From the NCBI GenBank assembly GCA_040754495.1, contig JBFMCO010000028.1, positions 1 to 64,000 on the forward strand: a stretch of 64,000 bases of DNA. The letters run 5' to 3'. Position numbers and translations under genes: made by a program. The stretch is from Candidatus Micrarchaeota archaeon. GTDB taxonomy: Archaea > Micrarchaeota > Micrarchaeia > Anstonellales > Bilamarchaeaceae. Of the stretch, positions 1 through 64,000 are shown piece after piece. Each line of letters opens with the position of its first letter. Positions within the stretch are counted from its first letter, which is position 1. The notes under the pieces were generated by a model. It ran no database searches. It was not told the DNA's origin and worked only from the letters and a program-made list of their open reading frames with translations.

Positions 1-24
1 GGGCCCGAACGGTCCGGCACCGGA

Positions 25-72
25 AATACGCGACGAGCGCAAGCGAGCGTCTTGGCGAGCGAAGCGAGCCCA
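25..72. repeat. Tandem short hairpins of the GAGCG(A/C)AAGCGAG type
   Basis: GACGAGCGCAAGCGAGCGTC and GGCGAGCGAAGCGAGCC; related motifs at 39222-39245 and (reverse) 44812-44830. Confidence 0.5.
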
Positions 73-238
73 TCAAAAAGAAACGACAATGGACGAAATA
101 TTTAAATACATGGAAATGCAAAAAATAGAACAGGCAATCCGTTCCCCCAGTTTGAAAAAAAGGCCCAGATTGCCCCAGCGGAATGTTTAAATAGATGAAA
201 AACCATATATTAACACACAAGAAAAGGAGGCACCAGGC

Positions 239-1573
239 ATGATACTCGGGGACAACCTGCTGAAAAGGCTTGCGGAAGGCGACAGGGAGGCTGCCGCGCA
301 CCTCAGGGACATTCTCAGGACCGGCGTTATAGAGAAGGATGACGCCGCGGGTATCCTTGGCCATGCCGTCCAGGGCATGGCGAGGCAGTCGGCTCGTAGA
401 ACGGAAGGATTGCTGGCGAAGTTCGAGCTCTATTCCATCGTCAGCGAGCTTTGCTGCATCGTCGTGCCTCCTTCCGGAGGCATGGAGCAGGACCTCATGA
501 AAGCGGCCGCCAACGTGCTTTCCGTAGATGACAGGGATATAACCACGGTGTCGCTTTACGAGGACCTGGTGGCGCTTGCCATGAACGGCCCCGAAGGCTG
601 CTACGACAAGGTACCGAAGCAGATGGCGCAGGCCGCGAAATCGACTGCCGGGGGAAGCTTCAGGCAGACGATATCCACCGGCGCCGCGATTGCGAGGGCC
701 AGGGAGGGCAGCATAGAGGTAGACGGCACCTACCTCGAGGCCGCGAGGGTATGCCTCCTCAACGCGATGCATTACGGCTCTCCTGAAACCAGCACGTATG
801 CCTACGAAGCCGTTTCGCTCATACCGGACAACAAGGCATCCGACTACCTCCTGGACGCAGCCTGGGGAACGGAGGGCGAATCCAGGGCGAAGGCGCTCGG
901 GGCGCTGTTCGCGCACTATGGCGATGACACGGTAGCGCTTTACACCATCTCCATCCTGGCTAAGGAGAACCTGGATGTCCGGGCCGAGGTGGCGCAGATA
1001 GCCAAGGGGAACGAGGCTGCCGGGAGGATAATGGCCGGCCTCAGACACGGAGACGAGCTTGACACCGCCAGGGCGGACAAGGAGATGCTCCTTGAGACGG
1101 AATACCCGGACCCGACATGCCCCCAGAGGACCTACATAGAGATGGTATTCAATGCCGTGGAAACCGCCCTTTCGCCGGCAGGGGGTGGAAGGGGGGTCGA
1201 TTATGAGACTTCGGTCAAGCAGCTCGCCACATGGGGCGCGGACCCCGGGGGCATGGCAGACCTCTTCGACAAGCACAGCCTGAAGCTCATAAGAAGGAAC
1301 GTCGAGAACGCCCTCCTCCATGTGCTCGCCACGCATCCGGATTGCGGGGTGAGGGAGGAGGCTGCCGCAGGTCTGAAGAAGATAGGAAGCGACAGGGTCG
1401 AGGCTGTCCTGGAGAGGATAGTCGAGAGGCTGGGTGAGGGATGCCCGGCTGGCGCGCTTGCGTCTGATACGCTTGCTTCCATAAGGGGAAGCAAGGTCGA
1501 GATATTCGAGGTCGTGCTTCCGGCCCCGGCCAAAAGAAAGCCCCCTGCGCAGCCGCCGAGGCTCGTGCAGTAA
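239..1573 (+). CDS. Hypothetical helical protein with C-terminal HEAT/PBS-lyase-like repeat
   Basis: 444-aa ORF, AT-rich promoter upstream; HPDCGVREEAAAGLKKIG resembles a HEAT repeat. Confidence 0.6.
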   Translation: MILGDNLLKRLAEGDREAAAHLRDILRTGVIEKDDAAGILGHAVQGMARQSARRTEGLLAKFELYSIVSELCCIVVPPSGGMEQDLMKAAANVLSVDDRDITTVSLYEDLVALAMNGPEGCYDKVPKQMAQAAKSTAGGSFRQTISTGAAIARAREGSIEVDGTYLEAARVCLLNAMHYGSPETSTYAYEAVSLIPDNKASDYLLDAAWGTEGESRAKALGALFAHYGDDTVALYTISILAKENLDVRAEVAQIAKGNEAAGRIMAGLRHGDELDTARADKEMLLETEYPDPTCPQRTYIEMVFNAVETALSPAGGGRGVDYETSVKQLATWGADPGGMADLFDKHSLKLIRRNVENALLHVLATHPDCGVREEAAAGLKKIGSDRVEAVLERIVERLGEGCPAGALASDTLASIRGSKVEIFEVVLPAPAKRKPPAQPPRLVQ

Positions 1574-1613
1574 AACAGGAAGTCATTAAAACCACGTCTG
1601 GCAAATCCAATCG

Positions 1614-2408
1614 ATGGCGAGGGTGCGGATTCTCAAGAGGCAGGACAGGGCCTACATGGAGCTGCCCAGGGAGATGGCAGCTCACGACGAGGTGGAGGTT
1701 TTCCAGCTCCGCGAGGGGTACTACCTTCTCAGCGTGCCCCTCGGCCAGCCTTCCCCCCGCCAGGAGGGGGGCATCAGCGAGGCCGAGAAGGAGGTCCTGA
1801 AGAAGCTCCTTTCGATAAGGTTCGAAAACCGCACCCCGGAGCACGTCTCCGGCGCCCTTTCAGAAGAGGAGCTTTCCGTGCTGAAGGGGCTCGAAGGCAA
1901 GGGGCTCGTATACGTATTCAGGGGCGGCAAATACAAGGAAGGGGTTTATAGCGTCAAGGACAGCGCTTATTCCCTGGCAAAGGACAAGAAGGGGCCGGAG
2001 GCAGGGGCCAGGGCGGCTGGCGAGGGAGGCCGGAGGCAGGAAACGGCACACGTACAGTCCGAGCCCCCGCAGGGAGGGGGGGCCATCGTCACCCTGAAAA
2101 GCAGGGGCTTCGTCGTCGTCAACGACAAGAGGGAGGCGGTCGCCCTATCCGACTCGCTCGGGAGCGACATGAAGAGCGGGGCCGTGGTTGGAGTGAAAGG
2201 GTTCGACGGCAAATTCTACATAGTTACAAGAAGCTATTTCATGGCCGCCCAGGCCTCCATAGCGTCGGTGCTCAAGGATGACATGGACGCGCCCTCCATC
2301 GCCTCAGCTGCAAAGCTGGACCCGGAGGGCTGCATGGCCGCCCTCAGGCTCATGGCCGAGAACGGTGACATAATAGAGAAGAAGAGGGGCGTGTTCGCGC
2401 CTGTGTAG
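1614..2408 (+). CDS. Hypothetical protein, possible N-terminal AbrB-like and winged-helix domains
   Basis: 264-aa ORF with typical codon usage; domain guess from pattern only. Confidence 0.55.
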   Translation: MARVRILKRQDRAYMELPREMAAHDEVEVFQLREGYYLLSVPLGQPSPRQEGGISEAEKEVLKKLLSIRFENRTPEHVSGALSEEELSVLKGLEGKGLVYVFRGGKYKEGVYSVKDSAYSLAKDKKGPEAGARAAGEGGRRQETAHVQSEPPQGGGAIVTLKSRGFVVVNDKREAVALSDSLGSDMKSGAVVGVKGFDGKFYIVTRSYFMAAQASIASVLKDDMDAPSIASAAKLDPEGCMAALRLMAENGDIIEKKRGVFAPV

Positions 2409-2463
2409 GCGCCTCGCGCGGGCCGGGAGAGGATTAAAAACATTTTTATTCATTTAGACCAAC

Positions 2464-3453
2464 ATGCAAAGGAAGGTCTTACCGCCCCCGGAAGATAGGA
2501 ACAGGCGCATCAACGCAGAGCCGCTGACGGATGGATTCGGCTCGATTACCAGCTCCCGCATCAGGAGCGCGGTCAGGAAATTCGCGGCGGCCCACCTTAA
2601 GGGCGAGCTCAAGGCATTGCCGCTCGAGCCGGGCGACAGGCTCCTTCTTTCCGGTTCTAACCAGCTGGCCGTGGACTATCTCGGAGTGGAGGCAGGCTCA
2701 CTCCGGTACAGGGTAGGGCAGGGCGACATAGCAAAGCCCCTCATGAGGGCCTCCAGGGGCCTCAGGTTCGACATTTACGTCTCCTGCTACTGGACGCGCG
2801 GCTCTGTCGGCGAGTCATTCATGCTGCCGGAGAGCGCCCTTGCCACGGTCTCGGGCGTGCAGGCCATAGAGATGGTGGTGCACGACAGGAGGGACGGCGC
2901 GGTGTTCCCGAGCTGGCTTTCTCTGGGCCTGAACAAGGAGAAGCTGGTTACCACGCCGAAGGAGGTGCCGTCGCACCAGCGCCAGACGCTCAAGATGCCG
3001 GAGAGGCCGAAGGCGACGAGGAAGAGCGTCATGCCGCCTGCGGCCCCGAGGCAGGAGAAGGAGACCGTCTCCACGCTGTCGCCGTCCGAAGCCGCCCGCA
3101 AAGTGCTTGAGGCTGCGGGGGCCGCCATCCATTTCGCCCCCCTGACCGTCCCGGAGATGGTAAGCGACGGGATGACCGTGACCGTGGGGAAGACGAGAGT
3201 CGCGGTCTCGAAAAATAAGGGCTCTATCGAGCTGAGGTTCGTCAGGAACGGCAGCATGGTTTCCTGCGGCATTGATATCGAACAGGCCAGGCGCGAGAGG
3301 GGCATAGCGATTTCGGACGGCCACAGGGTGTCGTTCAACGCCTACCCCCTCCAGGGCAACGCCGCGGGGACCGCAAGCGAGTACGTGGTAGTGGCTACCG
3401 TCCTCACCCCAGGCAACGACATCTACGGCTCGTTCGTCTTCGGCGCCTCCTAG
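2464..3453 (+). CDS. Hypothetical protein
   Basis: 329-aa ORF with ATG after AT-rich spacer. Confidence 0.6.
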   Translation: MQRKVLPPPEDRNRRINAEPLTDGFGSITSSRIRSAVRKFAAAHLKGELKALPLEPGDRLLLSGSNQLAVDYLGVEAGSLRYRVGQGDIAKPLMRASRGLRFDIYVSCYWTRGSVGESFMLPESALATVSGVQAIEMVVHDRRDGAVFPSWLSLGLNKEKLVTTPKEVPSHQRQTLKMPERPKATRKSVMPPAAPRQEKETVSTLSPSEAARKVLEAAGAAIHFAPLTVPEMVSDGMTVTVGKTRVAVSKNKGSIELRFVRNGSMVSCGIDIEQARRERGIAISDGHRVSFNAYPLQGNAAGTASEYVVVATVLTPGNDIYGSFVFGAS

Positions 3454-3476
3454 ACCGCATTCTTTTTATTGGATGG

Positions 3477-4634
3477 GTGAGGATTAGCCAATCGCCTATG
3501 ATAATCAAGGACGAGATACACGGCACGCTCGAATTCGACGAGCTGGAAGGGAAGGTGATAGACAGCGCGCCCTTCCAGAGGCTGCGCAGGATAAAGCAGA
3601 TGTCGGTGACGAATCTCGTCTATCCGGGCGCCAACCACACGCGGTTCGAGCATTCCATCGGGACCGCCCACCTCTCGGAGGTCATAGCCAGGAGGCTCGG
3701 CCTGGAGCCCGACCTTGTCCGCAAGGTGAAGCTCTACGGGCTCCTGCATGACTTGGGCCACACCGCCTTTTCCCATGAGGGCGAGGATGTCGTGAAACGC
3801 CACATAGGAGACCACGAGTCGCTCGGAAGGAAGAGGATACTGCACGGGGAGGTGGCGGACGTGCTCTCTGAGAATTACGAGCCTAAGGAAATTGCCGACA
3901 TCGGCAAATCGCCTTACGGAAGCATAATCAGCTCAGACCTCGGCTCCGACAGGATGGATTACCTGAAGAGGGACGCGCTGAACACCGGGGTGGCGTACGG
4001 GATAATAGACATCGACCGGCTCGTCCACACGCTGGCGATGAAGGACGGCCAGCTCTGCATCGGCAAGGGCGGCCTGGAGGCCGCCGAGTACCTGCTTGTC
4101 GCGAGGTTCATGATGTTCTCGGCGGTCTACATGCACCGCACGGTGAGGATAGCCACCGCGATGCTCTACCGCGCCATGGAAGGCGCGATAAGCGACGGCA
4201 CGGTGGCGCCGGAGCTTTTTGCCGAGCTTGACGACGAGGGTGCGCTCTCTGCCATAGCGAAATCGGCCGGCGGGGGCCGTTTCGCGGAGGCCATCCTCAA
4301 GCGGAGGCTTTACAAGGAGGTCCTCTCCCTGCCCAAGGATGGATGGAGCGAGGAGAGGGCGAGAGAGCTCGAAGGCAGGCTTTCGGGCAGCCTCGGAAGG
4401 CCGGTCCTGGTAGACTATCCCCACCGGTTCTTCAAGCCGGTCGCGCTGAAAGCCGTCACGGATGAAGGCCTCAAGCCCATAATGGAGCTGTCCACGCTAA
4501 TCCAGTCGCTGAAGAAGGCAGAGGAGGACCGGATGAGAGTGCTCGTCCTTTCTGACAAGGAGATGCGGGATTCGCAGGCGGAAAGGATAAGAAGGATTGT
4601 CAGCGCGCGGCAAAGGAAGCCGCGTGGACGATGA
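3477..4634 (+). CDS. HD-domain phosphohydrolase (SAMHD1/dNTPase-like family)
   Basis: IKDEIHG, FQRLRRIKQ, HTRFEHSIGT, LLHDLGH, DRMDYL motifs. Confidence 0.92.
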   Translation: MRISQSPMIIKDEIHGTLEFDELEGKVIDSAPFQRLRRIKQMSVTNLVYPGANHTRFEHSIGTAHLSEVIARRLGLEPDLVRKVKLYGLLHDLGHTAFSHEGEDVVKRHIGDHESLGRKRILHGEVADVLSENYEPKEIADIGKSPYGSIISSDLGSDRMDYLKRDALNTGVAYGIIDIDRLVHTLAMKDGQLCIGKGGLEAAEYLLVARFMMFSAVYMHRTVRIATAMLYRAMEGAISDGTVAPELFAELDDEGALSAIAKSAGGGRFAEAILKRRLYKEVLSLPKDGWSEERARELEGRLSGSLGRPVLVDYPHRFFKPVALKAVTDEGLKPIMELSTLIQSLKKAEEDRMRVLVLSDKEMRDSQAERIRRIVSARQRKPRGR

Positions 4635-4761
4635 GGACGACAGCGACTATCGCTATGACCAGCGCCTTGGGCTCGATTTCCATCCCGCTTATCTTGACGT
4701 CCGGGGAGAACCCGATGATGCCCGCGGAAGACATCGGCATGGAAACCTTTTCCTGCTTCAT
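4600..4761 (-). CDS. secG: Preprotein translocase subunit Sec61beta (SecG)
   Basis: 53 aa MKQEKVSMPMSSAGIIGF...IEPKALV followed by one TM helix. Confidence 0.85.
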   Translation of the reverse strand: MKQEKVSMPMSSAGIIGFSPDVKISGMEIEPKALVIAIVAVVLIVHAASFAAR

Positions 4762-4893
4762 GAGCCGGATTTGGGGCGAACGATATAAAAGCCTTTGGCA
4801 TACCAAATAGAATGACTGCGGGAACGACGGGAAATGTGCCGGAGGCGGGAGCGCGCCGGCGTATCCGGTATAGGCCGCAGGGGAGCCGATGCT

Positions 4894-5634
4894 ATGGGCG
4901 ATGTCGAGATTCACAGGACCGCTGATATGAAGAGGCTGAAAAAGCCGACCGTAATCATGGGATTCCCGGGCACCGGCTTAGTCGGCAGCGTCGCCGCATC
5001 GCAGATAGTCGAATCGCTGGAGATGGCCTTCGGGGGCTACCTCTCGAGCTCGGACTTCGCCCCGCTCGCCGCCATCCACGACTACAAGCCCATGCCGGCC
5101 GCGCGCATCCACTATTCCGAGAAGCACAACATGGTCGTCATTATTTCCGAGATGACGATTCCAATCGGCTCATCGCTCGATGTTGCCGACAAGATATATG
5201 AATTCGCGAAATCCGTGGATGCGGCCGCGATAATCTCCCTGGGGGGCATCTCCCTGCAGGACGAGAAGAAGGGGGTCTTCGTCGTCTCGAGCGACCCGGA
5301 GATAGTGAAGGACGTCATATCGAAGAAGATTGCAAAGCCCATAAAGGAGGGCGCGACGACCGGCGTGACCGGTATCCTGCTCGCCAAGGGCTCGCTGGAG
5401 AGGTTCCCCATAACGACCATACTGGCCGAATCCTCCGAGGAGTACCTGGACCCGAGGGCGGCAACGAACGTGCTCAAGGTCCTGATGCGCATCACCGGCG
5501 TCCAGATAAACACTGGAAGGCTCGAGAAGGAGGCCGAGGAGTTCTCGAAGGACATCAAGGAAGCGGTCCTGAAATCCCGCATCGTGAAGAAGAAAGGCCC
5601 GAGCGCGAGCGAAGGCGGCTCTATGTATGGATGA
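4894..5634 (+). CDS. Proteasome assembly chaperone, PAC2 family
   Basis: GFPGTGLVGS, ITGVTGILL and YLDPRAA motifs; ends GSMYG (HbYX-like). Confidence 0.88.
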   Translation: MGDVEIHRTADMKRLKKPTVIMGFPGTGLVGSVAASQIVESLEMAFGGYLSSSDFAPLAAIHDYKPMPAARIHYSEKHNMVVIISEMTIPIGSSLDVADKIYEFAKSVDAAAIISLGGISLQDEKKGVFVVSSDPEIVKDVISKKIAKPIKEGATTGVTGILLAKGSLERFPITTILAESSEEYLDPRAATNVLKVLMRITGVQINTGRLEKEAEEFSKDIKEAVLKSRIVKKKGPSASEGGSMYG

Positions 5635-5785
5635 TGGGCCCGCCCCCATAAACTTCTGCGATTTCTTTTCCATGCCTAGCCATGGAAAGGCTTGACGTTA
5701 ATCAAGTCAAAAAGCATTTTTCGGGGGAGGGTCAGAAAAGTAGAGAGAAATGGGGAGGGGGCGGAGCCCCCTCCGCGTTTCTTCT

Positions 5786-5869
5786 TGCAGGAGGGAGGGT
5801 TCGAACCTCCGAAGGCGCTGAGCCAGAGGATTTTAAGTCCCCCGCGTTTGACCACTTCGCTACTCCTGC
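5786..5869 (-). tRNA. tRNA-Leu(TAA), no intron
   Basis: GCAGGAG acceptor, GGGGA-CT TAA AA-TCCTC anticodon arm, long variable arm, GGTTCGAAC T-loop. Confidence 0.95.
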
Positions 5870-5915
5870 GTATGTAGACCTGCTGCGCCTGCGCTAATCA
5901 TTGGAAGAAAAGGGA

Positions 5916-6860
5916 TTATAGAATACGCGCCCGCTTCCCGTCCGTCCAGACGGTCTCCTCGTAGCGCATCCCGTATCTTTTCAGGTAGAACGCGGGCTCC
6001 AGCGCCACCACTGAGCCGGCAAGCTTGTCCTCGAACTTCTCGCTGAGGCGCGGGAACTCATGCACGTCCAGCCCCACTCCGTGGCCGATGGAGTGTATCA
6101 TTTTCGGGAAACCGGCCTTCGCCACGAGGTCGCCGGCCAGCTTCGCCACCTCTTTCCCGGTCCCGAGCGAGGGAAGGGAATCCGCCAGGAACCAGCAGAT
6201 GTCCTGCAGCTTTTCGTACTGCTCCGTTTTCTTCCGGTCGTTATCGAGGATGAAGCACCTTGTGAGGTCCGCGCAATAGTGCCCGTACCTGACGCCGTAA
6301 TCCACAAGCACCAGCGAGCCGAGCCTCTTTTTCCCGGCACGATAATGCGGGAAGGACGTGTTCGCGTCCGTGGCGACTATGGGCTCGAACGCAGGCTCGA
6401 TGCCCATCCCGAAAGTCTGCCTCATGAGCTGCGCATGGACATCCAGCTCGGTCTTCGCCCCCCGCAAATCCAGCGAATCGAAGATATCCTTCGTGAGCCT
6501 GACCGCCCGCCTCATCTTCGCGGCCTCGTCCGGCCTTTTCCGCGCCCGCCCGATGATGAGCTCCTGCGAGCAATCCTTGAGGCGGCACGCCTTCCCGATG
6601 CGCGAGGCCAGCCTTGCGCTCACGGACGAGGCGTCGTATGAAACGGTCCTGCGCCGTATGAACTTCGAGAGCGTCTTGATTGCATCCGAATAGACGACGA
6701 CCTTCCCACGGAACTGGCGCCTGGCAATGGCCTCGTTCATGCCTGATGTAAGCAGGATGCGCCTTCTCCCGTCCTCAAGGAAAAAGCTGTGGTCTATGTC
6801 CACGCCTGAATGGTGGAAGAAGTTCGAATCGAAATTGTCGCCACGGTAGAGCAGCAGCAT
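5916..6860 (-). CDS. Xaa-Pro aminopeptidase (M24B)
   Basis: PHY, LVDYGVRY...ADLTR, HSIGHGVGLDVHE, ALEPAFY, RYEE metal-binding motifs. Confidence 0.9.
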   Translation of the reverse strand: MLLLYRGDNFDSNFFHHSGVDIDHSFFLEDGRRRILLTSGMNEAIARRQFRGKVVVYSDAIKTLSKFIRRRTVSYDASSVSARLASRIGKACRLKDCSQELIIGRARKRPDEAAKMRRAVRLTKDIFDSLDLRGAKTELDVHAQLMRQTFGMGIEPAFEPIVATDANTSFPHYRAGKKRLGSLVLVDYGVRYGHYCADLTRCFILDNDRKKTEQYEKLQDICWFLADSLPSLGTGKEVAKLAGDLVAKAGFPKMIHSIGHGVGLDVHEFPRLSEKFEDKLAGSVVALEPAFYLKRYGMRYEETVWTDGKRARIL

Positions 6861-6955
6861 GATGTGAGAACGGAGCGCCCGCTTATATTCGTTTCCCACC
6901 GTACGAAAAGCAAAGGGGTTTAATTCTTGAGCGGATTAGTCAAACCGGTGATACC

Positions 6956-7804
6956 TTGAGGTATGCGCTCCTTGCGGTCCTTGCGTTCATGCTGTTTTTC
7001 GGATGTGCCGGCATCATCGGCACCGAGAGTTCCCCGTCCTACAACGGCGGCGCGGTGCGCGAAGCCCTCGCGCCGACGTATGCTGCCGGAGGCGCGGACT
7101 ACTCGGCCCAGAAATACGTCACGAAGGAGGGCACGATAACGCTCAAGGTCCCGGAAGGCGCCCTCGAGAGCAGGGTGGAGGGCATAAAATCCGACCTTGA
7201 ATCCGAAGGCGCGGACCTCTCGAACGTGGTATACAACGAATACAGCGACCGCAAGCAGTACACGCTCACCGTGAAGGTCGCGCCAAGCAAGTTCGAATCC
7301 ATAAACGACATGCTGAAAGAGGCCGGCGAGGTCAAGGGCATGTCGGTCCAGCTCGAGGACGTCACCCAGCAGTACACGGACCTCGATACACGGATAAAAA
7401 ACAAGGAGGTGGAGCTGGGGAGGCTCTACAAGCTCTATAACCAGAGCGACAACGTGAGCGACCTCCTTGCCGTGGAGCGCGAGGTCACCCGGGTGGAGAC
7501 CGAGCTGGAGCTGCTCAAGGGCCAGAAGGACTACCTCTCATCGAGGGTGGAGCGCTCGACCATCACGATAACAATCTACGAGGAAAAACCCGCGAGCTCA
7601 TCGCTGACGCTGCCTCTCGAGGGCCTTGCCGCGCTCTTCTTCACCGCCATCGCGGCGGCAATAACGCTGATAGTCGGCCTGGCAGGATTCCTGCTTCCGA
7701 TAGCGGTCGTGGTGGGCCTCGTCTGGCTCGCGTACACGAAGCTTGCCGGGAAAAAGAAGGGGCCGAAGGCGCCTGAGCACAGCAAGATACCTGCTCCAGA
7801 GTAA
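6956..7804 (+). CDS. DUF4349-like lipoprotein/membrane protein
   Basis: Lipobox-like LFFGC, EDVTQQYTDLDTRIKN coiled coil, C-terminal TM hairpin. Confidence 0.8.
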   Translation: MRYALLAVLAFMLFFGCAGIIGTESSPSYNGGAVREALAPTYAAGGADYSAQKYVTKEGTITLKVPEGALESRVEGIKSDLESEGADLSNVVYNEYSDRKQYTLTVKVAPSKFESINDMLKEAGEVKGMSVQLEDVTQQYTDLDTRIKNKEVELGRLYKLYNQSDNVSDLLAVEREVTRVETELELLKGQKDYLSSRVERSTITITIYEEKPASSSLTLPLEGLAALFFTAIAAAITLIVGLAGFLLPIAVVVGLVWLAYTKLAGKKKGPKAPEHSKIPAPE

Positions 7805-7810
7805 GGAGGT

Positions 7811-7919
7811 CGGGCAGCCGGTTTCCGGCAGCCCGTTTCCGGTTCCCGGCAGCGTTGGCGGGGTTTCCGGTTGTGGGTTTTTGCTTCCGCCACGAAACAA
7901 CCCACGGCTGGCGGCCGGG
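7811..7919. repeat. Degenerate heptamer (GGTTTCC/GGAAACC) repeat element
   Basis: CCGGTTTCCGGCAGCCCGTTTCCGGTTCCCGG... between convergent genes. Confidence 0.65.
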
Positions 7920-7924
7920 TGCGC

Positions 7925-8251
7925 CTAGACCTCGACCGTCTGCTCGTTCCCGGGGTCCACTTCCACGATCAGCTTCGCCTTCTTGTCCGATGAGGGGAAC
8001 ACGAAATCCACGCTCTGGTCCTTCCTTATCCTCTTCCTCTCGAACCGCACTTCCTCGGTGCCGAAGCGGGCCACCACGCTGGCCTTGGCAAGGTTCCTCC
8101 TGGCGGTGATGGTGAGGCAGGTGTTCTGCCCCTCCTTGCGCTTGGAGTAGGAGAAGGGCTTCATGCCGAGGGCTATGAAAGCGATGATTGCCACCGCTAT
8201 AAGTATGAGCGAGCCTGCGCATATCAGGGGGAGGAGGTCTTCTTCGGTCAT
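7925..8251 (-). CDS. Small membrane-anchored hypothetical protein
   Basis: MTEEDLL, then TM helix and beta-rich domain; overlaps stop of PIN gene. Confidence 0.7.
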   Translation of the reverse strand: MTEEDLLPLICAGSLILIAVAIIAFIALGMKPFSYSKRKEGQNTCLTITARRNLAKASVVARFGTEEVRFERKRIRKDQSVDFVFPSSDKKAKLIVEVDPGNEQTVEV

Positions 8252-8637
8252 ACGAACCCCAGCTTGGATTTCGATTTCAGCGCAACAACTTTTATATCGA
8301 GCGCCCGGAGCTTTCTCCGCAGGGCGCTGTCGTTCGTGCACACGATGGCCCGGTTCGCCCCGGCATAGGCGGCTATCCAGTCGTCCACGTGGCCGGTGCT
8401 CGGAATAACCTCGATCCGCCCCCTGTTGGCCTCGACGAGTTTCAGCGCCAGCCGCGCACTCATCCCGTCCTTGCCAACAGCCTTGGATATCTTCCCCAGC
8501 TCCGAGATTGTCCGGGACGCTATCACGAAATGGTGGCTGACGTCTACGAGGTAGTCCAGCTCCCTCAGTATGTCTATCTTGAAGCGGAAGGGTATCAGGA
8601 GGAAGTTGGTGTCTAGGACCACCGGCCGGCTTGCCAT
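8248..8637 (-). CDS. PIN-domain nuclease (Fcf1/Utp24-like archaeal family)
   Basis: VVLDTNFLLIP, DDWI, VCTNDSALR motifs. Confidence 0.88.
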   Translation of the reverse strand: MASRPVVLDTNFLLIPFRFKIDILRELDYLVDVSHHFVIASRTISELGKISKAVGKDGMSARLALKLVEANRGRIEVIPSTGHVDDWIAAYAGANRAIVCTNDSALRRKLRALDIKVVALKSKSKLGFV

Positions 8638-8769
8638 GCGGATAGGTGGGCGGGCGGGCCATAAAAATGTATGCCGGCGGGGGCAATGGTGGAAATTGTG
8701 GGAGAAAGTGAATATTTATAAATGTTTCCGGGCATAATAAAGTCATAATCACGGGAGGGTGATTTCCGC

Positions 8770-9435
8770 ATGGCAGTCAATAACGATTTAGTTGCAAAGA
8801 AGGGCCCGGTCAGGGGCGAGGAGCACAGCGGCGAGAGCGAGCAGAAAGGACCTGCGAAGTTCTCCAAGATGAAGGGGCTCGTCGCATCCATCATGGTCGC
8901 AGGCGCTATTGCAGGCGCGAACGCATGCAGCAACGAGGAGAGCTCGAACCCTCCGGACATCCCGGCAACCGACGGGGGCTGCGAGGCTGATGCTGATTGT
9001 ACGGACGGCGGAACGACCGACGGCGGGACCACCGATGGCGGCCCGGACGTCGATGCCGGTCCTGACGTTGATGCCGGTCCCGATGTAGATGCCGGCCCGG
9101 ATGTTGACGGCGGCGTCAGCGACGGCGGAAACGACGGGGGCTTCGTGCCTGCCTGCACTGGCGTCCACGACGAGACCGTCGAGAACGCCGAGTTCCCGAA
9201 GAACGACGTTGTCGAGGTCGGCGGATACGGTTTCGAGTACCTGTCCTACACGAGCGGCTCCGTGACCCTTGACATCACGTGCGGCTCCGACAGCTCGGCT
9301 GTCGAGTCTGGCGTGGTCGTGGGCGGGGCTGAGAGAGTCGTCGAGGTGCCTGCAGACGGGAAGAGGATAAGGATAAACCTCGAGAACAAGAACACGTTCA
9401 GGGCGATCCTTGACGTGACCGTCGAACCCCTTTGA
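8770..9435 (+). CDS. Secreted/lipid-anchored protein with acidic DGG and GPDVDA repeats
   Basis: Hydrophobic segment ending ANAC; TDGG x3 and GPDVDA x3 plus GPDVDG, with synonymous codon variation. Confidence 0.75.
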   Translation: MAVNNDLVAKKGPVRGEEHSGESEQKGPAKFSKMKGLVASIMVAGAIAGANACSNEESSNPPDIPATDGGCEADADCTDGGTTDGGTTDGGPDVDAGPDVDAGPDVDAGPDVDGGVSDGGNDGGFVPACTGVHDETVENAEFPKNDVVEVGGYGFEYLSYTSGSVTLDITCGSDSSAVESGVVVGGAERVVEVPADGKRIRINLENKNTFRAILDVTVEPL

Positions 9436-9445
9436 TTTTTAATTT

Positions 9446-9841
9446 TCAGTCTTTTACGCCAAGGACATCGCGGGCCTTGGCGACATCCTTTTCATGCGGC
9501 CGGATGGCCACTTCCGTGAAGTCCTGCTTCCTGCTCACTATGTAGAGGCTCTCCAGGCTCACGCCCTTGTTTGCGAGCTTCCTGGTCATCTTGCCGAGCT
9601 CGCCCGGGCGGTTCTGCATCTTGTAGATTATCGTTTCCGCCTCCCTGACCTGGGCCCCCGGAATCTTGGAGAGCGCCTTCAGCGCGGTGGAAACGTCGCT
9701 CGTGATTATCCTGAAGACCGCCTTGCCGTCAAGGCCGTAGGCGGATATTGCCTCTATATTGACCCCCACGGAGCCGAGCGTCTCGGCGACCTGGGCAAGG
9801 GAACCTACGTCGTTGCTGGTTATGACAGTAATCTCTTTCAT
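9446..9841 (-). CDS. Tandem ACT-domain protein
   Basis: Two ACT repeats (NDVGSLAQVAETLGSVGVNIEAI; NRPGELGKMTRKLANKGVSLESL). Confidence 0.9.
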   Translation of the reverse strand: MKEITVITSNDVGSLAQVAETLGSVGVNIEAISAYGLDGKAVFRIITSDVSTALKALSKIPGAQVREAETIIYKMQNRPGELGKMTRKLANKGVSLESLYIVSRKQDFTEVAIRPHEKDVAKARDVLGVKD

Positions 9842-9906
9842 CAGACACCACCCGGGGATTTTAGGCTCCCAAAATTAAAGAATCTTTCCGTGGCTATTGT
9901 GATTGC

Positions 9907-10221
9907 ATGGTGAGCAAAAAGGGCATACTCGACAAGCTCAGCCAGGTGAATGACCCGGAGCTGGGCATGAACATAGTCGACCTCGGGCTGGTGTACGATG
10001 TGGACATCAGGGAGAGGAGGGAAGGCGAGCTCCAGAAGGTGTTCATAAAGATGACATTCACAACGCCCGCCTGCCCGATGATAAACGAGATGCTCCACGA
10101 GATACAGTCCAGGCTGGACGAGTTCAAGGACCTGGACGTCGAGCTTACCGTGGTGTTCGACCCCCCCTGGACGCCGGACATGATGTCCGAGCGGGCCAAG
10201 ATAAAGCTGGGGATATTATGA
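9907..10221 (+). CDS. DUF59/MIP18-family Fe-S assembly protein
   Basis: VNDPELGMNIVDLGLVY, TTPACP, DPPWTPDMMS. Confidence 0.92.
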   Translation: MVSKKGILDKLSQVNDPELGMNIVDLGLVYDVDIRERREGELQKVFIKMTFTTPACPMINEMLHEIQSRLDEFKDLDVELTVVFDPPWTPDMMSERAKIKLGIL

Positions 10222-10282
10222 GTTTTGGGTTGCCGGTTTTGGGTTTTGGCCTAAACCGGAAACTGGAAACAGGAAACCGCAC
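10222..10282. repeat. Heptamer repeat, inverted arrangement
   Basis: GGGTTGCCGGTTTTGGGTTTTGG ... CCGGAAACTGGAAACAGGAAACC. Confidence 0.7.
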
Positions 10283-10300
10283 CAGGAATGCCGTGATTTC

Positions 10301-11602
10301 ATGAGACTGACGTTTTATGGCGGGGCCCAGGAGGTGGGGCGCGCGTGCATGCTCCTCGAGGAAGGGAAGAAGAACCTCGTCCTGGACTGCGGGATCAAGC
10401 TTGGCGAGAAGACCGAATACCCGCTGCTCCACGACGACGAGCTCCGGCGCATCAGCGCCATAGCCATATCGCACGCGCACCTCGACCACAGCGGCTACCT
10501 GCCGCACGTGTACTCCAAGGGCGCGAGGCCGAAGATATTCCTCACAAAACCCACTAGGGACCTCATGGGCGTGCTCCTTTCCGACTACTACCGCATCCAC
10601 GAGGGCGGGCGCGAGAGGCGCAAGCTCTTCTCGTCAAAGGACGTGGACGGGGTGATGAGGGATGCCAGGATCATCGAGTACCACGAGCCAGTGGAGAGCG
10701 ATTTCAGGCTCACGTTCTATTCGGCAGGCCACATAATGGGGAGCGCAATCACCCTGGTTGAGAACGGCCCGCAGAGGCTGCTCTTCAGCGGGGACATATG
10801 CATGCGCAGGACGAGGGTGCTCGAGCCGGCGGAGAAGGGCATAGCGGCCGAGACGCTCATCGTCGAGACCACCTATGGCGGGAGGAATGATGCGATACCC
10901 GGCTACAAGGAGAGCTACCAGCGGATGATATCGATAATAAACGAGACGCTGGACTCGGGCGGGCACGTCATAATCCCGAGCTTCGCCGTGGGCCGCGCGC
11001 AGGAGGTCCTGCTGGCCCTGGACGACTACATGCGCTCGGGCGCCCTCCGGCCGTGCAAAATCTTCATAGAGGGCATGATAGGCAAGGCCATGAAGATATA
11101 CCGCCACAACGCGATATACGCCAACGAGGACATCAAGCGCAGGATACTGATGAGCGAGGACGACCCGTTCAATTCCCCGAACTTCCACCACCCGCGCTCG
11201 AAGAGCAGGGAGGACGTCCTGAAGGAGCCGGCCATAATAGTCACCACGTCAGGCATGCTGACAGGCGGGCCGGTGCTGTTCTACCTGGAGAAGCTCGGGG
11301 GCGACCCGAAAAATTCCATCATATTCGTGGGCTACCAGGCCGAGGGCACGCCAGGGAGCAGGCTGATGGCAGGGCAAAAGAGCATACAGATACGGGACAA
11401 GGAAATAGACGTAAGGATGAGGGTCGAGGGCGTGAGGCTCTCGGGGCACGCCGACTACAACGAGCTTGTGCAGTTCGTGAAGTCGGTCAGGGGCCTCAAA
11501 AGGGTGTTCCTGATGCACGGCGAGAAGACAGACCTCAAAGACGCGCTCGAAAAGGACTACGAGGTCGTGGTGCCCAGGCTGCTCGAGACCTATTCTGTAT
11601 AG
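10301..11602 (+). CDS. MBL-fold beta-CASP ribonuclease (aCPSF-like, no KH domains)
   Basis: GGAQEVGRAC, SHAHLDHSG, AGHIMG, ETTYG, LSGHAD, MHGE motifs. Confidence 0.92.
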   Translation: MRLTFYGGAQEVGRACMLLEEGKKNLVLDCGIKLGEKTEYPLLHDDELRRISAIAISHAHLDHSGYLPHVYSKGARPKIFLTKPTRDLMGVLLSDYYRIHEGGRERRKLFSSKDVDGVMRDARIIEYHEPVESDFRLTFYSAGHIMGSAITLVENGPQRLLFSGDICMRRTRVLEPAEKGIAAETLIVETTYGGRNDAIPGYKESYQRMISIINETLDSGGHVIIPSFAVGRAQEVLLALDDYMRSGALRPCKIFIEGMIGKAMKIYRHNAIYANEDIKRRILMSEDDPFNSPNFHHPRSKSREDVLKEPAIIVTTSGMLTGGPVLFYLEKLGGDPKNSIIFVGYQAEGTPGSRLMAGQKSIQIRDKEIDVRMRVEGVRLSGHADYNELVQFVKSVRGLKRVFLMHGEKTDLKDALEKDYEVVVPRLLETYSV

Positions 11603-11663
11603 GAAAGAAGAGAAGGAAAACCCGGAACACTAAACTGGAAACCCGATGCTGGCTGCCGGAGAC

Positions 11664-13745
11664 TCACGTAAATTCCCAGCACTCGGGCTCGCCGACAAAG
11701 AACGGCGCGTAGCAGAACTTGGACGCATCCCCGTTTATAATCGCCCATATCTTGCCCGTGCTGCCAGGGCTTGCCGTGATGGTGAAGCCCGTGCCGGAAT
11801 CGTCCGAGTCTCCGAGCGTCACGCCTCCCTCGGGGGACCAGGTGACGTTCGTGCAGGTCTCGTTCGCGTGCTCTCCGCATTTGATGCCCACCCAGCCGTT
11901 GTAGCCGGGGTATACGTTGAGCGGCCCGCTCCCGATTGTGCAGTATTGCGTCGAGCCCTCGTTGCCCGGGTCGCCGCCGGTGGTGTTGTTGCCGCCGCCG
12001 GAGCTTACCTGGACCGAGGAGAAGCACACGGAGCCGAGGATGGGGTCGGGCGCCGCCGCGAATCCGGCAAAGCCCCTTATCTTGCCGCTTGTGGCCCCGC
12101 CCGGAGCGGTGTACGTAGCTCCGGCGACGCTGTCGTTGCCGATGGCGCCGGCAAGGCCGTCTATGAGGTCGTAATCCGCGCTGTCAGGGTCGGTAGGGCT
12201 GCCCGATACGAAGCCGTTCAGCTCGAAGAACTTGGCCTGGTTCAAGGCCATGTTGGCGCTCGGCGGCAGGAGGTCGCACTCGTACGTCGGGTTCGTCACG
12301 GTGATGTTGGAGCCGCAGAGAGCGAGTCCGGACGTGTAGTTCAGCGTGCCATCGGAGCCCGGAGGCGAGGTCGTGTATGCCTGCGCCATGCTGCTGGTCC
12401 TCGTTATGAAATCGCCCGTAAGGCCGACCCAGAACCAGTTGTTGCCGATGCAGGGCGTCGGGTCGGCTGAAAGGTCGAAGCACTGGACTCCGAATTCCGC
12501 GACCTCATTCGTGCCGAGCGTCAGGCTGTCAGGGTCCACGTCGCACGTTATCGGCCCGGTGAGGGGCACGTCCTCGTTGCATGTCGCAGCCCCGCCGCAT
12601 GTGGCCGAGACGGTCTCGGCCTGGAAATTGAGCGTGGTCCCCCCCGAGGCGCCGGCCTGGCGCTCTATGAGGACATAGAGGTCCATGTCGCTTCCGGAGT
12701 TTATCGTGTCATTGAAGTGGTTGTCTGACGGGCACATGGACGGAGGCAGGCCGAGGGTTCCGCAGAGGCCGGACGGGAACGGCTCGACCGTGTATCCCGA
12801 ATTCGAGCTGGTGACCCCGGTCACGCGGATGGGGTCGCCGTCGTTGTGCATCGTCACCCTCACCTTCATCAGGTCCTCGTCGCCGAGCGCGGTCGGGGAG
12901 CTGATGCTGGTCTCGTGCATGTCGCACGTGCCGCCGGAATTCTGGACGTTGATGTTTATCGTGTCCGTGCCCACTGTCGCGGGGACGGCTGGGCCGTTGT
13001 GGGTGAAGAAGTCGAGCCAGAACCACAACGGGTTGTCATCGATGTTGAGCGGGTGCTTCACCACCGAGCCGAAGCACTCCACCCCGGAAAGCCGGCTGGA
13101 TATTGCGTGCGCACCGGCGCTGCCGGCACCGAAGTCCACGTTGCCTGCGCTCGGCATGGCGGAGGAGCCTTTCACGGTCGCGCCGTCAAGGACCTCGAAG
13201 GTTCCCTTGCAGAACACCGCTGCGCCGCCTTCCTTGTTGGCATGGAACTGTCCGGTCACGTTGTTGTAGGTCACCGGCTGGTTCGCGAAATTCGACGGGC
13301 CAAGAGTATTGTAGCGGTTCACGTCCGCCGAGTAGTCGTTCGCGTCGCCGAAAGTCTTCTGGCTGTTCCACGTGGCGGCTGGGAGCCAGCCGATGTTCCG
13401 GTTCTGGGTAACCCCGCCGCTTGGTACCATGGCAGGGCAGAATCCGCCTCCGCAGGTCGGGTAGATTGCGACAGCCGCGAAATCCGGCGTCGCCCACCTT
13501 GAAGTGACCGTCGGCAGGACGCGGAGCGTCGCGCCGGTGCAGACCGTGTCGCCGTTCTGCAGGTTGTTCGGGTCCCCGCTAGACACGTCCCCTGCGATCA
13601 CGCGGAGCGTGAAGTCCGTGGTGAACTGCATGTCGGTGTCGAAATGCCACGTCGGGTCCGAGCCCTGCCAGACCGCGTTGTTCACGTTAGTGGCGAACGA
13701 CGCGGACAAAAGAGCGAACAGCGCGAAAACGGTCTTGTGGTCCAT
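11664..13745 (-). CDS. Secreted Cys-rich surface protein with three C-terminal Ig-like repeats
   Basis: Signal peptide MDHKTVFALFALLSASFA; many Cys; repeats start CDVDPDSLTL, CDLLPPSANM, CTIGSGPLNV. Confidence 0.75.
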   Translation of the reverse strand: MDHKTVFALFALLSASFATNVNNAVWQGSDPTWHFDTDMQFTTDFTLRVIAGDVSSGDPNNLQNGDTVCTGATLRVLPTVTSRWATPDFAAVAIYPTCGGGFCPAMVPSGGVTQNRNIGWLPAATWNSQKTFGDANDYSADVNRYNTLGPSNFANQPVTYNNVTGQFHANKEGGAAVFCKGTFEVLDGATVKGSSAMPSAGNVDFGAGSAGAHAISSRLSGVECFGSVVKHPLNIDDNPLWFWLDFFTHNGPAVPATVGTDTININVQNSGGTCDMHETSISSPTALGDEDLMKVRVTMHNDGDPIRVTGVTSSNSGYTVEPFPSGLCGTLGLPPSMCPSDNHFNDTINSGSDMDLYVLIERQAGASGGTTLNFQAETVSATCGGAATCNEDVPLTGPITCDVDPDSLTLGTNEVAEFGVQCFDLSADPTPCIGNNWFWVGLTGDFITRTSSMAQAYTTSPPGSDGTLNYTSGLALCGSNITVTNPTYECDLLPPSANMALNQAKFFELNGFVSGSPTDPDSADYDLIDGLAGAIGNDSVAGATYTAPGGATSGKIRGFAGFAAAPDPILGSVCFSSVQVSSGGGNNTTGGDPGNEGSTQYCTIGSGPLNVYPGYNGWVGIKCGEHANETCTNVTWSPEGGVTLGDSDDSGTGFTITASPGSTGKIWAIINGDASKFCYAPFFVGEPECWEFT

Positions 13746-13746
13746 C

Positions 13747-15666
13747 CTACCTCTCCCTCCTCTTGCGGGGCACTGCCTCTCCGGAGATGCGCTTCTCGCC
13801 CTCCCCGCCCTTGAACCATGCCCCAGGCGTAATCGTGATGTTGAGCGAACCGTACGGCGAAGCCGGGATGCGCTGCTCCTCGGGCCCGCCGACTTCGCCT
13901 AGATAGCCGCCGCGGACGTCCACCGACACTCCGCGGTCGAACCTGAAGCCGAAGACGCCGAAGCCGTCGAGCGTGTGGCTGCCGGACGAGATGTTGTAGT
14001 CGTACCTGAAGCCCGGGCTGAAGAACAGGGACCAGTTCGGGTTCAGCTGCCATGTGAAGTCGGCCGGCCTGAGCTCGGCACCGACGCGGTGCTGCTCGAG
14101 GAAATACGAGTACTGGGGGGTGATTTCGGAGCGTATCCTCATCGTGTTCCCCTCCATCCAGTTGCCCTCGAAGCTTATGTTCGCGTAAACGTTCGTCGGC
14201 GCGCCCACTATCCCCGCGCCGACCCTGGACATCCTGACCGGGGCGCGCTGGCCCTCGCGGCCCGGGAACCTCACCTCCACGCCGGTCACGCCGAGATACG
14301 CGCCCTGGTCGCCGACCTGCACCCTCTGCGTGGCGCCGGTCTGGTCCGCCACATCCGCGCCTATTTCCCACGCGCGGTAGCCGACGTTGGCATGAAGGAC
14401 GATTTCCATCGGGTTGCCCCATGCGCTCGCGCCTATGCCTATCTGCGGCGTGACGCCGATAACGTGGCCCGTTCCCTCGAGCCTGCGGCTTCCCACCTGG
14501 CGGACGCCTCCGGCTTCGCCTGCGGCGCCCGGAGTTACCTCGAACTGCCGGAGCTGGCCGCTCATGAGCAGGTATTCGTAGTGCAGGCCGAGCGCGAGCC
14601 ACAGCACGCGGGGCTGGAACTCGCTGTCCCTAGAGCCCCGGATGAACTCGGTGAATGCCTCCATGTTCCTGTCGAACTCGTACCTGACCGTGACCCCCGC
14701 CCGCATGACCGCGATGGCACGCTGGTTCACGCTGATGACGTAGAGGTTGTTGAGCTGGCCGTACACCGCGTTCAGGGCCGGCTCCTGCGACAGCTCGGCA
14801 AGGCCGGTGCGCAGGTCGCCGCGCGATAGGGCCGCCATTGCCGCGGCGAAGTGAGGATGCACCGAGGAGTTCCATATCTCCTTGTTGGATGGTATCTGGC
14901 TGAGCGACTGGTGAAGCGCCTGCGCGGCAGCCGTCTGCGCCGCGATATCGTTCGGATGGTTGGTGAGCGTAGCGTACGCGTTGCCGAGCGAGGTCATCGC
15001 GCCGACTGCGTTGCTCTCGCCGCCGAACATGGAGTTCAGGGCCGGGGTGCTGCTCGCGTTTACGGCCACGAGGCTTTCGTTCGCGGAGCTGCTAAGAAGG
15101 TGAATCGGGCCCATGTCGCGGAGCTGCGTCTCGATGAGCGGCAGGGACTGCCTTGTTGCGGCCTGGTCCTCGGCCCTCGGCGCCTGCGCAAGGGCACCGC
15201 CGCGGCTTGTGCGTATGAGGGCCGCTATCTCGGTCCCTATGGTTTCATATGAGGAGTACTGGGCCTCGCCCTGCCCGATGCCCGCATCAATCGGCACGAG
15301 CGTCCTCTCGAGCGGCTGCGCCTGGTCCCCGAGCGTCCCTCCGCCCTGCACGAGCTCGTGCGTGCGGCGGATGGCGGCGATGTGGGAGCGCACGAGGTAC
15401 GCGACCGCGCCGTCGCGGCCGTTCCCCTCGCCGAGCACCCGGATTGCCTCGTCATAGACAGCCCTGCGGGCGTCGCCTTCGGGCGGCCGGTCGCCCCTCA
15501 TGAGCGTGATGAGTTCCCCTATGCGGACCGCGTACTGCGCCTGCGACTGCGCGTTCGGCGCGTTAGTCGGATGTGTCGCGCTCATCGGCCGGCTGAGGTC
15601 GTTTATCAGCGTAATCTGAGGATTCGCAGCTTCTTCCCTTCTTTCCCGAGTCGCAGGTCCGGTCAT
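13747..15666 (-). CDS. Helical N-terminal domain plus predicted transmembrane beta-barrel domain (paralog A)
   Basis: 639 aa; about 13 alternating hydrophobic/polar strands in the C-terminal ~300 aa; clear paralog of 15859-18006; RBS GAGGTGA. Confidence 0.7.
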   Translation of the reverse strand: MTGPATRERREEAANPQITLINDLSRPMSATHPTNAPNAQSQAQYAVRIGELITLMRGDRPPEGDARRAVYDEAIRVLGEGNGRDGAVAYLVRSHIAAIRRTHELVQGGGTLGDQAQPLERTLVPIDAGIGQGEAQYSSYETIGTEIAALIRTSRGGALAQAPRAEDQAATRQSLPLIETQLRDMGPIHLLSSSANESLVAVNASSTPALNSMFGGESNAVGAMTSLGNAYATLTNHPNDIAAQTAAAQALHQSLSQIPSNKEIWNSSVHPHFAAAMAALSRGDLRTGLAELSQEPALNAVYGQLNNLYVISVNQRAIAVMRAGVTVRYEFDRNMEAFTEFIRGSRDSEFQPRVLWLALGLHYEYLLMSGQLRQFEVTPGAAGEAGGVRQVGSRRLEGTGHVIGVTPQIGIGASAWGNPMEIVLHANVGYRAWEIGADVADQTGATQRVQVGDQGAYLGVTGVEVRFPGREGQRAPVRMSRVGAGIVGAPTNVYANISFEGNWMEGNTMRIRSEITPQYSYFLEQHRVGAELRPADFTWQLNPNWSLFFSPGFRYDYNISSGSHTLDGFGVFGFRFDRGVSVDVRGGYLGEVGGPEEQRIPASPYGSLNITITPGAWFKGGEGEKRISGEAVPRKRRER

Positions 15667-15751
15667 AGATTAGTCACCTCAATAATGACGCTTTAACACT
15701 TGGGGCGTGGTTATTAAAAAGATGCCCGGCCCGGAACGTCGGTGCGGCAGG

Positions 15752-15848
15752 GCGAGGGTTTCGGGTCTCCGGTTTCCTGTTTCCGGTTTCCGGTTTCGGG
15801 TTTTGCGCTCCCGGTACGGGGGACTGGAAACCGGATGCTGGCAGCCCG
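15752..15848. repeat. Heptamer repeat element
   Basis: CCGGTTTCCTGTTTCCGGTTTCCGGTTTCGGG ... TGGAAACCGGATGCTGGCAGCCC. Confidence 0.7.
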
Positions 15849-15858
15849 TCCGCCATGC

Positions 15859-18006
15859 TTACCGCCTTTCCCCGCTGTCGGTTCCGAGCCTGACTCCGCC
15901 GCTCACGCTTCCGCTGCTCCCCCAGTACCCTGGCGTGAGCACGAGGTTGAGCGTGCCGGTGACCGAGTCCGGGACGTGGTATGCCTCCTGCCCGAAGCGG
16001 TCCATGAAGTAGCCAACGCGCGCATCAAGGGCGACCCCGCCGGCGTATCTGAAGCTCGCATGCACGTACGGCTCGAAGCTGTGGATGAGGTGCTCGGTGT
16101 TCAGGTCGTACCTCAGCCCCGGGCCGAAGTACCACGTCCAGTTCTGCCCGCTCTGGATGCTGAAGTCTATCGGCCGCAGGTCCGCGCCCACGCGGTGCTG
16201 GAAGAACCATGAGTCGTCGAGCAGCTCCTGCCTCTTCCCCCAGAACAGCATGTAGTGGGGCGTGAGCGAGGTCTCGAGGCGCAGCGCGTTGCCCTCGGTC
16301 CACCTCTGCGACAGCGTGAAATATGCGTAGGGGTTCGTGTTGAACGTGCCGAGGCCCCACCTGCTCAGCCTGAACGAGGACATCCGCCCCTCGTAGCCGA
16401 CCATGGCGACGTCGAAGTTCAGCAGCCCGTATATGCTGCCCTGGTTGACTGAGAGCCTCTCGGCGCTGCCGTTTATGTTCACGGTCTGGTCTATGTTCCA
16501 CCAGAGGTAGCCGAGCCTCCCCGTGAGCGTGGTCTCGACCGGCTGGCTGAACATGCTCCCGCCCCAGGTCACCCCCGCCTGGAGGTCTATGGCATGGCCG
16601 TCGCCTTCGACAGGGCGGGCCGGGCCGCGCGAGACGGCCTGGTTCGTGGCCGGGTCTATGGATACCGTCTGGTCCCGCCCGCTCATGAGCAGCCAGGCGT
16701 AGTTGGCGCCCACGTCATAATGCAGGACGTCCCAGGCATAAGGCCGGTCGGACGTGCCGCGCCGGTATGCCTGGAACTCGGTGATGTTCTCCTGCTCGGG
16801 GAACCTGAGTATGAGGCTGGTGCGGATGCGCGCGAGCGCCCGCTGGCTTATCGTGACCTGGTGGAGGTTGCCGAGGGAGTCGTAAACCGCGTTGAACGCG
16901 ACCTCGCGCCTCAGCGCATCGAGCCCCCCGCGGAGGTCTCCCCTTGAAAGGGCCTGCATGGCCGCTGCGAAGTTCGGGTGAACGCTCTCGTTCCATATCT
17001 CCTTGTCCGAGGGAATCCTGCTGAGTGCCGAGTGGAGCGCCCGTGCCGCATCGGCCTGCGCCGAGAGGTCGCCGGGGCTGTTCATCATCACCGCATACGC
17101 GCTCGCGAGCGTGTTCAGGGATTCCTGCGCAATGGACTCGCCGCCGAAGAGGGAGTTCAGAGCGGGCGTGGACGCGGCGTCGAGCGCCACGAACTGCCTG
17201 TTGCCGAAGCCGCTCAGGAAGAACTGCGAGCCGAAATCGAACGGGAGCATAGCTATGAGCGGGAGCGACGGGTTCGTTACAGCCCGGTCCTGCTGCGTCG
17301 GGTGGTCGGTAATCCTCCCGCCCCTTATGGCGCGGATGAGCTCGGCCACTTCTGAGCTGACCGGGTCCAGCGCCTCGTAATTGCTCTCGCCCATCGCGAC
17401 TCCGCGCTCGATGCGCACGAGCCTCTGCTCGAGGCCGGCGGTCTCTATCCTCGCGTTCTCGTCTGCGGCCACCATGCCGTGCAGCCTGTGAAGCGCGGTC
17501 GAGTACGCGCGGGTCACGGCGTCGAGGGCCGTGCCGCGGTTGTTCCCGTAGAGCGCCATCGCACGGTCGTAAACGGGCCGCCTCGCATCGCCTGATGCCG
17601 GGGGGTTGAGAAGCAGTTCGCGTATGTCGTGCAGCCTGACAAGGTTGACCGAGAGGGCTTCCATCGTCGGCGCGTTCACCGGGTGGGTGATTGCGGTGAC
17701 ATCCCCGGGCAGGGCATTCAGCGTGGTGATGAGCTGGTCGTTCGTCGGCGCGCTGGCAGTAGCTCCGCCATCGGCCCTCTGCACCGCGGCCGGCTGTCTG
17801 GGCGGGGGCGGCTGGGAGGGGCCTCCGTCCTGGGCCAGCGCGTATCCGGGCGCGATGAGGCCGGCGACTGCGAGCGTGCCCGCGACCATGAACTCCCGCG
17901 CTCTCCTCGCGGTCGCTTCAAATCTGGTGGTTCCCCGTGTTTCCTTGTCGTTGATGCCGTTTGTCAGTCTCAAGCCTATCCCCTCCCTCTGCGAATATCC
18001 ATCCAC
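15859..18006 (-). CDS. Exported protein with helical domain plus predicted transmembrane beta-barrel (paralog B)
   Basis: 715 aa; signal-like FMVAGTLAVAGLIAPGYALA/QD; amphipathic strands such as IDLQAGVTW, WYFGPGLRYDL, VALDARVGYF. Confidence 0.7.
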   Translation of the reverse strand: MDGYSQREGIGLRLTNGINDKETRGTTRFEATARRAREFMVAGTLAVAGLIAPGYALAQDGGPSQPPPPRQPAAVQRADGGATASAPTNDQLITTLNALPGDVTAITHPVNAPTMEALSVNLVRLHDIRELLLNPPASGDARRPVYDRAMALYGNNRGTALDAVTRAYSTALHRLHGMVAADENARIETAGLEQRLVRIERGVAMGESNYEALDPVSSEVAELIRAIRGGRITDHPTQQDRAVTNPSLPLIAMLPFDFGSQFFLSGFGNRQFVALDAASTPALNSLFGGESIAQESLNTLASAYAVMMNSPGDLSAQADAARALHSALSRIPSDKEIWNESVHPNFAAAMQALSRGDLRGGLDALRREVAFNAVYDSLGNLHQVTISQRALARIRTSLILRFPEQENITEFQAYRRGTSDRPYAWDVLHYDVGANYAWLLMSGRDQTVSIDPATNQAVSRGPARPVEGDGHAIDLQAGVTWGGSMFSQPVETTLTGRLGYLWWNIDQTVNINGSAERLSVNQGSIYGLLNFDVAMVGYEGRMSSFRLSRWGLGTFNTNPYAYFTLSQRWTEGNALRLETSLTPHYMLFWGKRQELLDDSWFFQHRVGADLRPIDFSIQSGQNWTWYFGPGLRYDLNTEHLIHSFEPYVHASFRYAGGVALDARVGYFMDRFGQEAYHVPDSVTGTLNLVLTPGYWGSSGSVSGGVRLGTDSGERR

Positions 18007-18015
18007 CCTCTAGTA

Positions 18016-21000
18016 TTACTGCCTTGTAGCGCTCGGCCTCACGATGAGCACCGGCGTGGTGTCGCCGTATTCGACGACCGTGTTGGCAGGCGACGCCCTC
18101 TCGAAGCACACGTGCTGCGTGCCAGCCTCGTGGCTCATGCTGCGCTCCAGGCGCGCGTCCCTGATTGGCTCAAGCGTGCCCGCACGAACCTGGTAGAGGA
18201 CGTTCTCTGCCCTCACCCTGCCGTTGTCCTCGAGGACCGGGACCCACTCGGGGCCGGTCGAGGCCGCAAGGCCCGAGCGCCTCACGCGTACGACGAAGTC
18301 GCCCCTCGTGCCGTCGCTGAGCGTAACGCCCCTCATGACCTGGCCGAGGTATCTCGGCGCTCCGGATTCGCGGTACTGCGGGTTCAGGACGTACTGTATG
18401 GGCGAGCCGGACGAATCCGTCGGGCCGAGCACCTGGTACATGAACCAGTAGTATGTGAGGTTCTGCTGGCCGTGCTGCCTCTGGTACGTGTCGAGGTCGA
18501 CCGCGGAGCCGCTCCTGGGCTGTATCATGGTGCGCGTGGCCGAGAACCGGACGCGCCTCGGGTCTCCCGAGAGCCTCTCGACGCTTATTGCGTCCTGAGC
18601 CACGTAAGCGGATATCTCCGGCGTGACCACGGTCGGCCTCGGGATGTCCGTGAGGCGGCCGCCCGTGCCGTCCGTGAGGCTTTCGAGCCCCACCTCGGCC
18701 ACCGCTATGCCAATCCTCGGGTCTACGCGGCCTGCGAAAAGGTCCTGGTCCATGGCCGCTGCGGCGTCCCTGCGGACTCTCTGCGCCTCGGCAAGGGCGG
18801 CCTCTGCCCTAGTAATATATCTTACGCCGGGGGCCGGCCTCCTCTGCGCTCCTGTCCCGGCCACGGTGGACTGCTTGAGGTCCTGCACCCGAATCGGCTG
18901 GCCGTCCGCGAGCACGACGTTGCCGCCGAGCCGGTTGGACAGCTCGGCAATCCGTATGTCGAGGATAGCAAGGAACAGCCGGTTTACCTCGCGCTGCTGC
19001 GCCGCGGCGTCGCGCGAAGAATATGAGACGGATATCTCAGTCATCCGCTCGCCGAGCGCCTGCATGAGCGGCCTGCCGGCCGGAAGCCCGTATTCGCGCG
19101 CGATGCGCTGCATCTCGGTCTTGAGCGCGCGGTCCTGCGCCTCGTACGGAGTGCCCGTCCTTATCGGCCAGGAATCCGGCGCGTTGTTGAGCATGCGCAG
19201 GAGCGACGGCGTCGAATCATCTCCGCGCGTTATCGTCTGCCTGAAGAGCTCGGCGTATGCCTGCCCCCAGCGGTAGTGGTCCATGCCCTCGTGTGCGACG
19301 CTGGCCATGGCCTCATCGCCCGGGTTCTCGCCAGGCACCCAGTGCTGGTCCACCGGGCTGACCGTGGTCCTGCGCCTGCCTGCGAACCGCTCCATGTTCG
19401 GGAATCCGCCGAGCTGGTCCACGGCCGCTATCCTGCCCATCCTGAAATCAAGGGCTCCGAAAGGCCCGGAAAGGCTCCTTCCGGACATTGTGCGCTCGGT
19501 GGCCGAGGGCCCGAAGAGCGTCGCCTCGTCCCTGAGGCTGATGAGAAGCGATATGTGCCTCTGCTCGGCCGCGGCTGCTGCGGAGCGGCGCTCGGCCGAT
19601 GTCGGGTTGGCGGCATCCGCGACGGTCACTTCGGTCGCCGGCGTCCCATATGCGGCCAGCGACGCGAACATCGCCGGGGCCTCGCTCACGGCAAGCGGCC
19701 TCGGCGCGAGCATGTTTATGGCCTCTTCGGCGTAGTTCCTCGAGATGTTCGGGTGGAACGTGCCTGCAAGGTCCGGGTAGTTCAGCAGGAACTGGGCCCT
19801 CGCGCGGCTTATTACGTCGCGGGCTGATGTCAGCGTCGCCGATGGCAGCGATGTGGGGCGCATGCCCGCGTTCGCGACCCAGAGCTCGGCCTCCCTTATC
19901 GTGGAGAGGTTGAGCGCCATCTGGAAGAGCGTATCCGATACGAGAGGTATCTGCGCTGCCGGCGGGGCGGTAGCGGTGGCGGCCAGCCAGGCGTTCGCTG
20001 CCTGTATGAGCGCATCGTCCGCGGCCATGCCCGAGTCGCGCGCGAGCTGGACGGATGTCTCGAGGAATCCCCTGGCCATGGTGAGCCTCTCCTGGCTCTG
20101 CCCGTCCACCGGGACGTATGCAGCGCCGACCCTCCTCGTTCCCATCTGGTACGGGAGATACTCGGTCTCGAAAACAGGCCTCACCGAGCGGAGCCTCGCC
20201 ACATGCTGGACGTAGCCCTCGTTGGAGAGCGGCGCCCTCCTCGATATCTGGTCATAGACGCCGTAGAGGACGTCGTCGTGCACGTACTGCTTGGACTGCA
20301 TGAGGGCCGGAATCACCGCGCGCTCGGCATCCTGCCTCTGCCTGGCCGTGACAGTCGTTCCCGGCGTAAGGCCGAGGTGCAGCTCCACGATTCTCGTGCG
20401 CACCTGCTGGGAATAAGCGTTGTACGGGTTGAACTGCGGGTCGACGAGCGTCATTGAGGCTATGGAGTAGTTCTCCCACATGGGGATGCGGTCGCTCTGG
20501 TCCATGCCGTGGCCGCGGGCGTATTCCCACATGTCCACGAGCGTGTTGACGGTCCTCTCATCAGAGGTAACGGACTGGTAGAGGTCCGCGACCACGCGGA
20601 ACGGAATCCCGGCGGTCTGGCCCGAAAGGGCCCTTGCCTGGGTAAGCCGGACCTGCATGCTAGATTCAAGGTCCTCGCGGCCGTTCCTCTTGCCGTGCGA
20701 TGTGCGCGAATAGGTGCCTGCGCGGACCGAGTCGCGCCTCTCTGCCGCCTGGAGTTCCGCCCTCGTCGGCAGGTGGCTGGAATGAATCCTCGCCACCGCG
20801 CCGTCCGCTATCGGGATGACGCCCTGGTCGAGTATGAGCCGGTAAAACGCCTGCTCCCTCTGGAAGAGCTGCCTGGCTTCTGCTATCTTGCTTGCATCCG
20901 TGCGGCCGGCCTCGAGAAGGGAGAGCATCTGCTCCATGGGCCTCTCGCCGAGCAGCCAGACGCTGGGCAGGAGCTGCGCGATGTCGCGCGCTGCCTGCGT

Positions 21001-22020
21001 CGATGCGTTAGCCGGGTCCTGGACCCACTGCGAGAGCGCGGTGTACCTGTCGTTGAGCGGGTGCGCCCTGGCCTCGGAGACGGTGTAGCCCGCCGTTGTG
21101 GCGCCGGCCTCGAGAGCGCGCCTCCGCGCGTCGACTATCTCGCCGCTGTTTCCGTCGCGGCCGTAGGCGAACCTGCGTGCCTCCGCCACCTTGTCGTCGA
21201 CGCTTCTCTGGCGGATTGGGGTGCGGTCTATCTCGCGGTTGAGCTCGCGGATGAGCCTCCCTGCCCTGTCCCGGACCGTCCTGCTCTGGCCGCTCTGCTG
21301 GATTGCGTTCAGGTCGTCCAGAAGCTGCTGGTTCTGGGTGCGGAGCGTCTCGGCCGTGACGGCCGGAACTACGACCGGCGCAGGCACCACCGTCGGGGCG
21401 GGCTGGGCGGTCTGAGCCGGCTGGGCTGGCTGCGGCGCACCGAGCGTCGGGACTACCACGGCCTGGACTGCGTCCGCTCCACCGCCGCTGAGGGCGATGT
21501 TCGTCCTGAGGAGAAGCTCGGTGAGCACTGCGTCGTTTATTGAGCTGTCCTGGGTCCTGCCGGTGAGTCCGGACCGTGTGCGCCAGGAGGAGTTGAGCCA
21601 GGTGTTGACCGAGCGGAACCTTTCCTGCGGCGTGGTGCCGGTCACTGGGATGCCGAGCCTCTGCGCGTTCGTGGCCAGAGTCTCGATGAGCGTATTGACC
21701 GGAGCGTCGAGCTGGGAAATCTCGGCAGGCACGCCGGCGCGCCTCTTCTCGTCCATGAGCCTGCGAACCGCGTCGAGCTGGGTGACGAGCGTGTCCCTCA
21801 GAGCCTCAGCAGTCCTAACATCCGCCTGCCGCGAATCCTGCGCAGCAGCCTCGCGCATACCCGGTCCAGTCATAGTAGCACCCGCCGTAAAAGCAACAAG
21901 CAGGAATCGCCCGAAATACGACGTCCTGCGCCCGATATGAACATTCCCGGAGTTAGGATTTAAATATTCGCGCTCCCCCCCGACTGAATCTTGAGAATGT
22001 CTAAGCCTCGGTCCACCCAT
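18016..22020 (-). CDS. Giant (about 1334 aa) Arg/Ala/Gln-rich, probably exported helical protein
   Basis: ATG at 22020 with GGGGAGG RBS; signal-like FLLVAFTAGATMTGPGMREAAA/QD; alternative start at 21873 (MTGPG); shares a helical module with the two barrel proteins. Confidence 0.75.
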   Translation of the reverse strand: MGGPRLRHSQDSVGGEREYLNPNSGNVHIGRRTSYFGRFLLVAFTAGATMTGPGMREAAAQDSRQADVRTAEALRDTLVTQLDAVRRLMDEKRRAGVPAEISQLDAPVNTLIETLATNAQRLGIPVTGTTPQERFRSVNTWLNSSWRTRSGLTGRTQDSSINDAVLTELLLRTNIALSGGGADAVQAVVVPTLGAPQPAQPAQTAQPAPTVVPAPVVVPAVTAETLRTQNQQLLDDLNAIQQSGQSRTVRDRAGRLIRELNREIDRTPIRQRSVDDKVAEARRFAYGRDGNSGEIVDARRRALEAGATTAGYTVSEARAHPLNDRYTALSQWVQDPANASTQAARDIAQLLPSVWLLGERPMEQMLSLLEAGRTDASKIAEARQLFQREQAFYRLILDQGVIPIADGAVARIHSSHLPTRAELQAAERRDSVRAGTYSRTSHGKRNGREDLESSMQVRLTQARALSGQTAGIPFRVVADLYQSVTSDERTVNTLVDMWEYARGHGMDQSDRIPMWENYSIASMTLVDPQFNPYNAYSQQVRTRIVELHLGLTPGTTVTARQRQDAERAVIPALMQSKQYVHDDVLYGVYDQISRRAPLSNEGYVQHVARLRSVRPVFETEYLPYQMGTRRVGAAYVPVDGQSQERLTMARGFLETSVQLARDSGMAADDALIQAANAWLAATATAPPAAQIPLVSDTLFQMALNLSTIREAELWVANAGMRPTSLPSATLTSARDVISRARAQFLLNYPDLAGTFHPNISRNYAEEAINMLAPRPLAVSEAPAMFASLAAYGTPATEVTVADAANPTSAERRSAAAAAEQRHISLLISLRDEATLFGPSATERTMSGRSLSGPFGALDFRMGRIAAVDQLGGFPNMERFAGRRRTTVSPVDQHWVPGENPGDEAMASVAHEGMDHYRWGQAYAELFRQTITRGDDSTPSLLRMLNNAPDSWPIRTGTPYEAQDRALKTEMQRIAREYGLPAGRPLMQALGERMTEISVSYSSRDAAAQQREVNRLFLAILDIRIAELSNRLGGNVVLADGQPIRVQDLKQSTVAGTGAQRRPAPGVRYITRAEAALAEAQRVRRDAAAAMDQDLFAGRVDPRIGIAVAEVGLESLTDGTGGRLTDIPRPTVVTPEISAYVAQDAISVERLSGDPRRVRFSATRTMIQPRSGSAVDLDTYQRQHGQQNLTYYWFMYQVLGPTDSSGSPIQYVLNPQYRESGAPRYLGQVMRGVTLSDGTRGDFVVRVRRSGLAASTGPEWVPVLEDNGRVRAENVLYQVRAGTLEPIRDARLERSMSHEAGTQHVCFERASPANTVVEYGDTTPVLIVRPSATRQ

Positions 22021-22230
22021 GTTAAGCAGCCTCCCCTCGTAAACACTGTTGTATATTATTTGAAACACATGGTTTTTAAACCAATCTTTTCCACCGTCGA
22101 TAACTATCCGGGAGCCCTCCCTCCGGTGCCCGGGTGCGGTGATATGGGGGATAATATGCCCGAACATGTATATAAATATTATAGAATTTGGTTGTTTGCG
22201 CCTTTTGAAGAGCAGGGGGCTCCCTAAAAC

Positions 22231-22839
22231 TCAGGCGGCCTTGGCCGCGGGCTTTGCGGACTTGCCCTTCCGGACGATGAAGCCGGCCACCTGCATGACG
22301 ATGACTAGGGCGCCCAGGGCGAGGAGGGCGTATTCCGCGATGTTGGTGGGGCGGGCGCCGGTGGTTATCCCGCTCTGGGCGAGGAAATGGAACGGTGACA
22401 GGACGAAAGCGATGTAATTGAGCTGTTGTATCCGCTTCCACCACGGCCCGAGGCGGGCGAGGGCGAGGTCGTTCGATACTGCGGCTATCACGAGGAGGAT
22501 TATGGCGGCGGCGGCCCCTATCTGCAGGGGGAGGAAACCCAGCATCATCTCTATGTTCCAGCCGAAATACAGCGCGGTTACGAGAAGGCCGTGCACGAGC
22601 ACGAAGATGAACGCGGAAAGGCCGACCGCCCTCCGCGGCTCGACTAACGGGGCGAATTCCTTCGGCCGGAAGACGAAAAGCGGGCCTATCACGAGGCTGA
22701 CGCAGAGCAGGAGGAACGCGGATACCCCCATGAATCGGATGATAAGCTGCGCAGGCTGACCTTCGAGCGTGGCGTAATAGCCGGCAACGAGCGCGAGCGT
22801 TACCAGAAGCAGGAAGAACAGCATGCTGTGTTTCTGCAT
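22231..22839 (-). CDS. Ferric reductase-like/MsrQ (YedZ) heme-binding membrane protein
   Basis: PRRAVGLSAFIFVLVH and WKRIQQLNY...PFHF motifs, multiple TM helices. Confidence 0.8.
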   Translation of the reverse strand: MQKHSMLFFLLLVTLALVAGYYATLEGQPAQLIIRFMGVSAFLLLCVSLVIGPLFVFRPKEFAPLVEPRRAVGLSAFIFVLVHGLLVTALYFGWNIEMMLGFLPLQIGAAAAIILLVIAAVSNDLALARLGPWWKRIQQLNYIAFVLSPFHFLAQSGITTGARPTNIAEYALLALGALVIVMQVAGFIVRKGKSAKPAAKAA

Positions 22840-22943
22840 GCAGATGCATCGGAAACTGGGATTAAAAAGCATCCACTAACTTCCGCGCCAGCCTGCAACC
22901 CGGCCCCCGAAAGGGCAATAAGCCTTTGGAGAATCATCTTCCC

Positions 22944-24515
22944 ATGAAGTTTGCCGGGCATATCGTGGACGTGTTCGAAGGGAAGGTGCACCCCGGGGAA
23001 ATCGAATTCGGGAAGACGGTGCTGTCGGTCCGGAAGACCGGCTCCGCCCCGGGAAGATGCATTTTGCCCGGGCTCGTCGATGCGCACGTCCATACGGAAA
23101 GCTCCATGCTGGTGCCCTCCGAGTTCGCGAGGATTGCCATGGGGCACGGCACGGTGGGCGTGGTCGCGGACCCCCACGAGATTGCGAACGTCCTCGGCCT
23201 GCGCGGGGTGGAGTTCATGATGCGCGACGCGGCACGCTCGCCGATGAAGTTCTTCTTCGGCGCATCATCGTGCGTCCCGGCAACAGGCTTCGAGACCGCC
23301 GGGGCGAAGCTCGGGCCGCGTGAAATCGGACGGCTGCTCCGCAGGAAGAATGTGACGCACCTTTCCGAGGTCATGAACTACCCTGCCGTGATAGCCAGGG
23401 AAAAGGAGGTCATGGCCAAGATAGCGCTTGCGAAAAAATACGGGAAACGAATCGACGGCCACGCGCCGGGGCTGCGGGGCAGGATGCTTGATAAGTATCT
23501 CTCGGCCGGCATCGAGACCGACCATGAATGCTTCAGGGTGGAGGAGGCCCGCGAGAAGATGGAGAAGGGGATGCGGATACTCGTGCGGGAGGGCTCGGCG
23601 GCCAAGAACCTGAAGGCCCTGCACCCGCTGCTCAAAAACAGGAACATGCTCTGCTCGGACGACACCCATCCGGACGACCTGCTGGACGGCCACCTGGATG
23701 CAATCCTTCGCAAGTGCGTGGCTCTCGGCGTTGAGCCGATTGATGCGGTGAGGTGCTGCTCGCGCAACACGGCCGAGCACTACAGGCTGCCGGTCGGCCT
23801 GCTGCGCAGGGGGGACCCGGCTGATTTCGTTGTCGTGGACGACCTTAAGCGCTTCAATGTGCTCCAGACATGGATAGGGGGGAGGATGGTTTTCGGCGGG
23901 AGGCCGCCGGAGAGGAAGAAGCCGCTAGCGCCCATTAACAACTTCAAGGCCGCGCCCATAACGGCGGATGATATACGCCCTCCCTTTTCAGGCAGGTTCC
24001 CGGTCATCGGGGCGATAGACGGCGAGATTGTCACGGAGAAGCTCTTTCACGAAGGGAAGGCGCCGGATTTGCGGCACGATATCCTGAAAATCGTGGTGAT
24101 AAACAGGTACAGGACGGCCAAGCCCGCGGTCGGGTTCATAAAGGGCTTCGGCCTGCGCAGGGGGGCGATTGGCTCGAGCGTGATGCACGACTCGCACAAT
24201 GTCGGGGTCGTCGGGGCGGACGACGAGTCCATATGCAGGGCGGCCAACCGGATAACCTCGATGAAGGGCGGGCTTGCGGTCTATGACGGAAAGATGGATT
24301 CGCTCGCCCTGCCTTATGCCGGGCTGATGAGCGGGGAGCGCGGGGAGGCAGTGGCGAAAAAATACGGCCTGCTGACGAAGAAGGCGAAAAGGATGGGATG
24401 CCGCCTGCACGCGCCGTTCATGACGCTATCTTTCATGGGCCTGCTCGTGATTCCGCACTTGAAGATATCCGACAAGGGCGTATTCGATGCTGACAGATTC
24501 AAGTTCGTCGGATAG
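22944..24515 (+). CDS. ade: Adenine deaminase
   Basis: DAHVHTESSM, DPHEIANVLG, IDGHAP, TDHEC, REGSAAKNL, HDSHN. Confidence 0.95.
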   Translation: MKFAGHIVDVFEGKVHPGEIEFGKTVLSVRKTGSAPGRCILPGLVDAHVHTESSMLVPSEFARIAMGHGTVGVVADPHEIANVLGLRGVEFMMRDAARSPMKFFFGASSCVPATGFETAGAKLGPREIGRLLRRKNVTHLSEVMNYPAVIAREKEVMAKIALAKKYGKRIDGHAPGLRGRMLDKYLSAGIETDHECFRVEEAREKMEKGMRILVREGSAAKNLKALHPLLKNRNMLCSDDTHPDDLLDGHLDAILRKCVALGVEPIDAVRCCSRNTAEHYRLPVGLLRRGDPADFVVVDDLKRFNVLQTWIGGRMVFGGRPPERKKPLAPINNFKAAPITADDIRPPFSGRFPVIGAIDGEIVTEKLFHEGKAPDLRHDILKIVVINRYRTAKPAVGFIKGFGLRRGAIGSSVMHDSHNVGVVGADDESICRAANRITSMKGGLAVYDGKMDSLALPYAGLMSGERGEAVAKKYGLLTKKAKRMGCRLHAPFMTLSFMGLLVIPHLKISDKGVFDADRFKFVG

Positions 24516-24611
24516 GTTGGTATTTTATTTTGTTCTGAAAAGAAGCATCGTAGCCAAACCTCAGGAAGTTTGATAAAAGATTTACCCTGGGAGTTGTCTC
24601 GGAAATCTTTT

Positions 24612-24908
24612 GCAGGGGTTGCCGAGTGGTCAAAGGCGCCAGATTCAGGTGCGCTTCCCTATTGAAACGATGTTTCAATGGGGCCCAAAGAACGGTTCGC
24701 CGTTCTTTGTGGTTTGGAAAAAAGCGCCCAAAAACGGGCTGTTGAAAAATCCTTCCGGATTTTTTTGCAAGTCAGTTTTGGGCCGCCTCGTCGAGAACGG
24801 CGTTCCGTTCTCGATGCGCAAGAACGCTTCGCGTTCTTGGCTGTTTCCTAAAAGGCGGAAACGTCTGGTCGGTTAGTCCGTTCGAGAGTTCAAATCTCTT
24901 CCCCTGCA
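24612..24908 (+). tRNA. tRNA-Leu(CAG) with 213-nt intron at 37/38 (24650-24862)
   Basis: 5' exon GCAGGGG...CCAGA TT CAG G; 3' exon G TCTGG...GTTCAAATCTCTTCCCCTGCA; relaxed BHB (TTCA/GGAA, bulges GG|T and AC|G). Confidence 0.9.
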
Positions 24909-24928
24909 TATACTCTTTCTTAAGTTGG

Positions 24929-25249
24929 TCAAAAGCACACGACCTTATCGCTCTTCTTTACCAGTGCGTACAGGTCTTTCAATGAGGAGATGGGGCATAA
25001 ATTATCGCCTTCTTTGTTCCTCAGCTTAAGGCAGGTACCGCACGCGAGAATGATACCGCCTGCCGACGCAAATTTTTCTGCCTCGTCCTTTGCAGGGAAT
25101 TTCTCAGTGCTTATCTCCTCATAGTCGACGGCTTTGCCCACAAGGAAAACCCTTACTTCGTCGCCTTCTTTTTTCGAGAAGTTCGCAAGCCTGAAGGCAT
25201 TCCAGGCAGCCTCTATATCGCTGGTCGAAATCACGATTCCAAGTTCCAT
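24929..25249 (-). CDS. DsrE/DsrF-family protein
   Basis: AWNAFRLAN, VRVFLVGKAV, ILACGTCLKLR, CPIS. Confidence 0.88.
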   Translation of the reverse strand: MELGIVISTSDIEAAWNAFRLANFSKKEGDEVRVFLVGKAVDYEEISTEKFPAKDEAEKFASAGGIILACGTCLKLRNKEGDNLCPISSLKDLYALVKKSDKVVCF

Positions 25250-25262
25250 GTCAATCACCTGG

Positions 25263-25883
25263 TCATTCCAGGTCCTTCTTCATCTCTTCATATTGTTTTT
25301 TTGCTATCTCTCCCCGCGCATATCTCTGCTTAAGGATCTCTGAAGCCGTAAGCGCCCTGCTAGTCCCGGTAACGCTCCGGTAAAGCCAGAATATGGCCAG
25401 AATAAGCGCGACAAACACCAATACCCAAAACACAAGGCCGACTATCCAGCCCCAGCCGCCATACCCCATCATGTCGTAACCCATCATTCCGCCGTAAGGG
25501 TAATTCATCATGCCGCCTCCAAATCCTGATCCATAGCCACCGAACCTGCCCATCATGGGCATCATGCCCATCATGCCGCCGTATGTGACGCTCGTATTCG
25601 TTTGCCCGCAGTAGAGCACAAGCGCCATCTGTACATGCGCCTGCTCAAGGCTTGCAGAGCCTTCGCCGCCCATCATCTGGTCCATAGCCTCATGGGCTTG
25701 CCCCGGATGCATCTGCTCCATAAAATATTCGCCGATTAGTTCAAGCTGCTCCTGGCTGAGCTTGTCGCAGCTGATATTGGAATCGATAAGCTGTTTCGAA
25801 GCGGTGGCGTCCTCAGTGCTCATTGTCGCGAATAAAGGAACCGCAAGCGCCATGACCAGCATCATCATTAGAAACTGCTTCAT
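25263..25883 (-). CDS. Met/Gly-rich membrane protein with C-terminal SHOCT domain
   Basis: Signal peptide, HEAMDQMMGG, GMMG repeats, TM helix, ILKQRYARGEIAKKQYEEMK. Confidence 0.88.
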   Translation of the reverse strand: MKQFLMMMLVMALAVPLFATMSTEDATASKQLIDSNISCDKLSQEQLELIGEYFMEQMHPGQAHEAMDQMMGGEGSASLEQAHVQMALVLYCGQTNTSVTYGGMMGMMPMMGRFGGYGSGFGGGMMNYPYGGMMGYDMMGYGGWGWIVGLVFWVLVFVALILAIFWLYRSVTGTSRALTASEILKQRYARGEIAKKQYEEMKKDLE

Positions 25884-26215
25884 TCTATCACCTCGGATGC
25901 GCCGGCTAAATCCCTCATCTGCTTCAATCTCTCGCTTAAAATTTCGCGGATGATATCAAACGCCTTTATGATTTTAGGGTTAGCGAGGCGATAGTAGATA
26001 TTCACTCCCTTCCTTTTAGGCACAAGAATGCCCCTGCTTTTCATTATGGTCAGGTGCTGGGAGACATTCGACTGGCTCAGATTCGTTTTCCTTGTCAGTT
26101 CGGAAACTGTCAGCTCGCCGTTGCGCAGAAGGTTTAATACCTCAAGTCTTGTAGGGCTGGAAAAGACCTTGCACATGTCGGCATGCAACCGATAAATCTC
26201 TTTATCCATAGACAT
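25880..26215 (-). CDS. ArsR/SmtB-family transcriptional regulator
   Basis: SSPTRLEVL, ELTVSEL, SQSNVSQHL, YYRL. Confidence 0.92.
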   Translation of the reverse strand: MSMDKEIYRLHADMCKVFSSPTRLEVLNLLRNGELTVSELTRKTNLSQSNVSQHLTIMKSRGILVPKRKGVNIYYRLANPKIIKAFDIIREILSERLKQMRDLAGASEVIE

Positions 26216-26240
26216 TAGGATATTCTAATAAGTTTAATAA
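26214..26240 (-). promoter_or_regulatory. Putative ArsR operator palindrome and TATA box of a leaderless transcript
   Basis: ATTAGGATATTCTAAT (26214-26229) near-perfect palindrome overlapping the start codon; TTATTAAA on minus strand about 20 nt upstream. Confidence 0.55.
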
Positions 26241-26451
26241 CCATTCATGTCGCTCGAATCCAGCACTGCTGCCGGACTTGGGGGAAGAAACCGAAAAAAG
26301 GCTTAAATCCTCTGCCCCTCGTCTGTCCTGCAGCGCTTTGGCTTAAACCCAGGCTCACAGAACGGCTCCGGGATACCCCGTATCCTTTTCTATGCCTAAG
26401 GCTAGGGGTATTGAATTCCAGAAGCGTCATTCTATGCTTTCGCGAACGCCT

Positions 26452-26646
26452 TCAGAGTTTTTTCACGTTCTTGGCGCGCGGCCCGCGCTCGCTTTGCTCG
26501 ACTTCGTATTCCACGGCATCGCCGGCTGCGAGCACTGCGCCGCCTTCAATTGCCGAGGTGTGCACATACACGTCCTTGCCGTCGTCGCCCGTGATAAATC
26601 CGAAGCTCCGTGCGGCGTTGAACATCTTTACTTTTCCTTTCATCAT
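26452..26646 (-). CDS. cspA: Cold-shock protein
   Basis: KGKVKMFN..RSFGFIT, DVYVHTSAI, RGPRAKNV. Confidence 0.95.
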   Translation of the reverse strand: MMKGKVKMFNAARSFGFITGDDGKDVYVHTSAIEGGAVLAAGDAVEYEVEQSERGPRAKNVKKL

Positions 26647-26812
26647 ATCACCTTCGTTTCATCTTACCTGCAAGGAATGTAGATGCAGAGGGTATAAAAC
26701 ATCTAGCGATGCCATCACCATTTTATTTTTAGCCCGCGAAATCAGGAACGGATGAACCAAAGCCCCTATGAACGGACTACAAACCCAAGCTGGTGAGGGG
26801 CGGCGGGGACTG

Positions 26813-26850
26813 GTTTCCGCCTTTTAGTAAAAGGCGGCCCAAAACGGGCC
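26813..26850. repeat. Double-hairpin palindromic element related to tRNA intron sequences; may terminate glmU
   Basis: CCGCCTTTTAGTAAAAGGCGG plus GCCCAAAACGGGC directly after the glmU stop. Confidence 0.75.
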
Positions 26851-26851
26851 G

Positions 26852-28084
26852 TTAAACGTCCTCCTCGAACTTGCCGAACTCAATTGGCTGCCTTGTATAG
26901 ACGCGCGAGCCTGAGGGCACGTTCTTGTTCACCACGACTCCTGAATGAATCCAGCAGTTCGAGCCGATCAGCTTGCCCGGCATCGTGCAGGAGAGCACGC
27001 CGAATTTCGTGTTGTCGCCGACGAAAACGCCAAGCTTCTTCTTGCCTGAATTCGCCCATCCCCTCTCCGTGAGGACGTTCACGTTGTCGCCGTCGAAGCG
27101 GAAATTCGCGATTTGCGTGCCTGAGCCGAAATTGACATTCTCGCCTATCACGCTGTCGCCAATATAGGTGAGATGCTTGGCATTGACGGAATCAAGAAGG
27201 ATGCTGCTTTTCACCGTGCTGCCCGGGCCGATTGAGCAGTTCTTCCCGATGCTGTTGAATCCCCGCAGGCATGCGTTCGGGCCTATGACCGTGTTTTCCC
27301 CTAGGTATGCGCACCCTTCCACGTAGCTGTTGATGATTCTCGCGCCCTTCTCCATGATTACCTTCCCTTCAATCGTGGAATTCTCGATGTGCCCGCTTTT
27401 CGCTTCCATCCCGGACAGCAGGTGCTCGTTCGCCTCGAGCAGGTCCCACGGGTACGCGATGTCCCGCCAGTAGCCTTCAACGGGCACGCCTTTCGCGCCG
27501 ACAAAAAGGCTCACCAGCTCGTACTCGCCGCGCTCGGATTTCCCGAGGGATTTGAGCTCGCTGAACACGGTAGGCTCCATGCAGTATACCGAGAGGTTCG
27601 CGAGGTCGCTCTTCGGGTGCGCGGACTTCTCCTCGAAAAGGCTTATCCGCCCGCCCGAGAGCTCTGCCACGCCGTAGTTGTGCGGGTTCGCGACCTTCTT
27701 GAGGCCGACCGTGATTCCGCCCTCGTGCGCCTCCATGACCGCATTCATCACCGAAGCTTCGGTCACGATGTCGCCGGCAAGGGCAAGGAAGGTGTCGTCC
27801 AGCAGCTCCTGCGCGCACAGCAGCGCCGCGCCGGTGCCGTTGTCTGAGCCCTGCTCGACGAATTCGAGTTTCAGCCCGAGCCCGGCACTGGAAAGGTATT
27901 CGATGAGCTTCTCCTTCATGTGACGGACGACCACGACCGCCTCCTTCACCCCGGCCTTCTTCGCCTCGAGGAGAAGGTGGTGGATGATTGGCCTGCCGCC
28001 GGCGTAGAGCATGGGCTTGGGCCTCGTCTCGGTCAGGGGTCGCAGGCGCATGCCGTCCCCGGCTGCAAGAATCACGGCTTTCAT
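26852..28084 (-). CDS. glmU: Bifunctional sugar-1-phosphate nucleotidyltransferase/acetyltransferase (archaeal GlmU type)
   Basis: MKAVILAAGDGMRLRPLTETRPKP, hexapeptide repeats, KHLTYIGDSVIG. Confidence 0.9.
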   Translation of the reverse strand: MKAVILAAGDGMRLRPLTETRPKPMLYAGGRPIIHHLLLEAKKAGVKEAVVVVRHMKEKLIEYLSSAGLGLKLEFVEQGSDNGTGAALLCAQELLDDTFLALAGDIVTEASVMNAVMEAHEGGITVGLKKVANPHNYGVAELSGGRISLFEEKSAHPKSDLANLSVYCMEPTVFSELKSLGKSERGEYELVSLFVGAKGVPVEGYWRDIAYPWDLLEANEHLLSGMEAKSGHIENSTIEGKVIMEKGARIINSYVEGCAYLGENTVIGPNACLRGFNSIGKNCSIGPGSTVKSSILLDSVNAKHLTYIGDSVIGENVNFGSGTQIANFRFDGDNVNVLTERGWANSGKKKLGVFVGDNTKFGVLSCTMPGKLIGSNCWIHSGVVVNKNVPSGSRVYTRQPIEFGKFEEDV

Positions 28085-28178
28085 GTTTCTCCCGATGGTA
28101 AAATCCGCGACTGTGTTTAAGTTATTTGTGATATATCAACATAATCATTTATAAACTGTAACAAACAAATCAGCACCT

Positions 28179-29024
28179 ATGCCGGGGAGGAAGAGGCTTG
28201 CTTACGGGGATGGGGAGGGGGTGGAGGCGCGGAGGCCGAAGCTCATCAGGACGCTTGTTTTCGGCTCAGCTTTTTTTGCGGCCATGACCGCGTGCACTCC
28301 ATGCACCAATGCCGTGCCAATAAGGGAACCCGCGGTGGAGAGGCCGCGCAGGGCGCCGCCTGCCACGGAAAGCGCAGGGCATGCCGAGAGCCCAGGGGCG
28401 CCTTCATGCAGGTTCAGCGGGAGAACGCTTGAGTATTCCACCAATGATACCGTCATGAGGCTGGTCAATCTGCTCGATAGCGGCGAGAGCGTGAGGGAGG
28501 TAATTTGCCGCAGGGACCGCGCTTTCGTGCTCACAGACACAAGCCGCATAATCGTGCGGCCGGGCTCCGGCAACCAGTTGCCTGATGGGGACGGGACAGC
28601 CATAAGCCATTTAGCGTCTTACACGCGGACGGATATGGCCGGGCTGAATTCGAGGGGCATCGTGGACTGGGAGGCAACGGATTCTGCCTGCTATTTCCTC
28701 ACCAGGGACAGGAGGCTGACGGTGCTCGCGAACGACGAGCTCGGGGATACGGTTCCCGAATACGAGCTTCCCTTCGACACGGCGGGCCTCGGCCGCAACA
28801 GGATGGCCTTCCACTCGGGGTTCATTTTCATAGCGCCGCTTTCCGGGAGCGCGGTAGTGATGTCTTTCGGGGAGAACGCGGGGGCCTCTTACCTGCCGCT
28901 CGAATCAGCCGACAGGAGGGCGGGGTTCATAGTGAGGGGGGACAGGCTGTTCTTCGGAAAAAACGGAAAGGAAAAAGAGATAATAATAGGCGGGCCTGAT
29001 GCGCACGACGTCAGCGTCAGATGA
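28179..29024 (+). CDS. Membrane-anchored/secreted hypothetical protein, beta-rich
   Basis: 281-aa ORF with hydrophobic segment LVFGSAFFAAMTAC. Confidence 0.65.
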   Translation: MPGRKRLAYGDGEGVEARRPKLIRTLVFGSAFFAAMTACTPCTNAVPIREPAVERPRRAPPATESAGHAESPGAPSCRFSGRTLEYSTNDTVMRLVNLLDSGESVREVICRRDRAFVLTDTSRIIVRPGSGNQLPDGDGTAISHLASYTRTDMAGLNSRGIVDWEATDSACYFLTRDRRLTVLANDELGDTVPEYELPFDTAGLGRNRMAFHSGFIFIAPLSGSAVVMSFGENAGASYLPLESADRRAGFIVRGDRLFFGKNGKEKEIIIGGPDAHDVSVR

Positions 29025-29735
29025 CTAGCCGCGCTCGCGCTCCGCCCTGCTTCTCCACCGGACATCTATTCGGCTGATGACATCAAGGTCCGGGGTTTCG
29101 CCCCTGGCGTGCGCGCTGGCGAACTCCCTCTGGATGGCCACGTACGCAGGCCTCGCGGCGGCCATGAACTGGTCCCGGGTAAGCATGACTTCCCTGCCCT
29201 GGGCGTCGGTCGTGGTTATCCGGAAGTCGCTCGGCGCCGCGCTTTCGAGGTAGGTTATGAGCCTGCCGCCCTTCGTCTGGTCCGCGCGCGTCATGGTACC
29301 GCTCCACCTCAGGTCCCGGTTCGCGTCTATGGTATATGTCCGGCCGTCCACCGTGACCTCGTAGGAATGCCTGTGCGTCATGACCGGCGCGGGAGGCGTC
29401 CTGAGGGTGATTTCCGGCGAGATGTTCCGGATGCCGAGGTTCCTGTTGAGAAGCCTGCGGGCCTCGTCGAACCTCTTGTTGAGGCGGTGGTTGAGGATTT
29501 CGTTAAGCCTCGTAGCCACATTCATGAAGTCGCCTTGGGCCATGTAGGGCGGAACTACGACCCCCTCCCTTCCCCTTGCCACCTGGTCGGCGCGGGTGTA
29601 AATCTCACGCGCCTGCAGCGGGGAATATCCGAGCGCCTGCAACTGGGATATAACGGTCCTCTGGACCTCCTGCTGGGTAAGCCCCGTTGTCTCTTCCGCT
29701 CCTCCTCTCCTCCTCTGGGCTGGTGCTCCTGTCAT
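29025..29735 (-). CDS. Arg/Gln-rich hypothetical protein, tandem paralog 1 (MTGAPAQRR)
   Basis: RBS AGGTG; PVMT...YEVTVDGRTY matches the neighbouring paralogs. Confidence 0.75.
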   Translation of the reverse strand: MTGAPAQRRRGGAEETTGLTQQEVQRTVISQLQALGYSPLQAREIYTRADQVARGREGVVVPPYMAQGDFMNVATRLNEILNHRLNKRFDEARRLLNRNLGIRNISPEITLRTPPAPVMTHRHSYEVTVDGRTYTIDANRDLRWSGTMTRADQTKGGRLITYLESAAPSDFRITTTDAQGREVMLTRDQFMAAARPAYVAIQREFASAHARGETPDLDVISRIDVRWRSRAERERG

Positions 29736-29744
29736 AATAACACC

Positions 29745-30401
29745 TCACGGGTTCCTCGTCCGCCTGCCCTGCTGGGGCGCCATGGCGATGCGTATGTCCG
29801 GCCGCTCCACGTACTGGCCGTTCGTGTAGGTCCTTCCGACATAATCGTCGCGGAAGATGTCGAGCCTCTGGTTCGGCGCGCCTGAGTTGAATGCGGCCGA
29901 TTCGGCATCCCTTCCGACGCGCGTAACCTGCGCATACACGACCTGCCCTCCGCTTTCCACGAGCTTGTTGTTGAGGAGGAGGTCGTGGAGGATGGCCCTT
30001 GCGGCAACTTCATCCACCCTGCCGTTCGGCCTTGTCGGGAGGGGGTCCGGAAGGGCGACCTGGTAGGTCCTGTTGCCGAGCGTGACTTCATACACAGTAG
30101 CTTGGGTCATGCGTGGAGCCGGCCTTGGCTGCTGCGTCGGGGCCGGAGGCTGCGCCCTCTGCGGCACGGGCGAGAGCTGGGTGGGCTGCTGGCCGAGCTG
30201 CCGGGCAACCTCCTTCAGGCGCTCGGCTGCCTCCGCAAGGCGCTCGCTCTGCTCCATGAGCCTGCGCGCCTGGCTTGGCGGGATGGGCGAGCGAATCGGC
30301 GACAGGGCGTTTGCGATGTCCATCAGGGCGTCCCTTACCACCCTCAGCGTTCTATCCTGCTCCGTTTCCCGTTCTGGCCTTCTTTGTGCTGGTCCCGTCA
30401 T
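29745..30401 (-). CDS. Arg/Gln-rich hypothetical protein, tandem paralog 2 (MTGPAQRR)
   Basis: RBS AGGTGA; C-terminal region near-identical to paralog 3. Confidence 0.8.
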   Translation of the reverse strand: MTGPAQRRPERETEQDRTLRVVRDALMDIANALSPIRSPIPPSQARRLMEQSERLAEAAERLKEVARQLGQQPTQLSPVPQRAQPPAPTQQPRPAPRMTQATVYEVTLGNRTYQVALPDPLPTRPNGRVDEVAARAILHDLLLNNKLVESGGQVVYAQVTRVGRDAESAAFNSGAPNQRLDIFRDDYVGRTYTNGQYVERPDIRIAMAPQQGRRTRNP

Positions 30402-30410
30402 CAAATCACC

Positions 30411-31025
30411 TTAAGGATTCCTCGTCCGCCTGCCCTGCTGGGGCGCCATGGCGATGCGTATGTCCGGCCGCTCCACGTACTGGCCGTTCGTGTAGGTCCT
30501 TCCGACATAATCGTCGCGGAAGATGTCGAGCCTCTGGTTCGGCGCGCCTGAGTTGAATGCGGCCGATTCGGCATCCCTTCCGACGCGCGTAACCTGCGCA
30601 TACACGGCCTGCCCTCCGCTCTCGACAAGCCTGTTGTTGAGGAGGAGGTCGTGGAGGATGGCCCTTGCGGCCACTTCATCGACCTGGCCGCTGCGGGTGG
30701 TCGGGAGGGCCTGGGGAAGGGCGACCTGGTAGGTCCTGTTCCCGAGGTTGACCTGATAGACGAATGCCTGCGTCATCTGTGGTGCCGGCCTCGGCTGCTG
30801 GACCGGACCGGCCTGCTGGGGCGTCTTCTGCGGCACGGGCGAGGGGCGGCTCAGAAGGTTCTCGATTGTGTTGAGAAGCTCCCGCAGCGCGTCCCTTAAG
30901 CGCTCCAGTACCGGCCTCGGAGGCGGCCTGATTTGCACTTCCTGCCTAAATCTCTCGAGCGCCTCCGGATTGATCGTTATTACATGCTGCTCCGCTTCAG
31001 GTCTTCTTTGTGCGGGTCCAGTCAT
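30411..31025 (-). CDS. Arg/Gln-rich hypothetical protein, tandem paralog 3 (MTGPAQRR)
   Basis: 189-bp identity with paralog 2 at the 3' end; divergent helical N-terminus. Confidence 0.8.
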   Translation of the reverse strand: MTGPAQRRPEAEQHVITINPEALERFRQEVQIRPPPRPVLERLRDALRELLNTIENLLSRPSPVPQKTPQQAGPVQQPRPAPQMTQAFVYQVNLGNRTYQVALPQALPTTRSGQVDEVAARAILHDLLLNNRLVESGGQAVYAQVTRVGRDAESAAFNSGAPNQRLDIFRDDYVGRTYTNGQYVERPDIRIAMAPQQGRRTRNP

Positions 31026-31088
31026 AATATCACACAAAATGTATATTCGAAGAGAAGATTTTTTAACAGGCTTAGTATCAGATATGAT

Positions 31089-32132
31089 ATGCTTGAGCGA
31101 AAGAGGGTAGAGGACATACTATCCGGCTACAGGAAATTCAAGATTGCGACCATCTGCTCGCACTCCTCCCTCCAGATATTCAAGGGCGCAAGGGAGGAGG
31201 GGATAAAGACCATCGGCATCGTGCAGAAGGACAAGCGCAAGCTGTACGAGTCTTTTCCCCTTGGGCGGCCGGACGAATTCATCGAGGTGGACAGCTACGG
31301 GGACATACCGTTCGATTACCTCGTGGACGAGGAAGCGATAGTCATCCCTCACGGCTCGTTCGTGGAATACGTGGGGCAGGCTTTCGACGACATGGAAGTC
31401 CCGGTCTACGGCAACCGCGCCAGCATCGCGTGGGAGCGGAGCCGCGAGAAGATGTTCCAGTGGATAAGGAAGGCCGGCATCAAGACGCCCCGGACGTTCA
31501 AGCCCGACGAGATAGACGGGCCGGTCATGGTGAAGTTTCCGGGCGCCAAGGGCGGCAGGGGCTATATCATCGTGCGGTCGGAGAAGGAGTTTCGGGAAAA
31601 GGTCGGCGCTGACCGCGAGTGCATGATACAGGAGTTCCTGATAGGGGTCCGCGCGTACCCTCATTACTTCTTCAGCCCGTTCAAGAACCGCGGCTACGAG
31701 ACGAAGCAGGGGGAGCTCGAGCTTCTCGGCGTAGACAGGAGGGTGGAGAGCAGCGCAGACGAGATTGCGCGCGCGGTCTCGCTCGGGATGGAGCCGCACA
31801 TGGCTTTCACGGTCATAGGAAACGAGCCCCTGGTCCTCCGCGAATCGCTCCTCTCCGAGTACATGGAGATAGGGCGGATGATAAGCGAGACCTCCTTCGA
31901 CCTCTTCGGGGGCCTGATAGGGCCCTTCTGTGTCGAGACCATAATAACCGAGGAGCTGGAGATATACGCCTTTGAAATCAGCGCGCGCATCGTCGCCGGG
32001 ACGAACGTATATCCGGAGGGCTCGCCGTATTCGGTCTATTATTACAAGGAGCCGATGAGCGCGGGCAGGCGCATCGCCAAGGAGCTGAAGAAAGCGGCAA
32101 GGGCGAAGAAGCTCAAGCAGATAGTATACTGA
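31089..32132 (+). CDS. purP: FAICAR synthetase PurP
   Basis: IATICSHSSLQI, VIPHGSFVEYVG, VIGNEPLVLRESLL, FEISARIVAGTN. Confidence 0.93.
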   Translation: MLERKRVEDILSGYRKFKIATICSHSSLQIFKGAREEGIKTIGIVQKDKRKLYESFPLGRPDEFIEVDSYGDIPFDYLVDEEAIVIPHGSFVEYVGQAFDDMEVPVYGNRASIAWERSREKMFQWIRKAGIKTPRTFKPDEIDGPVMVKFPGAKGGRGYIIVRSEKEFREKVGADRECMIQEFLIGVRAYPHYFFSPFKNRGYETKQGELELLGVDRRVESSADEIARAVSLGMEPHMAFTVIGNEPLVLRESLLSEYMEIGRMISETSFDLFGGLIGPFCVETIITEELEIYAFEISARIVAGTNVYPEGSPYSVYYYKEPMSAGRRIAKELKKAARAKKLKQIVY

Positions 32133-32836
32133 TGGTCAGGATGGCAAGGGACAGCAGACCGGTGCATATCGCGATAATTCCTGACGGAAATCGCAGATGG
32201 GCCGAGAGGAAGGGCATAAGCAAGCGCGAGGGCTACGCCATAGGGATACGCAAGATAGGCGACGTCCTCAAGTGGTGCAAGGCCAGGAACGTCCGCATGC
32301 TCACCATGTGGGGCTTCTCCACCGACAACTTCAAGCGCGACAAGGAGGAGGTCGGCGAGCTTTTCGGCCTTTTCAAGGAGAACCTGGGGAAGGCGATAGA
32401 GAGCGACGACCGGAACAAAAAGGAGTTGCGGGTGCGCTTTTTCGGCCGGCTGCACCTGTTCCCGAAAGAGATGCAGGACATGATAAGGAAGGCCGAAGAG
32501 GTGACCTCTTCCGGAGACCGCAAGTACCAGCTCAACCTCCTGCTTTCGTACGGCGGCCGCGAGGAGATTGTCGATGCGGTCAACAGGATAATCGCGGAAG
32601 GCATCCGGGAAGTGGACGAAGACGGGATAAGCAGCCATCTTTACACGAAAGGCGTCCCGGACCCGGACCTGATAATAAGGACGTCGGGCGAGCAGAGGCT
32701 CTCAGGCCTGATGCCGTGGCAGAGCTGTTACAGCGAATTCTATTTCTGCAAAAAGCTCTGGCCGGACTTCTCCAGAAGGGATTTCGACTCGGCCCTGAAG
32801 GAGTACGCAAGGAGAAGAAGGAGATACGGCAGGTGA
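32132..32836 (+). CDS. uppS: cis-prenyltransferase (undecaprenyl diphosphate synthase family)
   Basis: HIAIIPDGNRRWA, FSTDNFKR, DLIIRTSGEQRLSG, LWPDF, RRYG. Confidence 0.95.
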   Translation: MVRMARDSRPVHIAIIPDGNRRWAERKGISKREGYAIGIRKIGDVLKWCKARNVRMLTMWGFSTDNFKRDKEEVGELFGLFKENLGKAIESDDRNKKELRVRFFGRLHLFPKEMQDMIRKAEEVTSSGDRKYQLNLLLSYGGREEIVDAVNRIIAEGIREVDEDGISSHLYTKGVPDPDLIIRTSGEQRLSGLMPWQSCYSEFYFCKKLWPDFSRRDFDSALKEYARRRRRYGR

Positions 32837-32843
32837 GAAAGGC

Positions 32844-33272
32844 TCACTTATGGAGCCCACTGTACCTGTCGCGGTAGCGGCGCATCATGTCGTCCACGCT
32901 GTTCGCCTGGTCGATTGCGAAGAGCACCTTCGATGCCATGAACAGGAGCACGACCGGCAGGAGGAGAAGGGCCCGCGCGGTCAGGCTGTCCTCCACCACC
33001 ATGAGGGCGACGAAAAGGAACATCCCCAGGCCGACGATGAAGTGCATCTTCGATATCAGCGCAAGGAGGAAGCTGAAGGGGCCGTCCTTCTTTTTGTTGT
33101 CGGCATCTGAAAACTCGATATGACCTGAGGCGAGAGCCGCGAGCACCCCGGTCTCAGGATGCGCAGCCCTGTCGTCGAGAGCCGAGGAGAGGCACATTGC
33201 GGCGAGGATGACGAGAACGGGTGCCAGGTGCCATATATTAACCACTGGGGGCTCAGAAATGCTAGTGGTCAT
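32844..33272 (-). CDS. Hypothetical membrane protein
   Basis: Three hydrophobic segments; start uncertain. Confidence 0.6.
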   Translation of the reverse strand: MTTSISEPPVVNIWHLAPVLVILAAMCLSSALDDRAAHPETGVLAALASGHIEFSDADNKKKDGPFSFLLALISKMHFIVGLGMFLFVALMVVEDSLTARALLLLPVVLLFMASKVLFAIDQANSVDDMMRRYRDRYSGLHK

Positions 33273-33402
33273 ATAAGTGTATAAATGACCGGCAAGAGTT
33301 TTTTAATTTCATGCTTACTTTTATGGGATGGAAGTTACTTTTTGGGAAGCCCTGCGGGTAATGGAATCGCTTATAAAAACTACCATCAAACAACCCTATC
33401 AT

Positions 33403-33620
33403 GCCGCAGTAGCTCAGTGGGAGAGCACACCCGGTTCTTTTAGGCATTGTTCTGCTGAAAGAATCTGTGAAGCTGAAGACTCTCAGTGAGTCGGAGGCCC
33501 TTTTCGGGCTGCCTTATCAAGGCAGAAACGGTGGGGTCGCTTGTTCAATGCGCTTTTTTAGTAAAAAAGCGCCCAAAAAACGGGCTTGCTAAAACGCGCG
33601 GACAAATCAGGCCTGCGGCA
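33403..33620 (+). tRNA. tRNA-Phe(GAA) with three introns: 30/31 (33432-33471), 37/38 (33479-33527), 58/59 (33549-33605)
   Basis: Splices to GCCGCAG TA GCTC AGTGGGA GAGC A CACCG CT GAA GA CGGTG GGGTC GCTTG TTCAAAT CAGGC CTGCGGC A; BHB-type motifs at all three junctions. Confidence 0.88.
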
Positions 33621-33894
33621 TTTCCTTCTTTTTCTTCTGAACCTCGATGGCGGGAGCTTCCCGGAGCTTCTTCTGGACTTCCTTCATAGGGTAAATCCTG
33701 AGGCAAGGCTCGGCGTCATTCCAAATGATTATCACCGGCCCATTCGTCCAGCCGGACGCTTTTAGAGCGGCTCTTAGTTTCTTTGGAAGGGTTATCTGCC
33801 TCGCTCCACCGTCGATAAAAATACTCGCCGTGCTCGCGATTTCTCCACTCTCTCCAAATCCTTTAGGGCCGAAAAACCTATCAGTTCCAACCAT
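33607..33894 (-). CDS. AbrB/MraZ-like DNA-binding protein (element)
   Basis: IFIDGGARQITLPKKLRAAL...CLRIYP; stop codon lies in the att repeat. Confidence 0.6.
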   Translation of the reverse strand: MVGTDRFFGPKGFGESGEIASTASIFIDGGARQITLPKKLRAALKASGWTNGPVIIIWNDAEPCLRIYPMKEVQKKLREAPAIEVQKKKKEMPQA

Positions 33895-33899
33895 GCACA

Positions 33900-33981
33900 T
33901 GCACGTTAATGGTTGTTTATTTAAACCTTTTCATCTCGACACATGCAAAGGGTTTTAAATGTTATTAATGTTTGCAAATGC
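33900..33981. promoter_or_regulatory. Divergent promoter region of the element
   Basis: Inverted TTTAAACCTTT / AAAGGGTTTTAAA boxes and repeated (A)TGCA sites between divergent regulator genes. Confidence 0.5.
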
Positions 33982-34143
33982 ATGAAAACGCAAACAAATA
34001 TCTCAGCTATACGCCTCCATCGCCCGACGGTCGAGCGGCTCCGAAAGTTCAAGCCATACCCTGAAATGAGCGATGATAAGCTCCTCAACATTCTCATTGA
34101 CAAGCTGGAGGCCGCCGAGCCCAAACCGGAGGCATCATCGTGA
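33982..34143 (+). CDS. Ribbon-helix-helix-like small DNA-binding protein (element)
   Basis: SAIRLHRPTVERLRKFK...SDDKLLNILID pattern. Confidence 0.6.
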   Translation: MKTQTNISAIRLHRPTVERLRKFKPYPEMSDDKLLNILIDKLEAAEPKPEASS

Positions 34144-34334
34144 AGCACGGAGCTATCCTATGCGCCACAGTGGGCTATTTTTCAGACGATATCACGGCAG
34201 AATGTTTCAAGCTCATGACCCGCCAGCTCGCAAAAGCAGCGGAGGAAGTCGAGGAGGACGACGCCGCCGAGGATGAGGACGTTTGCCCGGTCTGCGGCTG
34301 CGAGCCCTGCGATTGCGAGGATGAGGATGGATGA
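34140..34334 (+). CDS. Small acidic protein with CPVCGCEPCDC motif (element)
   Basis: GTGA overlap with the upstream ORF; Cys cluster. Confidence 0.6.
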   Translation: MKHGAILCATVGYFSDDITAECFKLMTRQLAKAAEEVEEDDAAEDEDVCPVCGCEPCDCEDEDG

Positions 34335-34540
34335 AACGCGCCCTCCTGCTTCTTGGAATCGCGGCCTTCCTCATAATCGCATCGGTAACGGCACGGCGCG
34401 AGCCTGAAACCGTCCAGGGCTACCGGACAGAGGAGCATCTCACACGGGCCTATTCCACCATCAACCATACCGGGCCCAACCGGACGGCCCGATGCCGCCT
34501 CTTCATAGACGGCTCGATGAGCTGTGGGGCGAGGCCTTGA
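34331..34540 (+). CDS. Small secreted/membrane protein (element)
   Basis: ATGA overlap; signal-like MKRALLLLGIAAFLIIASVTA. Confidence 0.6.
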   Translation: MKRALLLLGIAAFLIIASVTARREPETVQGYRTEEHLTRAYSTINHTGPNRTARCRLFIDGSMSCGARP

Positions 34541-34691
34541 ACGCGCATGGGAGGCCGAAAGGCCGGGGGGCTGGCGGCGCACTGGTCGCCATAATCGCCT
34601 CTGCCAGCCCCTTTCCCGGTCCTCAAGCAGGACATAGTGGAGATGGGGCGGCGGACCTTCGGGCAACCGCTGCCCTTCTCTTTCTGACGTG

Positions 34692-34862
34692 ATGCTGATG
34701 CCGCCCGCCCGTTCCTATCCTCTCCGCCGCTGCCTTCGATGCTACCACGAAACCCGCGAGGAGGACGACCACTGCCGCCGCTGCGGCGGCCGGATGCAGT
34801 TTCTCTTTCAAGACCGCTTATCAGGAGGTCCTACCCATGTCCCCGCCCCAAAATTCCAATAA
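34692..34862 (+). CDS. 56-aa zinc-ribbon protein (element; absent from the ORF track)
   Basis: MLMPPARSYPLRRCLRCYHETREEDDHCRRCGGRMQF...; CxxC-x10-CxxC. Confidence 0.5.
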   Translation: MLMPPARSYPLRRCLRCYHETREEDDHCRRCGGRMQFLFQDRLSGGPTHVPAPKFQ

Positions 34863-35676
34863 GAATAAAGCCTCAAAAAAAGAGGAGTTTCTCGCTGGTA
34901 GCGAGCCGACCAGCGAGCCGCACGTCGAAAAACCAGCGAGCGCCCAAAAATCGCCCTCCGACGATGATTCCAAAAGGAATCTCGCTGGTTTCTCGCTACC
35001 CAGCGAGCCCAACGTCGGAGAATCAATACCAGTGTCCGCACACCGGTTGCAGTGGAAATTCTCGCTCCGTTCACACCGCCCGCAGCGCCCGCCTTTCCGC
35101 ACCGTGAAGATGCGGAACTGGGAGCAGCGCATATGGACGCATGAGGGCGCGACCTTCGTAAGCGGTCCGAATACGCTCCAACTCTTCCTGGAGCTCGGAA
35201 AGCGCCGCTCGACCGCCTCGACCTTGCATGCGGGCGAGCTCGGAAACCGCGCCTGGGACACGGACCGGAGCATTTTCGACAGCTTCTTAAGCTGCCAGTG
35301 GGGGGCCCGCTCAATTCGAGCGCCGAAATCCCCCAGGAACGCCGAAAATTCATGGTCCGTCATCTGCCCACCCGTCCTTATACTGGTGGGCTATGGCGTT
35401 ATGAAATGTATTATTTTGCCGGGCCCTCACCCTTCGGCTCGAAGTCCCCGCAGCGGCAGAGCGAACAGCTCCCCCCGGCGTCGTGGTCTCGCATCTCGTG
35501 GCCGCACGTGCATGTCATGCCAGGACCTCCAGCTCCTCCGGCTCGTCGTACAGGGGCCGGATGACGAGCTCCGGTTCATTACAGGCCTGCGGCAATTTTT
35601 TCCTACTGATTTCCGCTCCGGAATTGCGTTCCTCTGTGAAAAAAGTTACACTAATAAAGGCATACCCACAAAATGA
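34837..35676 (+). CDS. Element protein, possibly a degenerate replication initiator; reads through the distal att
   Basis: GGAGG RBS; AHRLQWKFSL...VKMRNWEQR segment loosely recalls putative Reps of small archaeal elements; the 3' half looks degenerate. Confidence 0.4.
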   Translation: MSPPQNSNKNKASKKEEFLAGSEPTSEPHVEKPASAQKSPSDDDSKRNLAGFSLPSEPNVGESIPVSAHRLQWKFSLRSHRPQRPPFRTVKMRNWEQRIWTHEGATFVSGPNTLQLFLELGKRRSTASTLHAGELGNRAWDTDRSIFDSFLSCQWGARSIRAPKSPRNAENSWSVICPPVLILVGYGVMKCIILPGPHPSARSPRSGRANSSPRRRGLASRGRTCMSCQDLQLLRLVVQGPDDELRFITGLRQFFPTDFRSGIAFLCEKSYTNKGIPTK

Positions 35677-35682
35677 TGCCTT

Positions 35683-36684
35683 ATGAAACTAGTTATACCA
35701 AAGGGCTACACGCCCGCTCTGGACGTGAGGAGAACCGAGGAGGCGATTCCGAGGATAAAATCCTTCTTCGAGAGGAGCCTTGCGGAGAACCTCAGGCTCG
35801 AGAGGGCCTCGGCGCCCCTGTTTGTCAGGAGAGGGACGGGCATAAACGACGACCTGAACGGCGTTGAGAGGAAGGTTTCGTTCGACATCATGGACGGCGC
35901 CATCGATGTCGAGGTGGTGAACTCGCTCGCGAAATGGAAGCGGATGGCTCTCGCCCGCTACGGCTATGGCCAAGGCGAGGGCATCTGGACCGACATGAAC
36001 GCCATCCGCCGCGACGAGGAGCTGGACAACCTCCACTCGGTGTACGTGGACCAGTGGGACTGGGAGAGGGTCATAAGCAGGGCGGAGAGGACGGTGGAGT
36101 TCCTCATGGCCGTGGTGGACCGCATCTACGATGCCATGAAGAGGACGGAAATGATGATATTCGACAGGTACGGCGTCGAGCCGGCATTGCCGGAACGCAT
36201 GGAATACGTCACAACGCACCAGCTCGAGGAGGCGCATCCGAACCTGTCAAGGAAGGAGAGGGAGGTCGTCGCGGCGAGGGGGGCCGGGGCCCTGTTCCTC
36301 ATGAAGATAGGGGGCAGGCTCAAAGACGGCAAGCCGCACGACGGCCGCGCCCCGGATTACGACGACTGGGAGCTGAACGGGGACATAATAGTCTGGAATC
36401 CAGTGCTCCAGTCCGCCTTCGAGCTCTCCTCCATGGGGATACGCGTGGACAAGGACGCGCTCCTGCGCCAGCTCCGCGAGGCCAACGCAATGGACCGCCT
36501 CGGACTGGAGTTCCACAGGATGCTCATGGATGGCGAGCTTCCGCTTTCGGTCGGCGGCGGGATAGGGCAGTCGAGGATGTGCATGTTCCTGCTCAGGAAG
36601 GCCCATATAGGCGAGGTGCAGGCCAGCGTCTGGCCCCCGGACATGATTTCCGAGCTGGAACGGCACGGCGTCAGGCTGCTCTAG
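35683..36684 (+). CDS. asnA: Aspartate--ammonia ligase (asparagine synthetase A)
   Basis: INDDLNGVER, EVVNSLAKWKR, HSVYVDQWDWE, RAPDYDDW, SVGGGIGQSR, HIGEVQASVWP. Confidence 0.96.
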   Translation: MKLVIPKGYTPALDVRRTEEAIPRIKSFFERSLAENLRLERASAPLFVRRGTGINDDLNGVERKVSFDIMDGAIDVEVVNSLAKWKRMALARYGYGQGEGIWTDMNAIRRDEELDNLHSVYVDQWDWERVISRAERTVEFLMAVVDRIYDAMKRTEMMIFDRYGVEPALPERMEYVTTHQLEEAHPNLSRKEREVVAARGAGALFLMKIGGRLKDGKPHDGRAPDYDDWELNGDIIVWNPVLQSAFELSSMGIRVDKDALLRQLREANAMDRLGLEFHRMLMDGELPLSVGGGIGQSRMCMFLLRKAHIGEVQASVWPPDMISELERHGVRLL

Positions 36685-36810
36685 CAGGCGGGGAAGGATT
36701 AAATACGCTTCTGCCTAGAAGCTATAACACAGAAACAAACCGGCCAGTCTTACTGATAGGGAGCTAAGGTCGGCAAAAAATTTTCCGCTCAGCTTGAAGA
36801 AGGTGATGGA

Positions 36811-37047
36811 TTGAAACTCGACCAGATGGTGCTCTGCTGCTGGCACAAGCCCAGGGAGGCGATAGTGGTGCTGAAGACAGGCGCAGCCATTCCCAGGGAA
36901 GTGCTTGACCGCATCCCCGCCAGCAGGGAGAAATCCCTCATGATGGAATCCGGCGGGATGTGCGACCCGTGCGCTGCAGGATTTGTGGCAGGACTCAAAG
37001 GAAGGAAGCCGGCCGAAGAAGGGATAATGAAGGGCGGGCAGGGCTAG
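36811..37047 (+). CDS. Small Cys-containing hypothetical protein
   Basis: CCWH and GMCDPC; start uncertain. Confidence 0.45.
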   Translation: MKLDQMVLCCWHKPREAIVVLKTGAAIPREVLDRIPASREKSLMMESGGMCDPCAAGFVAGLKGRKPAEEGIMKGGQG

Positions 37048-37604
37048 AGCGAGCGGATTATCTCCATCAGCCTCTCATACTTCGTGAAGCCGGCGCCCTC
37101 GTTTATGTGGCCCGCGCCGGGCTCGGTTATGAGTTTTGCGTTCAGGAGCTTTGCCATCCTCTGTCCCTCTGAAAGCTCTATGTAAGGGTCGTTGTCCGAG
37201 CTTATCACGATGAATTTGTCCGCCTTTTCCCGTATCCTCTTCCAGTCGAAATCCCTGTCGACGAAATTTCTTATCTCACGTATGCCCAGGTCCTTGGCGA
37301 AGCCCGCGACCATTATTACCGCCTTTGCCTTCTCGCCCGGCCCGAAGCTCTCGAGCAACCGGAGGATGGCCGGGCCGCCGAGGCTGTGGCTTATCAGCAC
37401 CCATCCGTCTTCAGGGCGGAACTCCGGGACAATGCTCCGCGCCGTGGCGAGCCAGGCTTCGAGTTTAGGGTTCTGGGTTTCGGGAAAGTCAGGACTCAGA
37501 ACCTCATAACCCAAAACCCGCAGCTCGTCCTGCAGCCAGCCGCTCCAGCAGCTTCGCCCATCGCCGCCCCAGCAGTGGAAGAGGAAGAACTTCATCCCAA
37601 TCAC
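37044..37604 (-). CDS. RBBP9/YdeN-family alpha/beta hydrolase
   Basis: FHCWGG, W.GWL, SHSLGG nucleophile elbow, SDNDPY, AGHIN. Confidence 0.92.
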   Translation of the reverse strand: MIGMKFFLFHCWGGDGRSCWSGWLQDELRVLGYEVLSPDFPETQNPKLEAWLATARSIVPEFRPEDGWVLISHSLGGPAILRLLESFGPGEKAKAVIMVAGFAKDLGIREIRNFVDRDFDWKRIREKADKFIVISSDNDPYIELSEGQRMAKLLNAKLITEPGAGHINEGAGFTKYERLMEIIRSL

Positions 37605-37951
37605 AACAGCTTCAGCTTCCCGAAAACCGCGTCCAGCTCAGACTCGTCCCACGGCCCGGCCGCGAAGCACGTGATGGTGCCCGGCTCGAGCTGGGTGTGC
37701 CCGGCGTCCCGTATCAGCTCGCACGGGATGCCTGCCGCCTTCCCCTTGTTGTAGAATTCGAGCAGCTCCTCCTCGCTCTGGACCTTGAGGACGACTTTCA
37801 TCTGGCCTTCCATCTCCCAGGCGCGGGTGATTTCAGGATTGGATTTGGCGACGCGCTTGTAGGCGGAAAGCGACGCGTGACTGGACTGGGCGGCGAGCTT
37901 CCCCTTCCCCATGCCCAAATCCGCGCGCACCACAATAGTCTGCTTGAACAT
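37601..37951 (-). CDS. pth2: Peptidyl-tRNA hydrolase Pth2
   Basis: KQTIVVRADLGMGKGKLAAQSSHA, IRDAGHTQLEPGTIT. Confidence 0.96.
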   Translation of the reverse strand: MFKQTIVVRADLGMGKGKLAAQSSHASLSAYKRVAKSNPEITRAWEMEGQMKVVLKVQSEEELLEFYNKGKAAGIPCELIRDAGHTQLEPGTITCFAAGPWDESELDAVFGKLKLL

Positions 37952-37991
37952 CGCAATCAGATGGCAGGGAAAACTTAAAATGAGCAGGCTT

Positions 37992-38660
37992 TCAGCCGGC
38001 GCTCCTCGCTTCGGCGGATGAGGCTGCGGGAGCGGCAGCAGGCGGCTTCGACGTCCTCGCTTTCGATAGGTCCACGAGATTGTCCGGGACGTCCTCGTGG
38101 ATGCCGGCCGGCCTCAGCATGTGTGCAAGGCGGAGGAGGCCCTCCGCACTCTGCGGGGCGCGCATGAGGTCGGCGGACGAGTACCTGCCTTCGCTGATTA
38201 TGTAGGTCCTTATCGTCGCCGGCTCGTACCAGATAACCGGCTCGCCGTTCGAGTCGAACCGGCATCTGGCCTCGTACCGCTCGAACTCCGGGACGCCAGT
38301 GACAGGAACGCTTCTCAGCGTAAGGTCGAAGCCCATCCCGGCCACTCTGTGGTGCAGGTCCTCGTCTATCGTCCTGTCCGTGGTCAGGAACTCGAGCCTT
38401 GCCGCCACCTTGAGCCCCCCGTGGAACTCGTCGACGACCTCGATTGTCGCCCCGAAGAGCTCCCTGAGCTTGCTCCGCGCGTCCGTGAAGCGTGCGTAGC
38501 TGTCGAAGAAATTCCTGCGGAAGAGCGATGAGAATACGGAGCGCACCTCGTCATCAGGAAGAACCCGGATTCCTTCCGGCAGGGGCTCGGCTTTCTTGAA
38601 GCTGCTGCCGTCGCCGGAAAGGCGTACGCCTGCCCTTTGCGCTGGAAGGTTCCGCATCAT
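37992..38660 (-). CDS. Hypothetical protein
   Basis: ORF from MMRNLPAQR with typical codon usage. Confidence 0.6.
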   Translation of the reverse strand: MMRNLPAQRAGVRLSGDGSSFKKAEPLPEGIRVLPDDEVRSVFSSLFRRNFFDSYARFTDARSKLRELFGATIEVVDEFHGGLKVAARLEFLTTDRTIDEDLHHRVAGMGFDLTLRSVPVTGVPEFERYEARCRFDSNGEPVIWYEPATIRTYIISEGRYSSADLMRAPQSAEGLLRLAHMLRPAGIHEDVPDNLVDLSKARTSKPPAAAPAASSAEARSAG

Positions 38661-38719
38661 GGTCACCTGTGTATTTCCGCACAAAGAAGACTTATAAAGG
38701 TCTGTCACAAAAACAGAGC

Positions 38720-39133
38720 ATGCTCCCTGAGAGCGAAATCGTGCTCCGCATGGTGGCCGCGACCATCATCGGCCTGCTTGTGGGATTCTCCAGGCGCCAG
38801 AAAGTCGCGGGCGTGCGGACTTTCGCGCTCTTCTGCCTGGGCTGCGCCATATTCACCCTCATCTCGATAAGCGACATTTTCGGGCCGATGACTGACCAGA
38901 CGAGGATACTCGGCCAGGTGGTAACCGGCATCGGCTTCCTCGGGCTCGGCGTCATCTGGAAGCAGGGAGTGAAACCCACTGGCCTCACCACCGCCGCGGC
39001 GATATGGGTGACTGCGGCAATCGGGATGCTCATCGGCCTCGGATTGTGGGTTGAGGTAGTGGTCGCTACAGTACTGACGCTCTTCCTCGTCTATTCCAAA
39101 GGGCTGCTCTCACGGATGGGCATCTCGGACTAG
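38720..39133 (+). CDS. MgtC/SapB-family membrane protein
   Basis: AGVRTF, RILGQVVTGIGFLGLGVI, GLTTAAAIWVTAAIG. Confidence 0.92.
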   Translation: MLPESEIVLRMVAATIIGLLVGFSRRQKVAGVRTFALFCLGCAIFTLISISDIFGPMTDQTRILGQVVTGIGFLGLGVIWKQGVKPTGLTTAAAIWVTAAIGMLIGLGLWVEVVVATVLTLFLVYSKGLLSRMGISD

Positions 39134-39215
39134 ATTAGCGGCATCCGGTTTCGTGTCGGGTGCATGGTTTTCGGAGTTGAGCCGGGAGGAGGGGCCGGAC
39201 CTCAGGAAGTTTGAT

Positions 39216-39270
39216 GACCGGGCGAAGCGCAAAGCGCTTCGCTGGTCCCTTGGACGATGCGTCGTCCAAG
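39216..39270. terminator. Two strong hairpins between convergent genes
   Basis: GCGAAGCGC-AAA-GCGCTTCGC and CTTGGACGA-TGCG-TCGTCCAAG. Confidence 0.5.
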
Positions 39271-39295
39271 TGGAAAATTTAACCGGAGCACGGAC

Positions 39296-41857
39296 TTAGG
39301 AGATTTTCCAGTACTTCTTGTTCTTCACGAAGTTCTTCTGCGCTTCTATGAGGTCCAGATAGAACGCCTCCTCGCTCCGGTGGAGGCGCCGGAGGACGCG
39401 GTCGGCCGTGGCCGGCCCTATCCCGTATGTGGAGAGCGCGATGAGCGCTTTTTTGCCGTACGTGCGGATGAGGCCTGCCGAGTATTCGAGGTCATGCGTA
39501 GCCTCCCCCTCCCGGCCGAGCAGCGCGAGGGACATCTGGCCGCACTTGTGGCATTTCACGCTCTCCGGGGCGCCTGCAAGGTGGAGGAAACGGGTGGCGC
39601 CGCAGCTTACGCATCTGAGCTGGAGCGTTTTCGTAAGAGCATGCTCCTTGAACGTGGAGACCATGCGCTCGCGCGGCTCGAATCCTCCGACGGCTTCCGC
39701 GCCGGATATGCGCGCAAGGCCTATTGCCGCGAAGAAGCTCGGCTTCTTCCTGACATCGAAGGCGAGGCGCGTCCTGCCGGCACGGACATCCCCGAGCAGC
39801 TTCTCCAAGCCCTCGGTGTCGAAGTAGCGGAAGAAGATTGAGCGCATAGCCTCCTCGTACACGACCGAGTGCCGCATGGCGCTCAGGAAGCGCCCGCTCA
39901 CGCTCGCATCCTCAGAGAGCAGGCCGAACATGCGCCCGACATGCAGGAACTTGAAACGCAGGAGGGCGGAATTCTCAAGGGCCTCCTCGAGATGGGCGCG
40001 CACATTGCGCAGCTCGCGGAACGCGCGCTCCACTGTGTCCTGCTTCAGGGGAAACGGCAGCTTCACCATGACGCGGTAGGGATCCGCGACGGCTATCACG
40101 CTCTCGCCTATCAGCCCCGAGAGCTTTTTGGAGAATATGCGCGAGAGGCATTCGTTTATCCTCGTGCCGGTGCAGGAGTGTATCACCACGATGTCGTCTA
40201 TCATCTCCACGACCATGGTCCGCTCGTCTGGCAGTGGCGAGACGTCTTTCTTCGCGGCCCGCATCCGGCCGACATGCTGGGCGACTTCCAATGAGACTGG
40301 TATGTCCTCGCCGGCCCAGGAAGGCACCATTATGTCCGTGCCGCCGCCCGGCTCGGCCAGCACCTCGCTCCCGGTTATGTCGATTACGTGCCAGGGCATG
40401 CCGTGCGAGAGGAAGCTCGAGCCTTCTGCCAGGCTGACCACGAACTCCTCGTCCAGGCTCGAGATGACGCGGTTGGTGGTTATGTCCTTCATGAGGAACC
40501 GCTTCGTTTTTGGAATCGTGCTCAGGAAGGACGAATAGTACTGGCGCGCCCGGCTCTTCGCCCTGATGCTCACCCTGTGGGCGTCCTCGTCGTAGAATAC
40601 AAGGCCCTCCGCATAGAGCTGCAGCGCGACCATGCGCAGCTTGTCGTACGTGATGCCGTACGCATAGGAGCGGGAGAGGATGGAGTGCGCCTTCATCAGG
40701 TCCATCCTGCCCAAATCGAGGCAGAGGCCGACAAGCTGGTGCGCGATTACGTCCAGGGCGCCGCGCTCTGCCCGCTTGTCCTCCATCCATCCGTTGCGGG
40801 CAAGGACTGCGATGACCTCGCTTTCCAGCATGTCGTCGAAATCAGAGGGGAACACGATTCCTTTCGGCGTCTTGCCGAGGCTGTGGCCGGAGCGGCCGAC
40901 GCGCTGGAGGAGGCGGAAGACCTGGTGCGGGGAGCCGTACTGCATGATGAGGGACACGTCGCCTATGTCTATCCCGAGCTCGAGGGACGAGGTGCAGAGT
41001 ATTGAGTTCAGCTTTCCGCTCTTGAATTCGTCCTCGGCCGACTGGCGCACGTCCTTTGCGAGCGAGCCGTGGTGGACGCCGATGGGGGCGCCGAGCTTCC
41101 TCAGGGACGCCCCGAGCTCCTCGGCCGTGCTGCGGGTGTTCACGAATATGAGGGAGCGGTTCCTGGCTGAGAGCTCGCTGATGCGTTCGAGCTTCCTGCC
41201 CTCATGCTCGACCGAGACGTCCATAGGCCGGTTCCTGCCGCTCTCGCAGACCACGTGGGCGCGCTCGCCGAAGAGGAGCTTCGCGGCCTCGCTCTCGTTG
41301 GCCACCGTCGCGGTGAGGCCGATGCGCTGGAACGACGCCAGCTCCGAGAAGCGCTCGAGGCCCATCGAGAGCTGCGCACCGCGCTTGTTGTCGAGGATGT
41401 CGTGCACCTCGTCCACTATCACGAACTCCACGGTGGCAAGGTGCTTCCGCATAATCCTGCCGAGCATGAGGGCCTGTAGCGACTCCACGGTCGTGAGCAG
41501 GATGCGGGGCGGGCTCCTGCGGTGCTTCGCCCGCTCGGCCATTGTCGTGTCGCCGGTGCGGATATCGTGGCTTATCTCCAGCCGCTCGCACCACCAGCCA
41601 AAGCGCTCCTTGAGGTCTCGCGAAAGGGCGCGCAGCGGGGTGATGTAGAGCGCCTTTATTCCAGGCTCCCGGTTCCCTGCATCCAGCCCTGCCTTTATCT
41701 TCTCCAGTACCGGGAGCAGCGCGCTCTCGGTCTTGCCTGAGCCCGTAGGGGCAAGTATAAGGACGTTCTCGCCGGCAAGCAGCCTGGGTATGGCGAGTTT
41801 CTGGATGGGGGTAAGCTCTCCGAACCGTTCCCTGACCAATTCGACTACCGTAGGCAT
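39296..41857 (-). CDS. lhr: Lhr-like DEAD/DEAH helicase
   Basis: APTGSGKT, IRTGDT, TTVESL, DEVH, HHGSL, SSLELGIDIG, QRVGRSGH; C-terminal CxxC Zn sites. Confidence 0.93.
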   Translation of the reverse strand: MPTVVELVRERFGELTPIQKLAIPRLLAGENVLILAPTGSGKTESALLPVLEKIKAGLDAGNREPGIKALYITPLRALSRDLKERFGWWCERLEISHDIRTGDTTMAERAKHRRSPPRILLTTVESLQALMLGRIMRKHLATVEFVIVDEVHDILDNKRGAQLSMGLERFSELASFQRIGLTATVANESEAAKLLFGERAHVVCESGRNRPMDVSVEHEGRKLERISELSARNRSLIFVNTRSTAEELGASLRKLGAPIGVHHGSLAKDVRQSAEDEFKSGKLNSILCTSSLELGIDIGDVSLIMQYGSPHQVFRLLQRVGRSGHSLGKTPKGIVFPSDFDDMLESEVIAVLARNGWMEDKRAERGALDVIAHQLVGLCLDLGRMDLMKAHSILSRSYAYGITYDKLRMVALQLYAEGLVFYDEDAHRVSIRAKSRARQYYSSFLSTIPKTKRFLMKDITTNRVISSLDEEFVVSLAEGSSFLSHGMPWHVIDITGSEVLAEPGGGTDIMVPSWAGEDIPVSLEVAQHVGRMRAAKKDVSPLPDERTMVVEMIDDIVVIHSCTGTRINECLSRIFSKKLSGLIGESVIAVADPYRVMVKLPFPLKQDTVERAFRELRNVRAHLEEALENSALLRFKFLHVGRMFGLLSEDASVSGRFLSAMRHSVVYEEAMRSIFFRYFDTEGLEKLLGDVRAGRTRLAFDVRKKPSFFAAIGLARISGAEAVGGFEPRERMVSTFKEHALTKTLQLRCVSCGATRFLHLAGAPESVKCHKCGQMSLALLGREGEATHDLEYSAGLIRTYGKKALIALSTYGIGPATADRVLRRLHRSEEAFYLDLIEAQKNFVKNKKYWKIS

Positions 41858-41900
41858 GGCTGACCTTGATTAGCACGGAGCATGATAAAAAACGAACCTG

Positions 41901-42161
41901 CTAGAGCCGTATCTCGAAGACGCCGCGCTCGGGGCTATCTTCGGGCGGCTTCCTCTCCTGCTTCCTCTGCCACTCTTCATAGCGGCGCCAGGTCTCCTCA
42001 TCGGCGCCGTCCTCCACAGTGGGCTGCGGACGCCTGTCAGGCTCCTGCTTTTGCTTCCTGCGGTCGATAAGCGGGATTATGTATGCAGGGGGAACCCATG
42101 ACGGCACCGGAAGCTGGGTAACCGCTTTCTGGCTTCTCTGTTGCCCGAACTGCAGCTTCAT
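41901..42161 (-). CDS. Small hypothetical protein
   Basis: 86 aa, AT-rich promoter upstream. Confidence 0.55.
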   Translation of the reverse strand: MKLQFGQQRSQKAVTQLPVPSWVPPAYIIPLIDRRKQKQEPDRRPQPTVEDGADEETWRRYEEWQRKQERKPPEDSPERGVFEIRL

Positions 42162-42463
42162 GACTCTATTGTGCCTGACACTGTTTTTAAACTTATGTCA
42201 CACAAAATGGAAGATTTTCCAGCCGGGGCTTTTATAGCGGAGTAAATTTGGCCAGTGATTTGGAAAATTTACATGTCCAGGCACAATAAATGGCCGATTC
42301 TTGGAAAAATTTTACAGCAAAGCGCCGTTCCGGCCTTGCGGCAGCGTGAATACATTTTATATTCACGACGATTTTATTTAGTTGAGAGGGTTTTGAAGCG
42401 ATTGAAGAAGGGCAGTGGATGGGGATGCAAAACCCCACTATGAAATGCTGAAGAGGGTTTTGA

Positions 42464-43360
42464 ATGGATGAGAAGGAACTGGACAGCTTCAGGCAGGCTG
42501 GAAAAATCGCGTCCAAGATACGGGAGGACAGCAAGCGCCTGATAATGGTGGGGGAATCCCTGCTGGACATAGCCGAGACCGTGGAGAAGATGATAGACGA
42601 GGAGGGGGCGAAGCCGGCCTTCCCCGTGAACATCTCGGTCAACGACATCGCCGCGCACTACACCCCGGAATTCGAATCCGCAGCTTCGCTCGGAGAAAAA
42701 GACCTCGTGAAGGTGGACCTGGGGATAGAGGTCAACGGGGCCCTCTCGGACACCGCATATACGGTTGACCTGGACGGCTCGAACGAAAAGCTTGTGCTGG
42801 CATCATCCGTTGCGCTCGAAAACGCCATAAAGGCCATCCGGCCGGGCGTCGCGGTGGGCGATGTTGGCGGGACAATCGAGCAGACGATAAAAGGATACGG
42901 GTTCAACCCGATTTCCAACCTGTCCGGGCACATGATAAAATCGAACGAGCTCCATGCGGGAGTGGAGATACCGAACATAAAGACGAACGACCCGTACCGC
43001 TTCGTCGCCGGGGACATATTCGCGGTCGAGCCTTTCGCGACGACCGGGAGCGGGTACGTTGAGGATTTGGAGCAGGTGGAGATATTCTCGCTCTACATGC
43101 CCTCCAAGATAAGGATGAGGCAGTCGCGCAAGATTGTCGAGCACGTGCTGCAGAACTACGGGATGCTGCCTTTTGCTGAGAGATGGGTGCGCAAGAGCTT
43201 CCAGTCAAAGCTCCTTGTCAGCGCCGCGCTCAAAGAGCTGCTGCAGAACCACTTCATCCGGGGCTACCCGGTCCTGCGCGAGGTGTCGCGCGGGCTTGTC
43301 TCGCAGACCGAGCACACGATACTGGTGACCGAAAGCGGGTGCGACGTCCTGACAAGATGA
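42464..43360 (+). CDS. map: Methionine aminopeptidase type II
   Basis: AFPVNISVNDIAAHY, VDLG, SDTA, LSGH, AVEPFAT, QTEHT. Confidence 0.96.
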   Translation: MDEKELDSFRQAGKIASKIREDSKRLIMVGESLLDIAETVEKMIDEEGAKPAFPVNISVNDIAAHYTPEFESAASLGEKDLVKVDLGIEVNGALSDTAYTVDLDGSNEKLVLASSVALENAIKAIRPGVAVGDVGGTIEQTIKGYGFNPISNLSGHMIKSNELHAGVEIPNIKTNDPYRFVAGDIFAVEPFATTGSGYVEDLEQVEIFSLYMPSKIRMRQSRKIVEHVLQNYGMLPFAERWVRKSFQSKLLVSAALKELLQNHFIRGYPVLREVSRGLVSQTEHTILVTESGCDVLTR

Positions 43361-44097
43361 CTATTTCAGCGAGACAAGAACCATGCTGCCCCGCTCCCTG
43401 ACGCTCTCGTCCAGCGCCGGATAGGCAGCCGGCTGATAGGCGGCCGGGTCGGGAAAGAACATGGCTGCGGGCGGAAAGTGCAGATGCTCAAGCGTTAGGC
43501 CGGCGCGATCAAGGAACCCGAGCAGCTCGCTATTGCCCCTTGGCCTCCGGGGCGAGAACGCCTCGTTCAATCCCATGCCCGGGATATTGCTGACCACCAG
43601 CCTCCCCCGGGCCTCAGGAACGGGAGGAGGCATGAGAGCGTCCTGCGATAATCCACGTAGTTCAGGATGTCGACCATGATGAACGTGTCGAAGAGCGGAG
43701 GGCCCGTGCGTATGTCAGCGCCGATATGGCGGGCAAGGAGGGCAAGCTTCTTTTTCTGCGAAAACGCGTCCGGCTCCGGGTGCTCTATGTCGGCCTGCAG
43801 CTCGAGGACGTTCCCGCTGAGACTGTAAGGGTACGGCATGCCGATGTCCACGCGTACTACGCGCTTGCCCTCGGACGGATAGTAGAGGGGGCGGGCCTTG
43901 CCATTCCGGCCGGCCACGCTGCCGCTCCCCAAATCCAGCAGGCGCTCGCCTAGCGTCCCCCTGAGCTGCATCCGGTCGAGAAGGGGCCGGACCTGGGCGT
44001 ATTTGAAGTCAGGGGCATATCCGGAGCCCCACTGGCCCTTCCAGAATTCCCGCCTCGCCTCTCCTTCGCCCTCGATGCGGCGGATTGCGGCGCGCAT
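43361..44097 (-). pseudogene. Class I SAM-dependent methyltransferase-like gene split by a 1-nt frameshift
   Basis: LLDLGSGS, RVDI, DTFIMVDILNY...LRPGG continues as GRLVVSN in another frame at the C5 run 43604-43608. Confidence 0.65.
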
Positions 44098-44098
44098 G

Positions 44099-44614
44099 TC
44101 ACATCTTCCCGGTCCGGCCCGCGAACGCGTACGCGCGGTCCAGGTCGTTGAACTGGCGGTGCCGGTCCTTATCATCTTCAGGGCCCTTTTCCTCCTGCTG
44201 CTGGCAGAACTCTGCCAGGAGCATGGGCGTGTCCTCTTCAAGGAGCCGTTCCCTCCCTACTACCCGGTTGCCCCTAAGAAAACGGAACTCCGCGGACTCA
44301 CGGACGATGACGAAGGCGCTGCCTTTCACGAGGTCGTTGCACCGCTCCGATTTGCGAAAGCCGTAGAAAGTGGAAAGCTGGCGGCTGATGGATTCCCGAA
44401 TTGCCTCGCCGCCGCGGATTTCACCGGACACGAGTGGCAGCCTGGAGGAGAATTCATCGCTGAATACCACCCTGCACGACTCGCTGGTTTCGCATGCATG
44501 TGCCCTTATTGAGGAATGGAGGACCGTGCCCGTAGCGATTGGCGGGGGGGCCTGGCGGCCCGCGCACGAGGATAGCGCCAAGGCGGATGCCACGGCAAGT
44601 TTCCTGAGATGCAT
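44099..44614 (-). CDS. Putative lipoprotein
   Basis: MHLRKLAVASALALSSC lipobox-like N-terminus. Confidence 0.6.
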   Translation of the reverse strand: MHLRKLAVASALALSSCAGRQAPPPIATGTVLHSSIRAHACETSESCRVVFSDEFSSRLPLVSGEIRGGEAIRESISRQLSTFYGFRKSERCNDLVKGSAFVIVRESAEFRFLRGNRVVGRERLLEEDTPMLLAEFCQQQEEKGPEDDKDRHRQFNDLDRAYAFAGRTGKM

Positions 44615-44691
44615 GGGTCCTTATTTGCACAAATGTATTTTTAATACCACACACATCAAATTATAGAAATGCTAGGTAAAGACTAGCTCAA

Positions 44692-44800
44692 GGGCCCGTG
44701 TGGCAACCTGGATAACCGGCAGGGCTTCGGATGCCTTTGACCGATTGCGGTCTTTTGCTGGAGCCACCCTGAGATGCGGGTTCAAATCCCGTCGGGCCCG
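44692..44800 (+). tRNA. tRNA-Arg(TCG) with 35-nt intron at 37/38 (44731-44765)
   Basis: GGGCCCG/CGGGCCC acceptor, CAGGG/CCCTG stem, CT TCG G|...|A loop, BHB CTTC/GGAG, GTTCAAATC T-loop. Confidence 0.88.
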
Positions 44801-44847
44801 TTTTTGTCAACTTCGCTCGCTTACGCTCGCGGTTGACAGGCATTGCT

Positions 44848-45672
44848 TCAGGACAGGAATTGCTTCTGGACCGGCCTCAGGGCAGGATACATATCGGCAA
44901 GCGCGGCTACTGCCTCCTCCATGGGCCCGGACAGGTAGTGGCCGCTCGCGCACCCGAGGGCTAAATCGCTGATGATGGCGCCGTAGCGCTCCTGCGCGTC
45001 GCTCTCGCGGGCTTCTCCGGCATCTATGTCCCTGAGCAGTTTCCTGGCCTCGTTGCCGGCACGCAGGAGGCTGAGGAAACAGAGCACCTCCGGGTCCTCG
45101 AAGATAGTAAGCCCGGACATTCCCGGATGGGCGCCGTGCACCGTGAAGCTGGAGACGCCGGAGCCGCCCATCACTGCAAGAGCCGAGAACTTAGAGCCGT
45201 CCGGCGCCTCGACCGTGGAGAGATAAGCCGGGTGCCCGAATTCGCGCAGCATCGCGGCAGCCAGAAGGCTGGATTCCTCCATCACGCTTACGGTGATTAT
45301 CCTGGGGCCGCTCTCCTCCTTGGAATGTGCAAGCAGCACCTCCGGCCGCATCGGCTTCCTGGTCTGGTGCACGTGGGTGCGGGCCGCGCGTATCATGGCC
45401 GCGCCCCCTTCACGCATCAGCGGGAGGCCGAGGCTTATGACAAGCATGGCGTCATCAGGCCCGGCAGGCATTGCCCCCGGGGCCGCATGGTCCACGAGCC
45501 TGGCGACTTCATCCCCTCCCTTGTAGGGACATATGGCGGCTGCGTCCAGGCGGCTCGATTTGAGGGCCTGCTCCAGCATCGGGTCCTGCAGGCGCTCGCC
45601 CAGCCGGAGGAGAGGCCCCTTGCTGCTGCGCGGCGGGCGGAGAGGCGGGTTGAACGTGTAGGTGTGGGGCAT
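44848..45672 (-). CDS. Hypothetical protein, paralog of the C-terminal half of 45677-47233
   Basis: EESSLLAAAMLREFGHPAY...HPGM matches FEQYMLAAAALRIRGIMAY...HPDM. Confidence 0.65.
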   Translation of the reverse strand: MPHTYTFNPPLRPPRSSKGPLLRLGERLQDPMLEQALKSSRLDAAAICPYKGGDEVARLVDHAAPGAMPAGPDDAMLVISLGLPLMREGGAAMIRAARTHVHQTRKPMRPEVLLAHSKEESGPRIITVSVMEESSLLAAAMLREFGHPAYLSTVEAPDGSKFSALAVMGGSGVSSFTVHGAHPGMSGLTIFEDPEVLCFLSLLRAGNEARKLLRDIDAGEARESDAQERYGAIISDLALGCASGHYLSGPMEEAVAALADMYPALRPVQKQFLS

Positions 45673-45676
45673 GGAA

Positions 45677-47233
45677 TCAGCCTTTTTCAGGCTCCTTTTT
45701 GGCGTCGCTTATCCATTTGCCGAGAAGCACCTGGACGGTATGTGGGAAGCCGTTTCTGGCCATGATGGAGTCGATAGCCGTTTCCTTGGCTGCAAGCACT
45801 ATGGGGTCCTCGCTTTCGATTGACTCCGGGTCAATCTCCTCGGCGAGTATGCGCCCGGCCACCTGGGCAATTGCGTCGGCGGCTTCCTTCCCGTTGTTGA
45901 TGCGGTGCCTGTTGATGTCGGATTCGAGCAGGGCCGAGCCTGCGCCGGCCGAGAGCATGGTCATCGCACGCGGGATGAATGGGTTTCCGTCCCACCTTTT
46001 CACGGACTCGAAGAGGCATCTGGCTATCCTGTTGAGCTGGTTTCCGGCCTCGTCCGGAGAAAGCTGCCTGTCCTCCAGGCTCTGCGAGATTATCTCCGCG
46101 ACAAGGTGCCTTATCCTCGTTTCGGCCAGCATCGCATGCGCGGCCCCCTGCGCCGCCCTGTCGCTGAGCAGGTCTATCGCGCCCATATCGGGATGGAAGC
46201 GCGTGAGGTCGAATGTCACGAGCGGCACGTCCTTCGTCATGTCTATCACGGCCAGGAGGGGCACGGTCGCCTCGCCCCCGTCAAGGCCCGGCATGACAGC
46301 CTGCGCTGGGTATGCCATGATGCCCCTGATGCGGAGCGCGGCCGCGGCCAGCATATACTGCTCGAACGGGTGCATGAGCGCGAACTGCTCCGCGCCCGTA
46401 ACATGGGACTGGAGCTTTCTCCCTTCCTGCCCCAATATGAGGCCGGCGGATGGAATCTCGTCCGGGGGGAGGTACGCGGTCATGGCCTCCCCGTAGACGA
46501 AGCTGTGGCCGCTGGAATGATGCCTCGGCAACCGGTTGTAATCAATCATGCTCCGGGCCATCTCAGGCGGCATGCCGCTGGAAACAAGAATCTCAGGCCT
46601 GATGTCCATCAGCCGTTCTATCATCGGGTAGAGGTCGCTGCCCTTCAAGCCCCTGAAGACCGCTTCTGCGAATCTCTCCACGTGGCCGTCCTTGTCGGCA
46701 TAAGGCCCCCTCTGGAGAGGAATCGCATGCCTCTCCAGTTGTGGCATAGCCATCTCAAGCTGCGCAAAGATGTCGTCGCCGCCCCGCGCTGGCCCTTCAC
46801 GCACAAGGGCGAGCTTTCCGCGCACCCCAGAGGGCCGTTCTCCAAGGCCCCATACGTAGCCTTTCATGTGGCCCTCATCTGAGCATCCGGCCGCTTCCCG
46901 TGTGCTTACGCCTTCAGAACCCGGCGTCTCAGAATCAAGGATTCTGCCGAACCGCACCCTCTGGACGGTTCCGGCGAGTATGACGTGCTCCGCTTTCTCG
47001 AACGCTGCCCTCTCGGCATAATCGCGCTCGTATGCGCCAATGCTGCCCGGGGATTGCGCCTTCTCCGGCCCTGCAGCGACGGCAGCTCCGGCGCTGGCCG
47101 CAAGGGTTTCGACTGACGCTGCCGATGCTGGCGTTTCGGCAATCGGCTCGGCTTTCGGCTCCGGCGGCTTCGGCGGCTCGTCCCTGCCTCCTCCGCTACC
47201 CCTTTTCTTCCTCATGTCCCTGAGCAGCCCCAT
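45677..47233 (-). CDS. Hypothetical protein, possible degenerate transglutaminase-like fold
   Basis: 518-aa ORF; low-complexity N-terminus; shared module with the downstream gene. Confidence 0.65.
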   Translation of the reverse strand: MGLLRDMRKKRGSGGGRDEPPKPPEPKAEPIAETPASAASVETLAASAGAAVAAGPEKAQSPGSIGAYERDYAERAAFEKAEHVILAGTVQRVRFGRILDSETPGSEGVSTREAAGCSDEGHMKGYVWGLGERPSGVRGKLALVREGPARGGDDIFAQLEMAMPQLERHAIPLQRGPYADKDGHVERFAEAVFRGLKGSDLYPMIERLMDIRPEILVSSGMPPEMARSMIDYNRLPRHHSSGHSFVYGEAMTAYLPPDEIPSAGLILGQEGRKLQSHVTGAEQFALMHPFEQYMLAAAALRIRGIMAYPAQAVMPGLDGGEATVPLLAVIDMTKDVPLVTFDLTRFHPDMGAIDLLSDRAAQGAAHAMLAETRIRHLVAEIISQSLEDRQLSPDEAGNQLNRIARCLFESVKRWDGNPFIPRAMTMLSAGAGSALLESDINRHRINNGKEAADAIAQVAGRILAEEIDPESIESEDPIVLAAKETAIDSIMARNGFPHTVQVLLGKWISDAKKEPEKG

Positions 47234-47451
47234 GAATGTACATCCCTCTGGCGTGGTTTATGTTGTAATTACTGTTACAAAATATATAAAAATGTATAGA
47301 AAACAGCAAAACCGACCGAAACGACGGTTGCCGATAGGTGATTCGATACTTTTATATTAGCTAGCTCCAACACAACTTGAAACCTACACTTCGAGCCAGG
47401 ACTTTTCCGCTTGGAAACTGGAAACTGAAAACCGCAAATGACAGTGATGTT

Positions 47452-49260
47452 ATGGATTTTGTCTGCAAGATAGCCGGCCAGGCCGGGGCAGGCGTTATGA
47501 CCACCGGCAGGCTGATGGTGAAATGCTTCACGAGAGGCGGCTACAACGCCATAGGGTATCCCGAGTATCCGTCCCTCATCCGGGGCGGCCACAACACCGT
47601 GCAGGTCCGCGTAAGCGACAATCCTGTGAATTCCCCGCTCCAGACGCTGGACATAGTGATTGCCCTCAACAAGGACGCGATATTCTACCACATGAACAGC
47701 ATGGCAAAGGGCGGCATCATCATCTACGACCAGCTCATAGACGCAGGCAAGTTCAGGATACGGGACGACGTGAAGATGTATCCGCTCCCGCTTTCCAAGC
47801 TGACGCAGGAGGCCGGCGGCACCGAGCAGATGAAGAACACGGCCGCGCTGGGGGCGGCGCTTGCCGCCGTGGATTACCCCTTTGAAGTCCTGGAAGGAAT
47901 CATGCGGGACGAGTTTCGGCGCAAGGGAGAGGAGGTTATAAAGAAGAACGTCGGGGCGGCCAAAGCGGGCTACGACTACGTGAAAGGCAACGGGATAAAA
48001 TGCCTGAAGACGCTCAAGCCGCTTTCCGACAAGCGGAAGATAATCATAACGGGCAACGAGGCCATAACCCTCGGGGCGATAAGGGGAGGGCTGAAGTTCT
48101 ATGCCGCCTACCCCATGACGCCCGCCTCCAGCATCCTGCACTACATGATAGAGAACGAGAAGGCGTTCAACCTGGTCGCGAAACAGACCGAGGACGAGAT
48201 AGCGGCCATCAACTATGCAATCGGCGCGTCCTTTGCCGGCGCCCGGAGCATGGTCGGCACATCCGGCGGCGGGTTCGCGCTCATGGTCGAGGCGCTCGGC
48301 ATGGCCGCGATATCCGAAACGCCCATCGTCGTGGCCCTCGCGCAGAGGATAGGCCCGAGCACCGGCATGCCAACCTGGACCGAGCAGGGAGACCTCAGGT
48401 TCGCGCTCCACGCGTCCCAGGGCGACTTCCCGAGAATCATACTCGCCCCGGGCGACGTGCAGGAGTGCTTCTTCCTGGCGGCAAAGGCCCTGAACCTTGC
48501 GGAGAAATACCAGGTTCCGGTCATACTGATGTCGGACAAGAACCTCTCCGAGAGCGTGTTCTCTACGGAAAAGTTCGACCAGTCGAAGGTGAAAATCGAG
48601 CGGGGAAAGATAGCGCCGGGCCTCCCGCCGCTTCCGCCAATGACGCGCTGGAAGCGGTATGAACTCACCGGGGACGGGGTGTCGCCGAGGGTATTCCCCG
48701 GGACGGAAAACGGCATCCATGTCTCGACTTCTTACGAGCATGACGAGACCGGATTCAGCTCGGAGAGCTTCATCATGCGCACGAAGCAGGTGCAGAAGAG
48801 GGCTTCCAAGGTGAAATCCATCCTGAAGGAGATGGAGGCGCCGGGGCTTTATGGGCCGAAGGACGCCGAGGTCACGCTTGTTGGCTGGGGCTCGATGAAG
48901 CTTTCCGCGCTGGATGCCCTGCCGCTCCTTGAGCAGAAGGGGATAAAGGCGAACTTCCTGCACTTTACGCATATCTTCCCGCTCGATGAGGCCGTGGTGA
49001 AGGCTGCGCTCGCCGGCGCGAAGAAGACCGTCCTGCTCGAGAACAACTCCACCGCGCAGTTTGCCGGCGTGCTCAGGGAGCACATGGGCGCGGTGATGGA
49101 CTTCCACATCCTCAAGTACGACGGCAGGCCCTTCTTCCCGGAGCAGATTGCCGGGGAGGTGGAAAGGCTGAGGAAGGCCGGATACAGGGGCGACAAGGAG
49201 ACTGTCGTAGTTGAGAAGGAGGACCTGGAATACTACCATCCGCAGAGGCATGGTCTTTAG
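47452..49260 (+). CDS. korA: 2-oxoacid:ferredoxin oxidoreductase alpha subunit (gamma-alpha fusion)
   Basis: KIAGQAGAGV, YPSLIRGGHN, AYPMTPAS, TEDEIAA, TSGGGFALM, RIGPSTGMPT. Confidence 0.95.
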   Translation: MDFVCKIAGQAGAGVMTTGRLMVKCFTRGGYNAIGYPEYPSLIRGGHNTVQVRVSDNPVNSPLQTLDIVIALNKDAIFYHMNSMAKGGIIIYDQLIDAGKFRIRDDVKMYPLPLSKLTQEAGGTEQMKNTAALGAALAAVDYPFEVLEGIMRDEFRRKGEEVIKKNVGAAKAGYDYVKGNGIKCLKTLKPLSDKRKIIITGNEAITLGAIRGGLKFYAAYPMTPASSILHYMIENEKAFNLVAKQTEDEIAAINYAIGASFAGARSMVGTSGGGFALMVEALGMAAISETPIVVALAQRIGPSTGMPTWTEQGDLRFALHASQGDFPRIILAPGDVQECFFLAAKALNLAEKYQVPVILMSDKNLSESVFSTEKFDQSKVKIERGKIAPGLPPLPPMTRWKRYELTGDGVSPRVFPGTENGIHVSTSYEHDETGFSSESFIMRTKQVQKRASKVKSILKEMEAPGLYGPKDAEVTLVGWGSMKLSALDALPLLEQKGIKANFLHFTHIFPLDEAVVKAALAGAKKTVLLENNSTAQFAGVLREHMGAVMDFHILKYDGRPFFPEQIAGEVERLRKAGYRGDKETVVVEKEDLEYYHPQRHGL

Positions 49261-49269
49261 GTGATTCTT

Positions 49270-50136
49270 ATGGCCATCATGGACTTCAACGTCAGGGAAA
49301 AGAGCCAGTGGTGCATCGGCTGCGGGGATTTCGCCATAGTGGGCGGCCTTAAGCAGGCGCTTGCCGAGCTGAATATCCCGCACCACCAGGTGGCGATATC
49401 GTCGGGCATAGGGTGCAGCGGCAAGACGCCGCATTACCTGAACGTCTACGGGTTCGAGGGCCTGCACGGCAGGTCCCTCCCGGTCGCATCAGGAATCAAG
49501 CTCGCGAACCACAAGCTGACCGTGCTCGCCATGGGCGGGGACGGCGACGGCTACGGCATCGGGGCCGGCCATTTCGTGCATATCATGAGGCGCAACTACG
49601 ACATGACGTACATAGTCCATAACAACCAGATATACGGCCTCACGACCGGGCAGGCTTCCCCGACCACGCAGCTCGGCATGAAGACCAAGACCACGCCCGG
49701 GGGCGTCATAGAGATGCCCTTCAATCCGATGGCGGGCGCCATCATTGGAGGCGCTACGTTCGTCGGGAGGGCTTTTGCGGGCGACCTCCTGCACATGAAG
49801 GCCATGATGAAGGAGGCGATTGCGCACAGGGGATTCGCGCTTCTCGACGTCTTGCAGCCATGCGTCACGTTCAACAAGCTTAACACATACGATTTCTTCA
49901 CCAAAAGATGCTACAAGCTCCAGGATGCCGGGCATGATTCGTCGGACAAGCCCAGGGCGCTCGATAAGGCGATGGAGGACTTCCGCTCGAATTACGAGAA
50001 GATTCCGGTCGGCGTATTCTACAAGGAGAGCAGGCCGACCTACGAGGACAGCCTGCCGCAGCTGAAGGAGAAGGCGCTTGTGGAGCACTCGCTTGATGGG
50101 ATAGACATCTCGCCAGCGTATGCGGACCTCGAGTAA
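49270..50136 (+). CDS. korB: 2-oxoacid:ferredoxin oxidoreductase beta subunit
   Basis: WCIGCGDF, SGIGCSG, LHGRSLP, GGDGDG...NNQIYGLTTGQ, QPCVTFN. Confidence 0.95.
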   Translation: MAIMDFNVREKSQWCIGCGDFAIVGGLKQALAELNIPHHQVAISSGIGCSGKTPHYLNVYGFEGLHGRSLPVASGIKLANHKLTVLAMGGDGDGYGIGAGHFVHIMRRNYDMTYIVHNNQIYGLTTGQASPTTQLGMKTKTTPGGVIEMPFNPMAGAIIGGATFVGRAFAGDLLHMKAMMKEAIAHRGFALLDVLQPCVTFNKLNTYDFFTKRCYKLQDAGHDSSDKPRALDKAMEDFRSNYEKIPVGVFYKESRPTYEDSLPQLKEKALVEHSLDGIDISPAYADLE

Positions 50137-50139
50137 GCA

Positions 50140-50982
50140 TCAGGCAGGCTTTGGCGGAGGCTCCTCTCCGTCCCAGACGCTCCAGTCATAAATTGCATTC
50201 ACCGGTATCCCTCCACGGACCATGAAGGTTTTTCCGTATTCGCATCTGACGCCCATGCATTCCGGGTCGGCGAAAATGCTCCTGCTTTCCATTAGCCTTG
50301 GAACGTCTATATGGAACCGCACCTGCACCTCCCCGGTTCCATAAACCGAACCCCCCATGTCCCCGGCATCCTCCTCGTATTTCTTCAGGTACATGAACGA
50401 TTTTGCCGGTTCGGTAATTGCCGGGTTGATTATTACGCCCCCTTCAAGGGCGCTTATGAAACTGCGGAAAGATGAGCGGTCGGGGCGCAGGTGGCCGTCG
50501 AAAGCGAATGCCGCCCGGTCATGGTTCAGGAAGCGGTCGGGAAGCGAGAGCGGAACCAGGTGGACAAGATAGGACGACTCGGCATCCATATAGTCTTCCA
50601 CGCTCGGGGGGCCTGCCTGTCCCGGGCGCCTGCTCATCAGGGCTTCTTCATACGCCCGCTTCCACCTGCGCATCTCTGCCAGCACTTTTTCCCTGAATTC
50701 CGGCGGAACCGCGTCTATCAGCCTGTATTCGTAGATAATCCCCAGGCGTGCGGCCTCTTCCCTCCGCCTTTCTATGAAACCATATGAGAAGAGGGTCTCA
50801 GAATCCGATTCATCGAAAGAATCCCATGGCATGCATTGCCGGTACGGATAAGCGAACTCAGGCAGGCTGACTTTTTCCGGCTTTATCGGGTCCGGCTGGA
50901 CCTTGTGCCTGTTTTCAAGTACCCTCGAAAGGGCGGTTTTTACCTCCCTCCGAAGAGCTGCTTCCCGCTGTCTGCCATACAT
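50140..50982 (-). CDS. Hypothetical protein
   Basis: 280-aa ORF convergent on korB. Confidence 0.55.
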   Translation of the reverse strand: MYGRQREAALRREVKTALSRVLENRHKVQPDPIKPEKVSLPEFAYPYRQCMPWDSFDESDSETLFSYGFIERRREEAARLGIIYEYRLIDAVPPEFREKVLAEMRRWKRAYEEALMSRRPGQAGPPSVEDYMDAESSYLVHLVPLSLPDRFLNHDRAAFAFDGHLRPDRSSFRSFISALEGGVIINPAITEPAKSFMYLKKYEEDAGDMGGSVYGTGEVQVRFHIDVPRLMESRSIFADPECMGVRCEYGKTFMVRGGIPVNAIYDWSVWDGEEPPPKPA

Positions 50983-51079
50983 ATTGTTATATTTAATGGT
51001 AAAATATTATAAATCAACCCATAACAGCGCCTGCGGCAATAAGCAGGATAAAATAGTTATCGGGGGCAGAACCATTATC

Positions 51080-54000
51080 GTGCAACTAGTCCCGCGGGCG
51101 TACCAGCTCTCAATCTACGAGTCCATCAACAGGCACGGCAACACGCTAGTCGTACTGCCGACTGGCCTTGGCAAGACGCTGATCGCCCTCATGCTCATCC
51201 GGGACAGGATGAAAACCGGGAGGTGCCTTTTCCTCACGCCGACAAAGCCCCTTGCGAAGCAGCACCAGCATTCTGTCATGAAGACCCTGGAGCTGCCGGA
51301 CAAGAACGTCGTGCTTGTTACCGGCGAGGTGAGCCCGAAGAAGCGCAAGGAGATGTACCTTACCGATGTGATTGTGAGCACCCCGCAGACGATAAAGAAC
51401 GACCTTGAGAACGGCGTGCTCGAGCCGAAATTCTCCCTTGTCATATTCGACGAGTGCGTAGCTGCTGATACGAAGGTTTTGTTAGCAGATGGCTCGATGG
51501 CTCCGATATGGAGGATAGTTAAGGAAAGAAAGCCGGTTTGGGTGAACTCGTATAATGAAAAAAGCGGGAGAATAGAGCCGAAAGAGGTCATAGGTTTCCA
51601 TCGTATCCCCTGCAAAAAGAATTTTGTCAGGGTTGAGGCCGGCGATACGCTCGTAGATTGTACCGAGGACCACCTTTTTTTATGCCAAAGCGTGGACGGG
51701 GTCGAATGGAAAAAAGCATCCGAATTGGACGGGGGGACTTCAGTCCTTGTACAGGAGGCATTCCAGGGGAAAGGAGGGGGTGTAAAGATCTCTTCCGCAC
51801 CACTAGTCAGCGAGGCGGCTATAAAAAGCACCTACACAGGCAACTGGAACCGGGCCAAACAACATTTTTATAGAACTATTGAAAAATTGCAAAAAGCAGG
51901 GATATTTCCTTTCACATACCAAAATCCGAATTGCCTGACCATGGCTAGGCTTTTTGGCTATGCACTTGGCGACGGGTGGCTGACCAAAAAGAATGGGCAG
52001 GCCACATATTTAGGTTTCTGCGGGCCGACGGATGATTTAAGGCTCGTTGCGGAAGACCTGGATTCCCTTGATAGCCGATACTCAAACATAAGCAGCAGAA
52101 TGACAAACTCGCTGGTATCAGGCCCATACGGGGATGTGACGATAAGGGGACGCTCCGAAAGCTTCCTCTGCGCTTCACCACACATTGTCCGAATTACTTA
52201 CGCTCTTGGCTTCCCTGTGGGGGATAAGGCAAAAACAGAGTTCGCATTGCCTAATTGGTTAATGAATGCGCCATCCCCGGTAGCACGTGCGTTTCTCTCT
52301 GGATTGATATCAGCCGAATGTCATGTGCCCACACCAAGAGGAAACGGACGGACAATCTTCGCAAGCAAATTAGCATTCTATAAAGATAAAAAACTCGAGA
52401 CGAACGGTAGAATATATGCGAGGGACCTGGTGGCTTTGTTTAAAAAAGTAGGCGTCAGGGCAGTTTATGCGATAAGAAAAGGGAATAAAAGAAAAGATAA
52501 AACAGAAACCTTGAAGTTTGAGATAACAATTGGAAACTCTCTTTCGAACCAGCTTGCATTCCTAGGCAATGTCCCTTTTGCATATTCGAAGAGAAAATCC
52601 TCAAAAGCAGGTTCCATACTTGCCTACTTGCAAATGAAAAGGGAGGCGCTTTGTGAGAGGGAGCGCTACTGGAAAGCCAGTAAAAAACTGCACGCCAGTG
52701 GTTTGAGTGCCAGTAAGATATCAAAAAAACTCGGAATAGCAGCGCATACAATTGAATCATGGTTATACTTGGGAAGGAAACCCACCCAGACAAGCATATT
52801 GGTTCCCTCCTTCAACGAGTGGATTAGCCATAATCGCGACAATAGCGCAGCTTCTTTTCCACGGCTGCAGGTAAAGAAAGTAACGAAGATAAAGAGACCA
52901 AAATACGTATATGACCTGAGTGTCAGGGACAATCATAATTATTTTGCCAACAATGTCCTGGTTCACAACTGCCATCGTGCAGTAGGAGACTACGCGTATA
53001 CAATCGTAGCGGAGAAGACGCGCGGGCCGGAGACGCTCTTCGTCGGCCTCACCGCCTCCCCGGGAGGGCAGATGGACCGCATACGGGAGGTCATGAAGGC
53101 CCTTTCCATCGAGAACGTGGAGATAAGGGGCCACGACGACCCGGACGTCGCGCCGTACGTGCAGAAGAGCACGGTGAGCTGGGTGCCGGTGCCCCTTTCG
53201 GACCATTTCAAGGACATAAAGAGGGAGCTCGACCCGCTCGCATCCAAATACGCCGAGCGCCTCGCCTCGATGGGATTCCCGCCGCCCCTCAAGCACAAGG
53301 GCAAGTTCATGCAGCTGCGCGAGCGCATCCTGAACATCCCGCACAACATCAAATATCCGGCGCTCGTCGCCTATTCGGTCCTCCTGCATCTCTTGCACAT
53401 GACCGAGCTGCTCGAGACGCAGGGCGTCTATCCCCTGCGCGACTATTTGAAGAAGCTGGAGGAAAAAGACAGCAAGTCGGCCAGGCTCCTGCTCCACGAG
53501 CCTGGCCTCGCGCGCATCAGGGCTCTTTGCCAGAAGGATGAGGACCACCCGAAGATGCCCGTCCTCATCGACATGGTGAAGAAGCTTTCTGGGAAGAAGA
53601 TGATTGTCTTCGTGCAATACCGCTCGCAGATTGCCAGGATTGAGGAGGTCCTTAATTCGAGCGGCGTGAGCGCGAAGCGCTTTGTCGGCAAGAAGGACGG
53701 CGTCACGAAAAAGATGCAGGAGGAGACCATCGCGGATTTCCGGGAGGGGAAGTTCGACGTCCTCGTCGCTTCGAGCATAGGGGAGGAAGGGCTGGACATA
53801 CCGGCCGTGGATGCCGTGATATTCTACGAGCCTGTCCCGAGCGAAATCCGCAGCATACAGAGGCGCGGGAGGGCAGCGAGGCTGAAGGAAGGGCAGATAA
53901 TCGTGCTCATGACCAAGGGCACGAGGGATGAGTACTACTATTACGCGGCGAACAACCGCGAGAAGAGGATGAAGAAAATCCTCGGCGGCATGCAGAGGGC

Positions 54001-54217
54001 GAAGAAGAAGCCGGGATTCGAGAGGGCGGATGCGCTTTCGAAGGATTCGGAGAGCGATGCGCAGCCCCGGGTGCCGGAGCCGGGAGGGCTGAAAGCGGAG
54101 GCTGGAAACCCGGAACCGGAAACCATAGGGCGGAAGCCGCCCTTAACCGTGGGGCCGGGGGCGGCGGCAGGAAAACGCAAGCAGCCCCCGAAACAGACGA
54201 AGATGACCGATTTTTAA
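51080..54217 (+). CDS. hef: Hef/FANCM-like DEAH helicase with intein, no ERCC4 nuclease domain, C-terminal PIP box
   Basis: PTGLGKT, PTKPLAKQH, DE[intein]CH, GLTASPG, SIGEEGLDIP, QRRGRAAR; ends QTKMTDF. Confidence 0.9.
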   Translation: MQLVPRAYQLSIYESINRHGNTLVVLPTGLGKTLIALMLIRDRMKTGRCLFLTPTKPLAKQHQHSVMKTLELPDKNVVLVTGEVSPKKRKEMYLTDVIVSTPQTIKNDLENGVLEPKFSLVIFDECVAADTKVLLADGSMAPIWRIVKERKPVWVNSYNEKSGRIEPKEVIGFHRIPCKKNFVRVEAGDTLVDCTEDHLFLCQSVDGVEWKKASELDGGTSVLVQEAFQGKGGGVKISSAPLVSEAAIKSTYTGNWNRAKQHFYRTIEKLQKAGIFPFTYQNPNCLTMARLFGYALGDGWLTKKNGQATYLGFCGPTDDLRLVAEDLDSLDSRYSNISSRMTNSLVSGPYGDVTIRGRSESFLCASPHIVRITYALGFPVGDKAKTEFALPNWLMNAPSPVARAFLSGLISAECHVPTPRGNGRTIFASKLAFYKDKKLETNGRIYARDLVALFKKVGVRAVYAIRKGNKRKDKTETLKFEITIGNSLSNQLAFLGNVPFAYSKRKSSKAGSILAYLQMKREALCERERYWKASKKLHASGLSASKISKKLGIAAHTIESWLYLGRKPTQTSILVPSFNEWISHNRDNSAASFPRLQVKKVTKIKRPKYVYDLSVRDNHNYFANNVLVHNCHRAVGDYAYTIVAEKTRGPETLFVGLTASPGGQMDRIREVMKALSIENVEIRGHDDPDVAPYVQKSTVSWVPVPLSDHFKDIKRELDPLASKYAERLASMGFPPPLKHKGKFMQLRERILNIPHNIKYPALVAYSVLLHLLHMTELLETQGVYPLRDYLKKLEEKDSKSARLLLHEPGLARIRALCQKDEDHPKMPVLIDMVKKLSGKKMIVFVQYRSQIARIEEVLNSSGVSAKRFVGKKDGVTKKMQEETIADFREGKFDVLVASSIGEEGLDIPAVDAVIFYEPVPSEIRSIQRRGRAARLKEGQIIVLMTKGTRDEYYYYAANNREKRMKKILGGMQRAKKKPGFERADALSKDSESDAQPRVPEPGGLKAEAGNPEPETIGRKPPLTVGPGAAAGKRKQPPKQTKMTDF
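51455..52969 (+). mobile_element. 505-aa intein with LAGLIDADG homing endonuclease in Hef Walker B
   Basis: Starts CVAADTKVLLADG, ends VLVHN before C; LFGYALGDG and LSGLISAEC motifs; visibly more AT-rich than the host gene. Confidence 0.95.
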
Positions 54218-54241
54218 ACACTATTATATAGTTTTAATAAC

Positions 54242-54769
54242 ATGCGTTCAGTAAGGCTCGCCTGGAGCGCCGGGGCAGGCGCCGAGAGGCGCTACGGGGC
54301 CTGGGAGAAGACGAAGGCATTCGCCCGCGCGGCAGTCCGGCTGGAGGACCCCCTCCTGTCGGTCGCGAAGAGCGGCCTTCTCGGCCTCCACGACATTCCT
54401 GATTCGAAGTGGGACTCGTACCGGAGGCGCTGCCGCAGGAAAGGCGTCGTGTTCGATGAAGCGGAGGAGGAGTATTTGTGGGCTTCAGGCGCATACAGGT
54501 TCCTGAAAGCCGGGAGGGAAGAGAGGGAGCAGGCCCCGAGGACGCTGAAGATATTCGACAGCTACCGCAAAATAAGCGGCCGCCTTGAATCAGCAGGCGG
54601 AGCCGAAATTCAAAGGCTCACCGTGTTCCTGGACGACTTGTGCGCCATGGCGGACATCCTGGCCCAGTCCGGAGCCGTGAATTCTAAGGACGGGCTTGAA
54701 GACCTTTCCACGGTCCTGCTGCTGCACTCTAGGTTTTCTTCACGCGGCTCACGCTCGTCTCAAGGATGA
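54242..54769 (+). CDS. Hypothetical protein
   Basis: 175-aa ORF after AT-rich spacer. Confidence 0.55.
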   Translation: MRSVRLAWSAGAGAERRYGAWEKTKAFARAAVRLEDPLLSVAKSGLLGLHDIPDSKWDSYRRRCRRKGVVFDEAEEEYLWASGAYRFLKAGREEREQAPRTLKIFDSYRKISGRLESAGGAEIQRLTVFLDDLCAMADILAQSGAVNSKDGLEDLSTVLLLHSRFSSRGSRSSQG

Positions 54770-55907
54770 ACGCAAGCTCGTCCTCCGAGAACTCGTAGAA
54801 GTCCATCAGCGCGTGCGGGTTCTTCTTGCCGAACTCCTTGAGGAGCGGGAGGTAGCCGAGCGAATGGCGCCTGCTCGCATGCACTTTGGCGCCGATTTTC
54901 GAGCCAATCGCCTTCAGCATCGCCCTGCGCTCCACCGTGCGGGACATGTTCCGCAGGTAGGTCGGGAAGCTGTACTTGGTGAATTTCCTGTATGCGCCCG
55001 CTTTCGCGAGCGCGACGCCCGCGGTAGACAAATCTATGGAATATTTCAGGAGCTGCCAGTTGGTCCTCCTGATGCGCCCGTCGAAGATGTCGGCTTTGGA
55101 GAGCGTGGCGTATGCGCGGGCGATTTCGTCGGGCTTCTCGTATTCCGCGGGGATGTTCTCGTCTATCCACAGCTTGATGAGGTCGTAGTCTATTTCCCCG
55201 CTGATGGCCTCGCGCACTGCCGAGTAGCTCTCGGCCTTGAGGATGCCGCGGATAATCTCGAATATGTCCTTCTCATGCACCCTTGCAGTCGGGCCGAGCG
55301 ACTGCAGGTCGGTCAGGGCCGCGCGCATGTCGCCTTCCGCGCGCAGGGCGATTTCATCGATAACGGCAGGCGCGAGGGGGAGCGACTCGGCCTTGGCAAC
55401 ATGCTCGAGATGCTTCTTGAGCGAGAGGCGGTTTATGCGCTTGAGCTCCACGATGTCGCACTCGGAGCGGATGCCGGAGAACGTCTTGTCCCAGATGTCC
55501 GTCGCGGTGACGATGGCCGGGCACGGCGCCTCCGCGAGGAATCCCTTTATGGCTGCCCCGCCTCCGCTGTCGGCCCTGCCCGCAAGCACGTCCGCGTCGT
55601 CGATGAGGATGAGCTTCTGCCTGCCAAATAAGCTGCCGGCCATGGCGGACTGGCCGAGGATGCGCTCGACACGCTGGCGGTTGCGCAGCTCGCTCGCGTT
55701 CATCTCCACCAGGTCGAGGTCGTATTCCTGCTTAAGCGCGTAGGCGATGGACGTCTTGCCGGTTCCTGGAGGGCCCCACAGGAGAATGGGCTTCCTGCGC
55801 TTGCCTGCAACCCACTGCAGGAGCCACTGGCGGATGTACTCGATTTTTTCCTGGTTGCCGACTATCTCCCCGAGCTTTTTCGGCGCGTATTTGACTGTGA
55901 AAAGCAT
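54729..55907 (-). CDS. rfcL: Replication factor C large subunit
   Basis: KYAPKKL, GPPGTGKTS, EMNASELR, LIDDAD, GDMRAA, LWIDENI. Confidence 0.95.
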   Translation of the reverse strand: MLFTVKYAPKKLGEIVGNQEKIEYIRQWLLQWVAGKRRKPILLWGPPGTGKTSIAYALKQEYDLDLVEMNASELRNRQRVERILGQSAMAGSLFGRQKLILIDDADVLAGRADSGGGAAIKGFLAEAPCPAIVTATDIWDKTFSGIRSECDIVELKRINRLSLKKHLEHVAKAESLPLAPAVIDEIALRAEGDMRAALTDLQSLGPTARVHEKDIFEIIRGILKAESYSAVREAISGEIDYDLIKLWIDENIPAEYEKPDEIARAYATLSKADIFDGRIRRTNWQLLKYSIDLSTAGVALAKAGAYRKFTKYSFPTYLRNMSRTVERRAMLKAIGSKIGAKVHASRRHSLGYLPLLKEFGKKNPHALMDFYEFSEDELAFILETSVSRVKKT

Positions 55908-57766
55908 CAGGACACCTCGCGGATTTTCCCGCTCTTGGCCCAGAATTCCTCCACCGCGGCTTCGGGCGCTCCTGTCACTATCGTCCTCTCGTCCCTGCTG
56001 AGTATCCAGCTGTACTTGCTCCACTTGAACCGCTCATCCATATAAACTATGGCCACCCGGTCGCTCTCCTTCCTCCGCGCGCGCCCAGCGGCCTGGAGCG
56101 CCTTTATTGTCCCGGGATAGAGATAGCCGTAGTCCCACCCCCGGCCGAACCTCTCGTCGTAGTAGTCTATCAGCGCCCTTGACTCGAGACCCATCTCGTC
56201 GAGGGCCACCCCGACTATGACGACGCTCTTTATCTGCCCGTCCGCATAATCCACGCCCTCGGAGAGGGATCCGCCCTGCACCCCGCACAGGACGCCGCCC
56301 GAGTCGAAGTCCCTCAGCATCTGCCGGATTTCGTGCGGCCTCATCTGCGGCCTCTGGACATGCAGGTTCCGGGAGAGCATGAGGGGCAGGACGTGGTTCT
56401 GGACCTCGTAGGACGGGAAGAACACCGCGGTGCCGCCCGGAGTCTTCGATACTATGGCGTCAAGCTTGCCGGCTATGGCCGCGTAGCCCTCTGCGTCGCG
56501 TTTTGAGTACCGGGTTGTGAGGTTTTCGGTTATGACATTCACCACGCTCGACGGGTCGAAAGGCGAGGGGTAGCTGCGCATGACGGTCCGCTCCCTGTCC
56601 AGGCCGAGGACGTCGCGGTGCATCTCCATGGGCAGCAGCGAGCCGCTCATGAGAACGGCTGACGCGCACTGGTTGAGGATGGCCGTCCCTACGCTCGGGT
56701 CAAGGACCTTCCGGGACAGGAAGAAGTTCACCCCGCGCCTGCTGAGTATGCGGACGCACGAGCGGTCGGCCCCGTCATTCCACTCTGCAAGGAACCTGGC
56801 GAGCCGGAGGCATGCGCTCTTGCGGCCGGTCTTCTCCACGAATGCCTCGCCGGACTGCTCGAGGCGGGCGACCGCCTCCTCCATGCCGAGGCCGAAGCGC
56901 CCGATGAACTCCTCGAAATCAACTGCCGAGACTACGCGCTCCCTGGACTTGCCGAGGAGCCCCTCGCTCCATGAGGCGAACTCCTCCTCCACCGGCCCTG
57001 CGTCCAGGCCGAGGAACCGCATCTCCTTTGCCATCCTGGCGAATATGAACGAGCTGACCGTCCTGGAGAGGCTGCTGCGCACGCGCGGGGCGAGGTTGTG
57101 CGCCTCGTCCACGATTATTATGGAGTCCTCTACCCTCTTCTTGATTTTCATGAGGAAGATGTCCCTTATGTGCGGGGACATTATGTGGTGGTAGTCCGCG
57201 ATGATGACGTTCGAGGCCGAGGCGAGCTTGAGCAGCCATTCGTACGGGCAGGAGAGCTGCTCCCTGCCCATGCGTATCAGCTCGTGGTGCGAGCGGCCTG
57301 TGCCGTAGCCTTCCAGGACGACCTTGAACTTCGCTTCCGCCTTGGCTTCCTGCGCCCGCCCGTACCCTTTCGCGTTGCCGAAGAACTGGCACTCGGCTTT
57401 CTGCCTCTTCCTCTGGCAGGCGGCCTGGAAGCTCTCGTTGTCCAGGCCGGCTAGCGTTTCGTCGATGCAACAGTGCGAGCGGCCGACCATGTCCACTGCG
57501 CGGATTGGAAGCGAATATTTCCCCGCTATGCCGCGGACGACGTCCATCGCGATTTTATGCTGGGAGATTTTCGGCGTTAGGAAGAATACTGTGCGGCTCT
57601 CCTCCAGCGCGTTCGATATCGCGGCGGCGAGCGAGGCGTCGGTCTTTCCGAGGCCCGTTGGGGCGTGCGCCATGAACGTGCAGCCGAAGGATATGGCGCG
57701 GTGCATGTCCTCCATCAGCTCCTTCTGGTGCGGGCGGACCGAGGGGTGCCTGAAATAGAGCGCCAT
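55907..57766 (-). CDS. xpd: XPD/Rad3-like Fe-S DNA helicase
   Basis: APTGLGKT, four Fe-S Cys (SHCC..C..C..CPYE), DEAHN, SEGVDY, QAAGRARR. Confidence 0.92.
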   Translation of the reverse strand: MALYFRHPSVRPHQKELMEDMHRAISFGCTFMAHAPTGLGKTDASLAAAISNALEESRTVFFLTPKISQHKIAMDVVRGIAGKYSLPIRAVDMVGRSHCCIDETLAGLDNESFQAACQRKRQKAECQFFGNAKGYGRAQEAKAEAKFKVVLEGYGTGRSHHELIRMGREQLSCPYEWLLKLASASNVIIADYHHIMSPHIRDIFLMKIKKRVEDSIIIVDEAHNLAPRVRSSLSRTVSSFIFARMAKEMRFLGLDAGPVEEEFASWSEGLLGKSRERVVSAVDFEEFIGRFGLGMEEAVARLEQSGEAFVEKTGRKSACLRLARFLAEWNDGADRSCVRILSRRGVNFFLSRKVLDPSVGTAILNQCASAVLMSGSLLPMEMHRDVLGLDRERTVMRSYPSPFDPSSVVNVITENLTTRYSKRDAEGYAAIAGKLDAIVSKTPGGTAVFFPSYEVQNHVLPLMLSRNLHVQRPQMRPHEIRQMLRDFDSGGVLCGVQGGSLSEGVDYADGQIKSVVIVGVALDEMGLESRALIDYYDERFGRGWDYGYLYPGTIKALQAAGRARRKESDRVAIVYMDERFKWSKYSWILSRDERTIVTGAPEAAVEEFWAKSGKIREVS

Positions 57767-57883
57767 GTAAGGAATTTCTGCGGGAGCGTATTTAAGCCGT
57801 TTCCGGGGCGGTTTCCCGGACCGGAGAGAACTATTAAGAACTTCATAGGAATACCTAAGAGCAGACACCCGGAGGCGTATCTT

Positions 57884-59176
57884 ATGAAAGTGCTGCTGGT
57901 CGGAGACCGGGCGCGCGAGAACGTGCTTGCTGAGCAGCTTGCGCGGAGCTCGGAGCTGTATGTCGCCATGCAGCATCCCAACCCGGGGATAATGAAGGCC
58001 TCGCAGAAGGTATTTGTCTGCGACTTCTCGAACATCGAGGCAATCGGGGGATGGGCGGTCAGGGAAGGGATAGATTTCGCGCTCGTCACGTCCGAAACCG
58101 CGCTGGCAAAGGGCCTCACGGACGCGCTCGAGGAGGTCGGAATCCGCATGGCTTCGCCGCCTAGCGCCGGAACGGTGATAGGGGAGAGCGCGGTTTATGC
58201 GATGAACATGATGAGGGCCGCAGGCATAGCCACGCCGCGCTTTGCGGTCTGCAAGGACGAGGCGGAAATGATTAAGGCGATGAAGGAGATTCCCAGGATG
58301 GTCGTGAAGCCTTCGGTCAAGGTCGAATGGAAAGGCACGCGGTTCGGGGAGACTGATTTCAAAAAGCCGGCGGAGGCCCTCAGCCACGGGAAGAAGATGA
58401 TAAGAAGGCACGGCTCGGTCGTCATCGAGGAGCTCGTGGACGGGGAGACGTTCTCCATGCAGGGCCTGACGGACGGGAAGTCGCTGTCGGTGATGCCGCC
58501 GGTGCATATAGTGAAGAGGGCGCAGGAGGGCAACAAAGGAGAGCTGACCGAGGGAATGGGCGGCTTCTCCGCAGGGAAGCTGCTGCCCTTCCTGAGGCAG
58601 GCAGACCTGGACTACGCCCGGGACAGCCTCTGGAAGCTCGTCGCCGCGCTCAAGTCCAAAGGCGTCGAGTACCGCGGCCCCATCCGGGGCGAGTTCATGG
58701 CCACCGGAAGCGGCACCATCATGCTTGACGCGTACGCGACGCTCGGCGACATAGACGCGCTGAATAATTTCCTGCTCCTGCGCACGCAGCTCGGTGAGGT
58801 GCTCACATCCGTCGTGGAAGGCTCGCTGAAGCCGTTCTCGTTCATGGAGAGGGCGACAGTGGTGAAATACCTCGTGCCAGAGGGGTACCCCGGGAAGGCG
58901 AAGAAGACCGGGGTCGAAATAGACGAGAGGGCGCTGTGGAACAACGGGGCGAAGGCGTATTTCGAGAAGGTCGAAAGCCGGGACGGGTCCCTGGAAACGA
59001 CCGACCAGAGGGCGCTCGCAATCTGCGCCGGCGGCCAGACGCTGGACGAGGCGCAGGCGAAATGCGAGGACGCGGCCTGCTCGGTGCGCGGCGCGCTATC
59101 GCACAGGAGGGATATCGCTTCACCCGAGTACATCAGCCGCACCATAAAGCACATGGCCCTCCTGCGCAGCCGGTAG
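57884..59176 (+). CDS. purD: PurD-like ATP-grasp protein (divergent phosphoribosylamine--glycine ligase)
   Basis: Full PurD architecture (HPNPGI, EELVDGETFS, GMGGFS, KYLVPEGYP), but several signature motifs are altered. Confidence 0.75.
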   Translation: MKVLLVGDRARENVLAEQLARSSELYVAMQHPNPGIMKASQKVFVCDFSNIEAIGGWAVREGIDFALVTSETALAKGLTDALEEVGIRMASPPSAGTVIGESAVYAMNMMRAAGIATPRFAVCKDEAEMIKAMKEIPRMVVKPSVKVEWKGTRFGETDFKKPAEALSHGKKMIRRHGSVVIEELVDGETFSMQGLTDGKSLSVMPPVHIVKRAQEGNKGELTEGMGGFSAGKLLPFLRQADLDYARDSLWKLVAALKSKGVEYRGPIRGEFMATGSGTIMLDAYATLGDIDALNNFLLLRTQLGEVLTSVVEGSLKPFSFMERATVVKYLVPEGYPGKAKKTGVEIDERALWNNGAKAYFEKVESRDGSLETTDQRALAICAGGQTLDEAQAKCEDAACSVRGALSHRRDIASPEYISRTIKHMALLRSR

Positions 59177-59286
59177 CAGGAACTGGTTTCCGGCATCCGG
59201 TTGCCGGCAGCCGGTTTCGGGTTGTGGGTTTTGGGTTTTGGCGGAACGAAAGGCCGGGAACCGGAAACCCGGAACTGGAAACCCTG
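59177..59286. repeat. Heptamer repeat, inverted arrangement
   Basis: GGTTTCCGGCATCCGGTTGCCGG...GGGTTTTGGGTTTTGG ... GGGAACCGGAAACCCGGAACTGGAAACCC. Confidence 0.7.
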
Positions 59287-59305
59287 AAGAATGGCCGTGA
59301 TTCAG

Positions 59306-60022
59306 ATGAAGTTCCTCTACAATGCCCCTGCGCTATTCCACAAAGGCGCGATAATTGTCGGCGACACGCATTTCGGCATGGAGGAAAAGCTCCGCCGCAG
59401 GGGAATCTACGACGACCAGTTCAGCATGCGGCTTGCGGAGAAGCTGTTGGGGCTGGTCCATGAGCATCGGGCGAAGAAGCTGATATTCCTTGGAGACGTG
59501 AAGGAGGACATCACCATGCTCGACCGCAGGTGCGACGAGGCGCTCTCAAGATTGTCAATGGCCTGCCAGCTCACCATTGTCAGGGGCAACCATGACGGGG
59601 GCATCGAGCAGTTCGGGCGCGCCCGCGTGGAGCCGGCAGGGGGCATGGTGTACGAGGGCCTCGGCCTGATGCACGGGCACTCGTGGCCCTCGCCGGAACT
59701 CATGATGTGCGACTATCTCGTGATGGGCCACCAGCACCCGATGGTCTCGATTACGGACGCGTTCGGGAAACGGCACAGCGAGCCGGTGTGGCTTGTCGCG
59801 GAATGCTCCGCGGAAACGCTCGCGAAACGCTATCCGGAGTCCAACAGGAAAATAAAACTCGTCCTCATGCCCGCATTCAACCCGCTGGTCGGTTCATCCA
59901 TAAATGCCGACGATAAAGAGCGCCTCGGGCCGATTCTTAACAACAAACTATTTAAACTCGACGATGCATTAGTATTCCGTCTGGACGGCACACGTCTTGG
60001 TAAGCTCGAAAACATTGTTTGA
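59306..60022 (+). CDS. Calcineurin-like metallophosphoesterase (COG1407/ICC-like)
   Basis: GDTHFG, LGDVKE, RGNHD, MHGH, GHQHP, MPAFNPL. Confidence 0.9.
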   Translation: MKFLYNAPALFHKGAIIVGDTHFGMEEKLRRRGIYDDQFSMRLAEKLLGLVHEHRAKKLIFLGDVKEDITMLDRRCDEALSRLSMACQLTIVRGNHDGGIEQFGRARVEPAGGMVYEGLGLMHGHSWPSPELMMCDYLVMGHQHPMVSITDAFGKRHSEPVWLVAECSAETLAKRYPESNRKIKLVLMPAFNPLVGSSINADDKERLGPILNNKLFKLDDALVFRLDGTRLGKLENIV

Positions 60023-60033
60023 GGCGGCCATAT

Positions 60034-60285
60034 ATGGGAAGAAGGAGACGCGGACGCGAAAGGCTCGAAACTTGCGTATCATGCGGCCGGGCGGTGCCGC
60101 GCGACAAGGCTGTTGAGTACACAAGAAGGACTCACTTCACGACCGACTTGAAAGAGGATAATGTTACGTACACGGGTTTCAGCGATTCCTATTATTGCAT
60201 CAGCTGCGCCAAGCACAGGAGGATATTCGAGATGAAGAAACAGCAGGCGCAGAGGCAGAGGGAAAAGAGGGAACTCTATGGATGA
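60034..60285 (+). CDS. rps26e: 30S ribosomal protein S26e
   Basis: GRERLETCVSCGRAVPRDKAV...YCISCAKHRRI. Confidence 0.9.
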   Translation: MGRRRRGRERLETCVSCGRAVPRDKAVEYTRRTHFTTDLKEDNVTYTGFSDSYYCISCAKHRRIFEMKKQQAQRQREKRELYG

Positions 60286-60571
60286 GATATCCTTCGATGG
60301 CAAGAAGTACGTAGCTCTGAAACAGGATATCGGAAATCTCCCGCTGATTGTTGTCAAGGCAAAGAAAGGGTACATAGCCTGCAGCTACATAGACAAGGAC
60401 ACCGCGGAGAAGGTCGGCGACATAGCCGCCTTCGTGTCCGGCGTCAAGTGCCTGGACGACCTCAAGAAAGCGAAAATCAGGCAGGCGACCACCTGGGCCG
60501 AGGACCTCGGCATCCGTGAGGGCATGAGCGTGAAGAAGGCGCTCGAGCTCATGGACGTAGTGACCGAGTAA
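60278..60571 (+). CDS. DUF1805 (YunC-like) protein
   Basis: LPLIVVKAKKGYIACSY, AFVSGV, LGIREGMS. Confidence 0.85.
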   Translation: MDEISFDGKKYVALKQDIGNLPLIVVKAKKGYIACSYIDKDTAEKVGDIAAFVSGVKCLDDLKKAKIRQATTWAEDLGIREGMSVKKALELMDVVTE

Positions 60572-60601
60572 TCCGGCATCCTGAGCCGGTTAGGAGAAGC
60601 T

Positions 60602-61153
60602 TCAGCGTTTGCCGCGTATGACCCCTATCACGAATAGCGGCAGTATGTAGACGAGCGCGCAGATGTTGTTCGGGTTAAGCGTGTAGTAGTTCTCAGGGGC
60701 AATCTTCGCGAGGTTCTCGGTCTCGTCATAGCACATGTCCCGCGTCACTTCGTCCCCCAGAAGCGCGGTCCCGAAGTCGTCCCTGCGGGTTATGAAGCCG
60801 CACGTGTCCGAGTTCCTCGTTATCTTTGCGACCTCGAAGTAGCAGTTGTTGGAGACGAGCTCGGCCTTCCTCCGGATGTCCTTCTGCTGGCCGTTCGGGT
60901 CGTATGGCGAGCCGTACGTGTTCCAGATGGCGTCGCAGATGTTGACCGCCTCGCTGCAGGGGCCGAAGGAGCCGGATGGGCGGGAGCCGCACAGGTATGC
61001 CATCGTGATGGCCGCCTCGCTGTAGCACCTCATCTTCTCCGCGTCCCTTGTCAGGGACGGGTCGCTGTTGCACTCCGGCACGGTGCGCAGGCCGAGGGCT
61101 CCCGAGAGGAGCAGGAACGATGAGAACAGCATGAGGACAAGGACTGGTCTCAC
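60602..61153 (-). CDS. Secreted Cys-rich protein with C-terminal membrane anchor
   Basis: GTG start overlapping the tbp stop; signal peptide; repeated RxxC/NNCY/DMCY; C-terminal TM plus RGKR. Confidence 0.7.
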   Translation of the reverse strand: MRPVLVLMLFSSFLLLSGALGLRTVPECNSDPSLTRDAEKMRCYSEAAITMAYLCGSRPSGSFGPCSEAVNICDAIWNTYGSPYDPNGQQKDIRRKAELVSNNCYFEVAKITRNSDTCGFITRRDDFGTALLGDEVTRDMCYDETENLAKIAPENYYTLNPNNICALVYILPLFVIGVIRGKR

Positions 61154-61719
61154 ACCGACCCCTTCTCTGCGTAAGGCTTGAGAAGCGTCTTGGCCTTCGC
61201 GAGCACGATGCGTATCTCCTTCTCGTTCTTGGCCCCGGCGCATATGACCTTGCCGTTCTTGAAGAGCAGGAGCGATGCCTTCGGGTCCTTGAACTTCAGG
61301 ATGGCACCCGGGAACTGCTCGGGCTCGTACTCCACGTCCTTTATCTTGTAGGCGATTTTGTACAGGTCGAGCTCAAGGCCCAGGTTGGCCGAGGCGACGA
61401 TGTTCGTTATCTCTATTTTCGGCTTCTTGGTCTTCGTGATTTTCTTCGCATAAGGCGTGAGCATCTTTATGGTCTTCTGTATCGTCTTCTCTATGAGCTC
61501 CCTCTTCTTGCAGCCCACGCACACGACCTTGCCGTTCTTGAAGAGCAGGAGCGATGCCTTCGGGTCCTTGAACTTCAGGATGGCACCCGGGAACTGCTCG
61601 GGCTCGTACTCTATCTCCGGAATCTTGTTGGCCAGGGCGTAAAGGTCCAGCTCAAGGCCCAGAGAAGCAGAGGCTACCATGTTCGTTATGACGAAATCGG
61701 GTTGTTTAGATTTAGACAA
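61150..61719 (-). CDS. tbp: TATA-box binding protein
   Basis: Two repeats ITN.VASA...EYEPEQFPG...LLFKNGKV.C.G. Confidence 0.97.
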   Translation of the reverse strand: MSKSKQPDFVITNMVASASLGLELDLYALANKIPEIEYEPEQFPGAILKFKDPKASLLLFKNGKVVCVGCKKRELIEKTIQKTIKMLTPYAKKITKTKKPKIEITNIVASANLGLELDLYKIAYKIKDVEYEPEQFPGAILKFKDPKASLLLFKNGKVICAGAKNEKEIRIVLAKAKTLLKPYAEKGSV

Positions 61720-61827
61720 GGAACCACCTGTTAGGCTAGCCTAACATAGATGACCTTTATAAATGAAGCAATTGTTTAAAAACACTTTCCATTATCAATC
61801 CCGTAAAACTAATTACCAGTGATTCAC

Positions 61828-62106
61828 ATGGTCAAGGCTTCGAGAGGCTCATTCAGCAGACGGACGAGGAAGCTCAAGGGCAAGAGCGTAACCAGCGTAG
61901 CCACGCTGGTCCGGACTTTCAACGTCGGAGACAAGGTCATAATAGCACCGAGGGCGAGATTCGAGGCCCTGCCGCACCTGCGCTATTCGAGCAGGCACGG
62001 CGTTATAAAGGAGAAGCGCGGCAAGAGCTACGTAGTGGAAGTGGGCGACTTTAACACGAAAAAAAGCGTGATAGTCGGCCCGGTCCACCTGAAACTGGCA
62101 TCCTGA
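61828..62106 (+). CDS. rpl21e: 50S ribosomal protein L21e
   Basis: SRRTRKL, GDKV, PHLRY, GPVHL. Confidence 0.95.
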   Translation: MVKASRGSFSRRTRKLKGKSVTSVATLVRTFNVGDKVIIAPRARFEALPHLRYSSRHGVIKEKRGKSYVVEVGDFNTKKSVIVGPVHLKLAS

Positions 62107-62115
62107 GGTGTTAAT

Positions 62116-62433
62116 ATGAACATCAAATCTTCAAAGCCTGTTCCAGTCAGCCTTTCCAAGGAGATAATGGCAAAGAGGAGCGAGGAGGGCGAGCTGGGCT
62201 ATGAGCAGTCGCAGACGCTCGACAACACTGCGCGCTTCGCCGTTTTCGACAGCAAGAAGGCCCAGAAACTAATCGAGGCGCTCGCCGGAAGCGGCAAGAT
62301 CAGCGAGGAGCTGGCGGTCAAGATAGTGGATGTGCACCCGGACAACGCGGCTACCCTGAAGGCCATCCTAGTCAAGGACAGAGTCGAACTCTCAGAAGAA
62401 GAGCTTAACAATATCCTCAAGGAGCTCGCTTGA
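62116..62433 (+). CDS. rpo4: RNA polymerase subunit Rpo4 (F)
   Basis: ELGYEQ, AVKIVDVHP; conserved L21e-rpo4-DUF655 order. Confidence 0.92.
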   Translation: MNIKSSKPVPVSLSKEIMAKRSEEGELGYEQSQTLDNTARFAVFDSKKAQKLIEALAGSGKISEELAVKIVDVHPDNAATLKAILVKDRVELSEEELNNILKELA

Positions 62434-62446
62434 GGGAGGGGATGGG

Positions 62447-63007
62447 ATGGAAGACTATGCATGGGTCATCGAGTATTTGCCATCAGGCCGCGCCGACGCC
62501 ATAAAGAAGGAGGCGGCAGTGCAGCTTCTCGGGACCAGGTTCTTCACGCTGCTCGAGGCTACGGTCAACCCTAACGCCACGATAGTGATGGGCCAGAAGG
62601 TCTATGTGGGGAAAGAGGGGCGGGAAGAGGTAGCCCACATCAAGGGCAGGATAAAGTACGACGACCTCACAGGAGGCGCAAGGGACTTCCTGCCGACCAT
62701 GCTCAAGAAGGCCGTCCAGGAAAGGGAAGCGGATTTCGTCGCATTCATCAACACTGCAAAGCCCATCTCCATCCGGGTCCATACGCTCGACCTCCTCCCG
62801 GGCATAGGGAAGAAGAACATGGAGGCGCTCCTGCGGGAGAGGGAAGTCAAGCCTTTCGAGTCTTTCGCAGACATACACGCGAGGGTTCCCAGCCTGGCAG
62901 ACCCCATGGGGGTGTTCATACACCGCATCCTCAGCGAGCTGGAGGGGAAGGAGAAGTACTACCTTTTCACGAAGCCGCCGTTCCAGCCCAGGTTCCCCGG
63001 AAGATGA
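62447..63007 (+). CDS. DUF655 HhH RNA-binding protein
   Basis: FFTLLE, FINTAKPISIRVHTLDLLPGIGKK, PFESFADI. Confidence 0.92.
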   Translation: MEDYAWVIEYLPSGRADAIKKEAAVQLLGTRFFTLLEATVNPNATIVMGQKVYVGKEGREEVAHIKGRIKYDDLTGGARDFLPTMLKKAVQEREADFVAFINTAKPISIRVHTLDLLPGIGKKNMEALLREREVKPFESFADIHARVPSLADPMGVFIHRILSELEGKEKYYLFTKPPFQPRFPGR

Positions 63008-63011
63008 GCTT

Positions 63012-64000
63012 GTGAGACACCTTCTGCTGCTGCTGTTCCTAGCCCCGCCGCTTTTGGCAGCCCCTTATGAGGTTGGGCACGACGACAACATGTCCGCGGT
63101 GATGCTCAGGATATACGCGGTGGTGGACACCAACGCGACTACGCAGGCGGAATACGAGGCGTTCCTCGGCGCCCGCACGCTCATCGTCCCGGGGAGCGGC
63201 ATAAACATAGGAGAGCGCTCGCTCCTGGAGATGTCAAAGGCAGAGAACACCTGGCTTGCCCGGGCGAAGGAAGGCAACGACAGCAACGCGACATTCTCTT
63301 CGATTTCGGCAGGCAATTACCCGCTCGTGATACTTATAGGGGGGACCGAGCAGAATGAGATTACCCGGCAGGCCGTGGCCGCAGGCTGGTTCAACCAGAC
63401 GGACACGGTCGAAGGCGGCTATGTAGTCAAGACCGGGAAGCTGCCTTCCGGGACGGTGGTTGTGGCGGTATCCGACAAGCTCGGGTTCAAGGAGGGCAAT
63501 CCGCAGCGCGAGAGCGTCGCATATTCGCCGCTTGGCGCCATCATGCCGAAGGAATACGTCCCTGCGGCTGCCACCGGCATATCGCTCCTTCTCCTCGCGC
63601 TCATGAACCTGGGCAGGACCGTCTTCGAGTTCAAGGCACTCGACATCGGGAGGAAGGGGAAGAAGGTCGGGGAGGGCGCGGTGATGTACCGGGGCCTGAA
63701 CATTACCGAGATGGCGGCCATCCTCGGGGCTTCGCTAATCCTCGGCATATCCATCAGCTGGCAGTATTTCGGCGCCAATTTCCTCGGCTGGCTCGCAATC
63801 AACACGATTATCTGCCTCGTGGGAGCTGTAATCCACGAGGTCACGCACAGGATTTTCGCGCACCACTTCAAAATCAGGATGGAGTACCGCTTCTGGTCCG
63901 CGGGCTCGCTCCTCACGCTGGTCAGCTCGTACCTGGGCAACGCCTTCTCCATACAGGCGTTCATACTGGAGGAGGTGGAACCGGGGACGGCGAAGTGGAA
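63012..64000 (+). CDS. Partial membrane Zn-metalloprotease (site-2/M50-like) with extracellular N-terminal domain; absent from the ORF track because it runs off the window
   Basis: GTG start, signal peptide, open frame to window end; VIHEVTHRIFAH..IRMEYRFW HExxH motif after a TM helix. Confidence 0.75.
   Translation, partial: MRHLLLLLFLAPPLLAAPYEVGHDDNMSAVMLRIYAVVDTNATTQAEYEAFLGARTLIVPGSGINIGERSLLEMSKAENTWLARAKEGNDSNATFSSISAGNYPLVILIGGTEQNEITRQAVAAGWFNQTDTVEGGYVVKTGKLPSGTVVVAVSDKLGFKEGNPQRESVAYSPLGAIMPKEYVPAAATGISLLLLALMNLGRTVFEFKALDIGRKGKKVGEGAVMYRGLNITEMAAILGASLILGISISWQYFGANFLGWLAINTIICLVGAVIHEVTHRIFAHHFKIRMEYRFWSAGSLLTLVSSYLGNAFSIQAFILEEVEPGTAKW

Follow-up and report, generated by a model that had tools for sequence, protein, structure and literature searches.

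Small palindromic repeats that occur within genes were reportedly described in Rickettsia by Ogata and colleagues in 2000, under the name of Rickettsia palindromic elements (RPEs). The 728 RPEs counted in R. felis include 85 located inside ORFs and 3 located in RNA genes (PMC1166351). For archaeal tRNA genes, transposed introns have been proposed in the Thermoproteales; there, 'transposition' was inferred from the similarity of introns and no vehicle was given (Fujishima et al. 2010, Mol Biol Evol 27:2233, via PMC4090602, PMC3239211). In Candidatus Micrarchaeum acidiphilum ARMAN-2, the three-unit epsilon-2 EndA acts in vitro on strict as well as on relaxed bulge-helix-bulge (BHB) motifs (PMC3239211). 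For the Asgard archaea, a tRNA intron census of 2026 considered copying, mobile elements and reverse transcription in turn, and arrived at no general route (10.64898/2026.10.13.758758). How archaeal tRNA introns arrive in their genes is an open question, for which the module described here offers a concrete lead.

We analyzed a stretch of 64,000 nucleotides (hereafter the window) from a Micrarchaeota archaeon. The original prediction made on this DNA held that one small palindromic element is present in a tRNA-Leu intron at 37/38, in a tRNA-Phe intron at 58/59 and in an intergenic spacer. The homology of the module at 37/38, at 58/59 and outside introns was borne out, and all the strings quoted in its favor were found in place, including, in the Leu intron, AAAAAAGCGCCCAAAAACGGGCT at 24718-24740, GTTTTGGGCCGCCT at 24775-24788 and CTAAAAGGCGGAAAC at 24848-24862. 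The features are collected in Table 1.

Table 1. Features of the tRNA-Leu, small-RNA and tRNA-Phe loci, in window positions.
Feature	Position	Strand	Details
tRNA-Leu(CAG) gene	24612..24908	+	Exons 24612-24649, 24863-24908; ARAGORN with introns
Leu(CAG) intron at 37/38	24650..24862	+	213 nt
Hairpin 1 left arm TGCGCTT, sense copy	24650..24656	+	Start common to Phe intron 3 and the G024 Leu(CAG) intron
Nested double-hairpin insert in hairpin 1 loop	24657..24717	+	
Hairpin 1 right arm and hairpin 2/L-arm (GCCCAAAAACGGGCT)	24718..24740	+	nhmmer E=5.4e-6; regex match
Central hairpin	24744..24766	+	3' end is 7 T on the sense strand (24760-24766); read from sequence
Inverted copy, first block: R-arm and one arm of hairpin 1'	24770..24788	-	3-mismatch match
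Second nested double-hairpin insert (GAGAACG.../AAGAACG... hairpins)	24789..24847	+	
Inverted copy, second block: remaining hairpin 1' arm and GAAAC tail at 3' splice site	24848..24862	-	
Small-RNA gene candidate, conserved, unannotated	26750..26814	+	K-turn-like motif (GCCCC-nAU-GA ... UGA-GGGGC); ends GGGGACTGGT
Non-intron element copy	26815..26851 (matched stretch 26817-26850)	+	nhmmer E=3.7e-12 (copy included in the profile)
Convergent ORF, sugar-nucleotidyltransferase with hexapeptide repeats (GlmU-like)	26852..28084	-	Stop codon 1 nt from element
tRNA-Phe(GAA), three introns	33403..33620	+	Exons 33403-33431, 33472-33478, 33528-33548, 33606-33620; hand-set, ±1-2 nt
Phe intron 2 (37/38)	33479..33527	+	Orthologous intron in all ~20 sister genomes compared
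Degenerate inverted copy at 3' end of intron 2 (GCCCTTTTCGGGC, TGCCTTATCAAGGCA, GAAAC)	33494..33527	-	3-mismatch match
Phe intron 3 (58/59)	33549..33605	+	57 nt
Sense element copy from first base of Phe intron 3	33549..33586 (start 33549/50)	+	nhmmer E=1.4e-6
Phe intron 3 tail	33595..33605	+	Hand-read: GCGC pairs the element's first GCGC (helix h'), GGAC pairs exon GUUC, AA in 3' bulge

The repeated unit is a two-hairpin module of about 35-45 nt, which recurs in the introns of most tRNA genes of this archaeon. In hairpin 1, four to five variable and covarying base pairs lead to a run of four to six T, a 3-nt loop and a run of four to six A. On the 3' side of this hairpin stands CCCAAAAC(GGGC), which can fold locally as hairpin 2 or pair with a distant inverted partner. 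A stem-blind anchor, made of the T-run, the loop, the A-run and CAAAAC, was run over the 1.63-Mb MAG and gave 34 matches in the genome vs none in the reversed genome and none in five block shuffles; a genome-wide search had been proposed along with the prediction, and chance matches are refuted by these controls. Strict hairpins number 36, and the loop, the spacing and the CCCAAAAC motif are conserved in every one. The 5-nt stem flanks of the element are paired at 162 of 170 positions vs 104.5±6.0 (maximum 127) in 1000 partner shuffles, and 14 different stem types occur among the copies, the stem being covariant. With an nhmmer profile built from six clean copies (five on other contigs, the sixth being the window spacer copy), E-values reached 3e-13 across copies.

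Among the 36 copies, about 25 are located in tRNA genes and about 10 after gene ends; one is in a coding sequence and one inside an operon. Those in tRNA genes are found at the exon-intron borders of about 20 genes, in the D-loop, at 37/38 and in the T-loop. They are either in sense orientation and start at the first intron base (5' junction), or inverted and end at the last bases (3' junction).

Once joined, the exons of the window tRNA-Leu(CAG) gene are identical to the intronless orthologues of 13 sister genomes. In the MFE fold of its intron, the ends CGCUU/AGGCG are paired beside the splice sites and the L-arm pairs with the R-arm; the intron yields only a relaxed BHB, with a central helix of 3 bp plus A·G. 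Elsewhere in the genome, introns on C4, C56, C59 and C50 contain the same double-hairpin insert as the hairpin 1 loop, as does Phe intron 2 in two of the sister genomes, and the second insert recurs at the equivalent position of the tRNA intron at G000:C50:13444-13707. Many 37/38 introns have the GAAA(C) tail in common. Taken singly, the two inverted blocks score weakly in nhmmer (E=0.045 and 1.5) because the insert splits them; upon removal of the insert, 29 of 39 alignment columns match the free copy (29 of the 33 gap-free columns, the rest being gaps). The proposal that this intron is an inverted dimer of the element with hairpin inserts was correct as to its structure, but the arrangement is not specific to Leu. 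A sense and an inverted copy on both sides of a central hairpin form the usual full-length layout of the family, which is common to at least ten tRNAs; at least ten full-length introns contain a counterpart of the central hairpin, and extra hairpin modules are nested inside their loops.

For tRNA-Phe, the exon boundaries were fixed by the covariation of the anticodon stem (CACC/GGTG vs CTCC/GGAG among orthologues), and the joined exons form a canonical cloverleaf. The orthologous intron 2 varies among genomes: some versions contain the module, some contain it in nested form and some lack it. Canonical copies stand at exactly the place of the degenerate inverted copy in the sister loci L054, L058 and L063, and covarying stems in L066 and L069. 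The degenerate inverted copy carried by the window intron 2 had been overlooked in the original prediction. Orthologues without intron 3 exist; this intron was observed in only 3 of about 20 genomes, and the other two carriers have a different interior. The window Phe intron 3, at 58/59, and the Leu(CAG) intron of the sister genome G024, at 37/38, are identical at 50 of 57 positions (88%). A transposed intron family of the Thermoproteales type is recognized by closely similar introns in more than one tRNA type and at more than one position, and such introns are present here.

The comparison of orthologous loci in sister genomes revealed both the presence and the absence of introns. In G024, G050 and G011, the Leu(CAG) 37/38 intron consists of the module and a tail of about 20 nt, opposite intronless orthologues. 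These tails are complementary to the first bases of the module and the pairing covaries (GCGC/GCGC, CCGC/GCGG, CCGCC/GGCGG); the G050 and G011 introns form a canonical BHB (UUCA/UGAA). In addition, Leu(CAG) genes of G011, G006 and G018 contain D-loop introns built on the module. Filled and empty Leu(CAG) sites differ by the exact intron alone, and no target-site duplication was found at these gain sites, where insertion is exact. Direct repeats do exist at RNase P RNA (17 nt) and at tRNA-Gly (20 nt), but there they flank larger, different inserts. The role of 'source' or 'cargo' of introns that had been attributed to the element agrees with these loci in both its forms, the short module-plus-tail Leu(CAG) introns facing intronless orthologues illustrating the source and the variable Phe intron 2 the cargo.

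The intron family is limited to a few genera in one Micrarchaeota family (the Bilamarchaeum group). A 24-nt pattern matches 18 of 24 genomes of the same genus and none of 16 genomes from other families, and the reversed pattern matches none. A wider survey showed a patchy distribution, with matches in 35 of the 39 congeneric sister genomes; three further genera of the family are copy-rich and other families are at background level. Among 79 exact archaeal copies in other Micrarchaeota MAGs, at least 60 adjoin a recognizable tRNA exon edge. Two similar hairpins are present in a bacterial MAG.

In our opinion, these data are best explained if the module builds protein-spliced (BHB) tRNA introns, and this explanation, with its role and its spread at the DNA level included, is rather probable. 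The outermost 4-5 nt of the module would pair with the opposite end of the intron to give helix h', flanking the two splice-site bulges, and the short tail would pair with the exon to give the central 4-bp helix. The broad-specificity splicing endonuclease of the genome would then excise the insertion; the EndA domain (PF01974) has two matches above the cut-off, one in an ORF of 421 aa and one in an ORF of 268 aa, and the related enzyme of ARMAN-2 accepts motifs of both the strict and the relaxed kind. A canonical BHB (hBHBh') can be drawn by hand for Phe intron 3, with GUUC/GGAC as the central helix, AA|U and AA|A as the bulges and GCGC/GCGC as h', and the MFE fold of this intron shows UGCGC/GCGCG. 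DNA-level copying of the module is likely. Copies would be gained, lost and swapped in this way, so that the module would be both the source of new introns and the changeable part of old ones.

Several observations speak against this explanation. Neither an enzyme nor a donor was found, nor a target duplication at the Leu(CAG) gain sites. The window Leu(CAG) intron gives only the relaxed BHB, and for many 37/38 introns ending in GGCGGAAA, no strict BHB was obtained by hand. Sense-strand runs of T6-T7 within introns (33554-33559, 24760-24766) resemble signals for transcription termination in archaea; it is difficult to see how a continuous pre-tRNA would be made across them, and they pose the question of how interrupted tRNA genes are transcribed.

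Occasionally, the module would also land outside introns, immediately behind stable-RNA and protein genes at their 3' ends and, in one case, in frame within pyrF. In the window, the copy described as free in an intergenic spacer in fact directly adjoins the 3' end of a candidate small-RNA gene that had escaped notice, and it takes up all of the 37 nt that separate this gene from the stop codon of the convergent ORF. The small-RNA candidate is preceded by a TATA-like box at 26720-26732; its counterparts at the 12 sister loci fetched are all 74-90% identical and are preceded by a TTTATA-like box, and no family match was found in Rfam. The element is clear at 2 of these 12 loci (one with a covarying stem), partial at 1 and absent at 9, which gives clear copies at 3 of 13 orthologous loci when the window is included. 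Other non-intron copies follow the 3' end of RNase P RNA, the 3' ends of three tRNAs, rpl23 (in the rpl23-rpl2 spacer) and ORFs at C29 and C16. Apart from the coding-sequence case, all those that could be placed are in sense orientation, 0-3 nt past the gene end. The pyrF gene carries an in-frame copy in 2 of 21 genomes, for which a BHB partner sequence was not found downstream by hand reading.

We tentatively extend the BHB-intron explanation to a broader one, which we hold to be possible without leaning towards it, namely that the module itself is the vehicle of archaeal tRNA intron gain. It would be a small, non-autonomous palindromic DNA element inserting at many sites. In tRNA genes, it would survive because its ends build the helix beside the BHB, so that the host endonuclease removes it; elsewhere, it would persist only where harmless, either immediately past the 3' end of a gene or, within a protein, at a loop that tolerates an in-frame insert. 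Nested self-insertion would enlarge the introns, from about 55 nt to more than 200 nt.

Alternatively, the module may be a functional RNA or DNA signal kept by selection (bidirectional terminator, 3'-end hairpin or site for an RNA-processing protein) and marking the ends of RNA segments, whether exon 3' ends or mature 3' ends. The regular placement of the non-intron copies, in sense and 0-3 nt past 3' ends, hints at a function there; T-runs exist on both strands, the window copy exactly occupies the gap of a convergent gene pair, and the hairpin is maintained by covariation with a constant T/A core and loop. The high similarity of the copies could then reflect selection for an RNA or protein-binding function and not recent copying. 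However, both orientations are used within introns, and copies are found in the pyrF frame and inside a ribosomal-protein operon, where termination would harm. Furthermore, there are only about 35 copies, nearly all in tRNA genes, other genes do without the module as a terminator, and it is missing from 9 of 12 sister small-RNA loci and from most related genera. On balance, a selected signal appears unlikely. The narrower candidate of an intrinsic or oligo-T terminator at transcription-unit 3' ends genome-wide was rejected, as only about 10 of the 36 copies stand behind a gene, against about 25 inside tRNA genes.

Movement at the RNA level, in which excised or circularized introns would be reverse-spliced into other RNAs and returned to DNA by reverse transcription or recombination, with free copies as by-products, would account for copies that begin or finish exactly at splice junctions, for the same intron at 37/38 and 58/59 and for exact insertions without target duplication. 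However, no RVT_1 reverse transcriptase was found in the genome (80% complete), half modules and inverted copies are difficult to derive from an RNA intermediate, and the pyrF copy is without a downstream BHB partner; we judge this route improbable.

The original prediction had spoken of a REP/MITE-like element and had pointed to TnpA(REP)/IS200-like enzymes. Mobilization of a REP/PATE-type element by a Y1 transposase (IS200/IS605 or RAYT) is suggested by the hairpin architecture, by TnpB genes in the genome and by Y1 genes in some genomes of the genus. The latter were detected with PF01797 in 9 of 40 genomes; Y1 was not found in the window genome (0 matches) nor in 30 of 39 sister genomes searched, including the copy-rich G011, G021 and G022. 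At ten Y1 loci examined in seven genomes, the element was never adjacent, save coincidentally near one tRNA-Trp intron, and the TnpB loci lie away from the copies. A Y1-driven origin is thus largely refuted and very improbable. The MITE label is likewise unproven: full-length introns have inverted ends, and neither a target duplication at the Leu(CAG) gain sites nor an autonomous partner was found, viral contigs giving 0 matches. Finally, chance or convergent A/T-run hairpins of separate origin, an idea invited by short, low-complexity sequences and by the two bacterial hairpins, are refuted by the anchor controls, the E-values, the constancy of loop, spacing and CCCAAAAC in the strict hairpins and the restriction to one lineage.

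For the explanation that we favor, a module building BHB introns and spreading at the DNA level, this lineage combines a sharply defined small palindromic intron unit, plentiful filled and empty orthologous sites, and copies outside tRNA genes, coding sequence included, which makes DNA-level insertion directly testable. As a by-product, a conserved and unannotated candidate K-turn small RNA is now flagged.

Compared with known systems, the module resembles REP/RAYT and IS200/IS605-derived elements (PATEs, MITEs) in being a short hairpin repeat that occurs tens of times per genome and in either orientation, but it has no linked Y1 and no Leu(CAG) target duplication, and its sites are mostly within tRNA genes, not extragenic. 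With RPEs it shares the occurrence of small palindromic repeats in non-coding DNA, in RNA genes and in frame in coding genes; RPEs, however, are bacterial, longer and unrelated in sequence, whereas here tRNA genes are by far the main target, with an insert presumably removed by RNA splicing, and the coding sequence is represented by one case. ARMAN-2 belongs to the same phylum and has many tRNAs with one to three introns at the D-loop, anticodon and T-loop (PMC3239211), and the long EndA ORF of 421 aa is a further likeness; its introns measure 13-25 nt in the examples given, in contrast to 50-250 nt here, and neither shared intron sequences nor palindromic modules are described in that paper. 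As in the Thermoproteales, the organism would possess a broad-specificity splicing endonuclease, and for that order DNA-level gain is supposed with its mechanism left open (PMC4090602, PMC3239211). Copies outside tRNA genes are not reported for the Thermoproteales in these papers. The present organism belongs to another phylum, the DPANN Micrarchaeota. What its introns have in common is a short palindromic module, which occurs in both orientations, as halves, as inverted pairs and as nested inserts. Beyond tRNA genes, copies are present behind the 3' ends of RNA genes, in the spacer of an operon and within a coding sequence.

The palindromic element is a module of ~35-45 nt with two hairpins. 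Its first hairpin (hairpin 1), for example CCGCC-TTTT-AGT-AAAA-GGCGG, is followed on the 3' side by a second part with the sequence CCCAAAAC-GGGC(C). The original prediction had recognized one such element in two tRNA introns and in an intergenic spacer and had proposed a genome-wide search; all the strings it quoted were found where it had placed them. A profile of six clean copies matched the genome under study (G000, a MAG of 1.63 Mb in 72 contigs, 59.5% G+C, ~80% complete, in which the window lies on contig C28) at ~29 non-overlapping sites with E<0.01, and the window copies were recovered with E-values of 3.7e-12 (spacer), 1.4e-6 (tRNA-Phe intron 3) and 5.4e-6 (5' copy of the tRNA-Leu(CAG) intron). 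A stem-agnostic anchor (T4-7, a short loop, A4-8, five free bases and CAAAAC) matched 34 times in G000, versus 0 in the reversed genome and 0 in five block shuffles. Covariation was scored on this anchor set, the nhmmer alignment being dropped as seed-biased and truncated. In the free 5-mers flanking the T-run/loop/A-run core of hairpin 1, 162 of 170 positions were paired, versus 104.5±6.0 (maximum 127) in 1000 trials with randomised partners, and 14 stem versions were observed, including CCGCC/GGCGG, GCGCC/GGCGC, GAAAC/GTTTC, CCAAC/GTTGG and GCACC/GGTGC. The module constitutes a single homologous unit under structural constraint. The prediction had allowed that the resemblance might be due to chance or convergence, or that the element might be absent elsewhere; neither was the case, because the matches lay far above chance and the element was abundant beyond the window.

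Within the genus, the stem-agnostic pattern detected the element in 35 of 39 sister genomes. Three further genera of the family had it in abundance, with up to 50 copies; the remaining genera of the family and all other families of the order were at background level. Exact copies were almost confined to MAGs whose records name them Candidatus Micrarchaeota or Micrarchaeia. Two exact pattern matches in a bacterial gut MAG, 'uncultured Ruminococcaceae bacterium UMGS1591' (loci L111 and L159; USCI01000081.1 and USCI01000008.1), shared a flank of their own (TTTTGTGCAC...) and probably belong to an unrelated terminator-like repeat.

When introns were allowed, ARAGORN found 32 tRNAs in G000, the majority of them interrupted. 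Default ARAGORN missed all the interrupted tRNAs of the window, and Rfam returned only two tRNAs there above gathering thresholds; both runs detected only tRNAs with a short intron or none. A further tRNA of the window, at 44692-44800 (+), contained a ~35-nt intron without the element and had on its 3' side a GC-rich hairpin (CTCGCTTACGCTCGCG-like) which recurred after several element copies. Arrays of GGAAACC/GGTTTCC heptads were also noted beside and within tRNA genes (e.g. G000:C16:10930-10990 and C23:10150-10230) and in introns of two tRNAs (C22:56228 and C31:48520).

Once the interrupted tRNAs of G000 were set in the sense orientation, a common full-length intron layout emerged, shared by Trp, two Glu, Gly, Gln, Ile, Val-like and further tRNAs. 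From the 5' exon to the 3' exon, it consists of hairpin 1, an L-arm (CCCAAAAC-NGNCT), a central hairpin (at times two), an R-arm (AGNCN-GTTTTGGG), hairpin 1' and GAAA. The Leu(CAG) intron had been described as an inverted dimer of the element with hairpin insertions. The inverted pair and its inserts were confirmed, but this dimer is the standard full-length layout and not a property of Leu; what is peculiar to Leu(CAG) is that one double-hairpin insert occupies the loop of hairpin 1 (24657-24717) and another that of hairpin 1' (24789-24847), both inserts being repeated modules that recur in other introns of G000 and of sister genomes. Half introns were frequent, with the inverted 3' half alone in Lys, Thr and one more tRNA, and the sense 5' half alone in Phe intron 3 and several D-loop and T-loop introns. 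Orientation followed a consistent rule: copies beginning at the 5' splice site are in sense, and those running up to the 3' splice site are inverted. The module is located at exon borders: a tRNA exon edge, judged by eye, adjoined at least 60 of 79 archaeal exact copies from other MAGs in one or the other orientation mode.

Introns made of the module are gained and lost among relatives and reappear at other positions. Leu(CAG) was devoid of intron in 13 sister genomes, where its sequence was equal to the joined exons of the window. A ~55-nt intron at 37/38, made of the sense module and a ~20-nt tail, was present in three genomes (G024, G050 and G011), and a D-loop intron with the module in three (G011, G006 and G018); the D-loop intron of G010 belonged to another family. 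In the short introns, part of the tail was the complement of the module's initial bases and covaried with them (GCGC/GCGC, CCGC/GCGG, CCGCC/GGCGG). The four bases that follow in G050 and G011, UGAA, were complementary to positions 32-35, UUCA, which gives a textbook hBHBh' (bulge-helix-bulge) splice motif.

For tRNA-Phe, introns 1 (30/31) and 2 (37/38) were common to ~20 genomes, among which intron 3 (58/59) was found only in G000, G041 and G006; its interior in the latter two was a different module. Intron 3 of the window and the 37/38 intron of Leu(CAG) in G024 were identical at 50 of 57 positions (88%); it is thus one intron found in another tRNA, position and genome. Most genomes carried an inverted copy of the module at the end of Phe intron 2, canonical in three, with covarying AT-rich stems in two and with a nested double-hairpin insert in two; an unrelated short hairpin took its place in four, and the window copy (33494-33527) was degenerate. 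Exact-protein look-ups of neighbouring genes yielded nothing usable on strain-level empty sites. These patterns at the Leu(CAG) and Phe loci indicate that the module acts both as entire new introns and as a swappable part of old ones, so that the proposal of a source or cargo of tRNA introns, and the sister-locus comparison suggested with it, were borne out. A second shared intron module (GACGGCGCCGATATATGGCGACGGA) was observed in different tRNAs and genomes (G000:C9:27396-27523; L050 and L052, Phe intron 3; L266, a Leu D-loop intron).

The module can also occur outside introns, as listed in the table.

Small-RNA candidate and copies of the element outside tRNA introns (positions without a contig refer to the window; C, contigs of G000; L, compared loci)
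Feature	Position	Strand	Remark
Small-RNA candidate, ~65 nt, unannotated	26750-26814	+	74-90% identity in 12/12 sister loci compared
Non-intron element copy, 37 nt	26815-26851		Directly 3' of the small-RNA candidate
Element directly 3' of RNase P RNA	RNA at G000:C61:336-643, downstream 180-335 (L279)	-	Rfam E=1e-19, below gathering score
Element directly after three tRNA 3' ends	C22:18774, C14:44072, C23:10340		
Element between rpl23 stop and rpl2 start			
Element after ORF stops	C29, C16		
Element in frame within pyrF (orotidine-5'-phosphate decarboxylase)	G000:C14:17188-17222 (L079); ORF C14:16871-17698	-	

The copy originally described as free in an intergenic spacer does lie outside introns, but the spacer is not anonymous, as the copy abuts the 3' end of a conserved small-RNA candidate. 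The latter is preceded by a TTTATA-like box (26720-26732), contains a K-turn-like motif (GCCCC-nAU-GA ... UGA-GGGGC) and ends with GGGGACTGGT, invariant in every genome compared. It did not conform to a C/D or an H/ACA layout, and Rfam gave no family match in the small-RNA/element region. On the other side, the stop codon of a convergent GlmU-like ORF is 1 nt beyond the copy. Among the 12 sister loci, the element stood at the same place in two, one of them with the covarying stem GCAC/GTGC, a remnant was left in one and unrelated T-rich sequence occupied nine; downstream synteny was unconserved.

At the RNase P RNA locus, a 17-nt copy of the RNA 3' end (GACTATGCCCCTCACTT) recurred ~130 nt downstream, which could result from an insertion accompanied by duplication, or from an intron close to helix P1. 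At G000:C23:10330-10490 (-), a 39-nt spacer separates tRNA-Gly(GCC) from a repeat of the last 20 nt of this tRNA (TTCAATTCCCGGCGGTCGCA), after which comes the element, an arrangement resembling an att-like duplication; the tRNA-Gly case recurred in another MAG. Apparent tandem small ORFs on C29 were rejected, being a longer 25-nt-plus-element repeat beside unrelated ORFs. In pyrF, 33 nt of the element encode RLLGKGAPKRG in a loop, and among 21 orthologues only those of G000 and G018, which is not its nearest relative, contained the insertion. An mRNA intron was rejected at this site: inspection by hand revealed nothing downstream that would pair with the element's initial bases, so that no BHB could be drawn. 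The copy is therefore probably translated, and its sequence is more likely to represent an in-frame loop insertion of 11-13 amino acids.

Within introns, we infer that the outer bases of hairpin 1 would exchange their local partner for the other end of the intron and form helix h', while the intron tail would pair with the exon in a central 4-bp helix. Under this pairing, the BHB of Phe intron 3 would consist of GUUC/GGAC, bulges AA|U and AA|A, and h' GCGC/GCGC. The window Leu(CAG) intron offered only a relaxed motif; relaxed motifs are cut by the ARMAN-2 type of splicing endonuclease (PMC3239211), and an EndA gene was present in G000.

The spread of the module is most simply explained by its copying or recombination at the DNA level. 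Insertions at the Leu(CAG) gain sites were exact, target duplication being absent. The main rival is that function keeps the copies alike, as a 3'-end or terminator hairpin or as a protein-binding site. The regular placement of non-intron copies just past gene ends favours it; it is opposed by the copies in pyrF and within an operon, by the use of both orientations and by the lack of the element in most related genera. A general terminator was rejected, as all 36 strict hairpins of G000 contained the CCAAAAC/GTTTTGG motif and most lay within tRNA genes. Such T-runs are termination signals in archaea, and no reading accounts for those on the sense strand of introns (T7 at 24760-24766 and T6 at 33554-33559 (+); the central hairpins of other introns likewise end in T5-T7).

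As for an enzyme accompanying DNA-level spread, the suggested TnpA(REP)/IS200-like partner did not materialize: no Y1 transposase was found in G000, and Y1 genes occurred in 9 of 40 genomes of the genus, unlinked to the element at the ten loci examined. The sole Y1-proximal element (G018:C1) belongs to the adjacent tRNA-Trp intron. Four TnpB-like genes of G000 (C66:1722-1919, C5:28975-29172, C46:48913-49107 and C53:7361-7546) were not near any element. No reverse transcriptase was found in G000, viral contigs gave 0 exact matches, and a paper on circular omega-RNA (PMC12558985) provided no link to the element.

Heavy tRNA interruption in Micrarchaeota was already known (PMC3239211). Neither a palindromic intron module in this group nor copies outside tRNA genes turned up in full-text literature searches. 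To this picture, the window adds non-intron copies, a small-RNA candidate gene, an intron shared at 88% identity between different tRNA types, positions and genomes, and a locus-by-locus view of gain and loss for Leu(CAG) and Phe. As far as it is related in PMC4090602 and PMC3239211, the 'transposition' of introns that Fujishima (2010) inferred for Thermoproteales is the closest known case to this module.

Follow-up and report, generated by a model that had tools for sequence, protein, structure and literature searches.

The 1,974 bp from position 33621 to 35594 of the analysed window (the whole stretch of 64,000 nucleotides, by which all positions are numbered) are a site-specific insertion at the 3'-end of the tRNA-Phe gene of a small uncultured archaeon. 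The insertion is bounded by intact att cores, contains no recombinase gene and carries a truncated member of a protein family found on other mobile elements. It is probably a non-autonomous, partly degraded integrated mobile element, and is best read as comparable to the cis-mobilizable elements (CIMEs) of bacteria.

Insertion site and direct repeats

Comparison with related genomes revealed that tRNA-Phe and asnA are 2,062 bp apart in the host genome against 147-240 bp in six congeners (G017, G044, G047, G048, G051 and G054), all of which have an empty site with asnA as the host gene directly 3' of tRNA-Phe. The asnA gene (aspartate-ammonia ligase; 35683-36684, plus strand) was assigned by Pfam AsnA (E 2.5e-97) and by synteny. 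The difference in spacing indicates that 1,974 bp were inserted here in a site-specific manner; the converse, loss of DNA from the relatives, was considered and rejected. The insertion at tRNA-Phe proposed in the preliminary description is thus borne out by the six empty sites.

The 13-mer CAGGCCTGCGGCA, which corresponds to positions 61-73 of the tRNA-Phe, occurs at 33608-33620 (the proximal core, attL, plus strand) and again, without a mismatch, at 35582-35594. The direct repeat described earlier is therefore exact, and its two copies are the only ones in the whole 1.63-Mb assembly. The distal att (attR, 35574-35594, plus strand) reads GTTCATTACAGGCCTGCGGCA, its core being preceded by GTTCAtta and followed on the 3' side by a T-rich trailer such as lies behind tRNA-Phe in the congeners. 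The GC content of the left part of the element is 46-48% compared with about 60% in the flanks, and no paralogues of the element ORFs were found elsewhere in the host genome.

Alternatively, the repeat might be a chance match, in which case there would be no mobile element and the ORFs would be lineage-specific host genes. About 0.15 chance copies of the 13-mer are expected per genome, and extra copies in seven congeners, considered as further att sites, were rejected as chance matches inside conserved coding genes of the genus. Against this, the second copy is found less than 2 kb away and on the same strand, where base composition predicts only about 1e-4 copies for the 2.5 kb downstream, and the two copies enclose precisely the stretch that the six congeners lack. 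The distal copy is moreover followed by the original tRNA trailer, and the insert contains a gene whose other occurrences are on circular contigs and in an integrase island, so that a chance origin of the repeat is extremely improbable.

The tRNA-Phe gene and its introns

The tRNA-Phe(GAA) gene (33403-33620, plus strand), with its three introns, was missed by both ARAGORN and Rfam; it was dissected by hand and then validated against the intron-less gene of congener G053. Its four exons (33403-33431, 33472-33479, 33529-33548 and 33606-33620) are separated by intron 1 (33432-33471; position 30/31, 40 nt), intron 2 (33480-33528; about position 37/38, 49 nt) and intron 3 (33549-33605; T-loop position 58/59, 57 nt). 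The joined exons are identical to the 72-nt gene of G053, and the gene provides the only tRNA-Phe 3'-end of the assembly. The number of introns in tRNA-Phe varies from 0 to 3 within the genus, five different insertion positions being represented, and most congeners have no intron in the T-loop. Congener G011 has the same kind of T-loop intron as the host at the same position, while G006 and G041 have a different one; no element or integrase was found beside tRNA-Phe in any of these three. A hairpin module of the host's T-loop intron may be mobile, since it is dispersed in the host genome and across the genus.

The preliminary description held that integration had preceded the 58/59 intron, by which the att site is now broken. 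On this account the element entered an intron-less tRNA-Phe gene, and the later T-loop intron disrupted att and either locked the element in place or blocked further integration. Such an order would agree with the intron-less T-loop of most congeners, with the possible mobility of the hairpin module and with the proposal, attributed to Randau and Soll in PMC3293823, that a tRNA intron located at an att site keeps recombination from taking place there. It would also agree with the attR extension, in which GTTCA stands three bases upstream of the distal core, aligned as in a T-loop without an intron: five of the eight extra bases match the intron-less T-loop GTTCAAATCAGGCCTGCGGCA, whereas three of eight match the genomic register that contains the intron. 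The three-mismatch resemblance reported before is accordingly present, but its significance is marginal (binomial p 0.027-0.058, or about 0.03-0.06), and it suggests at most a weak likeness to the T-loop.

The intron lies 2 nt upstream of the 13-bp core, outside the region of identity, and the core is uninterrupted, contrary to the claim of a broken att site. Because the crossover falls inside the core, attL and attR come out the same for either order of events, and delivery of the intron together with the integrating element, as proposed in PMC3293823, would also yield the present-day sequence. No close relative offers an order for the two events, and the claim that integration came first is unsupported. 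T-loop introns in G011, G006 and G041, with neither element nor integrase nearby, also argue against the disruption of att by a later intron, which we consider quite unlikely. The related proposal, that the T-loop intron was gained after integration or brought with the element and alters the host-side arm of attL, so preventing excision and re-use of the site, is very unlikely in our judgement. If true, it would provide a natural example of tRNA introns blocking integrating elements, as has been proposed for them. The genus forms a natural series for this question, with tRNA-Phe genes of 0-3 introns and one occupied and six empty att sites, and with its resident integrases the protection of att sites by introns could be tested in vitro.

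Search for a recombinase

Pfam and PHROG gave no recombinase match on the element ORFs. A genome scan with PF00589 gave six matches, none of them within 33621-35594, and PF16795 had no match in the host genome; the element thus lacks a recombinase, as first described. An SSV-type split integrase was rejected, the gene that spans att being AbrB-like and the att sites having no int(N) or int(C) fragments.

Integrases were found elsewhere. In G382, a genome of the same order, a 9.4-kb low-GC island carries, immediately behind the 3'-end of tRNA-Ser, a tyrosine integrase of 399 aa, and the 15-bp repeat of this island also begins at the 3' strand of the T-stem. The host genome (G000) has three homologues of the G382 integrase, each of roughly 400 aa, on contigs C58, C44 and C60, two of them directly behind tRNA genes; no second att copy was found for the integrase elements on its contigs C58 and C44, which end too soon. 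No helper element with the same 13-bp core was detected in the host assembly, which is only 80% complete, and from which a helper might be absent.

The hallmark gene and its protein family

The largest gene of the element, here called the hallmark gene (34837-35676, plus strand; homologous part 34912-35340, about 143 aa), is a real gene and a truncated member of the P0001-P0022 family, which comprises 22 representatives of 240-317 aa. Its ORF is 32% identical to P0001 in pairwise alignment (E 2e-17), and the retained half is 39% identical over the domain. A family HMM built without the sequence of the host element matched it at positions 3-148 of 248 (E 2.5e-27), while HMM positions 149-248, the C-terminal half, had no match in six frames of the circularised element. 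Beyond 35340 the frame continues through non-homologous sequence and then across attR into host DNA.

Alignment of the 22 relatives showed that nearly invariant H, G, D, E and G residues of the C-terminal half are missing here, together with the second-half motifs HPxD..AHxVxE and GLxxDxSHxxKPExxG..SxEG..GxDW. The matched N-terminal 143 aa contain the motifs SxHxLxW and VKMRNWExRIW and a repeated S-E-P. Two imperfect 46-nt direct repeats with nested 8-mers, CTCGCTGG/CCAGCGAG, in the 5' part of the gene (34890-35025) encode the twice-repeated F/L-S-x-G-S-E-P motif of the family. AlphaFold models residues 80-250 with confidence as a single globular part, about half of which is kept in this copy.

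The hallmark protein had no match in Pfam, PHROG or PDB sequences, and the best folds for its model were the McsB kinase domain (Z 8.3) and TBP (Z 7.3-7.4). These matches, like those to guanidino kinases and amidoligase-like clusters, were only middling, and a fold assignment from them was dropped. The possible Rep of the preliminary description is a real gene, but one with no detectable Rep family or fold and without the conserved half of its own family. Codon-usage scoring at 34800-35600 was indecisive on the strand, which homology settled in favour of the plus strand; a 180-aa minus-strand ORF was rejected as an antisense shadow of the hallmark gene.

Members of the family are found on circular metagenomic contigs of 8.5-9.6 kb, some of which carry a packaging-type ATPase (phrog_2666, E 3.6e-13), and on the 9.4-kb island of G382. 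The element thereby ties a family with no Pfam, PHROG or solved relative to mobile elements of three kinds or more: virus-like circular contigs, circular contigs that have a different backbone, and islands with an integrase. No ORF of the element other than the hallmark matched the related contigs or the G382 island. Neither the plasmid nor the phage collection gave a blastn match to the element, scans of genome contigs and viral contigs with patterns from the hallmark alignment gave no relatives, and neither a close relative nor another 2-kb member of its kind was found in the searched collections.

Other genes of the element

The ORF next to the tRNA gene encodes an AbrB/MazE-like small regulator of 97 aa (33607-33900, minus strand), the last four codons and stop of which lie inside attL. 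It matched Pfam MraZ (E 0.0097, 16.3 bits against a cut-off of 23), and its structure neighbours in the Atlas were MazE and AbrB (TM 0.53-0.56; the model is of low confidence, pLDDT 0.57); a word-based protein search for sequence homologues returned the ORF itself alone. Computed translation of the circular form extended this frame by 22 codons (35583 down to 35518), after which it overlaps the following minus-strand ORF in an ATGA; by accident alone, a frame would stay open this long in about one case in three. A 35-aa Cys/His-rich ORF (35411-35518, minus strand) has no family match in Pfam or PHROG; only circularisation would couple its translation to that of the AbrB-like gene.

An AT-rich divergent control region with a GC dip (33901-33981) carries two TTTAAA motifs, 33920-33925 and 33954-33959, which lie about 20-28 nt from the start codons of the genes they face; from the usual spacing of archaeal TATA boxes these are putative promoters. 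The plus-strand operon begins with an RHH-like mini-gene of 53 aa (33982-34143; ATG at 33982, ORF open from 33943), for which Pfam DUF7557 (E 0.14) and an Atlas feature score of 0.92 to the DUF7557 cluster are leads only. It is followed by a 64-aa acidic, Cys-rich ORF (34140-34334), which overlaps the genes on both sides by 4 nt and has no family match in Pfam or PHROG, by a 69-aa ORF with a hydrophobic N-terminal segment, a signal or membrane anchor (34331-34540; weak matches only), and by a 57-aa zinc-ribbon ORF (34689-34862; Pfam DZR_2 E 0.0033 and DZR E 0.0068, both below cut-off). The labels AbrB-like, RHH-like and Zn-ribbon all correspond to matches that are sub-threshold.

Nature of the element

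Integration would have rebuilt the end of the tRNA gene and left a second core before the original T-rich trailer and asnA. We infer that integration was most likely the work of a tyrosine integrase, like those beside tRNA 3'-ends in the host genome and in the G382 island, which either acted in trans or disappeared afterwards through an internal deletion. Such a deletion would also have taken the conserved C-terminal half of the hallmark, with a breakpoint near 35335-35400. The remnant would then consist of the divergent control region, the AbrB-like gene overlapping att, the RHH-led operon of mini-genes and half a hallmark gene. With its two att cores intact, the element could still be excised by a matching integrase, as with bacterial cis-mobilizable elements. 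The searched collections contain no close relative, which counts against this reading; the deletion and a full-length parent are presumed.

Two features of the layout also count against partial degradation. The compact order, with 4-nt start/stop overlaps, two TATA-like boxes and ATGA coupling across attP, fits an intact mini-element better; and the AbrB-like gene adjoins the tRNA on the opposite strand, where G382, C44 and C58 have a same-strand integrase. Because the AbrB-like gene occupies the tRNA side in this orientation, simple loss of an att-adjacent integrase fails to explain the layout.

Instead, the element might be intact and lack an integrase by nature, as a satellite (of mini-plasmid or virus-satellite type) that uses the tRNA-Phe-specific integrase of a helper, with a functional short hallmark protein and with attP in the AbrB-like gene as an integration-state switch. 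Integration would then remove the 22-aa tail of the AbrB-like protein and uncouple the Zn-finger gene. The tightly coupled ORFs and divergent control region, the identical att cores, the AbrB-like frame that stays open across attP up to the ATGA overlap, and the well-conserved retained half of the hallmark are all consistent with such a satellite. On the other hand, the hallmark is without residues nearly invariant in its 22 relatives, the assembly has no other element of the same att core and no second copy of any element gene, the open frame of 22 codons could well be accidental, and no collection searched held a further 2-kb member of the kind; an intact satellite is therefore unlikely.

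The partly degraded, non-autonomous element remains our preferred reading. The satellite or decayed mini-plasmid or virus of the preliminary description is retained in so far as an integrase-less insertion with one gene tied to mobile elements is present, but the part concerning the intron is unsupported. Small, probably defective elements integrated at tRNA genes are common in archaea, and taken alone this is one more of them; to our knowledge, mobile elements of this small-genome archaeal lineage are hardly known.

Comparison with known systems

In elements of the SSV1/pTN3 type attP lies inside the integrase gene, which is split upon integration. The present element is similar in that its attP lies within a gene whose product would be changed by integration. 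It differs in that the gene is a regulator gene and not an integrase gene: what is split encodes an AbrB-like protein of roughly 100 aa, only a 22-aa tail is lost and no recombinase is involved. With the P0001-P0022 family the element shares the N-terminal 143 aa of its protein at 32-39% identity, whereas the second half of the family is absent and no other gene is common to the element and the contigs that carry the family.

Archaeal elements of the pNOB8 type, as summarised from She et al. in PMC3293823, have an intact tyrosine integrase beside the rebuilt tRNA gene. This layout, as given in that summary, is exactly present in the related elements of G382 and of the host contigs C44 and C58. 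Our element likewise targets a tRNA 3'-end and has a short direct repeat of it, but differs from the summarised type in having no integrase and in having an opposite-strand AbrB-like regulator as neighbour of the tRNA.

CIMEs have been described in bacteria as decayed conjugative elements that retain intact attL and attR, have lost their integration and transfer genes and are mobilised by accretion with an ICE (ICEberg 2.0, PMC6323972). Unlike bacterial CIMEs, the present element has an archaeal host and relatives that resemble small viruses or plasmids. Like them, it combines intact attL and attR with the absence of integration and transfer genes, and would be movable only by a foreign recombinase.

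Integration site

Comparison of the intervals between tRNA-Phe and asnA, the host aspartate-ammonia ligase gene, showed that the gap is 147-240 bp in six congeners (G017, G044, G047, G048, G051 and G054) and 2,062 bp in the source genome, and that the extra DNA is exactly the stretch bracketed by two 13-bp repeats. The att core CAGGCCTGCGGCA forms the last 13 bases of tRNA-Phe (positions 61-73) and recurs exactly at 35582-35594. These are the only two copies of the 13-mer in the whole 1.63-Mb assembly; by base composition, chance would give about 0.15 copies in a genome, and about 1e-4 on the same strand at most 2.5 kb downstream. A T-rich trailer resembling that behind the tRNA-Phe of the congeners follows the distal repeat, and the GC content of the left part of the insert is 46-48%, compared with about 60% in the surroundings. 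No paralogue of any element ORF was found in the source genome, no element ORF matched a recombinase, and genome-wide scans with PF00589 and PF16795 gave zero matches within the element. The preliminary description of an integrated, integrase-less element at tRNA-Phe is thus supported by the confirmed repeat, the empty congener sites and the lack of a recombinase match. Additional copies of the 13-mer in seven congeners were considered as att sites and rejected, being chance matches within coding genes.

The tRNA-Phe gene and its introns

The tRNA-Phe(GAA) gene (33403-33620, plus strand) was missed by ARAGORN and by Rfam. It contains three plus-strand introns, at 33432-33471 (position 30/31), 33480-33528 (about 37/38) and 33549-33605 (T-loop, 58/59), and their removal leaves 72 nt. 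Sequence comparison revealed that the spliced form is identical to the tRNA-Phe gene of congener G053, which lacks introns, and this identity fixes the three intron positions. Across the tRNA-Phe loci of about 30 congeners (L003-L063) the gene carries between 0 and 3 introns, with five positions in use, namely the D-loop (G003), 30/31, 37/38 and the T-loop at 58/59 or 59/60, and it looks like a hotspot for gaining and losing introns. The tRNA-Phe of G011 has a hairpin-type T-loop intron of the same type and position as that in the window, while G006 and G041 carry a different one, shifted one nucleotide further; neither an element nor an integrase was found at tRNA-Phe in these three genomes. 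The T-loop is used in this genus by two unrelated intron families. Since the hairpin module of the T-loop intron is dispersed across the source genome and its congeners, the intron may be mobile and repeatedly gained. Its first hairpin, GCGCTTTTTT..AAAAAAGCGC plus CCAAAA, behaves like a small dispersed module, recurring in the source genome at C22:18777-18805, C14:44063-44091, C56:56590-56608 and window 24718-24734, and at many further sites in congeners.

It had been suggested that the T-loop intron breaks the att site. This was not borne out: the intron ends 2 nt upstream of the core, so the identity segment is unbroken. The proposed resemblance of the distal att to an intron-less T-loop held in part. 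The register fits, with GTTCA three bases upstream of the distal core in the intron-less T-loop register; the extra bases beyond the core match the intron-less T-loop at only 5 of 8 positions (p 0.027-0.058) and the intron-containing register at 3 of 8. Integration of the element before arrival of the intron found no support, because a crossover within the core yields the same attL (proximal) and attR (distal) whether the intron came before, came after or was delivered with an intron-bearing attP, a route proposed for Caldiarchaeum (PMC3293823). The asnA protein is only 64-70% identical to those of congeners, and none of the relatives is near enough to show which event came first; we regard gain of the intron after integration as quite improbable.

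Gene content of the element

The AbrB-like gene (97 aa, 33900-33607, minus strand) gave a sub-threshold MraZ/AbrB match (E 0.0097), and the structures nearest to its product in the ESM Atlas are of the MazE/AbrB type (TM 0.53-0.56). Its stop and final four codons are contained in attL; in the circularised element the frame runs 22 codons more, up to an ATGA overlap with a Cys/His-rich ORF of 35 aa (35518-35411, minus strand). Two TTTAAA boxes lie in an AT-rich spacer (33901-33981), at a distance of about 20-28 nt from the ATG that each of them faces. The spacer is followed by small plus-strand ORFs, most of which overlap their neighbours by 4 nt. First comes an RHH-like ORF with weak DUF7557 signals, then an acidic Cys-rich ORF and an ORF with a hydrophobic N-terminus. 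The series also includes a zinc-ribbon ORF (DZR_2, E 0.0033) and ends with a long ORF from 34837, the hallmark gene.

A word-based search returned a single relative of the hallmark ORF (P0001, 32% identity), while an exhaustive profile search recovered 22 cluster representatives of 184-317 aa, most of 240-300 aa. The family alignment revealed a disordered N-terminus with the motif F/L-S-x-G-S-E-P present twice, the motifs SGHxLxW and VKMRNWExRIW, and, in the second half, HPxD..AHxVxE and GLxxDxSHxxKPExxG..SxEG..GxDW. The family HMM, from which the window sequence was excluded, matched the window ORF over positions 3-148 of 248 (E 2.5e-27); the circularised element, translated in all six frames, contained no match to positions 149-248. 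The hallmark ORF is a real gene, present only as about half. Because the kept half is well conserved and the remainder unrecognisable, a break at a discrete point near 35335-35400 is suggested rather than slow decay. The AlphaFold model of P0001 (mean pLDDT 78.8) shows a single confidently predicted globular part, residues 80-250, of which the window copy keeps about half. The F/L-S-x-G-S-E-P doublet is conserved among members only about 30% identical (alignment A2), and in the window a 46-nt DNA repeat bearing inverted 8-mers (34890-35025) falls at the same place; either the protein motif or the DNA repeat may be what is conserved. Sequence comparison with Pfam, PHROG and PDB gave no match for the family, and its fold matches, to the McsB kinase domain (Z 8.3) and TBP (Z 7.3-7.4), are middling, so the label Rep, taken from gene context, stays a guess; comparison with amidoligase-like clusters gave TM values below 0.4.

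Distribution of the hallmark family and origin of the element

In a sample of 400 genomes of the phylum, G382, from the same order, was the only one besides the source genome to carry the hallmark gene. Its copy is part of a low-GC island of 9.4 kb, which also contains restriction-modification genes and a tyrosine integrase of 399 aa, encoded directly 3' of tRNA-Ser and in the same orientation. A 15-bp repeat bounds the island; it starts at the T-stem 3' strand, as the window repeat does, and runs through the acceptor end. The island (L070, G382:C8; 5011-5207 and 14663-14685) carries at its distal end three copies of the att core CGCCGACGAGGAGA, spaced 91 and 83 bp, with hairpin-rich spacers between the copies; these may be scars left by successive integration events or may form a small array of att sites.

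The hallmark contigs L072 (9,609 bp), L073 (8,540 bp) and L074 (9,042 bp) are probably complete circles, since their termini overlap by 55, 30 and 55 nt, respectively. L066, L073 and L074 are probably small viruses because all three carry a common module whose 186-aa ATPase matches phrog_2666 (E 3.6e-13), annotated as terminase large subunit. The backbone of L067 and L072 differs from theirs, and the five contigs have only a trio of genes in common, namely the hallmark gene and two others of about 90 and about 97 aa. All five are metagenomic, with nearly all ORFs lacking any family. They probably represent an undescribed small archaeal virus group and a plasmid-like relative.

The source genome encodes three homologues of the G382 island integrase (25-31% identity). 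Two of its three tyrosine integrases of about 400 aa are encoded immediately downstream of a tRNA gene and in the same orientation, at C58:2103-3480 (multi-intron tRNA) and C44:13720-15014 (tRNA-His), and mark further integrated elements. The far ends of both are cut off by contig ends.

The most probable history is that a hallmark-family mobile element was inserted at tRNA-Phe by a tyrosine integrase that recombined the 13-bp core. The integrase now missing may never have been present, or it and the second half of the hallmark gene may both have been lost through an internal deletion. A natural satellite, integrase-less from the start, is in play given the orderly gene layout and the reading frame spanning att, but the truncation of the hallmark gene speaks against it and is the main reason why a deletion remnant is favoured. 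Whether deletion remnant or satellite, the element fits the bacterial concept of cis-mobilizable elements, which, like the element in the window, have intact attL and attR and no integration genes (PMC6323972).

What the first reader, a model, noticed from the sequence alone, without database searches (positions are those of the whole stretch)
61246..61611. TBP with an 87-bp perfectly identical segment in both halves: a near-symmetric TBP
Seen: 61246-61332 equals 61525-61611 at every base, including synonymous sites (EYEPEQFPGAILKFKDPKASLLLFKNGKV), and the two repeats match at about 50 of 61 aligned residues. Known: TBP halves come from an ancient duplication and are normally well diverged. 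Inference: recent or ongoing intragenic gene conversion homogenises both stirrups and the DNA-binding strands, so promoter orientation would rest on TFB/BRE.
Basis: partly seen in the sequence, partly recalled or inferred. Interest (0 to 1): 0.8.

Follow-up and report, generated by a model that had tools for sequence, protein, structure and literature searches.

The report
TBP gene whose halves copy each other
The only TATA-binding-protein gene of this Micrarchaeota archaeon carries an 87-base stretch that is letter-for-letter the same in its two halves, and 40 related genomes show that this stretch is repeatedly copied from one half to the other, so the parts of the protein that grip DNA stay almost perfectly symmetric.

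Summary
Window 61246-61332 equals 61525-61611 at all 87 bases, offset 279 nt, inside the genome's only TBP gene (61150-61719, minus strand, 189 aa, two PF00352 lobes). Codon usage alone gives 29 of 29 identical codons with P about 1.5e-10.

- In 41 distinct Micrarchaeota TBP genes, a lobe's core has the same genome's other lobe as nearest neighbour in 52 of 82 cases. In the rest of the lobe the figure is 1 of 82.
- Third positions of the core differ by 0.20 within a genome and by 0.55 between genomes.
- Against the closest species there are 9 synonymous sites changed in both lobes together and none with the orthologous pattern.
- A distant family has its own 89-nt identical block with a different peptide.

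The block encodes S2, the stirrup, S3, S4 and both DNA-kinking phenylalanines.

Several things remain untested. The consequence for promoter orientation was not tested. Whether the two lobes coalesce at the ancient duplication is unresolved. Sister families carry only a one-lobe TBP.

No paper reporting TBP inter-lobe conversion was found. This scan has noted the same pattern before on other DNA.

The parts
61150..61719 (-). TBP gene, 189 aa, TTG start, the only TBP gene found in the 1.63-Mb assembly
   Evidence: ORF. PF00352 matches twice, E 2.8e-53. The only two PF00352 matches in G000 lie in this ORF. The closest solved chains are archaeal TBPs 1MP9, 2Z8U, 1PCZ and 1AIS, E 1e-41 to 1e-37.
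61450..61695 (-). Lobe 1 (residues 9-90): S1 9-19, H1 26-32, S2 36-38, S3 46-50, S4 55-59, S5 64-70, H2 73-90
   Evidence: AlphaFold2 model m5fb885950639, mean pLDDT 95.2, DSSP elements.
61171..61413 (-). Lobe 2 (residues 103-183): S1' 103-112, H1' 119-125, S2' 129-131, S3' 139-144, S4' 147-152, S5' 157-163, H2' 166-183
   Evidence: Same model.
61525..61611 (-). Identical block, copy in lobe 1 (residues 37-65: S2, stirrup, S3, S4, first residues of S5; Phe43 and Phe60)
   Evidence: Exact 87-nt identity with 61246-61332. It is bounded on both sides by residue differences conserved in the genus (I36/V129 and V66/I159).
61246..61332 (-). Identical block, copy in lobe 2 (residues 130-158; Phe136 and Phe153)
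   Evidence: Concerted evolution of this block in relatives.
61226..61410 (-). Wider lobe-to-lobe direct repeat (185 nt, 85% identical to 61505-61689) whose flanks differ at synonymous sites
   Evidence: the repeat finder family D1; codon-by-codon comparison.
61756..61763 (.). Palindromic TATA-like box TTTATAAA, 36 nt upstream of the TBP start codon, in the divergent intergenic region shared with the L21e-Rpo4-DUF655 genes
   Evidence: Read from the sequence. Neighbouring genes are named. TATA-like hexamers peak genome-wide at -30 to -26 from start codons. The assignment as the promoter is inferred and not tested.

Best explanation
This is a functional, canonical-fold archaeal TBP. A segment of about 87 nt of each lobe (S2, stirrup, S3, S4) is kept nearly or fully identical by recurrent non-reciprocal copying between the two direct repeats of the same gene, that is, intragenic gene conversion. 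The likely route is the cell's homologous-recombination machinery, or template switching at a stalled fork, acting on repeats 279 nt apart. Three parts of the mechanism are inferred. (1) Strong purifying selection keeps the peptide alike in both lobes, so the DNA stays similar enough to pair. (2) Each conversion restores identity and makes the next one easier. (3) Tracts that spill into the flanks are removed by selection or blocked by mismatches, because the block ends exactly at residues that differ between lobe 1 and lobe 2 in every genus member. What is shown is that the process is old and ongoing across the genus and order, with independent events in separate lineages. The inferred consequence is that the DNA-contacting strands, both pairs of kinking phenylalanines and both stirrups form a true two-fold dyad. 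Any polarity of the initiation complex would then have to come from TFB/BRE and from the still-differentiated S1, H1, S5 and H2.
For: The repeat is exact at 87 nt, and codon usage gives P = 1.5e-10 for 29 of 29 identical codons. In 24 genomes of the genus the core differs by 6.7 nt on average within a genome, against 18.2 (R1-R1), 17.2 (R2-R2) and 17.7 (R1-R2) between genomes, so no orthology signal is left. Third-position divergence in the core is 0.20 within a genome and 0.55 between genomes. In the 16-codon flank, which is just as conserved in protein, it is 0.555 within a genome. At identical residues, identical codons are 550 of 676 in the core and 150 of 318 in the flank. In 41 distinct Micrarchaeota genes the nearest neighbour of a core is the same genome's other lobe in 52 of 82 cases. 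For the rest of the lobe it is 1 of 82, with 80 of 82 being the orthologous lobe. Random pairing never reached the observed mean in 5000 permutations. In the FastTree of the core, 19 of 26 cherries pair the two lobes of one genome, against 1 of 25 for the rest of the lobe. Against the closest species (L004, 88% nt identity) the own gene has 9 synonymous doublet sites, 0 orthologous-pattern sites and 1 other site. Tract ends differ between genomes, with longest runs of 89, 87, 83, 80, 80, 77, 65, 62 nt and so on. A different family (L042) has an 89-nt run encoding its own peptide (AIFKLKEPKSS). In 57 TBPs of other archaea the median run is 14 nt and the maximum 42. Lineage-specific residues sit in both lobes: EPDQ and FDKP in L026, PKSS in L027/L029/L030, PKTS in L032. 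Both lobes carry the same non-consensus residue in 23 of 73 variant cells in the core, against 30 of 214 in the rest. A RadA gene is present in the assembly. Inter-lobe identity is 69% here and 57-72% in 120 close homologs, against a median of 39% and a maximum of 63% in 130 broad representatives.
Against: No reads could be examined, and no independent assembly of the same species was found, so exact identity and within-population conversion are unverified. The genomes span GC 0.31-0.57 in this gene, so part of the within-genome similarity is shared codon usage. The control shows this effect: in the rest of the lobe, within-genome distance is 0.394 against 0.444 for random pairing. That is about five times smaller than the effect in the core (0.108 against 0.227). 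The relatives are phylogenetically non-independent, so the permutation figures overstate significance. In a few genomes the cores are well diverged (L023 22 nt, L029 19 nt, L022 16 nt), so conversion is episodic. The enzymatic route is pure inference.
Confidence: 0.85

Rival explanations
1. Assembly or polishing artefact. The two copies truly differ, and the assembler (bubble popping in a de Bruijn graph) or a polishing step with mis-mapped reads made them identical.
For: The genome is a 72-contig, 80%-complete MAG. Reads could not be examined, and no second assembly of the same species was found. Bubble popping can remove one or two differences between nearby near-identical repeats (general knowledge of assemblers).
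Against: The same pattern occurs in dozens of independent MAGs whose contig names differ in style (NODE_..., k141_..., scaffold_...), which suggests different projects and assemblers. These have runs of 89, 83, 80, 80, 77, 65 and 62 nt and intermediate states of 1-6 differences. An artefact cannot create the 9 doublet differences from the nearest species, nor the shared lineage-specific residues. At most it could have erased a few residual differences here.
Confidence: 0.04
2. No DNA exchange. Extreme purifying selection on the peptide, together with genome-specific codon preference, makes the two copies use the same codons.
For: The peptide is nearly invariant across the order. TBP is likely highly expressed. 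GC3 varies strongly between genomes (0.21-0.93), and a small within-genome similarity excess exists even outside the core.
Against: Genome codon usage predicts 14.2 of 29 identical codons (P = 1.5e-10 for 29), and rare codons (GGT, GCA, TCG) are shared. The flank ITN[MI]VASA.LGLELDLY is just as conserved in both lobes, yet its third positions differ by 0.555 within a genome. The core has lost all orthology signal, which selection on the protein cannot do.
Confidence: 0.03
3. Residual identity from a young duplication. The two-lobe gene of this order arose by re-duplication of a one-lobe TBP like those of sister families, and the identical block is what is left of that event rather than the product of later conversion.
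For: Many families of the same class have a single PF00352 match in an ORF of about 100-140 aa, including genomes more than 95% complete. Their sequence carries the same core motif (EYEPEQFPGAILK.K.P.ASLLLFKNGK). Both lobes share derived states outside the core (LDLY in H1). On 54 non-core columns the free ML tree groups both lobes with the one-lobe proteins and is 30.9 lnL better than the canonical lobe-1 | lobe-2 split.
Against: This cannot explain the block by itself. The flanks are saturated at synonymous sites and show clean lobe-1 and lobe-2 orthology across the order, so any duplication predates the order. The core, by contrast, differs between sister species in both lobes together. The canonical split is not rejected (p-AU 0.10), and in the larger quick tree the constrained canonical topology even had the higher likelihood. 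It remains possible as the origin of the overall lobe similarity, with conversion on top.
Confidence: 0.06

Closest known systems
Canonical archaeal TBP (Sulfolobus acidocaldarius 1MP9, Methanocaldococcus jannaschii 2Z8U, Pyrococcus woesei 1PCZ/1AIS/1D3U)
   Same: It has two PF00352 lobes and the same length. The predicted element order is S1-H1-S2-S3-S4-S5-H2 in each lobe. Paired phenylalanines sit 17 residues apart in each lobe. Sequence matches have E 1e-41 to 1e-37.
   Different: Inter-lobe identity is 69%, against a median of 39% in a broad sample. M. jannaschii, the most symmetric TBP in Kawakami et al. 2016, has an inter-repeat distance (their dDR) of 0.488 (PMC4910066). The core motif here is GAILKFK...LLLFKNGK in both lobes, in place of GLV.R...L.FSSGK.
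Concerted evolution of duplicated prokaryotic sequences by gene conversion (for example equalisation of genome copies in Haloferax volcanii, PMC11276520; rRNA operons and tuf genes, from general knowledge)
   Same: Copies are more alike within a genome than orthologs are between genomes. Homogenised and non-homogenised segments form a mosaic. Doublet substitutions occur.
   Different: The partners are the two halves of one essential single-copy gene, only 279 nt apart. The converted tract is short (up to about 89 nt) and bounded by residues that keep the halves distinct. The effect is on the symmetry of one protein, not on the identity of paralogs.
Inter-repeat distance (dDR) as a measure of closeness to the ancestral TBP (Kawakami, Adachi, Horikoshi et al., Sci Rep 2016, PMC4910066)
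   Same: It deals with the same quantity, the similarity of the two TBP repeats, and finds archaeal TBPs more symmetric than eukaryotic ones.
   Different: That work treats the repeats as diverging independently. Its text contains none of the words gene conversion, recombination, homogenisation or concerted. Here, low inter-repeat distance is produced secondarily by conversion, so it does not measure ancestry.
One-lobe TBP of other Micrarchaeia families
   Same: It has the same core peptide as both lobes here. It would form a fully symmetric saddle if it dimerises.
   Different: Those genes encode one lobe and are the only PF00352 match in their genomes. The gene here encodes two covalently linked lobes that remain different in S1, H1, S5 and H2. 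The euryarchaeal monopartite proteins of Brindefalk et al. coexist with a full TBP and are very divergent.

Membership tests
TATA-binding protein (PF00352, two-lobe TBP) | Two tandem TBP domains in one polypeptide of about 180-190 aa | tested here: met
   Two PF00352 stretches, whole-protein E 2.8e-53, 189 aa. The two matches in the genome search lie in one open frame.
TATA-binding protein (PF00352, two-lobe TBP) | Saddle fold with S1-H1-S2-S3-S4-S5-H2 in each lobe | tested here: met
   AlphaFold2 model with mean pLDDT 95.2 and pTM 0.85; DSSP gives that element order twice. No structural superposition was run.
TATA-binding protein (PF00352, two-lobe TBP) | Two pairs of DNA-kinking phenylalanines | tested here: met
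   F43/F60 and F136/F153. F43, F136 and F153 are invariant and F60 invariant or nearly so in alignments A1-A3. Their role is taken from PMC4041446 and general knowledge.
TATA-binding protein (PF00352, two-lobe TBP) | Binds TATA DNA and recruits TFB | not testable with these tools
   Two TFB genes are present in the assembly. TATA-like boxes peak at -30 to -26 from start codons. No binding test was made.
Concerted evolution by gene conversion | Repeat copies are more similar within a genome than orthologous copies are between genomes | tested here: met
   6.7 nt against 17-18 nt in the genus. 52 of 82 nearest neighbours are the own other lobe. 19 of 26 cherries pair the two lobes of one genome.
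Concerted evolution by gene conversion | Mosaic: adjacent segments of the same repeats keep orthology and saturated silent sites | tested here: met
   For the rest of the lobe, 80 of 82 nearest neighbours are the orthologous lobe. Flank third-position divergence within a genome is 0.555, against 0.204 in the core.
Concerted evolution by gene conversion | Silent-site identity beyond what codon bias gives | tested here: met
   P = 1.5e-10 from genome codon usage. Fisher's test of core against flank gives p = 5e-5.
Concerted evolution by gene conversion | Substitutions fixed in both copies since the split of sister species (doublets) | tested here: met
   9 doublets and 0 orthologous-pattern sites against L004. 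7 doublets against L005, and 9 in the pair L009/L011.
Concerted evolution by gene conversion | Direct observation of conversion (polymorphic tracts in a population, or experimental events) | not testable with these tools
No same-species contig was found in other collections.

The most novel reading that the evidence does not exclude
In this branch of the DPANN archaea, TBP has escaped the need for asymmetry. The two lobes no longer evolve as independent units. Near-symmetric two-lobe genes (kept so by conversion) and one-lobe genes (presumably homodimers) would then be two states of one evolutionary continuum, one arising from the other by deletion or re-duplication of a lobe. If so, inter-lobe similarity in archaeal TBPs says nothing about closeness to the ancestral TBP, and promoter polarity in these organisms is set entirely outside TBP.
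Probability: 0.35. Interest if true: 0.75.

Novelty: new variant of a known kind. Interest (0 to 1): 0.6.

Why it matters
TBP is the textbook case of an ancient internal duplication whose halves diverged and took on separate roles. This finding shows a whole archaeal order in which the DNA-binding and stirrup-forming third of each half is repeatedly overwritten by the other half.

Three things follow.
- Phylogenies and 'ancestrality' measures that treat the two repeats as independently diverging (for example dDR, PMC4910066) are unsafe for archaeal TBPs.
- These organisms offer a natural, nearly symmetric TBP, next to relatives with a one-lobe TBP. With them one can test directly whether TBP asymmetry contributes anything to promoter polarity in archaea.
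- It is a clean example of short-tract intragenic conversion in an essential single-copy gene. The converted block ends exactly where lobe-specific residues begin. Whether selection or mismatches stop it there is inferred, not shown.

Tried and rejected
I did not try to get around it.
- Exact-protein look-up of the window's TBP found no record.
- Two exact-pattern scans of the JGI metagenomes were run. The 40-nt pattern found nothing. The 31-nt pattern found one contig (L137), which is another species (84% nt identity) with 6 differences between its cores. No independent assembly of the same species was obtained.
- The search for related loci with a 37-sequence alignment failed for lack of a conserved stretch. 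A 20-sequence alignment worked.
- Deep origin of the lobes: a quick 195-lobe tree on non-core columns grouped both lobes of the near-symmetric TBPs with the one-lobe proteins. The constrained canonical topology, however, had a higher likelihood than that quick tree, so the quick tree was not trusted. A first IQ-TREE run timed out. With 55 lobes, the canonical split is 30.9 lnL worse than the free tree but not rejected (p-AU 0.10). A strict 'lineage' clade that excludes L056 is rejected (p-AU 0.007) because both lobes of L056 fall inside it. This is left unresolved.
- Lobe-discriminating columns were too few to decide.
- GC-biased conversion: GC3 is 0.63 in the core and 0.59 in the rest (Wilcoxon p = 3e-4). 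The effect is small, the genomes are not independent and residue composition differs, so it is not claimed.
- Promoter logic: a crude scan of 2810 ORF upstream regions gave a TATA-like peak at -30 to -26, a roughly palindromic TTT[AT]AA core, a weak A-rich signal upstream and a T-rich signal downstream. This is too crude to say whether a BRE sets polarity.
- Literature: eight full-text searches found no report of conversion between TBP repeats. Bell et al. 1999 is not held.

Full report
**What is there**

The window holds one ORF at 61150-61719 on the minus strand (189 aa, TTG start preceded by a GGTGG-like motif). It matches Pfam TBP (PF00352) twice, with whole-protein E 2.8e-53. These are the only two PF00352 matches in the assembly, which is 1.63 Mb in 72 contigs and 80% complete. 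Names attached to close homologs place the organism in the Micrarchaeota. The closest solved structures are archaeal TBPs: 1MP9, 2Z8U, 1PCZ and 1AIS. An AlphaFold2 model has mean pLDDT 95.2 and shows the order S1-H1-S2-S3-S4-S5-H2 twice. The gene is divergent from an L21e, Rpo4/Rpb4 and DUF655 cluster, and it lies near the genes for S26e and DUF1805.

**The observation**

Window 61246-61332 and 61525-61611 are identical at 87 of 87 bases with an offset of 279 nt, and the run ends at both sides at a non-synonymous difference. The block encodes residues 37-65 and 130-158. These cover S2, the stirrup loop, S3, S4 and the first residues of S5, and include Phe43/Phe60 and Phe136/Phe153.

With the genome's own codon usage, 14.2 of 29 identical codons are expected, and the probability of 29 of 29 is 1.5e-10. 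Rare codons (GGT, GCA) are shared by both copies. In the rest of the gene only 18 of 31 identical residues use the same codon. The 87-mer occurs nowhere else in the assembly.

**Is it conversion?**

I collected TBP genes with their DNA from 30 relatives of the genus and order and from 80 further genomes across the archaea.

- *Genus distances.* In 24 genomes of the genus, the 87-nt core differs on average by 6.7 nt between the two lobes of one genome. Between genomes it differs by 18.2, 17.2 and 17.7 nt (lobe 1 to lobe 1, lobe 2 to lobe 2, lobe 1 to lobe 2). The core therefore carries no orthology signal.
- *Third positions.* Divergence is 0.20 within a genome and 0.55 between genomes. In the neighbouring 16 codons, whose peptide is just as conserved in both lobes, it is 0.555 within a genome.
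- *Nearest neighbours.* In 41 distinct Micrarchaeota genes, the nearest neighbour of a core is the same genome's other lobe in 52 of 82 cases. For the rest of the lobe it is 1 of 82, and 80 of 82 are the orthologous lobe of another genome.
- *Tree.* In the tree of the core, 19 of 26 cherries pair the two lobes of one genome. In the tree of the rest of the lobe, 1 of 25 does.
- *Closest species.* Against L004 (88% nt identity), the core shows 9 synonymous sites at which both lobes of each genome agree but the genomes differ. No site shows the orthologous pattern.
- *Tract ends.* Tract ends differ from genome to genome. A different family (L042) has its own 89-nt identical run with a different peptide.
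- *Shared residues.* Lineage-specific residues appear in both lobes at once, and this is more frequent in the core than elsewhere.

This is the classical signature of concerted evolution by gene conversion, confined to a short segment of each repeat and recurring in separate lineages.

**Controls and rivals**

*Codon usage.* Shared codon usage within a genome does produce some similarity. In the non-core part, the within-genome distance is 0.394 against 0.444 for random pairing. The effect in the core is about five times larger (0.108 against 0.227).

Contig names of differing style suggest the relatives come from many projects and assemblers, and they show the same pattern with 0-6 differences. 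An artefact also cannot produce doublets between species. At most, bubble popping may have erased one or two real differences here.

*Young duplication.* A young duplication cannot by itself explain the block, because the flanks are saturated and orthologous across the order.

**How unusual**

Inter-lobe identity is 69% here and 57-72% in 120 close homologs. In 130 representatives of the wider family the median is 39% and the maximum 63%. Outside the Micrarchaeota-like group, the longest exact inter-lobe runs have a median of 14 nt and a maximum of 42 nt. So short events may also occur elsewhere, as earlier notes of this scan reported for other genomes.

**Context found on the way**

In a sample of 301 genomes of the phylum, many families of the same class have a single PF00352 match in an ORF of about 100-140 aa, including genomes more than 95% complete. 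The tally includes two unpublished genomes, G223 and G064, but no specific claim rests on them. Nineteen such one-lobe ORFs were read, and all carry the same core motif as both lobes here. One family of the class (f13) has an ordinary archaeal TBP.

Whether the two lobes of the present gene descend from the ancient duplication or from a later lobe loss or re-duplication is unresolved. The free ML tree on 54 non-core columns groups both lobes with the one-lobe proteins, but the canonical split is not rejected (p-AU 0.10).

**Function**

Shown:
- The homogenised block covers the strands and loop that, in solved TBP complexes, contact DNA and TFB (by homology).
- The assembly has two TFB genes and a RadA gene.

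Inferred:
- The saddle's underside and both stirrups form a true dyad, so polarity must come from TFB/BRE and from the still-distinct S1, H1, S5 and H2.

That BRE and TFB set the orientation is the accepted view for archaea generally (Bell et al. 1999, cited in PMC4041446), so this is not a special prediction. My crude promoter scan could not add to it.

**Novelty**

Full-text searches found no report of conversion between the TBP repeats. Kawakami et al. 2016 interpret low inter-repeat distance as closeness to the ancestor and never consider conversion. Brindefalk et al. 2013 do not mention it either. Gene conversion itself is a well-known process, and this scan has noted the same pattern before on other DNA. 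I therefore rate this a new variant of a known kind, of moderate to good interest.

Noticed in passing
window 29752-29940 and 30418-30606 (also 29966/30632): A second exact direct repeat: 189 nt at offset 666, plus a further 40 nt. It forms the C-terminal ends of tandem paralogous ORFs 29745-30404(-) and 30411-31037(-). A third paralog lies at 29025-29735(-). None of the three has a Pfam family. This may be conversion between tandem paralogs or a very recent duplication.
   Followed up: partly
phylum sample; loci L117-L135: Many families of the same class have only a one-lobe TBP ORF (about 85-100 aa of TBP domain). It carries the same core motif as both lobes of the window's TBP. One family (f13, L136) has an ordinary two-lobe archaeal TBP.
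   Followed up: partly
window 61720-61818: The divergent intergenic region between tbp and the L21e gene holds a perfectly palindromic TTTATAAA (61756-61763) 36 nt from the tbp start. It also holds TTTAAAAA (61775-61782) 37 nt from the L21e start.
   Followed up: no
whole genome G000: TATA-like hexamers peak sharply at -30 to -26 from the first start codon of long ORFs. This suggests that most transcripts are leaderless or have very short leaders.
   Followed up: partly
L079, L082, L085, L056 (other archaea): A few TBPs outside the Micrarchaeota also show excess codon identity or exact inter-lobe runs of 35-42 nt. One example is a Methanomethylicia MAG with 17 identical and 0 synonymous-different codons in the core. 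Short inter-lobe conversion may therefore be more widespread.
   Followed up: no
window 60602-61243 (-): The ORF downstream of tbp overlaps the tbp 3' end if read from its first ATG. An internal Met followed by a hydrophobic stretch suggests a shorter, secreted cysteine-rich protein that starts just after the tbp stop. It has no Pfam family.
   Followed up: no
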